64,000 bases of DNA from Octopus sinensis (GCF_006345805.1 NC_042997.1:93124001-93188000); one strand, 5' to 3'; positions 1 to 64,000 are shown, numbered from the stretch's first letter. Notes: generated from the letters alone by a model not told the origin. Made by a program: numbers and translations.

Positions 1-742
1 ATTTTCGTGGTTGAAACCTTTTGGATTAACTGGTGCTAGAGTGAGCAATATAGTGACCACTCTCTTATATTTATTTTGTAAAAATATTATAATATGTTAT
101 AAAATATTATAATAATCCAGGTTTCTCGTAGCACTAGGCCACTTGGTGTTGAATAAATATACTATTAAATTAGTATCTAATTCTCTCTCACCCTTATTAA
201 TTAATTATAATTATGCTGCATTTATTTCTAAATGCTGTATTTGTTTTCCGTGAGAGTTTGGCGCGCTGTTGGTTGGGGCATTTGAATTATAACGTCGGAT
301 GTAATCAATTGAACCACACGCGTATTTATCGTTATGGTAAAATCTGGCGTGTGATTGAGTGGATTTCATCCAGATAGTCTTGGCTGACGAGCTACAAATG
401 GATTTTTTGTAAGTATATTACATTTAATTCATTAATAGCGAAACAATTGTCCCAAAATAATCTGTATTTTGTTATTTTTATTTGCCCTGTCCGTGTGAGC
501 TAACAGTCGTACTGACTTTCATGGGAAGCATGTATTTTCGTGGTTGAAACCTTTTGGATTAACTGGTGCTAGAGTGAGCAATATAGTGACCACTCTCTTA
601 TATTTATTTTGTAAAAATATTATATATGTTATAAAATATTATAATAATCCAGGTTTCTCGTAGCACTAGGCCACTTGGTGTTGAATAAATACTATTAAAT
701 AGTATCTAATTCTCATATTCTCTCACCCTTATTAATTAATTA
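1..742 (+). repeat. ~532-bp HHR-containing tandem repeat (retrozyme-like), right end of an array that runs off the window
   Basis: ATTTTCGTGGTTGAAACC recurs at 1 and 534 (533-bp period). The array ends at ...CTCTCACCCTTATTAATTAATTA|CATATATA, the same junction as at 8093. Confidence 0.93.
380..455 (+). ncRNA. Type I hammerhead ribozyme motif (family A)
   Basis: Stem I TTGG(380-383)/CCAA(452-455); core CTGACGA 384-390; stem II closed by GCTA(391-394)/TAGC(436-439); GAAA 440-443; palindromic stem III ACAATTGT; GUC triplet with predicted cleavage after 451. Confidence 0.9.
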
Positions 743-761
743 CATATATATATATATATAT

Positions 762-1030
762 AAACGGCAGTTTGTCTGTCTGTGTGTCTGTGTGTCTGTC
801 AGGTTGAACCCCCACCCTGACCACGGCTTTCAACAACGATTCTGATGAAACTTGACACACACGTAGCCCAATGTCATAATTCAAAACTAACGCAGCGAAA
901 ATTTTGAAAAGTTCCCCCAGTTCTGAAAAAAGAACGATAAATTCGACATGGGTCAGGAATCTAAGCTTTTTATATGCAACACATTTTCTACAGACTGGCT
1001 AGGGGACGCAACTCGACCTTTTTAACTCTC
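762..1030 (+). mobile_element. Non-autonomous Helitron-like 5' segment (also 8113-8379 and 12655-12921)
   Basis: (TA)n-AAACGGCAGTTTGTCTGTCTGTGTGTC...CAACCGATTCTGATGAAACTTGACACACAC resembles, from memory, the 5' ends of invertebrate non-autonomous Helitrons (TA-rich start, short microsatellite, ACCGATT..GATGAAACTT motif). No 5' TC or 3' hairpin-CTRR end is seen. Confidence 0.45.
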
Positions 1031-2156
1031 GGAACACGTGGGGTACGTATCCCAAAATGTATAAAAATGTACAAAAACGGCAAAAAAGCGGGCAGCAATG
1101 TGAGTGACAACAACGAAAAAGTCAAAAGTGACCAAACTGAACAAACGAATGGAAAAGGTTTTTTGATGCACACGACAAAAGCGGTTTATAATAAACCAAG
1201 AGTTTGCAAGTAGCGTCCGAGGACCCTTAGGGTACATCAAAAATTTAAGGTAAAACGTTTGGGGTAGTAGTTATAAAGAAAGTGTAAACAAAAAAAGTAT
1301 TCGAATAACTTGCGGCTGCAGCAGCTATTAGCAGAAGTGGCGGTGTTGGGGTAAAGTCACGAATGTAATTTCTTCCTGGTAGGAATTGGTTGGGTTGAAT
1401 TATCGATAGCTGTTTGATAGTTATTTGGGAGTGAAGAGAAGACATTGCAACCTACATATGTATATATATGTATGTATACACACTCATATATGCATATATG
1501 CATATACATAAACATATATATATATAAGTACGCACACACATTTATAGAACAATATACCTCATACCACCTAACTTTATGGTCTTATATATATATATAAACT
1601 TACTGTTAACAAAAGTCGGTATGCGTGGCGTTCAATTATTCCATAAATGAAAAATGCATTTAATACTACAAAACGTACACATGGGACGGACACAAGGACC
1701 CTAATCTTTCCTCAGTTATCGACCAAAAATAGTAATACCCAGTTTCGTGCCTTTATATGTATATCAACGTGAGCGCGTGCGCACACACACGTGGCAGTAA
1801 ACGTCACCAAACTATATTTCTCACAATGAGAAAACATTTTCCCTTCATGTGAGCACTTGAAATACAGTTTTCCAATAATTGTAAATGTTGTTGTTGTAAA
1901 AACATACACTGTTAAATTTTTTTTTCCTTTTAATTCTCACAATTAAGTGAGAAAAATATTCAATTAACGTGAACCACTAACTTGGAAGACAGATACGCCT
2001 CCAAACAAAAAATTCTCACAATTAAGTGAGAAAAAATATTCACTCCACTGCAGGTAGACCAGAATTTAGAATCCAGTAGGACTTCCTGCTTGTACAAAAA
2101 AAAATTGCCGCAAAACAAAAAATTCCATCTGGACCCAAGAAACAGAATCTGACCTT

Positions 2157-2890
2157 ACAATGATTGTCCCTTCACAGCACTCAGCCTCTCGTGCCGAGAG
2201 ACGCGGGCTACCAGACAGGAAGTCCCTAAGGGCCTCACCATGATCCAGCTTTTTGCTCCTCCCGAACAACACGGCAAAGTGCTTGTAAAGTGCCTCATAC
2301 ATCTCGCCCCATCCGTCGACCGAACTCCCATTATCGTCAATCAGAGACCTAATTGTGGCATTATTGCCATGCTGGGTTTCTACCGCACGGGCAATCCGGC
2401 AACATTAATTCCCTCACAGCTCAATGTTCGCACTTTAGCACGAACTCTATTCCTCATGTTTGGCTTTGAGGTGACGGTTCAAAGCCGTTCTCGCTGCCAA
2501 AATGTGGGATGCGGAACCCAACCTCAACGCCTCTTCTAAGTCCTTAACTAGTTGCCCTTCTATTCTGGCATTATCTAGTCTTAGCTGACGGCTAAACCTA
2601 ACAGGCTCAAAACGAATGGCTTCTTGAGGGCGAACCACTATCTGTTATTAACCACGGAGCCGGTTAACGCCCTCTGTGCTATTTAGTAGAAAGGATGCGG
2701 TATGCCTCGCAAGTCAAAATATACTTGTTCAGCTTCAAGTAACCGGATCTGCTCTTAACTGTACTGTCTATGTTCAGCCTACACTCGACCATTCTATGGT
2801 CAGTGTAGGACAATTGAACAAGCTGTGGACAACTAACGCTAGCCTTATCTCTAGATCTCGGACACATCTATGCTGTCGTCTGGGGAGTCG
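2157..2890 (-). pseudogene. L1/Tx1-clade LINE ORF2 fragment (end of APE domain plus linker), frameshifted
   Basis: Minus-strand translation gives YTDHRMVECRLNIDSTVKSRSGYLKLNKYIL (SDH..GYWKLN-type), WFALKKAIRF and ETQHGNNATIRSLIDDNG...YKHFAVLF...RLSAREAECCEG. Confidence 0.75.
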
Positions 2891-4439
2891 TGTTTTTCTT
2901 TGCACTGGGTGCCTCAGATACCAAGGGGGTGGGGGATTTTGTTATTGTAGGGGCTTGTGTCTTCAGGGGTTGGGTCGTTTTGTTTGCGTGTTTGGGGCTG
3001 GCACCGCAACTGAGGGGAATGTTTGTCTTTGTAGGGGCTGGTGTGTGTGTAAGCTTGGGATTGTTTTCCCAATTGTAGAGCCTGGTGGCTGTAAAAGTTT
3101 ATCATTCTTTAGTGTCTCCTCCTCCTTCTTTCTCTCCTCACTATGGAGCCGGATGTGACCTTCTTTTCACATTCATTACAGGTGGTTTTTTCCTCCACCT
3201 GTATTTGAAATGTTCTCACCCACGAGAACATTTCTATGTCTCACCGGAAGACATTTCTATGTCTTGTTACTCAATACTTTTGTAAAGAACAAATTTGTTA
3301 TTCTATGGGAGTCCGATAAATTCAATTAGGGTAGTTGGTAAACAGTCTGTCTAGCATTTTGCATTTATAATATATGGATTTATATTTTAGTCTTAGATTA
3401 CATTGTCCGTTCTTTGTTTGTAAATCATGCTTTGTGAATACATTAGCTGAGTTAGATTTCCTTTTTAGTCATACAGGATTGCGCTGTTTATCGGTGTCCA
3501 TGTAATTTTCTAGTCCTCGATTACCATACCTTCTCATAGTCGCTGTCATGTATCGTGCTTAGAAATAATCAACATTCTGAAAGTGTACATCGAATCACGT
3601 GTTGATCTCGTCTTTTCCCCCGAAGTCCTGCCAAATAAACGAAATCTTACATTATCATATAATGGTTTACACAAGTAGCTCTTAAACTAAGCGGCAGTAC
3701 CTCCTACGGAGCGTTGTGAGCAACAAGAGGGCCAAAATTGTCAAGAAGATGTTATGGAGAAGCTCAGAATTTAGATAGACCTGTGATTTCTTTTTTGAGA
3801 AGTAAAATATTTAGATATTTATTGCAGATATGATAATTGTATTTTAAACATAGTCAAAATATTTAATTATTTGGAATATGAATCATTGTTATCAGTGAAT
3901 ACAAAATGTGACTGATAAGACGCCTGGGCCCAATATAATTGTATGAGATAAGTGCACACTATTTTAAAACCAAATAGATAATTAATCACTGCATAAAATT
4001 AAACAATACACGAGCGCACATGAACATGCATGCATTTAAATAGTCAATTTCTCCTGATAAGAAAAGCTAAATTTTAAACTCCCACCCAAATCAGTCTACC
4101 TTTTCTTCTATTCATTAATTGTTCAATTTCGAAATTCCCACTTGTAAATCTCACAACTCGATAGTTAATATTTGCTGTAACTCAACTGTTTCTTCACACG
4201 AAAATCCGATTCAGGTTTATACTTTCAACACCAGAAACACTCACCATCTTCTTCGCTCATTGGATGCATGTATTAAGTATACGGACAGATGGAATCCTTT
4301 CTTTCATAGATGGACTCAACCAGAAATGACACGGAGCTGAATAACCACATCGACAATAAATAAGCGTTTGAAAGGAAGGAATGTTTACCGCCTGCAAGGG
4401 CCACATTCATTTAAGAAGTGTAGTTCTACATTTCATATT

Positions 4440-5010
4440 GTCATAGAGAATCCACGATGTCCAGCCTGGTCGCAAGCCTGTTCTCTGGCCAGGCCCATAT
4501 CTACCAGATTCTATGCCACAAACTCAACGAAGTCCCAACAGTCACCTACGTCCCCATTTCTGAGAGAAGCTCTCCCTGGTTTCTTCATGGGCAAACATCT
4601 TGCGGTGTCATACAAATTGTATCCCATAAACTACTTATCCTGACCCTTCCCATGACTTCTTCCTTTGTTGTGTGGTCGCATTAATGAAAATTCTTAGTAT
4701 GTTTCTAAAGAGACTGCTGTGAAAAATATCGACAGCTCACAGATTCTGCCGAATTTTTTTCCACGTTTCGCAGGCATAGGTTGTCGTTGCCATAACGATG
4801 ACGTACACAGGTATAGTTTGGTGCCTTGGTTAACGAGGGAGTTGAATCAATCAAGCTTCAGCATCAAATAACTGCCACCTTGCTAAGTTCTTTCTCCACA
4901 TCATTTTTCATGCTTCTATCGTTAGGGATATTGCTGCCCAGGTATGTGATTACTAGAATCTGATCCTCCGCTTAGACTTTAGCAGCTGTTCTTCAACAGT
5001 AATGATTACT
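4440..5010 (-). pseudogene. RTE-clade LINE RT C-terminal relic
   Basis: Minus strand gives ITYLGSNI, IVMATTTYACETWK, DIFHSSLFRNILRI and DHTTKEEVMGRV, typical RTE thumb/3' motifs, with many stops. Confidence 0.7.
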
Positions 5011-5206
5011 TTCGTTTATTCATTACTGATCTGTTGCTAAGACCGGTCGTACAAACAGGAAAGATTCCCTCCAAGCTAATTGAGGAAACGGTAAAAACCA
5101 CACATCCCTTAAAAAAAACGGCTCTTATGCAGGCTGAAACTCCGATCATGTTCATTGAGACGGCGAAGAAGAATTTCTTAAAAGCTTCAGAGAGTGAGGG
5201 AGAGAA

Positions 5207-5247
<41 letters not shown>

Positions 5248-5271
5248 GGGAGACAATGAGAGTTTTATATA

Positions 5272-5283
5272 TACATATATATA
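5272..5283 (+). other. Target-site duplication, left copy (TACATATATATA); right copy 8092-8103, also 741-752
   Basis: The same 12-mer lies on both sides of the HHR insertion. It occurs once at the uninterrupted unit2/unit3 junction (~12634-12654). Each edge overlaps the insert by 1-2 nt. Confidence 0.75.
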
Positions 5284-5437
5284 AAATAAATATAAGAGAG
5301 TGGTCACTATATTGCTCACTCTAGCACCAGTTAATCCAAAAGGTTTCAACCACGAAAATACATGCTTCCCATGAAAGTCAGTACGACTGTTAGCTCACAC
5401 GGACAGGGCAAATAAAAATAACAAAATACAGATTATT

Positions 5438-5513
5438 TTGGGACAATTGTTCGCTATTAATGAATTAAATGTAATATTACTTACAAAAAATCCATTTGTA
5501 GCTCGTCAGCCAA
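5438..5513 (-). ncRNA. HHR family A, minus strand, one A missing from GAAA
   Basis: Plus strand reads TTGGGACAATTGTTCGCTA (GTTC rather than GTTTC) ... TCGTCAGCCAA. The lost base is either a sequencing error or an inactivating mutation. Confidence 0.6.
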
Positions 5514-5967
5514 GACTATCTGGATGAAATCCACTCAATCACACGCCAGATTTTACCATAACGATAAATACGCGTGTGGTTCAATTGATTACATCCGACG
5601 TTATAATTCAAATGCCCCAACCAACAGCGCGCCAAACTCTCACGGAAAACAAATACAGCATTTAGAAATAAATGCAGCATAATTATAATTAATTAATAAG
5701 GGTGAGAGAATTAGATACTAATTTAATAGTATATTTATTCAACACCAAGTGGCCTAGTGCTACGAGAAACCTGGATTATTATAATATTTTAAACATATTA
5801 TAATATTTTTACAAAATAAATATAAGAGAGTGGTCACTATATTGCTCACTCTAGCACCAGTTAATCCAAAAGGTTTCAACCACGAAAATACATGCTTCCC
5901 ATGAAAGTCAGTACGACTGTTAGCTCACACGGACAGGGCAAATAAAAATAACAAAATACAGATTATT

Positions 5968-6044
5968 TTGGGACAATTGTTTCGCTATTAATGAATTAAA
6001 TTTAATATTACTTACAAAAAATCCATTTGTAGCTCGTCAGCCAA
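5968..6044 (-). ncRNA. HHR family A, minus strand, intact core
   Basis: Plus strand reads TTGGGACAATTGTTTCGCTA...TAGCTCGTCAGCCAA, the reverse complement of the full motif. Confidence 0.87.
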
Positions 6045-6659
6045 GACTATCTGGATGAAATCCACTCAATCACACGCCAGATTTTACCATAACGATAAAT
6101 ACGCGTGTGGTTCAATTGATTACATCCGACGTTATAATTCAAATGCCCCAACCAACAGCGCGCCAAAATTACATTTAATTCATTAATAGCGAAACAATTG
6201 TCCCAAAATAATCTGTATTTTGTTATTTTTATTTGCCCTGTCCGTGTGAGCTAACAGTCGTACTGACTTTCATGGGAAGCATGTATTTTCGTGGTTGAAA
6301 CCTTTTGGATTAACTGGTGCTAGAGTGAGCAATATAGTGACCACTCTCTTATATTTATTTTGTAAAAATATTATAATATGTTATAAAATATTATAATAAT
6401 CCAGGTTTCTCGTAGCACTAGGCCACTTGGTGTTGAATAAATATACTATTAAATTAGTATCTAATCTCTCACCCTTATTAATTAATTATAATTATGCTGA
6501 TTTATTTCTAAATGCTGTATTTGTTTTCCGTGAGAGTTTGGCGCGCTGTTGGTTGGGGCATTTGAATTATAACGTCGGATGTAATCAATTGAACCACACG
6601 CGTATTTATCGTTATGGTAAAATCTGGCGTGTGATTGAGTGGATTTCATCCAGATAGTC

Positions 6660-6735
6660 TTGGCTGACGAGCTACAATGGATTTTTTGTAAGTAATATTA
6701 CATTTAATTCATTAATAGCGAAACAATTGTCCCAA
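6660..6735 (+). ncRNA. HHR family A
   Basis: TTGG-CTGACGA(6664-6670)-GCTA...TAGC-GAAA-CAATTG-TC(6731)-CCAA. Confidence 0.88.
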
Positions 6736-7190
6736 AATAATCTGTATTTTGTTATTTTTATTTGCCCTGTCCGTGTGAGCTAACAGTCGTACTGACTTTC
6801 ATGGGAAGCATGTATTTTCGTGGTTGAAACCTTTTGGATTAACTGGTGCTAGAGTGAGCAATATAGTGACCACTCTCTTATATTTATTTTGTAAAAATAT
6901 TATAATATGTTATAAAATATTATAATAATCCAGGTTTCTCGTAGCACTAGGCCACTTGGTGTTGAATAAATATACTATTAAATTAGTATCTAATTCTCTC
7001 ACCCTTATTAATTAATTATAATTATGCTGCATTTATTTCTAAATGCTGTATTTGTTTTCCGTGAGAGTTTGGCGCGCTGTTGGTTGGGGCATTTGAATTA
7101 TAACGTCGGATGTAATCAATTGAACCACACGCGTATTTATCGTTATGGTAAAATCTGGCGTGTGATTGAGTGGATTTCATCCAGATAGTC

Positions 7191-7267
7191 TTGGCTGACG
7201 AGCTACAAATGGATTTTTTGTAAGTAATATTACATTTAATTCATTAATAGCGAAACAATTGTCCCAA
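7191..7267 (+). ncRNA. HHR family A
   Basis: TTGG-CTGACGA(7195-7201)-GCTA...TAGC-GAAA(7252-7255)-CAATTG-TC(7263)-CCAA. Confidence 0.9.
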
Positions 7268-7731
7268 AATAATCTGTATTTTGTTATTTTTATTTGCCCT
7301 GTCCGTGTGAGCTAACAGTCGTACTGACTTTCATGGGAAGCATGTATTTTCGTGGTTGAAACCTTTTGGATTAACTGGTGCTAGAGTGAGCAATATAGTG
7401 ACCACTCTCTTATATTTATTTTGTAAAAATATTATAATATGTTATAAAATATTATAATAATCCAGGTTTCTCGTAGCACTAGGCCACTTGGTGTTGAATA
7501 ATAATATTATTAGTATCTAATCTACTATCACCCATAAATTATAAAATTGATATAAATACTGACTTTGTTTTCTAAATGCTGCTAATGCTGTATTTGTTTT
7601 CCGTGAGAGTTGGCGCGCTGTTGGTTGGGGCATTTGAATTATAACGTCGGATGTAATCAATTGAACCACACGCGTATTTATCGTTATGGTAAAATCTGGC
7701 GTGTGATTGAGTGGATTTCATCCAGATAGTC

Positions 7732-7809
7732 TTGGCTGACGAGCTACAAATGGATTTTTGTAGTAGTAATATTACATTTAATTCATTAATAGCGAAACAA
7801 TTGTCCCAA
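7732..7809 (+). ncRNA. HHR family A
   Basis: TTGG-CTGACGA(7736-7742)-GCTA...TAGC-GAAA(7794-7797)-CAATTG-TC(7805)-CCAA. Confidence 0.88.
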
Positions 7810-9509
7810 AATAATCTGTATTTTGTTATTTTTATTTGCCCTGTCCGTGTGAGCTAACAGTGGTACTGACTTTCATGGGAAGCATGTATTTTCGTGTTGT
7901 TGAAACCTTTTGGATTAACTGGTGCTAGAGTGAGCAATATAGTGACCACTCTCTTATATTTATTTTGTAAAAATATTATAAATGTTTAAAAATATTATAA
8001 TAATCCAGGTTTCTCGTAGCACTAGGCCACTTGGTGTTGAATAAATATACTATTAAATTAGTATCTAATTCTCTCACCCTTATTAATTAATTACATATAT
8101 ATATATATATATAAACGGCAGTTTGTCTGTCTGTGTGTCTGTGTGTCTGTCAGGTTGAACCCCCACCCTGACCACGGCTTTCAACCGATTCTGATGAAAC
8201 TTGACACACACGTAGCCCAATGTCATAATTCAAAACTAACGCAGCGAAAATTTTGAAAAGTTCCCCCAGTTCTGAAAAAAGAACGATAAATTCGACATGG
8301 GTCAGGAATCTAAGCTTTTTATATGCAACACATTTTCTACAGACTGGCTAGGGGACGCAACTCGACCTTTTTAACTCTCGGAACACGTGGGGTACGTATC
8401 CCAAAATGTATAAAAATGTACAAAAACGGCAAAAAAGCGGGCAGCAATGTGAGTGACAACAACGAAAAAGTCAAAAGTGACCAAACTGAACAAACGAATG
8501 GAAAAGGTTTTTTGATGCACACGACAAAAGCGGTTTATAATAAACCAAGAGTTTGCAAGTAGCGTCCGAGGACCCTTAGGGTACATCAAAAATTTAAGGT
8601 AAAACGTTTGGGGTAGTAGTTATAAAGAAAGTGTAAACAAAAAAAGTATTCGAATAACTTGCGGCTGCAGCAGCTATTAGCAGAAGTGGCGGTGTTGGGG
8701 GTAAAGTCACGAATGTAATTTCTTCCTGGTAGGAATTGGTTGGGTTGAATTATCGATAGCTGTTTGATAGTTATTTGGGAGTGAAGAGAAGACATTGCAA
8801 CCTACATATGTATATATATGTATGTATACACACTCATATACATGCATATATGCATATACATAAACATATATATATATAAGTACGCACACACATTTATAGA
8901 ACAATATACCTCATACCACCTAACTTTATGGTCTTATATATATATATAAACTTACTGTTAACAAAAGTCGGTATGCGTGGCGTTCAATTATTCCATAAAT
9001 GAAAAATGCATTTAATACTACAAAACGTACACATGGGACGGACACAAGGACCCTAATCTTTCCTCAGTTATCGACCAAAAATAGTAATACCCAGTTTCGT
9101 GCCTTTATATGTATATCAACGTGAGCGCGTGCGCACACACACGTGGCAGTAAACGTCACCAAACTATATTTCTCACAATGAGAAAACATTTTCCCTTCAT
9201 GTGAGCACTTGAAATACAGTTTTCCAATAATTGTAAATGTTGTTGTTGTAAAAACATACACTGTTAAATTTTTTTTTCCTTTTTTAATTCTCACAATTAA
9301 GTGAGAAAAATATTCAATTAACGTGAACCACTAACTTGGAAGACAGATACGCCTCCAAACAAAAAATTCTCACAATTAAGTGAGAAAAATATTCACTCCA
9401 CTGCAGGTAGACCAGAATTTAGAATCCAGTAGGACTTCCTGCTTGTACAAAAAAAAATTGCCGCAAAAAAAAAAATTCCATCTGGACCCAAGAAACAGAA
9501 TCTGACCTT

Positions 9510-22345: not shown

Positions 22346-23559
22346 TTTGTTGGGTGCGTGGCTTATCTTCAGGGTTTCTCATCTATTCCAAGAGGAAATC
22401 AGTCCCTACCTACTTCTTGTACAAGGTGATAAATTTTGAAGCTGATCAGTTCTATTTATTTTTTATTGAGAGAGAAACTTTCCTTTTGTCTATGTGTAAT
22501 ATTTCTGTTACTTGTGGGTGACCAATGAGGAACTAATCAGTTACCAGAAAAGGTAACCTCTCCCTGATAATGCTTGTGCAATCCTGTACTTAATAATTCA
22601 AGGCATAGATTTTAATTTTTTCCGTGATAGCCAATAGCCAATAGAGTTGTTATTTAGACCATCGTTTAGGAAGTATATCAATAGTCAAAAATGCTATATC
22701 AGTGACCATCCTGTCATACTTTCAGTAACAGTATATCATGGCCTGTGTAATCTAACATGTTCTTTTTTTCTCTTAAAAATGTGTTTCGAAGGAAATTTGG
22801 CGGCTATTTTTAGTAGATCGGACAGCTCTTGTGCAGGCTCCCTGCCTATTAGCTCAGCTAATGTCATGCTTTTTGATCTTGCAGTAATTATTTTGTGTGT
22901 GCGTGCGTGTGTGCGTGTGTGCGTGCGTGCGTGCGTGCGTGCTTGCGTGCGTGCATGCGTGCATGTGTGTGTGTGTGTTTGCTCTTTTTTTTTGTTCTAC
23001 CAGATGTAGACAATATATTTATTATTGCAACATTTTTTTTGTTTTTGTTTCAGTGATGGCGGTGGTTGTTTATATTAACATTATCATTGTTGTGCAGTAA
23101 CAACAATGATAATTGTTGCTCTCTGTTACAAAATATCTTTTAGAACATATGATTACCATTTCTGCAATATCAAGGGCTCTTGCAATCTAACGCTCGCTTG
23201 ATATTCATACAAGAATGTTATTAGAAATGCATTCATAGTTTTAGAGATGCGTTCGTTGTTTATTAAAACTTCAGACTCTTTTCTTATCCGAACATTTTCT
23301 TTCTTTTACTCAGCACTGAAAATCTTGCAAGATCATCACCAGAACTATGAAGGTTGCCTCTGAGTATGGCACTATCTCCCAAACTGCAGCTGCAGTCCCA
23401 TGCCTAAAAGAACCGTGACAACTTTGTGGAATTTTCTTCACCTCCACGTCTGTCTGAAACATTGAGGTTTTGAAGTACTTCCATTGACAAAAATCTCCAT
23501 ATTTGACACCCGATTTGTATCCAACTCTATAATGCATACATTTAGGTAAATCTGCTCCA

Positions 23560-23780
23560 AAAACAATCTCTTTACCGTCTGTCAAGCTCATCACCACGCA
23601 CTTAAGCACGGAAGATGTGAGCGCATCTGATTACATCAAACCAACAAGGCTACCTGTACTGACAATTCTCCTCCATAACCATCAAACAATACACTCTGGA
23701 GCTAGCCACTGGTCTCATAAAACTTTTCAGTCGCTTTCTTTCCTTCTCCCCAGGGACGCATCCTGATCTTAGCAAACACT
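23560..23780 (+). pseudogene. CR1-like LINE RT N-terminal relic
   Basis: SITIKQYTLELATGLIKLFSRFLS resembles the I.LK.C..ELAP.L.KLF...L motif; heavily decayed. Confidence 0.35.
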
Positions 23781-24639
23781 ATATTGTGTCTCCATAGTGT
23801 GGTTCATTACAATATTTCAGTATTTCCTCAGATACCATCACTAGGGAAACTTTAATGTTTTAAGCAACACCGGATTTTTCAATGATATAGATAATAAAAG
23901 ATGTGATATAATAACATCATTAGTAAACTCTATTTAGATCCTAAACAACCAACACCAACATCTACACGAGCATACGTCACGAAACTAATTAGAGAAACTC
24001 TTCCTCTGATATTGCCTTCTTCTCCAGCTGCCTAGTAACCACATTCGTTTCTCAAACAATTCCCTAACTTCAGTAGCACATTAATGAATAATGTAAAATA
24101 AAGCAGTTGATAAACTATAAAAAAAACACACACACACACACACAATGGAACAAGTTTCAACAAGAACTAAACTCGAGATTTGGAGAATTTTACAGAACAG
24201 CGTCATAATTACTTGCAATGATTATAAACGCATTAAAAAAACATTCCTTAAAGCAACGTAAAAAATACAACTCAGTTATGCACAAGAAGTAGTCACCTAA
24301 AAATCAAAAGACAGTCTCAAGCACAGCATAACTCTGTATCAAATAACTAGACAAGGAAAAAAATAATAGAAAAATGGCAAATATTTCTATCCAACATAAA
24401 CCACAAAACTAACAATAAAACTGTTATACAGAGCAACAACAACAACAACAAACGCGTTGCCACAGTAATAAAATAAAGTATAGATAAAACATAACATGCC
24501 TCCATTGAAATTATATCAGGCATTTCTCAAAAGTTAGCTATCAAACCACACAAAGGCGGAAACACAAATCGAAAAATAACTGTCTTCCTCCTAACCTGCG
24601 ATTCCCCTAGCCCGTTTCATTCTACCTGATACTCCGAAA

Positions 24640-25450
24640 TCAAGAGGGAAACCAAAACCTTATGGCTGTAGGGTAACATAAAATTACAGACATTTAAACT
24701 ATTAAATTCCTAGAACCTGAAGGCTGGGTAATATCATGAAGATTCTAAAACCTAACAAAAACCTAAGTGCAGAATATCATTACAGATTTCATATCAACCC
24801 GTTGTTGCGCATACTTAAAGTCTAATCTTTTGACTTTACAAACACGTTTCCCTCTTCAACTCACAACACAGATTCACACCACAACACTCACTACTCACAA
24901 AATACATGACTTCTACAATGATAAAACCTGCCATGGACAGTAGCAATGCTTTCTAATCCATTTCCTACTATTCACTCATATAAAAATTATTGAATATGGC
25001 AACATAAAGAAACAACACAAAATGCTAGCCAGCAAAACTCACTGTTCGGTAGCCAAGTCTATGTAGTGTACAATAGCAACATTTTCAGAACTTTCTAGAA
25101 TGCAATTTACCAAACTGAGTATCATGTGGTACACCATTTGGTAAATTCGTCCTCACATCCATTTTGTTTTCCAAGTTACACCAACACGACATCCCCAAAC
25201 CTCCACAAACCATACAGGTAACTTCACATGTAGATTACGCCACACTTACCTCTTCCCACCATTCTGTAGACACTGCTGCACAACAACTCGAATACTTCTT
25301 AAATCCGTTTGAAATCTGGATCTACAACAACATAAGTATAATAGCACAATCCACTGCTTCCCCACTTACCGGCAACACGAAAGAGCTTGAGATAGAAGCA
25401 ACCATCACACTTAGCAACATAAACATAACACACATCCAGAAAGAGGGAGA
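24640..25450 (+). pseudogene. I/Jockey-like LINE RT relic
   Basis: PEGW..KILKPNK, STQHRFTPQHS and HDIPKPPQTIQVTSHVDYATLTSSHHSVDTAAQQLEYFLN (decayed SYADD region). Confidence 0.6.
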
Positions 25451-26099
25451 TCGTTGGGACAGGCAAAATATGATTTGTTGCTGTGACATGTTTTCAACAT
25501 CCACGGTTTCTGACGCTACTTGAAAAACCACCTCTACTCATCTAGGCACTTATGCTTCATCCTCAGAATATCACTACAACTTCCGAAATACACTATCTCT
25601 TTCACTTACCTTCGATAAATATTAAAAGATGCACACAAACACACGCACACAGAAATAGTTTTACTGGATCCAAAGCTGCATGAAATACATGTCACCAACA
25701 ATGGGTGTAAAAGGTGCAACATGTGTCACACTCTGGAAAAGTCTACTTTGCCACCTCGGTTGAAAACAACACCCGAATCTACGAATGCACAGAAATAGAG
25801 TGTGAGGGAAAGAACGAAATATGTCCAGCGTGTCACACTGTACAGAATATGATTCACCATTTCTTCTGAAGTATAGAACATGGTCTTTAGCTAAACGGAG
25901 TGAAGGCCTAGAAGACGGATCTGTTTGTTGTGCCTTGTCACTGGTCGAATATTTACGTGTAGTTACACTGCTCGATTAGGATTAATCTGAAGAAACAAAA
26001 CATTAAAAACCTTTCAATTATCTTGAATCTTGCCTCTTTCTTAATGACTATCAGTACGTGTTTTATAAATTTAAATCTACGTGGATACCTCCTTTCCAA

Positions 26100-27120
26100 T
26101 GTCATTCATCATCATTAGGCTCTTATCCTTGAGAAATTTGGAGAAAATAAGGTTGTTACCATCGAAATAATCAAGTCTTTCACTTGTTTCTAGTATACAA
26201 ATTTCCTGTCAAAACTGCCCACATACGGGTTCTATCTGATTCGCTTCACTTCACAGTGGTTACCTTACAGTTCTTTCTTCCATGGAGCGTGCTGAGGGAG
26301 CTCTCTCTAACTCACATACTTACACTTACCAGTAATACTTAATTTTATGCGAATGACACCACATTTACCCCACCTAAATTTCCACGCCCAAGCGTTATTC
26401 ACATGCAACCCAGTCACCTTACTCCTATTCTGCTTTGACTGAATGAACAGAAATCCCAGAAACATCCACCACATCCTTCCATTGGTTCATGACGATTTTA
26501 TCCTCTTCTTCTGTACAAAGATACAACTAACTACAAGTATAAAAAAGAAACTCACAGCCCCCTAGATACGAAGAGCGGCAACTAGAAACCTTGCGTTTAC
26601 TACAAAAGCTAGATCTCATTGTAATTGAAGATCTGGCAGATACACGCCTTCGACATAGTCAAAACTACATCACAAATACTAGCTTTCCCTGTGAGAGTCA
26701 GAAAATACTCCGGCTCCCAACAATTACTACATCTTTACAAAGGACAAACGAGAACCGCAAAGAAGTATTGATTTCACGCCTTTGTTGATACTGCTGCTAC
26801 ATTCATGGACACTCTAGATCGTTGAGTGGTTTTTCTATATCAATATGAAGCAATCCCCCAACATTCCAATTCCTGATCCACAGACGTATTACATTTCTAC
26901 TCTTCAAAGTTGTTGGTCTCACATGTTACCTCAACTCAGGTTCTGCCGATTTACTCGCTTCTCTTTATCTCGTTATCTATATTGTATCAATATAACCCTA
27001 AGATCATTCCTCCCTCTTCTGAAAGCTGACACTTTAGAATTCCCTCTTGTACATTTGTTTTCCCTCTAGCCATCGACTTGCAACTGTTCAAGAGGAACAT
27101 TAACCACATTGATCTCAGCC
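26100..27120 (+). pseudogene. CR1-like LINE RT and 3' end relic
   Basis: LEKFGENKVVTIEIIKSF...LSKLPTYGF (D.SKAFD region), FYANDTT (YADD) and a 3' DLQLFKRNINHIDL-type end. Confidence 0.55.
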
Positions 27121-28539
27121 GCCGGTGAAGAGCATAAAAACAGTTTCTCCAGATCATTTATAGAAAAAAAGGGTCAATATTCAAGAACCTATTTCACTTC
27201 AAGCTGACTTTGTACGCCATGCTTTTAACAGCTTCTTTTCATAACTTACATAGACTTTAAGCGAGTGCTAAAATCTATTGTTATGTATGCATCAAGGTTG
27301 AGAAGCAATTATATAGTTTCATAGTTAGGATTGTTACAATGATTCCATGCGATCTGTAGGCAGTTTCGAAGTTCCTTTCTGAGAATTTTTGAATTCGCGA
27401 AGATGGAAATAAATCACATTCTTTGTTTATCGCTTCAACATTTAGCATCTAATTTTTGATGGGTGTACTGCAAACTTGTGTCGTGAACACTTCAAGATTT
27501 ACTGGAATTGGGCTTACCATTTTTCAATAGATATCAACAACGGAACTGCTGCAAAAATTACTAATGATGTCTTTTTTCAGTTGAAACACATGAAGGTAGA
27601 TCTCAACTTCTCTACTTTATCTCCCGCTATAATCATTTCATACAGGATGTATCCCAAGGAGATGTGCAGAGATTTTATCAACACATGTTCATTGTCAGTA
27701 CCATAAAATTTACCGACGCTCAGAGACTAGTTCGGTCCTTTAGCTCTTTCGGTCCTTCACAACTTACGCTTTCTGCTACCCAACTATGCAACCACTCCTC
27801 GCTTTCCAGTCTCTTACTCCTATCCTTCAAAAGGAATTTTAAAAAATCAATGCAGCTCTCAAGCGTAGACCTATCTAAGTGTTGCACACATCGCAGCTTT
27901 ATCTCTCTGTCTCAGTCACGTTTCTCTTTTGAACGCCCATAACCATATGTGCTTTGTTTTTTCTTTCCTAGACCATCGTATCACATTTCAATCCACAGCT
28001 ACTTTTTAATCACAATCTCGACCAAACTGTGTTAAATTTGTTTTTACATTCAACTGCTTTTGCTTTAGTATTTCATTTCTTTTTATCAATTTATCACTGT
28101 CATTGTTAATGCTTCAGAGAATGAATATATTTCTCTGGTTTAATCTACCATAGCCAGAATGTCTATCAAATATTAGATTGCTTCTTCCATAATTCTTAGC
28201 TCTTCCATCTAAGAGCTAAAATTATCTCTCACTTAGGATGCCATTTTCTCTCACCTTCTATCCTTGCCTCATCACACACTTCTTCACAACCTTTGTTTTC
28301 TTGCTTCCCGACACCTCAGTCACTCATATCTTTCCATAGTCACTACATTATCCTTAAAAAATGATACAAAAGTCAATGCTCCTCTCTAGTTAGTTGTTCC
28401 TTCACCCCAGATATACCCAAACGTTTCCTACCTCGTTGCCTTGTCTTTTTATCTTCCTTACAACCGTTCTAGAAGATCTCAAGCCTAGAATCATTGTGAT
28501 CGATAGCTTGATGTAATATACTATGTAACTTACGAGCAC

Positions 28540-28800
28540 TACGGTGCATTGTACTTAGGTAACAATGCTTACGGTTTGGAAGCTAGGTTTCGCGAGCACT
28601 TAGATGTTCGTTATTAACGCTCAGGCAGTCCTCAAATCCTTTGTCCGACACTTTAAAAAAAAACCAACAACGCATTCCAAATATTTCCCACTCTATTGTG
28701 TTTTCTGAGATTGGTTCTAATCACACTAGCGAACATATGGAGTAATACATAATCTTCAACTTAAGAATCACTACCCTCTATACCCCAATGCACATCATTA
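28540..28800 (+). pseudogene. Penelope-like element GIY-YIG endonuclease relic
   Basis: LYLGNNAYGLEARFREHLDV (YIG.T.R.L..RF.EH) followed by EHME*YIIFNLR. Confidence 0.5.
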
Positions 28801-29295
28801 ATTCTTAGGGTTAAAGAACAAGAACCACAGGCGTACAGATTAATCAGTGAGGGTTCCTCTACATGGTTTCTCGATCTACCAGAAAAAGCAGTTACATCTC
28901 CGTCGAATCTCACCATATCATCTTTAATAAAGTAAGAACACTTTATCTATAATTCAGAAAAAAGGATGGGGAGGGATTGATCCTGGCTAGAATGCTTTTG
29001 ATTATAGGCCTGCTTGTCTTGGGGATCACAACAACAGGCGTACAGAAATAAATTTGGACTGTGAAGAAAATACAACATACTCAGACTCTCAATTTGCACC
29101 CCATATAATTCATTACTGCAGGCTCTGAATATGCAGTGCATTTCCTAGACAGGGAAATGTTTATATGTAGAACGAGACATTTTGGGGTTGCACTTAGTCA
29201 TTTAGGTGACTATCTGTGCATCATAGGTCTGTTCAATCAGAGCTGAGGTGGAGCTAAAAAACAACAGCGATACTTATTTTTTATTTTCTTATTTA

Positions 29296-29498
29296 GAAGG
29301 TGGTGAGCTGGCACAATCGTTAGCCTGCCGGACAAAATGCTTAGTAGTATTTCGTCTGGCTCTTTACGTTCTGAGTTTAAGCTCCGCTGAAGTCGATTTT
29401 GCCTTTCATCCTTTTGGAATCGATAAAAGAATTACTGGGTCAATATAATCGATTAACCCTCCCAGCAAATTTCAGGTCCTGTGCATATAATAGGAAGG
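29296..29498 (+). mobile_element. tRNA-derived SINE (type A)
   Basis: AAGGTGGTGAGCTGGCACAATCGTTAGC...GTCGATTTTGCCTTTCATCC. Confidence 0.75.
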
Positions 29499-29717
29499 GT
29501 ACCACCGACACAAAACCATTATCACGAATAATGAGACAAGCTCTTCGTGATCGCTCGAACTTCTAGAAGTGGCAACCAAATCTCCCTCAAATCACATCTC
29601 CCACCGTCTTGAAAAAGGTGTGATATGTTGGATTACTTTTCCAATACATATGTGTATGTGTGTGTGTGTGTGTGTGTACGTGTGTGTGTGTGTGTGTGCG
29701 TACCTTTAATCTTCTAT

Positions 29718-30086
29718 TTCTTTCTGTCTATCGAATACGACCGTGCTGGGGCACCGCCTTGAAAGGTTTCTTATCGAACTGATGAAATCCAGTCCCTATT
29801 TTTAAGTCCGGTACTTATTTTATAGATGTTTTCACCGAACGGCTAAGTTACAGGGACGTAAACAAACCAACACTGGTTATCATGCAGTGGAATGGCGCAA
29901 ACAGAGACACAAAAGCACAACACACACACACATACACATGTATATATGGGGCAGGCTTCCACAGTTTCCGTCTACCGAAATGCACTCAAAAAGTCTGCCC
30001 GGGGCTATAGTGGAAGACACTCACCCAATTGAATCCGAAACCACGTCGTTGCACAGAGAGCTTTTTAATCACACAGCTATGCCTGC
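29718..30086 (-). mobile_element. SINE type B (tRNA head plus CORE-like motif), degenerate
   Basis: Similar to 37747-38174: GCTGGGGCACCGCC, AACGGCTAAGTTACAGGGACGTAAAC, CAGTTTCCGTCTACC. Confidence 0.65.
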
Positions 30087-31015
30087 TAAAGTGTCTTTAG
30101 TGAGAAATAGATGTGGTCTACCAGGGCTGACCTGGGACAAGACAACGACAGTAAAAATATCGTTCTTAACTGCAGCTACAACGAAATTGGCAGGTCTACA
30201 TTTATCTAAATGTATATTTTGACAGCATCGAGTGCAAGGTATATCTACAAAAAGGAGTAAACTAAAAGCAAAGAAAACAATTAATAATAAAGTAAATTAG
30301 TGGAAAAGATTAATAAAGATTAGTAGTTTAAATAAAACATTCACTTGAGGAACTGAATATTTTTTGTTGCTTTGTTTTTGCATCTGTTTGAGAACATCGC
30401 TGAGTATGACAGAAGACAACAGCCCAGACGAGTGCATCCTCAGTTATCGATCACATAGCAACTTTTAATACCATGCATATTATCTCATGTCGGCTATGTT
30501 AATTTTTTGTTTTATTCTTTTCCTTTCAGCGTGTTTTTCTTTCTAAAATTAACAGCAGATGCAGATAGGGCCAAATAAATTGATTAAAAATCTCTGGTAA
30601 TCAACACATACCGAGTGTGGTTCAGGTGGAAATTTAGGAACAATGAAATAGCTGCGATAACAAGATGATAACAGACGGTCGCATTGTATTCTGGTAAGTT
30701 AAACAGAATTTTATGTTTTATTTTCACACGTACTAATATAAATAACAAGCCAATTTAACTCCTACTAGTTTCAAACGAAAGATAGACTTGTTAATAATTT
30801 CTCTTGCTCTTGCTTGCCATTTCATGAGCGTTATATAGTTAGAATACAGTAATGTTCTCGAAGTGACAAACTTTTGGCTAGATCTCGATTTAAATGCCGT
30901 TTACTCATTACTCTTCAAATGATTCTTGAACAAGGGCCATTAGAGGTGTAATTTCATAAATTGTATAATCTTACTGCCATATAAGCCTTGAAGTTACGCT
31001 CTCACACACACACAC

Positions 31016-31120
<105 letters not shown>

Positions 31121-32042
31121 ATATATATATACATACATACATGCACATACAAAACGTTATTCGAGAATAAAGAGGCAAGCTGTAGTACGTTTTAAGTGAG
31201 TCGAATGTGTACATATCGTTTGACTTACCACCAATACTCAAGCAAAAACACTCTTATTATCATTATAAGATTCAGTCATTATAAAACAAAGGTTTAACCT
31301 AACGTTGTAGTTGTTGCAAAATCTTTCAAAAAGCTGAAAGAAGATTTAATTCAGAAGTCAGTGTTTGAAAAGTACATTATAGGATATCTCTTGTATTTTA
31401 AGTAAGTATTACGTGTTACTTTCAGTTTCGGTTACTTTAATGATGATCGATTAAATTTCAGGTGGGGATATCTCTACAACGAAGAATGTTACGGTTTCTT
31501 TTCAAGGACAAATCACTTCGGTCCCAAACAGTTTATAAAGTACAAGCATTTTACATCTCATAAGGAAGATTTTACAAGTAACACTATTCAAACATTTTTC
31601 CCACTAAGGAGCTCCGTACACCTCTGAAATACACAACTATTGTAGTATTTGTTCCACTGAACTTACTAACTATAAAATAACCTCACACACTCCAATCGAT
31701 CAACCCATTTTTTCCATTATCTTCATTCTTTCATTTTTTCTCTCATCTCTTAGATTTCAAGCTCAACTTTTGTTCAATACCCTCTCCTCATAAAAGCATA
31801 CTCCTGCTGTTCCCTTGCAATGTTTTTCTCAAGATACTATCAACCAGTACGTTCATTTCTTATATGGACCACATCTACTCGTCCCAGTTACCTCAGTCTA
31901 GACGAGATAATTATTTACGTTTGTAAGATAACCTATTTAAAGGTAGATGAATTGGTTAACTGGGAGTAAATTACCTTGACAAAAGGTACAATGCAGTGCA
32001 AAATTTCAACTATAGTTTTCGAGATTGTCATTAATAATACTC

Positions 32043-32200
32043 TCTACCATAGGCACAGGGCCTAAAAATTCGGGTTGGAGAGAAGGGTTAGTCTAGTAGA
32101 ACAACTCTAGTATTTGGTTGGTACTCAGAAACTAAAGCCAGAAAAATGCTGTTAAAACATTTTGTCCAGCGCGGTAACGATTCAGCCAGCTCACAGCATT
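32043..32200 (-). mobile_element. SINE type A, internally deleted
   Basis: TCTACCATAGGCACAGGGCCT...TAACGATTCAGCCAGCTCAC. Confidence 0.55.
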
Positions 32201-32643
32201 AATGATTATCACCAATAATTATGAACAAATGAAGCAAAAAAAAAAAAAAATAGAAATCATGTTGTTCAAGACCTCATTTTAAGATGTATTTACTAGGAGC
32301 TTGGAAAGGTATTGCAACTGAAATAATAAACATAAAGATTTGATAATAGGGAATGTTGGAATACATTATAAAATTTTAAGCAACTCAAGTGTCAAAGGAT
32401 TCTTGTGTAACAAAGAGAAAGAAAATACAAGAAATGTCTTTTAAAGCGATCTGATATTGAAGTAAATGTCAATTTCTTGATATAATTCGGCTTTTACGAT
32501 TGATTGTAGCAAACCGAGTTATGTAAACCAATTTAAGCTCTTGATTGAAAGAACTGTTGTGCATTTTAGCGTGATGTGGGTGTATTAGTCACCGATGAAA
32601 TCCCAACACAGGATTGAAACTAGTTCAACTGATCCTTCATTTT

Positions 32644-32790
32644 GTGGAGACGCGTAGCCAACTGGTTAGGATGTTGTACTCAGGATCACAAAGTCGAAGT
32701 TTCGATCTAGACTCATGACATGTTTTATTATTGGCCAAAGCGCTTTATTTTGCATTGGCTCCAGTCTTTTCAACTGAAAATTAATACTAG
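32644..32790 (+). mobile_element. Degenerate tRNA-derived SINE head (third type)
   Basis: GTGGAGACGCGTAGCCAACTGGTTAGG (A-box-like) ... GTTTCGATC (B-box-like). Confidence 0.4.
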
Positions 32791-33022
32791 CCTAGCGTCT
32801 GGGCCGTTACAACATTTATTCTCTTCTCCCTTAAACATGAAACAGTCCATGTTGCCACACAGAAAAAAACTATTATTATAAATAGCAATCAACGAAGAGA
32901 TGAGTCAATAATATATTAAAATTAATGCTTCATGCATCTAGTTCGCTAGCATCTCCACTTACATAAGGTAGGACACCAGATCACATACATATTCAGTTTT
33001 GGATTAATATATTCTGTATTCT

Positions 33023-33420
33023 AAGGCGGCGAGCTGGCAGAAATGTTAGCACACCGGGCGAAATGCGTAGCCGTATTTCGTCTGCCGTTACGTTCTGAGT
33101 TCAAATTCCGCCGAGGTCGACTTTGCCTTTCATCCTTTCGGGGTCGAATAAATAAGTACCAGTTATGCACTGGGGTCGATATAATCGACTTAATCCGTTT
33201 GTCTGTCCTTGTTTGTCCTCTCTGTGTTTAGTCCCTTGTGGGTAGTAAAGAAATAGGTATTTCATCTGTCTTTACGTTCTGAATTCAAATTCCGCCGAGG
33301 TCGACTTTGCCTTTCCTTCTTACGGGAGTCGATAAATTAAGTACCAGTTGCGTACAGGGGTCGATCTAATCGACTTGTCCCTTCCCCCAAAATTTCGGGC
33401 CTTGTGCCTAGAGTAGAAAA
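33023..33420 (+). mobile_element. Well-preserved composite SINE type A with 15-bp TSD
   Basis: AAGGCGGCGAGCTGGCAGAAATGTTAGC...GGTTCTGAGTTCAAATTCC...GAGTAGAAAA. The TSD ATATATTCTGTATTC lies at 33007-33021 and 33422-33436. Confidence 0.88.
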
Positions 33421-33996
33421 TATATATTCTGTATTCAAATCTTATTGGGATTAAATTTACACATCAATAAAACATACAGTGATATAATAAAATACATTCT
33501 AGTACAATGCTTGAAAGGGCGAATCTTTTCATGCATTGTACTAGATTGAATATAGCATTTCAAGCCGACTTGAATGAATGTAGCCGACTTAAGTTGGCTG
33601 TGTTCCACCCTTGAAGAAAAAAGAATAGCGTGTGTAGTTGACAAAAGCGACAACAATAAAAAATATGTAACAAAACTAATATAACTTTTATCATCTTTTA
33701 AGAAGTATTTTATAGATTCTAAAATAGCAAACAACAATACACCCTCCCTTTTTATGTAAACACACTAACAATTTTTTATATTGATTCACATAATTTCTAA
33801 AAATAAATGTGTTTTTAACAGTCATATGTCCACTGCGCCAGAAATACTATAAACAATATATAAATACTATAAAGCATTGTTTAATAACTGCATTCAGCGG
33901 CCCTTAGATAACATATAAGTATATAATAATTACGTATATATATATTTATATATATATATATATATACATGTTTATACACACACACACACACACACA

Positions 33997-34060
<64 letters not shown>

Positions 34061-35398
34061 AAACCTATCACTTTGACCACACATTTTCACTTATTAATTC
34101 TACATTAACATTCGTTGACTTTGTTCTAATACGCAAATCATATATCTTAATCGCTTCTGAGACAAGTTTCTCATACTCTGTTTTTAGTATGTTTCTCATA
34201 CTCTGTTTTTAGTATATTTCTCATACGCAGGTTACACCATTTATTCAAAATCTACGTGGTGTGGTGATTGCGCATAAGTAGAATCTATTTTTCCCGTACC
34301 ACAGCTCTTTCTAATGAATATCAGCAGCAAAAATTTCTAGTTACTCTTATTGAAAGTTTCTCTCTTCTTTCAATCTTGTAAGTTTATCTGTTGCCCTTAC
34401 TTTTCTCCGGATTCGCCCAACTACTAGTGCTTGTTCAATCATCTCTCGTTCTGCATTAAGCACATCTAGTGCAGCGTGTCATTCCCTGAAGATATCCTTC
34501 TCGATGATTTCATCTGAAGCCATTCATAATTTCCAGTGTCCATAATGTTCATAACTCTTAATTTCTCATCAAATTCCCATCATAACTCACTTTAGATATA
34601 GCACTGCGTCGCGGAAGATACTATTGACGCAGGGACCGAATAATTTGCCATTCGCAACTGTCTGCAGTAAGTAAACTTAAATACCCATACATATGACTGA
34701 CTTGCTTATAATCCAAACAAACATGTAGTCCAAACAAACTTAATCTCATTCATGCCCCCAAACTCTACTTTCTCCGCCTTGACACCCTTAGTTTGTCTGA
34801 CTACTGTCTAATCAAAGCAAAATAGCTAACAGCTTCCAGACAGTTAAGCATATTTTTCCACATTCTTCACCCAACAAAGCCAATAAGCCTCAAACCTCAT
34901 GGTAGATAACAATACCTACACCATCACAAAAGTCGGTTATCAAATAATAATCTCTTAGTTAAGTTATCTGTTAATGAACTCTATTCTTCTCTAATCTTTC
35001 GGATCAGAAGAGTTTTTATCATTCTGAACCATTGCAATATGTACCGATGAATCTTTCCATGAAGATTTCCGTATCTGCTGCCTGATTGGTTGCTTGTATT
35101 GTATTCCCTTATCAAAATAAATTTATTTCTACACTACTTCCATAGAGATACGTGATGTAAAAAAAAAAAAAGCACTTTTCAAACAACGAGGTGACCTATT
35201 TATGCAGTCTTCTTGATCTCAGAAAAAAATCTCCTTTTTCTATTCTAGTCTATGAAAACACGCTATAGAATTCTTTTATTAGTCCCTTGACGTCGTGGGG
35301 ACTGCTGCTGAACATTTTAAACCTGGCGGAGCCCATTTCTGTCGAGGTCTGAATACAACCGATTTCATCTTGCGAGAGTATGTGTGAGAGGCAGAAAG

Positions 35399-35438
<40 letters not shown>

Positions 35439-35848
35439 AGGTGATATTACCGTTTACTTCTGCCAAAACCTAAGGATATATATGCTTTCTATGCAATTTA
35501 AATACACAGCGTTAGACATACAATGATCCCCTAAGCGGAAACCTTAAGAGTTTCCTTCAGTGGGAGCCCACCAATCTTGCTCTTTTCAACACCACTGAAA
35601 TAGAATCACTACCCACACTAAGGAAACTGTTTTGTTCTTAAACTTGTCTACATATGAATAACATGGGGTAAAAATCATCTGTTTCTACAAATCCTAGAAA
35701 ATGTACTTCAGATGAGGTCAGTGTTTTACAATCGACAAAGATTAATCAGACCTATATTAACGCCCACATCCTTGAGATGGTGTTGTTGCTACACAAATAC
35801 TTAAAAACATAAGCTGTTGCTGATTGGCCAAAGCACATTCATCATCAG

Positions 35849-36307
35849 AGGTGCAGGTGTGGCAGTGTGAGGGGAAATTTGCTTCCTAACCACGTGGTTC
35901 CGGGTTCAGTCCAACTGCGTGGCACCTTGGACGAATGTCTTCTACTATAGCCCCGGGCCGGCCAAAGCTTTGTGAGTGGATTTGGTAGACGGAAACTGAA
36001 AGAAGCCCGTCGTATATATGTGTGAGTGTGTGTGTGTACGTGTGTGTCTGTGCGTGTGTCTGTGCGTGTATGTGTATGTGTGTGCGTGTGCGTGTGTGTG
36101 TATGAGTTTGTTTCCCACCACCGCTTGACAAACGTATGATTATGTTCTTGTAAATTAGCGGTTTGACAAAATCGAACGATAGAATAAGCACCAGGCTTTA
36201 CAAAATAATTATTCGTATTAGGGTCGATAAGTTTTATCATAATTCTTGAAGCCAGTGCCCCAGTAGGGCCGCAGTTCAATGACTGAAGCAAATAAAAGAT
36301 AAAAGAT
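35849..36307 (+). mobile_element. SINE type B
   Basis: AGGTGCAGGTGTGGC...GGTTCAGTCC..GCGTGGCACCTTGG (CORE-like), internal (TG)n and a ...GACTGAAGCAAATAAAAGAT tail. Confidence 0.8.
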
Positions 36308-36453
36308 ATTATGAGTATAAGTTCATATACCCTTCAACAGTTATCTCTAAGAAATCTGAATTATCGAACTGCATGTTCATACATCTAAGCCCACTCGACT
36401 CAGTCTTCTCAGTGTTGCGTCTCTTACCTTCTGTAGCCTATACAGCAATTGAA

Positions 36454-36738
36454 AGAGGCCCGTCGTATATATGTATATATATATATATATATGTTTGTGT
36501 ATGTGTGCATGTTTGTGTCTCTGTGTTTGTCACCCCACCCCCAACATCGCTTGACAACCGATGCTGGTGTGTTTACGTATCTGTAACTTAGCGGTTCGGC
36601 AAAAGAGACCGATAGAATAAGTACTAGGCTTTACAAAGAATAAGTCCTGGGGTCGATTTGCTCGACTAAAAAGCGGTGCTCCAGCATGGCCACAGTCACA
36701 TGACAGAAACAAGTAAAGAGAGTAAAAGTATAAAGAGA
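36454..36738 (+). mobile_element. SINE type B, 5'-truncated
   Basis: GCCCGTCGTATAT...GGTGCTCCAGCATGGCC...GAAACAAGTAAAGAG. Confidence 0.8.
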
Positions 36739-37036
36739 GTATATTAGATATTTTACTAATCCTGATTCCCCAGAACAACTTCCTCTGAAATTCCTACCAA
36801 ATCAATGTTTTTGCTTGGGACATCGATATCAAAGTTTAGAAGTTCAGGTCAAAATTCATTAAACTCTGACGAAACTGATTACCTAGATGTGTAATAGCTT
36901 ATCTAATTCTCTGCCTATCATTTGTGTTATACAGATATTGATGCTTGCGTACAGATATATATATACTAACAAATAAGCGTATGTATGCATTTTGAATAGG
37001 GCATTCGCATTGCTGGAGCATAAAAACAAGAGAGAA

Positions 37037-37077
<41 letters not shown>

Positions 37078-37746
37078 GACAGACACACACAGAGAAAATA
37101 AAAGACACAAACAGAACGAGGGAAGAAGGTGACTAGAGAATATGCTAAAATTGTTGCTTATGCATACATTTCTCTCTTCCTTTTGATATGTATGTACATA
37201 CATAGATACATACATACACACACATACATATATATGTGTGTGATTAAGTGTGTGTGTAAGTGTGTGTTATGTGTGTGTGTGCGTGTATATGTGCATATGT
37301 GTGTGTGAGCGTGTGTGTGGGCGTGTATGTGTGCATATATGTGTGCGTGTGTGAGCGTGTATGTATGCATATATGTGTGTGTATATATTATGTTGTGTCA
37401 GTGTGTGTGTGCGCGCGCATGTATGTGTGCATACATGTGTGTGTGTGTGTGTATGAGCGTGTATGTATGCATATATGTGTGTGTGTATATATTATATGTC
37501 ACAATGAGGATATTTCAAACTTTTATAGGGAGTGTATCCTAGATACACTGGTTTAATATATTAAATTTTGAAGAAATAACACAGGGCAACAAAGAAAATA
37601 TATACACACACATGCATATATACTCACACACACATATACCCGTATACGCAACAAGTATGTATGTCAATATGTACATCAATATGTATGTGTATTGGTATAC
37701 ATGTTTCTTTCTAATTCACTTCCTTAGTTATATAGACTGATTTATA

Positions 37747-38174
37747 TACTCTTTTTTTTCTTTACTCTTTTTACTCTTTTTACTTGTTTCAGTCATTTGA
37801 CTGCGGCCATGCTGGAGCACCGCCTTTAGTCGAACAAATCGACCCCGGGACTTATTCTTTGTAAGCCCAGTACTTATTCTATCGGTCTCTTTTGCCGAAC
37901 CGCTAAGTGACGGGGACGTAAACACACCAGCATCGGTTGTCAAGCAATGCTAGGGGAACAAACACAGACACACAAACATATTCACACACACTTATATATA
38001 TACATATATACGATAGGCTTCTTTCAGTTTCCGTCTACCAAATCCACTCACAAGGCATTGGTCGGCCCGGGGCTATAGCAGAAGACACTTGCCCAAGATG
38101 CCATGCAGTGGGACTGAACCCGGAACCATGTGGTTGGTTAGCAAGCTACTTACCAAACAGCCACTCCTGCGCCT
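37747..38174 (-). mobile_element. SINE type B, full length
   Basis: Minus strand starts AGGCGCAGGAGTGGCTG...GGTTCAGTCCCACTGC..CTTGGGCAAGTGTCTT and ends in (AAAAGAGT)n. Confidence 0.87.
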
Positions 38175-38320
38175 ATATATGAGCAGAAATAAAGTAAAGA
38201 TAAGAAAAATGAAATAAAATAAAATAGAATTTTCGAAAGTGAAATAAACTGAAATAAATCCATGTACACGCATGTGTACGTGTGTGCCCATATATATGTG
38301 TGTGTTTAAACGCATATATA

Positions 38321-38528
38321 CAGGGTGTCTCAGAAGTTGCGCACCATCCTGGTTTTTAAAAGAATACACCCTTATTGATTTCAAAAACACTTTATTGAAA
38401 TTAATTGTAACAAATGCTCAAATTGAGTACCCTCTAAAATAAAACACGCCGAAAAAATATAATAAAATAAAATGCTTTAATTATTTTAAATGAAAACCAG
38501 AATGGTGCGCGACTTCTGGGACACCCTG
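38321..38528. mobile_element. Tc1/mariner-type MITE (208 bp)
   Basis: 36-bp TIRs CAGGGTGTCTCAGAAGTTGCGCACCATCCTGGTTTT / AAAACCAGAATGGTGCGCGACTTCTGGGACACCCTG (3 mismatches), with TA on both sides (38319-38320, 38529-38530). Confidence 0.9.
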
Positions 38529-39122
38529 TATATTAAACAAGTATGCGTGCCTTTGTTTACATAACACACTGCCTAAATAACAATCTTGAGAAATTAGGTT
38601 TCTCAAAACCAGAAAGGAGAAAGCTAATTCGAAGACTTACAGGTCCAATCCATCACTGGAACTGTAAAAATCTGTAAAACTTTCCAGAAGTTTATCATTT
38701 AAATATGTATGAGCATGTCCAGATATGCAACTAGTTATGCATGAGAATACATACATAAAACAAAACACAAATCTGCATATATACACACATACATACAAAA
38801 ATACTCTGTTGTTGATGTTGAAATTCCAATGAAGAAGCCTTGGATCAAGGTTAGAAACTGACTCTTTCTTTATTGGCAAAAATCTTGAAATAAAATTGAA
38901 CAATGACATACATACATATGTGTGCGTGTATCTATGTTTATAGCTGGTGTTGTGTTTATGTCGTGTTGTTACATGTCACATAACACAGCGTTTGGACAAC
39001 TCGAGGGCAATAAAACATGAAACCAAAGTGAAATATTTTAGATGAAAACGATTAACTGGAATCTTTAATGAGAATGCAAAAGCATGACTGCAGCCCTATA
39101 AGTTGAAGCTGTGTGTGTGTGC

Positions 39123-39180
<58 letters not shown>

Positions 39181-39596
39181 CTCTGTGTGTTTGTGTGTGT
39201 TTGTGTGTGTGTGTGAATGTGTGTGTGTGTGTATGTGTGTGTGTGTCTGTGTGTCTGTCTGTTATCTTTCTATCTGTCTGTGTATGTGCGCGCGTGTTCT
39301 TGTATTTCCTACCAAATGTTGGGCGGACATCCAGTTGTGAATATGGAAGATGTTCGTCGTATTTGTTATCTAAGTGCAATCCATATTTCAAACACAAACA
39401 GATGATCTAACTATAGAACTAATGTTAAAAGAAAATTATATAATTTGAAAATATATATTTCAAATCTATAATTATAATAAAGGTACTTTTTTTTTTTAAT
39501 GTTCTGTGAAAGATATAATCACCGCCTCTTGTAATATATCTTTTCTTTCGTGACTGATTTTAGGTGTTTTGCACTTAACATATTTATTTGAAACCT

Positions 39597-39799
39597 GGCG
39601 ATGAAGAGGTAGAATCACTAGCATGCCGGGCAAAATGTTTAGCGGCATTTCGTTCGTTTTAACGTTCTGAGTTCAAAATTCACCGAGGTCAACTTTGCCT
39701 TTCATTATTTCAGGGCCGATAAAAATAAGTACCGGCTGTTGTGATCGACTTACCCACTCCTCTGAACTTGCTGGCTTTGTGCTAAAATTTGCAACCAAT
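39597..39799 (+). mobile_element. SINE type A, degenerate
   Basis: GTAGAATCACTAGCATGCCGGGCAAAATG...GTTCTGAGTTCAAAATTCACCGAGGTC. Confidence 0.7.
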
Positions 39800-40139
39800 A
39801 TATTTATTTTTGAGATTTATTTCAGCAAATTGTCTCTAGCTGAGTATTATTGATAAAGTCTTAACTTTCTAACAAACTGCATCACGAAAAACAAATCGTC
39901 AGAGAAAAGGCAGCAGTAGATTGACTTTACACTCACTCCTTATTTTAGCTGTATTTATATTAGAATAATCTCATCGTAAGAGAAGCAGCTAGAGAAAAGG
40001 AGATTTTCATCACATACAGTATAAAATGAGCCATCAAGAGCATGTGATTAATTTAAGGATTATAGTGATTGGATATTAATTTAGACCTGACTTCCAAGTG
40101 GTTTACATTAAAAGACGTAGATTGGGCCCCGATAAATAT

Positions 40140-40534
40140 AATATTGGTTTCAAATTTTGACACAACGCCAGAAATTTCCGAGAGGGCATAAGTCGATTAC
40201 ATTGACCCCTAGTGTTCAACTGGTACTTTATTTTTCGATCTCGAAAGGATGAAAGGCAAAGTCGACCACGGCAGAATCTGAACGTAGAAAGGTAAATGCT
40301 GCAAAGCATTTTGCCCCGTATGCTAACGATTCTTATTTCCTTACTGCCCACAAGGGGCTAAACATAGAAGGGACAAACAAGGACAGACAAACGTATTAAG
40401 TCAATTAGATCGACCCCGAAAGGATGAAAGGCATCGTCGACCTCGGAGGAATTTGAACTCAGAACGTAGCGACAGACGAAATACTGCTAAGCATTTCGCC
40501 CGGCGTGCTAACGCTTCTGCCAACTCGCCGCCTT
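40140..40534 (-). mobile_element. Two nested or abutting type A SINEs
   Basis: Two GAAAGGATGAAAGGC..GTCGACC blocks; ends CTCGCCGCCTT. Confidence 0.8.
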
Positions 40535-41407
40535 GATAAATGTAATATTAGATAACTGTATCTCTTTTTCATTTTATCGTCATTCATATATATATATGTA
40601 TTCATAGTTTAGTTTAAACTTAAAGATTTCATATTTTAGTGAAGAGGAAAGGGAATGTATGAGTTTCATGCCTTTCCCAAGAATATTGGCGTCGTAACTG
40701 AAATAATATGAATTTGAAATCGAAATGACATTGTGGTATCAACTTGTATGAAGCTTACTTCTTTCTGGACCATTCTAGCAATAAATATACATACATATGG
40801 ACTTCAAACATTAGCATAAAAATTATATTTCTCAAAATATAAACTCGAAGTATGTAGGATTTGTATACAACCAGGAATAGAACCCTGATCGCAGACTTCG
40901 CCGGCCAAAAGCTTACCTCTTTGATATGGCATTAAATTTTTTAAGGGCTTAAAACAGTTAAGTTAGCCCTAATTATATAACGTAATATTTTGAATACGCC
41001 TTGAATGGTCCTTTTACATACTGAACAGTACTTGGTGAAATTAATTAATAATTAATTGATTTTACCCTTAATCATTGATATATATATATATATTTATAAT
41101 AAGTGTAGATCGTATACGAGTGGGTATATATTTATAAAAAAGAAGTTTGAAAACGCCACTATATAAGATAAATTTTAATTTTCTTAGAAATTTTACATGT
41201 TTCGGTTCTTCTTGAAAAAACGAACCTTATCAAAAATATTTTAAAAAGTTAAGTGTAATAAAAGAGATCATAATTGTTTCTTACTGGTCTCAACAGAATC
41301 CACGTGGTGGTGTTTTGTGGGGTTGTAAGCATAATAGCTGTAAATTTAAAGTTGAGTGTAATAAAAAGTTCGTAATTGTTTCTTACTGGTCTCAGCCGAA
41401 TCCACGT

Positions 41408-41454
<47 letters not shown>

Positions 41455-42113
41455 CTTTATTTTTATTAAAGCTGCAAAACATCACAAATTCATCACAAAT
41501 GCTACTCAGAGTTTCACGTTTCCGTTCGTCGGACAGTTTAGATTGAGAATGGAACAAAATAACAAAATAAACACACTGTACTTATACATATACACACTTA
41601 AAAAAACCTACATAAGTACACTAAACATACGAACGCTAATACATACTTACATATATTCAAACATACACATATAAAATATAAATATGAATATATATACTAA
41701 TGTATATTTAAGTAACTAGGCACACACACACATTATATATATATATATATATATATATGTCATACGCTTCGTGTGTATGTTGTGAAGTCTTTCTACACGT
41801 TAGAAAGAATCAGAATAGGAAAAGAGGTGGTAGAATGGAGGAAAAAATAACGATAGAAAAGATAGAAAAAGAGAACGGATATAACTGTGTTCAGTAAAGT
41901 ATCTTTCTATAAAGAAAAAAAGGGGATGAAAAGAAAAGGATGGAAAAGATACATCTAAACTTAATGTATAAAAGCCAAGTCCGCGAACGCACACATGAAA
42001 TATACATAAATACTCTCTTCAGCAAATACGTAAATACAATAGAAACACACATGTAAACACGCATAGAAATATACAGATATTCATAAACGTATGTATATAT
42101 ATATATACAAATA

Positions 42114-42145
<32 letters not shown>

Positions 42146-42162
42146 CACACATATATATATAT

Positions 42163-42227
<65 letters not shown>

Positions 42228-42898
42228 CAAATAAACAAATGGAAGAGAACAATAAGATGGTTCATCAACTTTTGGACATTAAAATGTTCAGTTTAATAAA
42301 TAAATAATTTAACATTTTAATGAACCACCTATTGTTCTCCTCCATTTTCTTATTGCTATATAAATTAATGGTAAAATATCTCTTTACGTTCACCCATTTA
42401 GTACACTAGGTAATGTAATTGCAATGCAATAAAAAACATTTGTGTATTAATACTTGTGTATTCTACCAGCAGTACATTGGATACATATTATCCCTTAGTG
42501 GGTTGGATTCACAACCCCTAACTTTTTGGGAGTTATATATATATATATATATATCAACATACATATATATACGTAATCAAACTTATATACACCATAACGT
42601 ATATACAAACATGAGTATATTTAAAAAACATTTCTCTGGTATATTGACTATTAGAATAGAGTAATTTCAAATTGTAGATTGAATAAAATCAATAATATAA
42701 TCAAATTAATATTATAATAATATAATTTAAATTTTGGCCATGGTGAAATTTAAATGAGAAAATGAGAAAACTTAGTGACTGCCGAAAATCGCAACAAAAA
42801 AAAAATGTTTACCAAGCTCATTAATGCTGTCATCAGCATCGCATTACAATCAATGATAACAAAAACGATAAATAAATAAATGCAATGGAAGTAGTTAA

Positions 42899-42972
<74 letters not shown>

Positions 42973-43389
42973 TGTAAAACTATCATAAAGAATAAAATAA
43001 AAATAAAATAAATCCATTCTGGTGTTTGATATCTCTAAAAAACACATTTTGGTCGACTGTAAATACGCGATATTTTTACAACACATATTAGGTGATTGTA
43101 AAAGGGCTTAAGTTGTACAATAAAAATCAAAATTGTTAGGTATATAATGGGCTAAATTGCATTGTAAAAATAACAATCAAATGACTCAAAAGTAACGGTT
43201 ACAAAAAGACAATGAAAATAAAATAAAAATAAAATAAAATAAAAGATTGTAAAACAGTTGGAGGCTTTCTTGAATGTCGAAAAATGTAAAATGTAAAATG
43301 TAAAGGCGATATCATACAAAATGATACCTGCTTTTAGGTGGTAAAGACAAAATCCAATGCGGAAGTCAACTATTATTATTATCCCTGTA

Positions 43390-43790
43390 GTATTTTATCA
43401 GACGAAATTTTATACCTCGTTGCATAACTGCAGGAATTCAAAAGGTCTCATCTTTGGTTCAACGCAAATTTATCCTGGAACAGGATAAAAAGCTTTTCGG
43501 TCAGGCACAAGTTGCATCTCACAGGGCAGCTACATGCTCCGTGCGTATATCTCCAAGATCGTCCAGCTGATACTGAAAGGACAGATATAAATTTCTTTTA
43601 TATGCCAGACATGTTTGGCAAGAGTCGTTGCTGTCCTATTTTCGAGATATCGAAATGAATTTCGTTGAGAATATAATCTAGTCTTAAAGAAATTCTCCGA
43701 AGCTTTTGTATTTGTTTTGTATTCTTGTGAGCCGTAAATATTTTCCTTCTAGCTATAGTCACTTTAGAAATTCTGATTTTTCATTTCAGA
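43390..43790 (-). pseudogene. Penelope-like element C-terminal (GIY-YIG) relic
   Basis: Minus strand gives RTATTLAKHVWHIKE...FSISWTIL...RCNLCLTEKLFIL...LNQR, matching ATTLS..IW.LK...I.W.I...C.LC..EK..I...LN.R. Confidence 0.65.
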
Positions 43791-44151
43791 TTTTCAAATA
43801 ATACGACTTTAAACCTATCATCATTGATTAGAAAAAAACGTTAGTCGAAAGGACCAATGAAAAGAAACGAGTTTCAAATGTGTATCTGTCCATGAAAATC
43901 GTATATTTTCTACATACAAACTTTATTCTGTTCCATATCCGACGAACGGGAACGTCAAACTCTGAGTAGCAGTTATTTGTGATATTTTTTCGATTTTTTA
44001 AGCTTTAATAATAATGAAACATATTATTCTACCTTCAGTATTCGAGTACTATTTTATCCCACCTTCTTTCTCATTTCTGTGCTTAGTTTGGTATCTATAT
44101 ATATATATACAGGTACACAAATATGCACGTACATACACACATATACATACT

Positions 44152-44226
<75 letters not shown>

Positions 44227-44292
44227 ATATACGTATATACATATTCATATATATGTGTGTGTATGTGTGTGTGCGTGTGTATGTTTGTGTAT

Positions 44293-44610
44293 GCGCGGTG
44301 GCATAGTTGTGTGTTTAAGTAATTCGCTTTGTCCCTACGTAGATTCTATCCCACTGCCTTGGATTTGATCGATAGAAACTGTGTGGAAACCCATCATTAT
44401 ATGTTTGTGTATGCACGCACGTGTGCATGTTTGTGTTAGTCTTCCACCGCTTCATAACCAGTGTAAGTTTGTTTTAATTACCATAACTTAACAGCTCGGC
44501 AAAAAGATCCAATAGAATAAGTTCAAGACTGAAGATAAGTACTCCAGTCGATTTCATCGGCTAAATACCATTCGGGATGGTGCTCCAGAATGACTGCAGT
44601 AGCGATTAAA
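44293..44610 (+). mobile_element. SINE type B, strongly degenerate
   Basis: Residual TCCCACTG, AACTTAACAGCTCGGCAAAAG..AATAGAATAAG and GGTGCTCCAG. Confidence 0.5.
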
Positions 44611-45263
44611 AAATATATGGATATGTAAGTGTAAGATCCAAGAATTTAAGAGCATGAAGATTGTAATCTTTGAGCGGTCTGTTACGGATATGAAAAAAAA
44701 AACCGGTTACGAACAATAATAATTTATTGACATTGATGGTTGTAGGCATTTCCCATATAGGTCACGGTTAGCAATTAGAGTTGCTATGAATGCGAATAAA
44801 AAAACAAATTTCTGCGAATGAAACGGGTACATATGTTTCCTAGCTAGCAGATGCTCTGATGCAATAATTACTCAACGAGGGGTACTCGGCTAGCTACTCA
44901 ACAGCCCGAAGATACCTTAGTTATAGGAAGATTACATTGTCGCTTGGGAATCCCTAGTTAAACAATTTTTAAATATATGCTTGAAGAAAACAAATACCCG
45001 AAGAAATGAAATGGTTAGTCAGCAAGAAAAGTGAGGGAAGGGGTCAATATTTGGGAGTGGAGAATCGTATAAAGTTGTAAAGAATAAAGAAAACGGAGAT
45101 GGGAAGAAAGAGGGCATTTAGGGTACATGGATGCTGACTTTAAGGGGAAAGCTTTTTGTGATTATGCTGCAGCGACTTTAACGTGTCAACAGTAAACAAA
45201 TACTTAGGCGCAACCATACATACACATTTATACAGAATAAAAACATAAATGTTTGAAGAAATG

Positions 45264-45299
<36 letters not shown>

Positions 45300-45919
45300 T
45301 ATCATTATTATTTAATAGAACGCCACGTAAGTTTATCTTCAGCTTTTCGATGCGACACTATATTGTTTTCTTCCTCCATCCTTCTCTAATTCCTTTTTTC
45401 ACCCCCTCTTCTTCCGTTTTCTCTATTTCTCCCTGTTTTCTTTTCCTCTCTCGTTGCTCACACGTGACCATCGTCAATCTTTCCTTTCCTCGTGTGATCA
45501 TCTTTCTTTTCCTACACAGACGTTCAAAGGAAGAGACGTTTTTTCTCTCTCTTCTATCTTTTCTCTTTTCAAAGAAAATATTTCTCCCCGCGTTCACTAT
45601 TTTCCTCTCGTTCTGGTCTAACAACCCTCCATGTTTGTTTTTGTTCGGTTTCCTTGTATGTCTACACTGTCCTGTTTTTGTCCCCAACTTGGACCCTCCA
45701 TAAATCATAAATTTTATCTTCGAATTTATGGGAGTCGCTGTCTTTGAAGATTCATATTCTCGTGTGAATGCTCGAAATGAGGAGTAGATAGACAGCAGAG
45801 AACTGATGAAGGGTCGTTTCTCTGTGATTACCTGTCCTGTTTTCCCTCGTCGTTTACGTGTTTAACTCGCTTGTCTACGTATTTCATGTTGTTTACACAG
45901 TTCGTGACGTCGTGTACCC

Positions 45920-45994
<75 letters not shown>

Positions 45995-46313
45995 TATATA
46001 TATGTGTGTGTATGTATGTCTGTATGTATGTATGTATGTATGTATGTATGTATGTTTACATATTATTTACTATTAATATATATATTATTACAATACAATA
46101 ATATTATTTTCCAGCGAAATAAAGCACCATTAAGGTAGAATTACATACAGAAACTAGTGTCACAACAAGGTACCAATTTTTGCTAGAAATAGCAGTCAAT
46201 AATCATTCGACACTAGGTAAAGCTACACTGATGTATAGAAGCAAAGATGCGTGCGGCCGGCGAATATAAAAAAAAATTTGTCTTACCTCTAGGAAGAACG
46301 TCTGAGAAATGGA

Positions 46314-46389
46314 CTACCAGGTACTCGAGTCTCGAACATTTCAGAATACGTTTGTTATCGTAAACTGATTGATCTTCGTCAGCTAGGTC
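46314..46389 (-). ncRNA. Degenerate HHR family B (GAGA in place of GAAA)
   Basis: Minus strand reads ACCTAG-CTGACGA-...-GAGA-CTCGAG-TA-CCTGGT. Confidence 0.45.
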
Positions 46390-46813
46390 CACCAAAGAGA
46401 CTAAATTTAAAATATACGCGACATCAATGCCTGTATACTTGGCCAATAGCCCTTGTACGTGGTTTTCCATTTCTCTGGCGTTCTTCCTAGAGGGTGAATG
46501 AAAAAAAAAATTATATTCGTTGCCTGCACACATCTTTGCCGCTATACATTCAGTGAGGCTTTACCTAGCGGCGAACAATTATCGAGAGCCACTTCCGGCA
46601 GAAATTGGTACCTTGTCGTACCACTATTTCCTGTTTATAATTCTATCTTTACGGTGCTTCATTTCGCTGGAAAATAATATTATTGTATCGTAATAATATT
46701 TATATTTTTGTATAAAACTTTTTCACTGATCTCGGCTCTATTTGTAGCTGGGGCCATTGGCCGAGTATACAGGCATTGATATAGGGAATATTTTAAATTT
46801 AGTCTCTTTGGTG

Positions 46814-46889
46814 AACCTAGCTGACGAGGATCAATCAGTTTTCCAATAACAAACGTATTCTGAAAAGTTCGAAACTCGAGTACTAGGTT
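46814..46889 (+). ncRNA. Type I hammerhead ribozyme motif (family B)
   Basis: Perfect 7-bp stem I AACCTAG/CTAGGTT; CTGACGA 46821-46827; stem II 46828-46870 (G-C closing, two wobbles, then TCAG/CTGA); GAAA 46871-46874; palindromic stem III ACTCGAGT; GUA triplet with cleavage after 46882. Confidence 0.8.
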
Positions 46890-47053
46890 GTCCATTTCTC
46901 TGACGTTCTTTCTAAAGGTAAGAAGAACATTTTTCTTATATTCGCCGCCCGCATATATCTTTGCCTCTATACATTCAATGAAGCTTTTCCTCGCGTCGAA
47001 CGATTGTTGACATTGTTATTGGTACCATGTTGTACCACTATTTCCTATATATA

Positions 47054-47086
<33 letters not shown>

Positions 47087-47243
47087 CCAATTGAGGACTG
47101 AACACGAAAAGGGGGACAGTCAACATGCTAGATATAGACGTCAAATCGCCATTCTCCACAAAGATTTTGTTCTCAAATAAAAATAAAAATAAAATTCAGC
47201 ACGACCTAAAGCAATGGATGAGACAAAAGAAATATACGAAATG

Positions 47244-47326
<83 letters not shown>

Positions 47327-47367
47327 ATATTCAGATATGAAATAGAAGCAGCGCCAGTGTTATAAAC

Positions 47368-47548
47368 ATTATCAGCTACACATACTTAACGTATACACTT
47401 TGCGTGTTTGCCGGTAGGCTGCGACATGGCGTGGTGGAAAATGCTTCATCATTACTCGGCGCTTTGAGGGAGTATTGCCCACCATATCAAATCGCAGCCT
47501 ACCGACAAATACATAACCCATATACTTTAAATATATGTAGTTGATAAT
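47368..47548. repeat. Imperfect foldback (~70-bp arms), MITE-like
   Basis: ATTATCAGCTACACATAC...GGTAGGCTGCGAC..GGTGG pairs with CCACC..TCGCAGCCTACC...ATGTAGTTGATAAT. Confidence 0.7.
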
Positions 47549-47622
47549 ATCTATCTGTTTATCAATATAGGGGAATCATAGAAAATTCTCAATGTTTAGA
47601 GGGAGTGAGAGGGGCGCTCGAT

Positions 47623-47734
47623 ATAATCGCTTTAATCCGTTTGTCTGTCCTTGTTTGTCCTCCCTGTGTTTAGCCCCTTGTGGGTAGTAAAGAAATAGGT
47701 ATTTCATTTGTCTTTACGTTCTGAGTGACTTTGC

Positions 47735-47735
<1 letters not shown>
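47623..47735 (+). mobile_element. SINE type A internal fragment ending in (CTAT)n
   Basis: Nearly matches 48121-48240. Confidence 0.7.
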
Positions 47736-47794
<59 letters not shown>

Positions 47795-47878
47795 ATATCT
47801 ATCTATCTATATATATATATATATATATATATACGCACACACCCCTGTCTTCGTATTTTGCTTTTCTGTAAATTTCAA

Positions 47879-47921
<43 letters not shown>

Positions 47922-47966
47922 CATACATATATATATACCTGCTTAATGCTAAATAATAGAGAGCGT

Positions 47967-48346
47967 AAGGTGGCGAGCTGGCAGAAACGTTAGCACGCCG
48001 GACGAAATGCGTTGCCGTATTTCGTCTGCCGTTACGTTCTGAGTTCAAATTCCGCCGGGGTCGACTTTGCCTTTCATCCTTTCGGGATAGATTAAATAAG
48101 TACCAGTTACGCACTGGGGTCGATATAATCGACTTAATGCCTTTGTCTGTCCTTGTTTGTCCTCTCTGTGTTTAGTCTCCTGTGGGTAGTAAAGAAATAG
48201 GTGTTTCGTTTGTCTTTGCGTTCTGAGTGACTTTGCCTTTCGTTATCTCGGGGTTGATAAATTAAGTAACAGTTGCGTACTGGGGTCGATCTAATCGACT
48301 GTTCCCCTCCCCAAAAATTTCAGGCCTTGTGCCTAGAGTAGAAAAG
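47967..48346 (+). mobile_element. Composite SINE type A
   Basis: Collinear with 33023-33420. Confidence 0.87.
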
Positions 48347-49446
48347 AATATCTAAAGAGCTTAGTGAAAAGTGGACGTTTGTTTATATGTTCTGAACCAA
48401 AACAAACATTGATTTCTTATACATTTGCTGAGAAGAGTCCATGTAATTGCCAGATAATAGAGTAGATCCGATCACAATTGCTTAATGAATAGCATATTGA
48501 CTAAGTCACTGTAATTTTGTCTATAATTAGTGTTGTCAATTGTGCATGTTTTCGCAGACAGATTTGATAAAGATCTTTTTAATGAATGGTAATATAACTA
48601 ATTTATCGTGATGTTCTGTCTACTGTTACATCACAACTGTCACGGTTTTTATAGTTCGTCGTGTTCAGATACAAAGATGAACAAACGTATCTCATCGAAA
48701 AGTGGTTTACGTTCAATTTTTAAACAGAGGTAAGCTCCTGCCTCTTCGTTTATTTCCCCTCTCACTCCTAAACATTGAGAATTTTCAATGAATCCCCTTT
48801 ACTTAACGATTTATAAGTGTCTGTGTGTAGCGTTGTTCTTTGTCACACGCTCTCGGCATATAACGTTTTCCCCTCCCCTCCTTCCCTCTCCAATTCTTGC
48901 TTCATCTCCCTTTGCTCAGCTCGTTCTCTTGATTTTTGAACCTCTCATTTCGGTTTTTTTACCTCACTTATCCCATCACTTTTGTCAATCTTTCACTTCA
49001 GTTTCTCCATAATTCATTAGAATACAACTAAAAATATCAGCGACCTGAAATATATCTCACTTTACGTGACAACTGAACTTATTCGATCCTTCCAAGAACT
49101 CAACCTCTATTTTACATTGGGATTTAATTCATTTTATTAACAAGCCTATTTCTAAATACATCAGATGTGTACATATACGTGTACGACTGTGGTTAAAAAA
49201 GCATTTGTATTATTTTACAATTCATTTAATTGACTCGCTAAGACATTTGCTTCACAATCATGTTGTCTTCGATCCAGTATCATTTCTTGGTGGTTTTTAA
49301 TGTAACGTTCTGTCACGCCGAGCCATGTGAAGGAAATTTGGTTGGCAGCCTGTTGAATGGATTGCCTCTGCCATTCAAAAAGACCCGGTTTTTTTAGTGT
49401 CACACTGAATTTGTTTGAGGACTCCGTTTGGTACAACTGTGTACAT

Positions 49447-49484
<38 letters not shown>

Positions 49485-49931
49485 CGACATGTGTATGTAT
49501 ATTTTGAAATGTGGGCACATCTCTAATACTTCTTTTATTTCTGTGTTTTTGTCAGAGTAGTGAATTGGTAGGATTGTTACAGCAGCAGACAAACTGCCTT
49601 ACGAGTATATGATAATGGCTCTTTTGGTTCTAGGTTCAAACTCCACAACGGATAGTTTTAGCCTTTCCCCCTTCAAATATCAATAAAAATATAGTAGCAG
49701 TCAAAAATAGGACTGTAATTATCCCACTCCTCACCCTACCAAATTCGTATTTTTACGCCTTGTGTTAGAAATCAATCTCTGGGTTCAAATTTTGTCAAGA
49801 CCACCATTTCTTTTAGTCTTTTTATTCCTAACATTTCATCTTCCAGACTCAATAATATCGTCCCAGTTGAGTACTGGGATCAGTCTAATCCCAAATTTGA
49901 TGTCCTGCGCATATTTTTGAAAGATTAATAT

Positions 49932-52070
49932 TTAAGTTGAAATTCTACTCAGCTCAATGGAATATTTTCGTTTTCGCTCTACTTGCAAAAGTTCTATTTG
50001 TTTTCTTTTCCTAGTGGATGTACTCGTTGGTTCGACTACTCTTTCAGGTACGGGGACGTCAAAAATGTCATAAAGAAATTCCATTGGTTCTTCATGTCTT
50101 ACTCTTTCCTCTGTAAACTTATTTTTCAGTTGGTTTAAATGTCTTTGTGTTCCCACGTATGACCTTTTACCATGTACGTTATTGTTCCTAAACGTTTACT
50201 TATTATACGTTCTTCTTCCTAACTTTCCTTTCCGTTTCTGTATATTTTTAAAAACACCTTATCACCAATTTTGAAGTATTTTATCTTATTTTCGGTGTTT
50301 CTCTCCATTTTTCTTTTCTTCTCGGTAGTAATTTGTCAAATATTAACCTGTCTTTCTTGAAGAACATTATTTCAGCCAGCGACAAACCTGAAGTGGTGTT
50401 GGGGTTAGGTGTTATTCGGTAGGCACTTAAGAACTGTGTCAATACAGTATCAGCTAGTAACTCATTCCTAGATTTTTTTCAGCGCCTTCTTAAACGTACC
50501 TACAAAACGTTCCGCTAGTTCATTTAATCTCCGATGGTAATATGATTCATTGCATGCATTTTGCAAAAGGTTTTAAATTCCTTCGACGTGAACTGTGTTC
50601 CGTTATCAGACACTTTGGTGTCTAGGGCGCCATATCGCGCAAAAAGTTCGTTCAGAAATTCCATTGTTACTTTGGGGGTTAGCTTCCTAATTTACATATT
50701 TCCGGCCATTTCGTGTAACTATCCACAACTATTAGATAATACCCTCCATTTAACGGTCCTGTGAAGCCTATGTCAGGACCAAAGTATGTCAGTCTTGGGC
50801 CAAGGCTGAATTTTTATAGTTGGTGCTTTTGCTGCCAGGGCACAACCTCTGCAGGCTTTCACCAATTTTTCAATATCCTGATCCATATTCGGCCAGTAGA
50901 CGTAGCTCCTCATCAGTGCTTTCATTCTCGCAATTCCTGGATGTCCCATGTGGAATTCTTTTAGCATACATTTTTGTGAACAAACAGGTATTACAACACT
51001 CTGAGCGTACATAAGTACGTCATTACATATCGAATACCATTTCGAAACTGCGTCACGCTCGGCTACATGAGTTTTTGTACTTGTTTCTGACTTCACTATA
51101 TTTTTCCTTTTTAATAAGAACACATCCTTCTCTGCTTTAATTTTTATTTCCTCTAAAGTGACAGATAGTTCGCGTACTACGTTGCAGAGTATATTTTTTA
51201 ATTTCGATTTCAGATTTTAATGCCGCTACTACTGTCCTCTAGCAGTTCATTGTATTTAGGTATCGATCTCGACATCCCATCCGCATGTCCCAGTTTTTTC
51301 GATGGTAGAAATTCCATCTTAAAGTCATAAATAAGCAGGATCCAATGGGTGGTGATCTGTCTGCAGGCTGGATTTCTTTCTATGTATGAATTTATGAAAT
51401 TTTTTCACTGCAAAAATAATAGTTAATGCCTCTTTCTCACTTTAGTTGTAGTTTTTTTCCAGCCTCCAACAATGAACGTGACTATTTTCATGCTTGTGTA
51501 AAATTACCGCTCATGTACCACTTTCGCTAGCATCTGATGTTACTATTATTTTAAAATTTGGATCAAAGTACGATAACAGTTCCGATGTTAAAACTTTTGT
51601 AATGTCTTCGAACGCTTTTTGGCACCTGTTCGACGAATACCATTTAACGTATTGTGCTAAGAACACCCCTAAACAACCTAGATTATTTAGGGGTGCTCTT
51701 AGCTTATGCATATTCAGTATATATGTTTGGTAATAGTTTGCGAGCCCCAAGAACGCTTGTAACGTTGTAATATTTTTCGGGGGAGGCATACTTTTTATTG
51801 CAGTTGATCTTGAAGGATCTGGCCTGCGACTATTTTTATCGATAACTTGCTTTAAATACTTTATTCCTGGCAGGAAAAATTCGCATTTTTCCGCGCTAAG
51901 TTTTAAAAAATCCATACTCCTTTATTCTTACAAAGACCTTTTTAACGTGTTCCTCATGCTGGCCTCGAGACTCACTTTTTATGAGTATGTCATCTCCAAG
52001 TAAACTATAACGAAATCCGTATCTGCAAGCATTGTGTCCATTACCTATTGGAAAATACTAGATGCTACTA
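49932..52070 (-). pseudogene. Ty3/Gypsy LTR retrotransposon pol relic (RT, RNase H, integrase), frameshifted, no LTRs seen
   Basis: ASSIFQ*VMDTMLAD..VYL, KCEFFLPGIKYL, LQAFLGLANYY, IIVTSDASESG and EFHMGHPGIARMKALMRSYVYWPNMDQDIEKLVKACRGC (HHCC), plus PQSNNGISER. Confidence 0.9.
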
Positions 52071-52074
52071 CCTT

Positions 52075-52380
52075 TATCCCAATATAAACCTTTATGGGTG
52101 TTTATTGTTAATAATTTCGAAGATACCAAAAAGTTGCACTCAGTGACGGAAAACGCGAAAATATATCTCCGAGAAATGCAACGAAAGGAATCAGTACCCG
52201 AAGAAAATGTGTCCCCAACAAATAAGGCAAAACAAATTTTGAAAAAACATAACCAAGGGAGCAAAGATCACTGCAGGGCAAATACACGATTAGAATCAGG
52301 AAGCCTGATGCAGATCAGGCTCTTAATCGTCAGTATCTGTCATGCTCTAGTCTCAAACCAAAAATGGAGGGGTATATCAT
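52075..52380 (+). pseudogene. R4/Dong-like LINE relic
   Basis: LHSVTENAKIYLRE...TNKAKQI, then EQRSLQGKYTIRIRKPDADQALNRQYLSCSSLKPKMEG (KPLHGKY...ADVD...WL.SSGLK.ETEG). Confidence 0.7.
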
Positions 52381-52394
52381 TGCTGCTTTTTTTT

Positions 52395-52645
52395 ACCGAT
52401 TGCGGGAACGTCAACAAACCAGCACCGGTTGTCAAATATAATACAAAACACGTGTGTGTGTGTGTATGTATGTACATATGACGGGCTTCCTTTAGTTCCC
52501 AACTGCTAAATCCGTTTACAAGGTTTTGGTTGGCCCAAGGCTATAATAGAAAACATTTTTTCAAGGATCCATGCAGTAGGACTGAACCCAAGACCTCATG
52601 GTTGACAAGCAAACTTCTTAACCACACAGCCACGACTGCACCTTT
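52395..52645 (-). mobile_element. SINE type B, partial
   Basis: AGCACCGGTTGTCAA, GACGGGCTTC and CACACAGCCACGACTGCACCT. Confidence 0.7.
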
Positions 52646-53079
52646 TAATGATTTTTTATTAATTGTCTCTTTTACTGATATATCATTACGTAGTCTAATT
52701 TCAAGAAGAAAAATCCCAGTGTTTTTATTTCTTTACTTATTTTTTTCTTCTTTTGTTAACCTGTTCCCTTTAAACCAGCGTGACGAAGTTGACAGGTTGT
52801 CCGTCCCACCATTACTGTCGACGATCTGTGTGCTGCTGTTATGACAACTGAACTGAAGCAAATACATAAAGGAATTTACCTGTGCAGATATTTACCTCAG
52901 TGACTATTCGTTATACTTCTCCTCCAAATTTTAATACTTTTTTACGTTCACCACAACCACCAGCGTCACCACCACTAATACCACTAACACCACCACCAAC
53001 ACCAGCAAGTTTTTCCCATCACACTCACTAACCCAACCCATCGCATTTTAACCCAACCCAAGTTTCCGTACCACCACCA

Positions 53080-53082
<3 letters not shown>

Positions 53083-53169
<87 letters not shown>

Positions 53170-53170
53170 T
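53083..53170. repeat. (TAC)n microsatellite
   Basis: Visible directly. Confidence 0.95.
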
Positions 53171-53712
53171 TTACAACAGTGTCTTCTGTCACCACCATTT
53201 CCATCACCGTTACCGCCTCCGCTATTACTTATTAACACCACCATCACCGTCGCCATCATCAAGAAATCTGTCAAAGCAAATTATTCACTTAACAGGTGTA
53301 GACAATTGTTGAAGCTTACTTCACTATAAAGCGCAGTAGTGGGAGGTGAATAAAAAAAGAAAAGAAAAGAAGAAGGTAGACAGAGAATCCCTACAAACTT
53401 TCAAGAAATATCATATACAACTAGGAAAACTAATCAGAAACAGAAAACATAAGTACAAACTATACTGAGAGATATTTGGACAAAAATCAATAATTGCACG
53501 GTAAGTAAATTATTTCATATTGTAATTTGGCGTGCGGCGTCGGCAATAGAAAAAGAAAAACATCATTTTTATGTATTTTAGCTGCAAACTAAGTTAACAA
53601 TCGAATACATGTTTACTGGAATTGCCAAGGTATAGAATCTATATACATGTCTGATTATGTATGCTTGTATGTGTCTGTATATGTGCATGTTTTTATGTAT
53701 GTGTATGTGTGA

Positions 53713-53772
<60 letters not shown>

Positions 53773-53951
53773 TATATTCATATACATATACATATATAAA
53801 TATATTATTATTATTATTATTATTATTATTAGATAATAAAAGGAATGGTTTATACCTGGTAGCTTACTGGTAAAGCACGACCACTATCATAGTGCTCGTT
53901 ATGTGTATGGTTAATGGGAGACGGAAGTTGGAAGATGCGAGAACTTTTATT

Positions 53952-54023
53952 CATTCCTACGATTGTTTCGACCCATTTAGCATCATCCCTTATGGGTGGG
54001 ATACTTAACAACTGGTTCAGGAG
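53952..54023 (-). ncRNA. Decayed HHR-like motif
   Basis: Minus strand reads CTGA|ACC...GGTC-GAAA-CAATCG-TA-GGAATG. The core appears to have lost ~4 nt (NGAG). Confidence 0.3.
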
Positions 54024-54083
54024 TATATAGATACATAGATACATACACACACATACACACACACACATATATATGTATATAAG

Positions 54084-54114
<31 letters not shown>

Positions 54115-54280
54115 GTATGTATGTATATATGTATATATATACATGTATATAAGTATAATGTATATATATATATATATAAGTATATATGCATATATATATA
54201 TATATATATGTATGTATATATGTATATATATAGATGTATATAAGTATAAATGTATATATATATATGTATATAAGTATATA

Positions 54281-54323
<43 letters not shown>

Positions 54324-54376
54324 ATTGGTGAATTGAAGAAATGGAGCTGAACGCAGATTGAACAGGAATCGTTTTA

Positions 54377-54465
54377 TTTCATTCTACACGTGTTTCGAAA
54401 GGCACAAATTACCAAAATCCGATTGAATAATGGGACCATATTGTGTCTTTCTCTTCAGGAAGAAA
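54377..54465 (-). ncRNA. Type I hammerhead ribozyme motif (family C)
   Basis: Minus strand: TTTCTTC-CTGAAGA-GAAAGACACAA...TTGTGCCTTTC-GAAA-CACGTG-TA-GAATGAAA. Stem II is 10 of 11 bp, stem III is the palindrome ACACGTGT, the triplet is GUA, and stem I is 7 bp with one bulge. Confidence 0.82.
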
Positions 54466-54696
54466 AAAGGAAATCCGTTGGAAAAACAAAAACAGAACAG
54501 AGGCGGAGCAAAAAACAAATACATATATATATATATATATATGTATGTATATATATGTATATATGTGTGCGTGTGTATGGAATTTTGGGACTAATGGGTG
54601 GCTAATATGTATGTCAATTAGTGTGTGTTGAGTAAAGCACGTTCACAGTTTGGGCTGCCTGGTACCGTCCACGGTTGGGGTATATATATATACATA

Positions 54697-54727
<31 letters not shown>

Positions 54728-54999
54728 GTTTGTGTGTGTATGTATACACACACTCTTTTATTATTTATGTTTGTATGTATGTAAGCAGCTAATTATGTAT
54801 TCGCTTTACTGGTGTAGGCAATTGTTGAAGTTAACATCACTATAAAGCGCAATAGTGGGAGGTGAATAAAATACAAAAAAGAAAAAAAAAGACTGTGAAT
54901 ATCGATAAAGTTTCAAGAAATATCAAATACAATTAGGAAAACCAAACAGAAACATAGTTACAAACTATATCGAGAGAAAGCTGGACTATATTATATATA

Positions 55000-55044
<45 letters not shown>

Positions 55045-55062
55045 ATATATATAGATATATAT

Positions 55063-55105
<43 letters not shown>

Positions 55106-55111
55106 TATACA

Positions 55112-55142
<31 letters not shown>

Positions 55143-55153
55143 CTATATCTATC

Positions 55154-55191
<38 letters not shown>

Positions 55192-55522
55192 ATATACATA
55201 CTATTTTATTACTTATATGTTTGCATGTATCTATATAAGTAGCTAGATGGTTAAGTAGGAGGGTAGGTTGTGCCCTATTGTTAGGAAAATAATTTCGCAT
55301 CCAAAAGCCACCCTCAAGCACAATAGTGGTACTCCTTGCAGCATGTATGTATGTATTTATGTATGTATGTATGTATGTGTGTGTGTGTGTTTGTATGCAT
55401 GTTTGCATGTATTTATTTACATATGTATGTATGTACGTATGCATGTATGTATGCATGTATGTATGTATGTACGTATGTATACGCGCGCGCGCGCACGCAC
55501 ACACATACACATGCAGACACAA

Positions 55523-55556
<34 letters not shown>

Positions 55557-55635
55557 TTATGCTTATAGTATATGCACATTACATAGGCGATTTTAATATA
55601 TATTTAAACTATTTCTCCTATTTTTTAATATTATG

Positions 55636-55785
55636 AGCTTAAATTCCGCTGAGGTGGACTTTAACTTTCATCCTTTCGGGATCGATAAAGCAAGTGACAG
55701 TTGAGCACTGGAATTGGTGTAATCGATTACCCTGCCCCCACTCCACAACAATATTTCCCACCTATTGCTCATAGTTGTAAGAAAT
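55636..55785 (+). mobile_element. SINE type A, 3' half
   Basis: AAATTCCGCTGAGGTGGACTTTAACTTTCATCCTTTCGGGATCGATAAA. Confidence 0.65.
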
Positions 55786-56268
55786 ATATATTTAAACTGG
55801 TGACTTGGCAGAGTCGTTAGAGCATCGGATAGAAAGCCTTGTAATATATGTTTCAACTTTATCTACATGCTCTGAATTCGAATCCACTGCGGTCACCCAT
55901 TCAAGTTCCATAAAAAAAGAGTACTTGCCTACCGACTTGATGGAGTAGAGCTATAATTTTAGATCGTTCGACTAGATGGCTTGCGATATATGCCCCGGTT
56001 TTTGACATTTTGAGTTCAGTTGATCACCGAACTGAAATCTCACGAATACTAAACCCTCACTTTGAAGCTAATGCAAAGAGAGCGTCTGAGAACTTCAAAT
56101 GATTTCTCATGAGTTCCTAAGAATCTTACGTAACCGATGGGTGAAAAAGGATTTTCACACACAAACACACATATGTACACACGCATATATCCATGCAAAT
56201 ATGTAGTTACTTATTATACATGCACATATATACCTACATATCTTCGTATATGTATATGTATATGCGTT

Positions 56269-56302
<34 letters not shown>

Positions 56303-56607
56303 AACGTGTTACGATAGGAAGTAGTGGGCAGTACCAGAATTTTCGCCTCGTGTCAAATATAACAAACTCCAAATCATTGATAGATTATCCGCATGAGTGG
56401 AGTCAAAACCGGACAGTCTGCATTGGTATTGAGTCGCATTTGTTCTAATAATGAAGTCAAACCAAATAGAGATATTTTGACATTAAATATCACTATTTGG
56501 TTTGATATTTCTTACACATCTATACATCTATAAATATTGTATATATGTATATACGTATATATATACGTATGTACGTCTATATATGTTCGTATTTACGTGT
56601 ATTTATG

Positions 56608-56678
<71 letters not shown>

Positions 56679-56877
56679 CCACACGCAAACACATATGCAC
56701 ACTTAAATATGTCAAATCGCAGTCGCACCCTCTGTGTGTGTGTAATATATATATATGTATATATATATACAATTAAGTTTTCTTATTCTTATGAAGTATG
56801 TTTTAAGTATACTTCACAATATATGGGCTGTGTTTAAGAAGTGCTAATTGCGAACTAAATCGAAGGATAAGAGAAAT

Positions 56878-57153
56878 TATAGAAGCAACACATCTAGGCA
56901 GTCAATACAAATTCCAAAGCATAATTTAAAGCACACGACGAAATAAATATACATATAAATTTATATAAATAGATTAATAAAATCATATGTAAAAGTTATA
57001 TGTGAAAACTTTGCATCTTGTACGTTGGGTTCACATAAAACTTTTATATGTGAATTTATTCTATTTCTATAAATTTATATGTATATATTTCGTTATGTGC
57101 TTTAAATTATGCTTGAGAATTCGTATTGATTGCCTAGATCTGTCCCTTCTATA
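56878..57153. repeat. Foldback/MITE-like element, ~125-bp arms and 23-nt loop
   Basis: TATAGAAGCAACACATCTAGGC...TATGTGAA (56878-57006) is the inverted copy of TTCACATA...GCCTAGATCTGTCCCTTCTATA (57030-57153), roughly 85% by eye. Confidence 0.85.
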
Positions 57154-57203
57154 TACATATATATGTGTATGCGTATATATATGTGTGTGTGTGTGTGTGT
57201 GTC

Positions 57204-57256
<53 letters not shown>

Positions 57257-57867
57257 ATATATATATATACTCACACATACACGGGAATAATGTGATGTAA
57301 GTGGGTTAAAGCTTTACGTTTATACACGTGTCCAATTCCCGTAATTAAAAAGCAGAGCAACTATTCTAGTAAGATCATTCTTTTGTGTGTGTGTGTGTGT
57401 GTAATTTTTTTTTTCCTTTTGGTGGCGTCTTGGAACAGTTATCCCAGGAGGTTGCATACCACATGGGAAAAGAAAAGATTTTTTTTACTTCCTTTTTTTC
57501 TTTGAAAATTGTAATTTCCGTGGGTATAAAATAAACAAATGCTGAAAAAAATAACCCAAAAAAAACAATGTCTGGTATGGGACTTCGACGGTTAGCTATT
57601 CCAAAACTCGCCACTTTTTAAAAACTATTATTTCTAACAAACAAGGGACTGAGTCTCCAAACTATTAGTTTATTTTAAAAACAAAACAAAAGCTCATCCT
57701 GATTGATAATCTTAAATTAAACATGAGTGATTTCATTATACATTATTGCTATTATAATAATTTTAAAGGATTTACCGAAAATTTAAAAAAGGATACCGAA
57801 CAGTAACCTTCTCCTGGTCCTTACGTTCAGATTTCTCTAAACCTTACTGAAATTCCATTCATCAGTA

Positions 57868-58279
57868 TACTCTTTACTCTTTTACTTGTTTTAGTCATTT
57901 GACTGCGGCCATGCTGGAGCACCGCCTTTAATCGAGCAACTCGACCCCGGGACTTATTCTTTTGTAAGCCCAGTACTTATTCTATCGGTCTCTTTTGCCG
58001 AACCGCTAAGTAACAGGGACATAAACACACCAGCATCGGTTGTCAAGCAATGCTAGGGGACAAACACAGACACACAAACACACACACGCATATATATATA
58101 TATATATATATACATATAAACGACGGGCTTCTTTCAGTTTCCGCCTACCAAATCCACTCACAAGGCTTTGGTCAGCCCGAGGCTATAGTAGAAGATACTT
58201 GCCCAAGGTGCCACGCTGTGGGACTGAACCCGGAACCATGTGGTTGGTAGACAAGCTACTTACCACACAGCCACTCCTG
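57868..58279 (-). mobile_element. SINE type B, full length
   Basis: Collinear with 37747-38174. Confidence 0.87.
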
Positions 58280-58284
58280 TTATT

Positions 58285-58739
58285 TTATCTTCTACTTGTT
58301 TCAGTCATTAGATTGCGGCCATGCTGGGGCACCGCCTTGAAAAACTTTTAGTCGAATGAATCGACCTCAGTACTTATTTTTTTTTTTTTGTTAAGCCTGG
58401 TACATATTCTATGGGTTTCTGCTTGACCGAACCACTAGGTTATACTGGGACTTAAACACACCAACACCGGTTGTCAAGCGGTGGTGGAGAACAAACACAG
58501 ACACCTACACGCACTCACACACACACACGCAACACACACACACAGACACATATATATATATATATAGACACACACACACCACGACGAGATTCTTTCTGTT
58601 TCTGTCTACAAAATCCACTCACAAGGCTTTGGTTGACCCGAGGCTCTAGCAGAAGACAATTGACTAAGGTGCCACGCTGTGCGACTAAAGCCAGAACTAT
58701 TTAGTTGAGAAGTAACCTTCTTACCACACAGCCACGCCC
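58285..58739 (-). mobile_element. SINE type B, older copy abutting the previous one
   Basis: CTTGTTTCAGTCATTAGATTGCGGCC...AAATCCACTCACAAGGC...TTACCACACAGCCAC. Confidence 0.8.
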
Positions 58740-60717
58740 ATTTTTCAATCAAAAATTTTGTAATTATTAATTTATAAGATAGATATCGTTGTTTTTCTTC
58801 TTTAACCCTTCGCCTGTCCAAAGTATTTTTATAAGTTCGTCGTAAACATCCATATTCGTTTTCAGACTTTTAGTTAACGTTCGTTTCATACGATCTGTGT
58901 GATATAAAACTTTCCTTTCATAAGTACCAAGTTACTCTGAAAACAAAATGAGAATGAGATTTATGGGCACCAGAGAAATATGTACAGTGTATTACTTGGA
59001 TGCACGAGACAGTCAAAGGTTGGTTTGCCTTGCATGAGCCAAGTTATGGTCGATTGCATGCAAGCCTTACTAATCTTACCTTTTACTCAAGACTACGTTG
59101 TTAAATGTGTATTTTATTTTAAGATGTTAAAAGTACGATTTGAGGGAGATGCGGCCGCTATTTTTATCAAATGCAGTGAGATGTTTGATATCCTCCACTT
59201 GCAATGTCTTCTTATTCTCGCACAAGCATTTATTTTTTTGAACTGACGAAGACTAATGTTTTAAAGAAATAAAATAAATAACTGGAGACGAATTAAATAT
59301 ATATATTATTGCCTCCGAAAGAAATTTAGGAAGGCGAAATAAAACTGCTTTCGGACTCTGAGAGAGTGAGAAGTTCGTCTGAAATTTCAAGGAGGCTGTA
59401 AAGTTTTAGTTTTAGGGAGACGCACGATAGATCATCACAGACTCCCTTCCACCGTCAAGTAGAGCCTGATTGCCAGATATGTAGCACAAATTAATCCTAA
59501 TCCGAAGGAATGCGTTTCAATGATGCGCCTATGAGATTGATAATACTAATTTCTTTTGTTGGTACAAAACCACAAATGTTTGGAAGAGATGATGTAATCA
59601 ATGTAATTGATTCATGTACTTGATTACTGGTTATTCTATCTGCAACATAAGAATGAAAAGTTAAATTGCTTTAAGTTCCTTTTGAACCAATTTTAAAGAG
59701 ATCTAACTAAACCATGCGAGACATTGTCTTTTTCACTCTCCTGTTTGTGCTTATCCACGCCACAAAACACTCTGATAATATTAGTTGATTTCTGACGTTG
59801 CCTCATGGTCATAAATTTTGGGAGCAGAATGTAGTCAATTAAAACTACCCCAGCATTTCACAAGTATTTTAATTTGTAGACCCTCAAAAGAACCAATGTC
59901 ATTCATTTTGAAATTTGAACTACGAAAAATTACTTTGATAATACTGACTTTAGAAACGGATAATGTTTGAATATATGTTTGACTAATGGACTATAAGAAT
60001 GGAAATGTTTGAATATAGTGGGCGAATTGCTGGTGGGACTTACATGTGTATTTGTGCGAATAGAGTTTAGGCTTCTTTCACTGAAGAATTGTGAGTTCAA
60101 GGTCCTTTTTTCTGTCACCTACGTGATATGCTGCTATACTTTTAAAAGATAACTTCCTTTGCACTCTCTGTCTATTTGGTAGCAGAGAATGTAAGAACGA
60201 AGCATGTATGAGGGGAAGAGTAAAAGAGAAAGAGTGGCGCAGAGAGAAAAGAGAGTGGTGAAAAGGGCATTTTGTGTTTATGTATGTCTCAGACATGGTG
60301 CGATATATTCATGTGTATTTTTATTTAGGCTGACATCTAACAATTATATGACAGTATTTATTAAGTAATACTAATATGTCTGGGTAATCAACGACTGATA
60401 TCTATTATCCCATTTGCCAATGTTTATACGGCACCACTGACTGTTGTGTATCATAGTCCTGCCAGAATACATCATCATCATCATGTCTACTGCCATATAT
60501 TATTCTAAGTATATAGTTTTATGTGCGGGTATGTCTATCTGTATAGATATCTATCCATTCTTCAGCTCTTCCCCACCCTTTCATTGTATATGCATGTTTG
60601 TACGGACTCATATGTACACCCACGCACTCACACACACACACACCACACTCGGGTATGTATGTATATGTGTATATATACATATATATATATATGTGTGTGT
60701 GTATGTATGTATGTATA

Positions 60718-60749
<32 letters not shown>

Positions 60750-60884
60750 GTATACATATATATATATATATATATATAATATATATATGTATATATATAT
60801 TATATACTAATATAGGATAAAAATTTTTTTCCAAAAAATTTCATCAAAAGTAGTAGCATATGAAGATACCTTTAAAGGTGAAAA

Positions 60885-60963
60885 TTATAAACAAGGGCAA
60901 AATAAAAAGATTTCTATGCCAAATTGGCATAGAAATCTTTTTTTCTTTTGCCCTTGTTTATAA
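60885..60963. repeat. Near-perfect 79-bp palindrome
   Basis: TTATAAACAAGGGCAAAATAAAAAGATTTCTATGCCAA-A-TTGGCATAGAAATCTTTTTTTCTTTTGCCCTTGTTTATAA. Confidence 0.9.
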
Positions 60964-60986
60964 ATTGTATATATATATATAATATA

Positions 60987-61027
<41 letters not shown>

Positions 61028-61287
61028 ATATATATATATATATATAGTAATATATATATAATATATATATGTATATATATATATATATGTATATATATGT
61101 ATATATGATATATATATATAGTATATATAGATAGTATATGATATATATATGTATATATGTATATATGTATATATATATATGATATATATATATGTATATA
61201 TATATGTATATATGTATATATATATTATATAATATGTAATAGATTATATATATATATGTATATTATATATATATGTATATATATATG

Positions 61288-61321
<34 letters not shown>

Positions 61322-61401
61322 ATATATATTTCAAAAGTGACCCATGTGAATCATTCGCGATTTGTTTTCCTCCGTCTTCCTTTTCTATTGGACTTTGCTC
61401 T

Positions 61402-61436
61402 GTTTCTGAAGAAGAGCTTTGCTCGAAACGTAAAAC
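61402..61436 (+). ncRNA. Minimal HHR motif with an extra A after the core (family D, Penelope pLTR type)
   Basis: GTTT-CTGAAGA-A-GAGC-TTT-GCTC-GAAA-CG-TA-AAAC. Stem III is the palindrome ACGT and the triplet is GUA. It lies in a ~230-bp block between (TA)n tracts. Confidence 0.65.
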
Positions 61437-61599
61437 CATATTTCTTTCTTTCCCCGAGCGTCTGCTAATACTTTACATGTACCAAGTACTCGCGTTGTTG
61501 TTTTCTGGGTGTTTGTTCGTCGTTTTTTCTTTTCGGGGATTTACTATGTGTGCTTGTAAATACACATATACATACATACATACATATATATATATACAC

Positions 61600-61679
<80 letters not shown>

Positions 61680-62187
61680 TAAAGATGTATTACTATTAAA
61701 TAAAGTCATGTTAACTCTATAACAAATATTTCGACAAACATATATACGTGTGTGAATAATAAAGATGCATGGTAAATATCTTACATTGTATATTTTGTAA
61801 TTTGTGTAGTTCTGAAATTCGTATTTCTCGAAAATCAACATGCCATCCATTCAGTATCGACCCAGTAAACATTATTAGAATAGAAATATCGAAAATATTC
61901 AGGTGACCTCAAGTCCTTCTCAAGTGCTATTATACAAAATACTGAAATGTCACGTACGCGGTTTTGAGAATTTTATTTTTATGTTTTGCTTAGATGTGGG
62001 GAGGCAGAACAACACTCATAACATTTGGTAGGGCCTTAGATAGACTCATGAGCAACTCTTAGATCAGAAACACAAACACTGCTCTAAAGGATTGGTAAGC
62101 GAACTATTTGCTCTGGTCCCATACATACCTCGTTATTGTTTGTTTGTTTGTTTGTTTGTGTGGTTGTGTGTGTGTATGTGTGTGTGT

Positions 62188-62228
<41 letters not shown>

Positions 62229-62315
62229 GCGCGCGAGTGCTTGAGTGTTAGTTCGTGAGCACAATTTACGTCGGTTATTGGTTCGGAGACATGCGACTTA
62301 ACTCGAAAAACTACT

Positions 62316-62449
62316 AGGTGCAAGGCGTGGTTGTGTGGTAAGAAGATTGTTTCCCAAGTTTATGACTCCGGGTTCAGTCCCACTGTGTGACACCTTGGGC
62401 AAGTGTCTACTACTATAGCATCGAGTCGATCAAAGCCCGTCGTAAGTAT

Positions 62450-62481
<32 letters not shown>

Positions 62482-62590
62482 ACACACACACACATACATG
62501 TATACATTTTGTTTCTCTGTGTGTTTGTCCCACCACCACCACCACCACTACCACCACTGCAAAACCGGTTTTGGTTTGTTTACGAAAGTT
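62316..62590 (+). mobile_element. SINE type B, internally deleted
   Basis: AGGTGCAAGGCGTGGTTGTGTGGTAAG...GGTTCAGTCCCACTGTGTGACACCTTGGGCAAGTGTC. Confidence 0.78.
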
Positions 62591-63240
62591 GTAAAATATT
62601 TACATGTGTATTTCATTTGATTTTTTCACTTAAGTATTAGTTTTCAAATATTAAAAAAAAATTATGCTTTTATATATGTACGTTGAGACTGGCATAGAAT
62701 CCGATGAATCGATTCAAGTTGAGTTTTATTTTTTTCCATTAATTCCTTTAAAGAAATTTTCTTAAAAACGACGTACAATCGCAATAGCCGTAACTCGAAA
62801 CGACATTGAATTGAAATATGCCAGTATTTTGTTGCTTATGTGTGTGAGAAAATGATATATAACTAATTTGTAATGCATTTAAAATGGTTCATATTACTAG
62901 TTTGTTCTCGTATGCAATTCAGGAATGTATGCAAATGATTTAACAAAGGACTTCCCGTTGATATTTTTTATGCATTCATACATGCACGAAACGCATTAGC
63001 ATAAATATGTTATTGTTTTCAAATACATATATATATAATAATATATATAATATGTGTGTGTGTATATGCATGTATGTATGTATGTATGTATGTATGTATG
63101 TATGTATGATGTATGTATGTATGTATGTATGTATTTGTGTGTGTATGTATGTATGTATGTGTGTGTATGTATGTATGTATGTATGTATGTAATGTTATTT
63201 AAGGCGCTAAAAGAGAACGACTCTCCCCAGACACAACAGA

Positions 63241-63274
<34 letters not shown>

Positions 63275-63275
63275 A

Positions 63276-63400
63276 CTGGGTCGTCCCATAAGTAATGCGG
63301 TTTTTTCAATTGGATGAACTAAAAGTCGGAGCGGGGCAGGATAAACTACTTGCATCAACATGATATAAAAGCAGATAGTAGATTTATCTTGTCCTTATTC
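63276..63400 (+). mobile_element. Mariner-like left end
   Basis: TA|CTGGGTCGTCCCATAAGTAATGCGG resembles mariner TIRs. No partner TIR is in the window. Confidence 0.45.
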
Positions 63401-63404
63401 TTAG

Positions 63405-64000
63405 CACAAGTTAGTTTTGTGAGGATTGTTTTGCACTGAGGATTGTTTTGCGCTGAGGAGTGTGTTGTACTGCTTTGCAGCAATTTTTTTGTGAGTGGCG
63501 CCATCTTTATTTGGTGGCCTGTGACGAATGAGCGAAAGGAAGAGTTATGCGGCAGCAACGGGAAGTCAGTGTTCTGTCGTCCTGGGTATGCTGAAACAGA
63601 ATGAACTGCATTGTTATTTAGACCTGCTCCGGAAATCTCAATATATGGTAAAGAGGGAGAGGTCGAACACAAAGTTGACTCTACCAGATGAAGACAAAGT
63701 GAACATGGAAAGCAGGGCGATGATTAATAGAACATTTTTTTTAAAGTAAGAAACTGGAGAATGCAATGCAGGAGGGGGTGGACGAATGTCTGGAAAAATT
63801 TAAGGAAAGCATAACGTTTTATACCAGAGGAAAAAAAATACGCTTCAGTGGCAGTTACCTTTGTCTCAGAAGAGGAGGCAAAAAGACACTCCACTAAGCT
63901 ACTACACGGAGAAAAATGGACACTCCTGCCCACTTTCCTGGGTAAACGAGTTACCAGAATTAGGGTGAGCAGGATCCCACCTAGAATCGATCCAGAATGG
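63405..64000 (+). mobile_element. L1/Tx1-clade LINE 5' end: 5'UTR plus frameshifted ORF1, continuing off the window
   Basis: ATG at 63528 (MSERKSYAAAT...). After a frameshift the frame reads FKESITFYTRGKKYASVAVTFVSEEEAKRHSTKLLHGEKWTLLPTFLGKRVTRIRVSRIPP (RRM-like ORF1). The UTR has short TGAGGATTGTTTTGC repeats. Confidence 0.65.

What the first reader, a model, noticed from the sequence alone, without database searches (positions are those of the whole stretch)
1..8093. A ~532-bp 'satellite' is a tandem hammerhead-ribozyme array: candidate cephalopod retrozyme / circRNA system
Seen: each unit carries all conserved HHR core nucleotides (CUGACGA, G10.1-C11.1, GAAA, U16.1, C17) with stems I-III in type I order. 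There are four intact plus-strand copies, one intact and one 1-nt-deleted minus-strand copy, and no ORF. Established: HHR satellites (newt satellite 2, Schistosoma Sm-alpha, cave-cricket pDo500) and metazoan non-LTR retrozymes are transcribed as multimers, self-cleave to monomers and circularise; the described metazoan units are mostly shorter (about 170-400 nt). Inference: a plus-strand transcript would be cut after 6731, 7263 and 7805 into ~532-nt monomers that could form an abundant non-coding circRNA spread by a Penelope-type RT. I am not aware of such a family being described in Octopus but cannot check.
Basis: partly seen in the sequence, partly recalled or inferred. Interest (0 to 1): 0.95.

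Follow-up and report, generated by a model that had tools for sequence, protein, structure and literature searches.

The report
Hammerhead-ribozyme tandem repeat (retrozyme) in octopod DNA
A ~532-bp non-coding repeat carries a complete type I hammerhead ribozyme and was inserted as a block the way Penelope-type retroelements insert, so it is a new octopod member of the known animal "retrozyme" class, not a new kind of system.

Summary
A ~530-bp AT-rich repeat lies at 1-742(+), 5283-6167(-) and 6165-8093(+). The 4.5 kb between them (743-5273) is an unrelated tandem element.

Four plus-strand copies and one minus-strand copy carry a complete type I hammerhead. A sixth copy has GAA instead of GAAA. 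My descriptor expects 0.04 hits per shuffled window. Rfam Hammerhead_1 matches end to end at 27.5 bits, below its gathering score of 34 because a ~40-nt hairpin sits in loop 2.

Helix III is an 8-nt palindrome, unstable as a hairpin and stable as a duplex. That is the double-hammerhead design of newt and other animal ribozymes. The plus-strand monomer RNA folds far better than shuffles (z -6.4 to -7.8).

New here:
- The inverted block 5283-8093 is one insertion with a 9-10-bp target-site duplication in a (TA)n tract. An uninterrupted paralogous site at 12636 shows the empty state.
- An unrelated ~414-bp hammerhead repeat at 46075-47060 has the same head-to-head layout next to (TA)n.

Both match the published Penelope-like insertion signature. 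Cleavage, circles and transcription remain untested. Verdict: a new member of the known metazoan non-LTR retrozymes, of moderate interest.

The parts
1..742 (+). Family 1 repeat, plus array A (about 1.4 units, cut by the window start). It ends at unit position 287 and abuts element E1.
   Evidence: blastn of the unit dimer gives 98.1% identity. The junction with E at 742/743 is identical to the one at 8093/8094.
371..464 (+). Hammerhead copy, C3 at 384, predicted cleavage after 451.
   Evidence: Descriptor hit. It has a 1-nt deletion in the loop of the helix II hairpin.
5274..5283 (.). Left copy of the target-site duplication, C(AT)4(A).
   Evidence: Left flank plus right flank reproduces the uninterrupted E2/E3 junction at 12615-12665. 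The filled site has this extra copy, including a second copy of the unique C.
5283..6167 (-). Family 1 repeat, inverted 5'-truncated array (about 1.67 units). On the minus strand it starts at unit position 337 (window 6167) and ends near unit 166 (window 5283).
   Evidence: blastn gives 99.5% identity to the plus unit. Inverted repeats I1-I12.
5429..5522 (-). Hammerhead copy with a core deletion (GAA instead of GAAA), predicted inactive.
5959..6053 (-). Intact hammerhead copy on the minus strand, C3 at 6040, cleavage after 5972 (between 5972 and 5971).
   Evidence: Descriptor hit.
6165..8093 (+). Family 1 repeat, plus array B (about 3.6 units). It starts at unit position 495 inside helix II and ends at unit 287. 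It joins the minus array head-to-head with a 3-nt overlap at 6165-6167.
   Evidence: The junction is asymmetric (unit 337 against unit 495), so it is not a simple fold-back.
6651..6744 (+). Hammerhead copy, C3 at 6664, cleavage after 6731.
7182..7276 (+). Reference hammerhead. Helix I strand 7182-7194; CUGACGA 7195-7201; helix II 50-nt hairpin 7202-7251; GAA 7252-7254; helix III ACAAUUGU 7255-7262; C17 at 7263; helix I strand 7264-7276.
7723..7818 (+). Hammerhead copy, C3 at 7736, cleavage after 7805.
6732..7263 (+). Predicted 532-nt monomer RNA (cleavage site to cleavage site). The neighbouring unit 7264-7805 would give 542 nt.
   Evidence: Plus strand: MFE -153.3 kcal/mol, z -6.4 linear and z -7.8 circular. 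Minus polarity: -113.9 kcal/mol. GC 0.33.
8094..8103 (.). Right copy of the target-site duplication, at the start of the C(AT)9 tract of element E2.
12636..12657 (.). Paralogous empty site: the uninterrupted C(AT)9AAA tract at the E2/E3 junction.
46075..46452 (-). Family 2 repeat (unit about 414 nt), inverted array. Its hammerhead at 46303-46395 is degenerate (GAGA instead of GAAA, helix I broken).
   Evidence: blastn gives 82-88% identity to the plus copy. Sequence read.
46455..47060 (+). Family 2 repeat, plus array (about 1.5 units), head-to-head with the minus array. Its right end runs into (TA)n at 47046-47086.
46808..46895 (+). Second, sequence-unrelated hammerhead. CUGACGA 46821-46827; helix II region 43 nt; helix III ACUCGAGU; A17 at 46882; helix I 7 bp.
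   Evidence: Descriptor hit. Rfam Hammerhead_1 27.3 bits, E 4e-5, model 1-45/45..

Best explanation
The ~532-bp repeat is a non-autonomous retroelement of the metazoan non-LTR retrozyme kind. Each unit encodes, on one strand only, a type I hammerhead ribozyme.

Shown from sequence:
- The catalytic core is complete, with G10.1-C11.1.
- Helix I has 13 positions with two internal mismatches.
- Helix II has 4 bp, followed by a purine-rich internal loop (a remnant of canonical loop 2) and an inserted hairpin.
- Helix III is an 8-nt palindrome, too weak to form as a hairpin.
- The whole monomer RNA is unusually stable in the plus polarity.
- The arrays entered the genome as one block: a tandem array plus an inverted 5'-truncated array, with a 9-10-bp target-site duplication in a (TA)n tract.

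Inferred mechanism:
1. An array is transcribed as a multimer.
2. Neighbouring ribozymes pair through their palindromic helix III into double hammerheads.
3. They cut after GUC (window 451, 6731, 7263, 7805).
4. The 532-542-nt monomers, with 5'-OH and 2',3'-cyclic phosphate ends, are circularised by a host RtcB-type tRNA ligase.
5. A Penelope-like element's reverse transcriptase and GIY-YIG endonuclease copy the circular or multimeric RNA into a (TA)n site. This produces the tandem-plus-inverted arrangement.

After insertion, the block together with the host 4.54-kb element was duplicated at the DNA level as a 7.35-kb higher-order unit.
For: - Motif: six descriptor hits against 0.04 expected per shuffled window. 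A stricter variant that also requires a palindromic helix III expects 0.01.
- Rfam: Hammerhead_1 matches over the full model at 27.5 and 27.3 bits for two unrelated families. Rescaled to 64 kb and all families, E is about 0.016 each.
- Features the descriptor did not ask for but that are typical of animal hammerheads (PMC4209133): G10.1-C11.1 in both families and perfect 8-nt palindromes. The hairpin costs +2.4/+2.9 kcal/mol and the self-duplex gives -6.4/-10.7 kcal/mol.
- Monomer RNA: z -6.4 linear and -7.8 circular. The plus strand is 40 kcal/mol more stable than its complement.
- GC is 0.33. There is no ORF over 76 aa and no homologue.
- Insertion: the filled and empty sites match exactly, with a duplicated C(AT)4.
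- The two arms are 99.5% identical, so the insertion is young.
- Family 2 repeats the architecture.
- All four independently mapped array ends lie within 5 bp of (TA)>=4, against a 4.9% background. Counted as two events, P is about 0.002.
- Literature: the PLE hallmarks are partial tandems, an adjacent inverted 5'-truncated copy and (TA)n bias, and PLEs occur in Octopus spp. (PMC8557442). Retrozymes are related to PLE pLTRs (bioRxiv 10.64898/2026.07.22.740005). Circularisation by RtcB is shown for mussel and axolotl retrozymes (PMC7229834).
Against: - There are no data on transcription, cleavage or circles.
- The Rfam score is below gathering (27.5 against 34).
- For the isolated ribozyme, the free MFE (-24.3) beats the active fold (-18.7) by pairing G5-A9 with the 3' side of helix III.
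- No copies from outside the window could be obtained. Covariation and core-specific conservation therefore could not be tested.
- Inside the window, the non-ribozyme segments at unit positions 1-159 and 311-475 are as invariant as the ribozyme.
- No Penelope RT or GIY-YIG gene was found in the segments of the window I scanned.
- The 30-40-bp 'tail' often seen at PLE insertions is not evident.
- Unit 7264-7805 carries a diverged block (unit 239-310). Simple rolling-circle copying of one circle does not explain it.
Confidence: 0.72

Rival explanations
1. The repeats are tandemised terminal repeats (pLTRs) of an autonomous Penelope-like element that has lost or never included its ORF at this locus. 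On this reading they are fragments of the autonomous element itself, not a separate non-autonomous retrozyme family that lives through circular RNA.
For: The architecture is the PLE one (PMC8557442). PLE pLTRs carry hammerheads (PMC4209133). Retrozymes and pLTRs are reported as sister sequences, so the border between the two is soft.
Against: Arrays of 3.6 and 1.7 units hold no RT or endonuclease remnant between or beside them. The scanned stop-free segments show no Penelope RT or GIY-YIG domain; the only pol remnant is a Ty3/gypsy-type fragment. The ribozyme has a canonical-type helix III and a loop-2 remnant, unlike the minimal PLE variant. The monomer RNA is strongly structured, as retrozyme circles are.
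Confidence: 0.13
2. It is ordinary satellite DNA carrying a fossil hammerhead. The copies here arose by DNA-level processes (unequal crossing-over, segmental duplication), and the RNA does nothing today.
For: The satellite/E junction at 742/743 is an exact duplicate of the one at 8093/8094, so at least part of the amplification was DNA-level. Recent duplication is enough to explain the near-identity of copies. One copy has a core deletion. The older family 2 inverted copy has decayed in its core. No expression data exist.
Against: - The target-site duplication and the matching empty site show an insertion event.
- The inverted 5'-truncated arm is not a product of unequal crossing-over.
- Two unrelated families share the layout and the (TA)n target.
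- RNA stability is strand-specific.
- Five of six ribozyme cores are intact.
Confidence: 0.12
3. It is a chance motif or an assembly artefact. The hammerhead-like pattern is accidental in AT-rich DNA, and the head-to-head junction is a long-read fold-back chimera.
For: The Rfam score is sub-threshold. Inverted junctions in repeats are a known assembly problem (PMC8557442 notes this for PLEs).
Against: - Expected descriptor hits are 0.04 and 0.01 per window, against two to four independent families observed.
- The junction is asymmetric (unit 337 against unit 495), and the arms carry private differences.
- Family 2 has arms only 82% identical, which an artefact cannot produce.
Confidence: 0.03

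Closest known systems
Metazoan non-LTR retrozymes (Cervera and de la Pena 2020, PMC7229834; coral, mussel, axolotl)
   Same: A type I hammerhead in head-to-tail repeats, GC below 45%, no ORF, no LTR, a target-site duplication longer than 4 bp, a strongly self-paired monomer RNA, and a ribozyme in one polarity only.
   Different: The unit sequence showed no match to anything I could search. Helix II carries a ~40-nt inserted hairpin, so Rfam's gathering score is not reached. The unit (532 nt) is above the 170-400 nt of the 2020 paper but inside the 51-972 bp range reported in 2026. Expression and circles are not shown here.
Newt satellite 2, Schistosoma Sm-alpha and cave-cricket pDo500 hammerhead satellites
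   Same: A transcribed-satellite type of organisation, and a weak helix III with a palindromic loop that favours a double-hammerhead (dimer) mode of cleavage (Forster et al. 1988, as cited in PMC4209133 and PMC7761336).
   Different: No sequence similarity beyond the core was apparent, judged against the Rfam consensus and from memory. Here helix III has 2 bp plus a tetraloop, and loop 2 is turned into an internal loop by an inserted hairpin.
Hammerheads in pLTRs of Penelope-like elements (Cervera and de la Pena 2014, PMC4209133; Lunse et al. 2017)
   Same: Association with the PLE-type insertion layout (partial tandem plus inverted 5'-truncated copy, (TA)n targets) and a dimer-competent palindromic helix III.
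   Different: PLE ribozymes are 'minimal' variants without a helix III loop, with an extra nucleotide before helix II, and they flank an RT-endonuclease ORF. Families 1 and 2 here have canonical-type cores and no ORF. A separate candidate at 61406-61432 does look like the minimal type.
Plant LTR retrozymes (PMC4918200)
   Same: Non-autonomous, hammerhead-processed, with circular RNA intermediates.
   Different: The plant elements have type III hammerheads inside LTRs, PBS and PPT motifs, 4-bp target-site duplications, GC above 55% and mobilisation by Ty3/gypsy.
[quoted passage not shown]
   Same: A hammerhead-processed, compact RNA of a few hundred nucleotides.
   Different: Those have ribozymes in both polarities, replicate RNA to RNA, and have no genomic DNA copy.

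Membership tests
Hammerhead ribozyme, type I | Conserved core C3-U4-G5-A6-N7-G8-A9, G12-A13-A14, A15.1-U16.1, H17, with helices in the order I(3' strand)-core-II-GAA-III-cleavage-I(5' strand) | tested here: met
   Five family 1 copies and one family 2 copy meet it. A sixth family 1 copy lacks one A of GAAA.
Hammerhead ribozyme, type I | Score at or above the Rfam RF00163 gathering threshold (34 bits) | tested here: not met
   27.5 and 27.3 bits over the full model 1-45, E about 4e-5 in 150-nt searches. The deficit comes from a 38-41-nt insertion in loop 2. There was no hit at all in large scans. This is an annotation threshold and does not test catalysis.
Hammerhead ribozyme, type I | Mg2+-dependent self-cleavage 3' of H17 | not testable with these tools
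   Needs in vitro transcription of monomer and dimer constructs.
Canonical metazoan (dimer-acting) hammerhead | Helix III of 1-2 bp capped by a small palindromic loop, able to form an extended intermolecular helix III | tested here: met
   ACAAUUGU and ACUCGAGU are perfect palindromes. Hairpin +2.4/+2.9 kcal/mol; duplex -6.4/-10.7 kcal/mol. Definition from PMC4209133.
Canonical metazoan (dimer-acting) hammerhead | Helix II of about 4 bp with a loop 2 that contacts loop 1 | tested here: inconclusive
   The proximal 4 bp are present and a CA/AA (family 1) or CAA/AAA (family 2) internal loop sits where loop 2 would be. A further hairpin is inserted beyond it. Tertiary contacts cannot be computed here.
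Metazoan non-LTR retrozyme | Hammerhead-bearing units in head-to-tail tandem, dimers or longer | tested here: met
   3.6, 1.67 and 1.4 units for family 1; 1.5 units for family 2.
Metazoan non-LTR retrozyme | Low GC (below 45-50%) and no coding capacity | tested here: met
   GC 0.33. Longest ORF 76 aa, with no record and no homologue.
Metazoan non-LTR retrozyme | Target-site duplication longer than the 4 bp of plant retrozymes, when present | tested here: met
   A 9-10-bp C(AT)4(A), with a paralogous empty site.
Metazoan non-LTR retrozyme | No LTR, PBS or PPT | tested here: inconclusive
   No terminal direct repeats other than the unit itself. PBS and PPT motifs were not searched for specifically.
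Metazoan non-LTR retrozyme | Monomer RNA predicted to be stable and highly self-paired | tested here: met
   z -6.4 linear and -7.8 circular, with 65% of bases paired.
Metazoan non-LTR retrozyme | Accumulates as linear and circular monomer RNA in tissues | not testable with these tools
   No transcriptome data were reachable. The ORF-based look-ups in public assemblies found nothing.
Metazoan non-LTR retrozyme | Co-occurrence with Penelope-like elements in the same genome | tested here: inconclusive
   None in the scanned segments of this window. The literature reports PLEs in Octopus spp. (PMC8557442, PMC13282606). The window's species is inferred only.
Penelope-type insertion | Partial tandem plus an adjacent inverted 5'-truncated copy | tested here: met
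   Family 1: 5283-6167(-) joined to 6165-8093(+). Family 2: 46075-46452(-) joined to 46455-47060(+).
Penelope-type insertion | Insertion bias for (TA)n microsatellites | tested here: met
   All four array ends lie within 5 bp of (TA)>=4, against a background of 0.049.
Penelope-type insertion | A 30-40-bp 'tail' extension at one end | tested here: not met
   Both ends of the family 1 block pass directly from unit sequence into the duplicated target. The paper describes the tail as frequent, not obligatory.

The most novel reading that the evidence does not exclude
This window may capture a young, intact integration event of a hammerhead repeat: a filled site with a target-site duplication, and its empty paralogue 4.5 kb away. 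Its tandem-plus-inverted architecture in (TA)n would be direct structural evidence that Penelope-type machinery mobilises retrozyme RNA.

In addition, octopod hammerheads may form a subclass with a hairpin inserted into loop 2. Rfam-based annotation cannot see that subclass, so the hammerhead and retrozyme load of these genomes would be badly underestimated. This window alone holds two solid and two tentative families in 64 kb.
Probability: 0.3. Interest if true: 0.55.

Novelty: new member of a known kind. Interest (0 to 1): 0.4.

Why it matters
Hammerhead tandem repeats that make small circular RNAs are known from corals, mussels, amphibians and others. The searched literature has no description for octopods, whose genomes are repeat-rich and whose RNA biology is of wide interest.

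The practical points are threefold.
1. Standard Rfam annotation misses this family because of the insertion in helix II.
2. The filled and empty sites inside one window, together with the inverted-plus-tandem layout and the (TA)n target, support Penelope-like elements as the mobilising partner. A 2020 review still called this link undeducible from the repeats themselves (PMC7761336).
3. The 8-nt palindromic helix III makes a clear and cheap prediction: dimer constructs should cleave and monomers should not.

It does not change what is known about how such elements work.

Tried and rejected
- TRF cannot see a 532-bp period because its limit is 500.
- Rfam scans of 64 kb at gathering and of 16 kb at E<=10 gave no hammerhead. 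The mir-297/mir-466-type hits there are TA/TG microsatellite hairpins far below threshold.
- I tested whether the 4.54-kb element E between the arrays is a decayed Penelope element with the repeat as its pLTR. There is no Pfam domain in its ten longest stop-free segments. The empty-site comparison shows the repeat is an insertion into the E array and not part of E.
I used stop-free segments instead.
- To get outside copies I tried exact look-ups of two satellite ORFs, a homology search with an 85-aa satellite peptide, a pattern scan of metagenome contigs, and a scan of 40 kb of octopod and related DNA fetched around integrase relatives. All were negative.
- A joint covariance model of families 1 and 2 was abandoned. 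MAFFT misaligns their helix II regions of different length, and no animal collection was available to search with it.
- Compensatory changes between families 1 and 2 are not counted as evidence, because both were found with a descriptor that demands pairing.
- The idea that the family 2 plus array starts exactly at the cleavage site could not be resolved at 72% identity.
- ARAGORN found no tRNA-like part.

Full report
1. What is there

The first 15.4 kb of the window is a mosaic:
- family 1 repeat, plus strand, 1-742
- element E1, 743-5273
- a 10-bp C(AT)4A, 5274-5283
- family 1 repeat, minus strand, 5283-6167
- family 1 repeat, plus strand, 6165-8093
- element E2, 8094-12635
- element E3, 12636 to about 15400, truncated

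E is a 4.54-kb tandem unit. Its ten longest stop-free segments have no Pfam domain.

The repeat unit is 529-542 bp. TRF missed it because its period limit is 500. GC is 0.33. The longest ORF is 76 aa. The recurrent ORF products are not on record, and an 85-aa peptide from the unit has no homologue in 5.8 billion proteins.

2. The ribozyme

I wrote a type I descriptor requiring CTGANGA, helix II of at least 3 bp, GAA, A15.1-U16.1 with helix III of at least 2 bp, H17, and helix I of at least 4 bp. It hits plus-strand sites with C3/N17 at 384/451, 6664/6731, 7195/7263 and 7736/7805, and a minus-strand site at 6040/5972. Two hundred dinucleotide shuffles of the whole window give 0.04 hits on average. 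The sixth copy (minus strand, C3 at 5509) reads GAACAATTGTC, a 1-nt deletion in GAAA. A seventh, at 6165-6202, is only the 3' part of a ribozyme, because the plus array starts inside helix II.

Rfam gave nothing on 64 kb at gathering or on 16 kb at E<=10. On a 151-nt stretch, where the filters are lax, Hammerhead_1 (RF00163) aligns end to end (model 1-45/45) to 7189-7269 at 27.5 bits, E 3.7e-5. Rescaled to the whole window and all families, that is about 0.016. The gathering score is 34. The alignment shows that the loss comes from a 38-nt insertion in loop 2.

3. Anatomy

- Helix I has 13 positions: CCAA/UUGG, an A-C mismatch, two pairs, an A-A mismatch, then five pairs.
- The core is CUGACGA.
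- Helix II is GCUA/UAGC, followed by a CA/AA internal loop where the canonical loop 2 (CAAAUA) would be, and then an inserted hairpin. The 50-nt helix II folds at -13.3 kcal/mol on its own.
- GAA follows.
- Helix III is ACAAUUGU, a perfect palindrome. As a hairpin (2 bp plus tetraloop) it costs +2.4 kcal/mol. As a self-duplex it gives -6.4 kcal/mol.
- C17 is the cleavage nucleotide.

This matches the published description of canonical metazoan type I hammerheads: helix III of 1-2 bp, a small palindromic loop, inefficient as monomers and active as dimers in tandem repeats (PMC4209133; PMC7229834).

For the isolated ribozyme, the free MFE (-24.3) is an alternative fold that pairs G5-A9 with the 3' side of helix III. 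The active fold is -18.7. I read this as an 'off' state of monomers. That reading is inference.

4. The RNA as a whole

The 532-nt monomer (6732-7263) folds at -153.3 kcal/mol against -112.9 +/- 6.3 for shuffles (z -6.4). As a circle it folds at -148.9 (z -7.8). The complementary strand reaches only -113.9 (z -4.6). The 40 kcal/mol asymmetry points to selection on the plus-strand RNA. Only that polarity has a ribozyme. This fits retrozymes and does not fit Avsunviroidae.

5. It is an insertion

The uninterrupted E2/E3 junction reads ...TTTTATATATA-C(AT)9-AAACGG (12615-12665). At the E1 end the same sequence runs to C(AT)4A and then enters the minus-strand repeat. At 8093/8094 the plus-strand repeat passes into C(AT)9AAACGG. 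Joining the two flanks reproduces the empty site exactly. The filled site has one extra CATATATAT(A), including a second copy of the only C in the tract.

The 2.81-kb block is therefore a single insertion with a 9-10-bp target-site duplication. It consists of a 1.67-unit inverted array that begins at unit position 337, joined head-to-head with a 3-nt overlap to a 3.6-unit array that begins at unit position 495. The junction is asymmetric and the arms carry private differences, so it is not a fold-back artefact. The arms are 99.5% identical, so the event is young. The junction at 742/743 is identical to the one at 8093/8094. The block plus E was therefore later duplicated at the DNA level, giving a 7.35-kb higher-order unit.

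6. A second, independent case

The descriptor also hit 46821-46882(+): CUGACGA, a 43-nt helix II region, GAA, helix III ACUCGAGU (palindrome; hairpin +2.9, duplex -10.7 kcal/mol), A17 and a 7-bp helix I. Rfam gives 27.3 bits over the full model.

It shares no sequence with family 1 outside the core. Its unit is about 414 nt. A minus array (46075-46452; 82-88% identical; ribozyme decayed to GAGA) lies head-to-head with a plus array (46455-47060). The right end runs into (TA)n at 47046-47086, and the left end lies in TA-rich sequence.

All four independently mapped array ends (two per family) lie within 5 bp of a (TA)>=4 run, where 4.9% of window positions do. Counted as two events, P is about 0.002.

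7. Link to Penelope-like elements

Craig et al. describe PLE insertions as 5'-truncated, in partial tandems, often with an inverted 5'-truncated copy directly adjacent at the 5' end. They report a (TA)n bias in Naiads and note PLEs in Octopus spp. (PMC8557442). Both hammerhead families in this window show that layout.

A 2020 review stated that the animal repeats show no motif from which to deduce the mobilising element, and proposed PLEs on the basis of co-occurrence (PMC7761336). A 2026 preprint finds retrozymes to be sisters of PLE pLTRs in Xenopus.

I found no Penelope RT or GIY-YIG domain in the segments of the window that I scanned. The only pol remnant is a Ty3/gypsy-type fragment at 50284-51921(-), with Integrase_H2C2 at 2.4e-15 plus rve and RT_RNaseH_2.

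8. Taxon

The integrase fragment's closest named relatives are from Octopus bimaculoides (74-91% identity over parts of the query) and Argonauta hians. One of them maps to assembly GCA_001194135.2. This supports an octopod origin but does not identify the species.

9. What could not be tested

No animal genome or transcriptome collection was reachable. Forty kb of fetched octopod and related DNA contained neither the repeat nor a hammerhead, and a metagenome pattern scan was empty. Within the window, variation is concentrated in unit positions 160-310. The ribozyme varies only in the distal hairpin, apart from the single core deletion. Unit positions 1-159 and 311-475 are just as invariant, so there is no power to show core-specific conservation. 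Cleavage, transcription and circularisation are inferred from the family's biology (PMC7229834).

10. Novelty

- Type I hammerhead retrozymes are established in cnidarians, molluscs (mussel), arthropods and amphibians (PMC7229834).
- Unit lengths of 51-972 bp are reported.
- The giant squid genome paper lists 235 Rfam Hammerhead_1 loci without further analysis (PMC6962438).
- A detailed O. vulgaris repeat annotation lists Penelope-like elements but no hammerhead or retrozyme (PMC13282606).
- Full-text searches found no description of such a family in Octopus.

This is therefore a new member of a known kind. It has two modestly new aspects: the hairpin inserted into loop 2, which hides it from Rfam thresholds, and the clean integration footprint.

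11. Unexplained

Unit 7264-7805 carries a diverged block with indels at unit positions 239-310, while its neighbours are 99.7% identical to each other. Array A (1-742) does not carry the variant, although it shares the downstream junction. Possible causes are heterogeneous RNA templates, template switching or later gene conversion.

Noticed in passing
window 54379-54464 (-), within unique segment 54317-54520: A third hammerhead-like motif: CUGAAGA, helix II GAAAG/CUUUC with a ~47-nt insert, helix III ACACGUGU (8-nt palindrome), A17, but helix I of only 3 bp. Rfam Hammerhead_1 gives 14.8 bits, E 0.61. The ~200-bp segment lies between (ATAT)n 54067-54316 and (AT)n 54519-54564. It may be a solo monomer of another family.
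   Followed up: partly
window 61406-61432 (+), within unique segment 61330-61565: A minimal hammerhead-like motif of the Penelope type: CUGAAGA, one extra A, helix II GAGC-UUU-GCUC, GAAA, a 4-nt palindrome ACGU with no loop, A17, and helix I AAAC/GUUU. There is no Rfam hit. The 236-bp segment lies between (TA)n 60968-61329 and (AT)n 61566-61641. The relaxed descriptor expects 0.01 hits per shuffled window.
   Followed up: partly
window 743-5273, 8094-12635, 12636 to about 15400: A 4.54-kb element (E) in tandem, with copies 99-100% identical. It begins with C(AT)9 and ends with an (AG)n tract. It has no ORF over 160 aa and no Pfam domain in its longest stop-free segments. Its nature is unknown. 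It is the host of the family 1 insertion.
   Followed up: partly
window 50284-51921 (-): A decayed Ty3/gypsy-type pol: Integrase_H2C2 (2.4e-15), rve and RT_RNaseH_2 fragments in several frames. The closest named relatives are in Octopus bimaculoides and Argonauta hians.
   Followed up: yes
window 35849-36064, 37959-38174, 52430-52637, 58060-58279, 58533-58740: A dispersed repeat of about 210 bp in both orientations (61-87% identity), next to TG/TC microsatellites. It may be a SINE. ARAGORN finds no tRNA-like gene anywhere in the window.
   Followed up: no
window 1442-1535, 8792-8897, 13334-13448: Rfam hits to mir-297, mir-466, mir-1277 and similar at 20-43 bits (gathering scores 81-100 for the four top-scoring families). 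They are hairpins formed by TA/TG microsatellites inside element E and are not microRNA genes.
   Followed up: yes
L002 4224-4619 (-), ENA ERZ21867824 contig ctg110287l: A weak GIY-YIG hit on a called gene, in a related assembly of unknown species that was fetched through an integrase relative. It may be a Penelope-like endonuclease remnant. There is no hammerhead in the 20 kb.
   Followed up: no
window 7264-7805 (unit positions 239-310): One unit of the plus array carries a diverged block with several indels, while the neighbouring units are 99.7% identical to each other. Array A (1-742) lacks this variant despite the identical downstream junction.
   Followed up: partly
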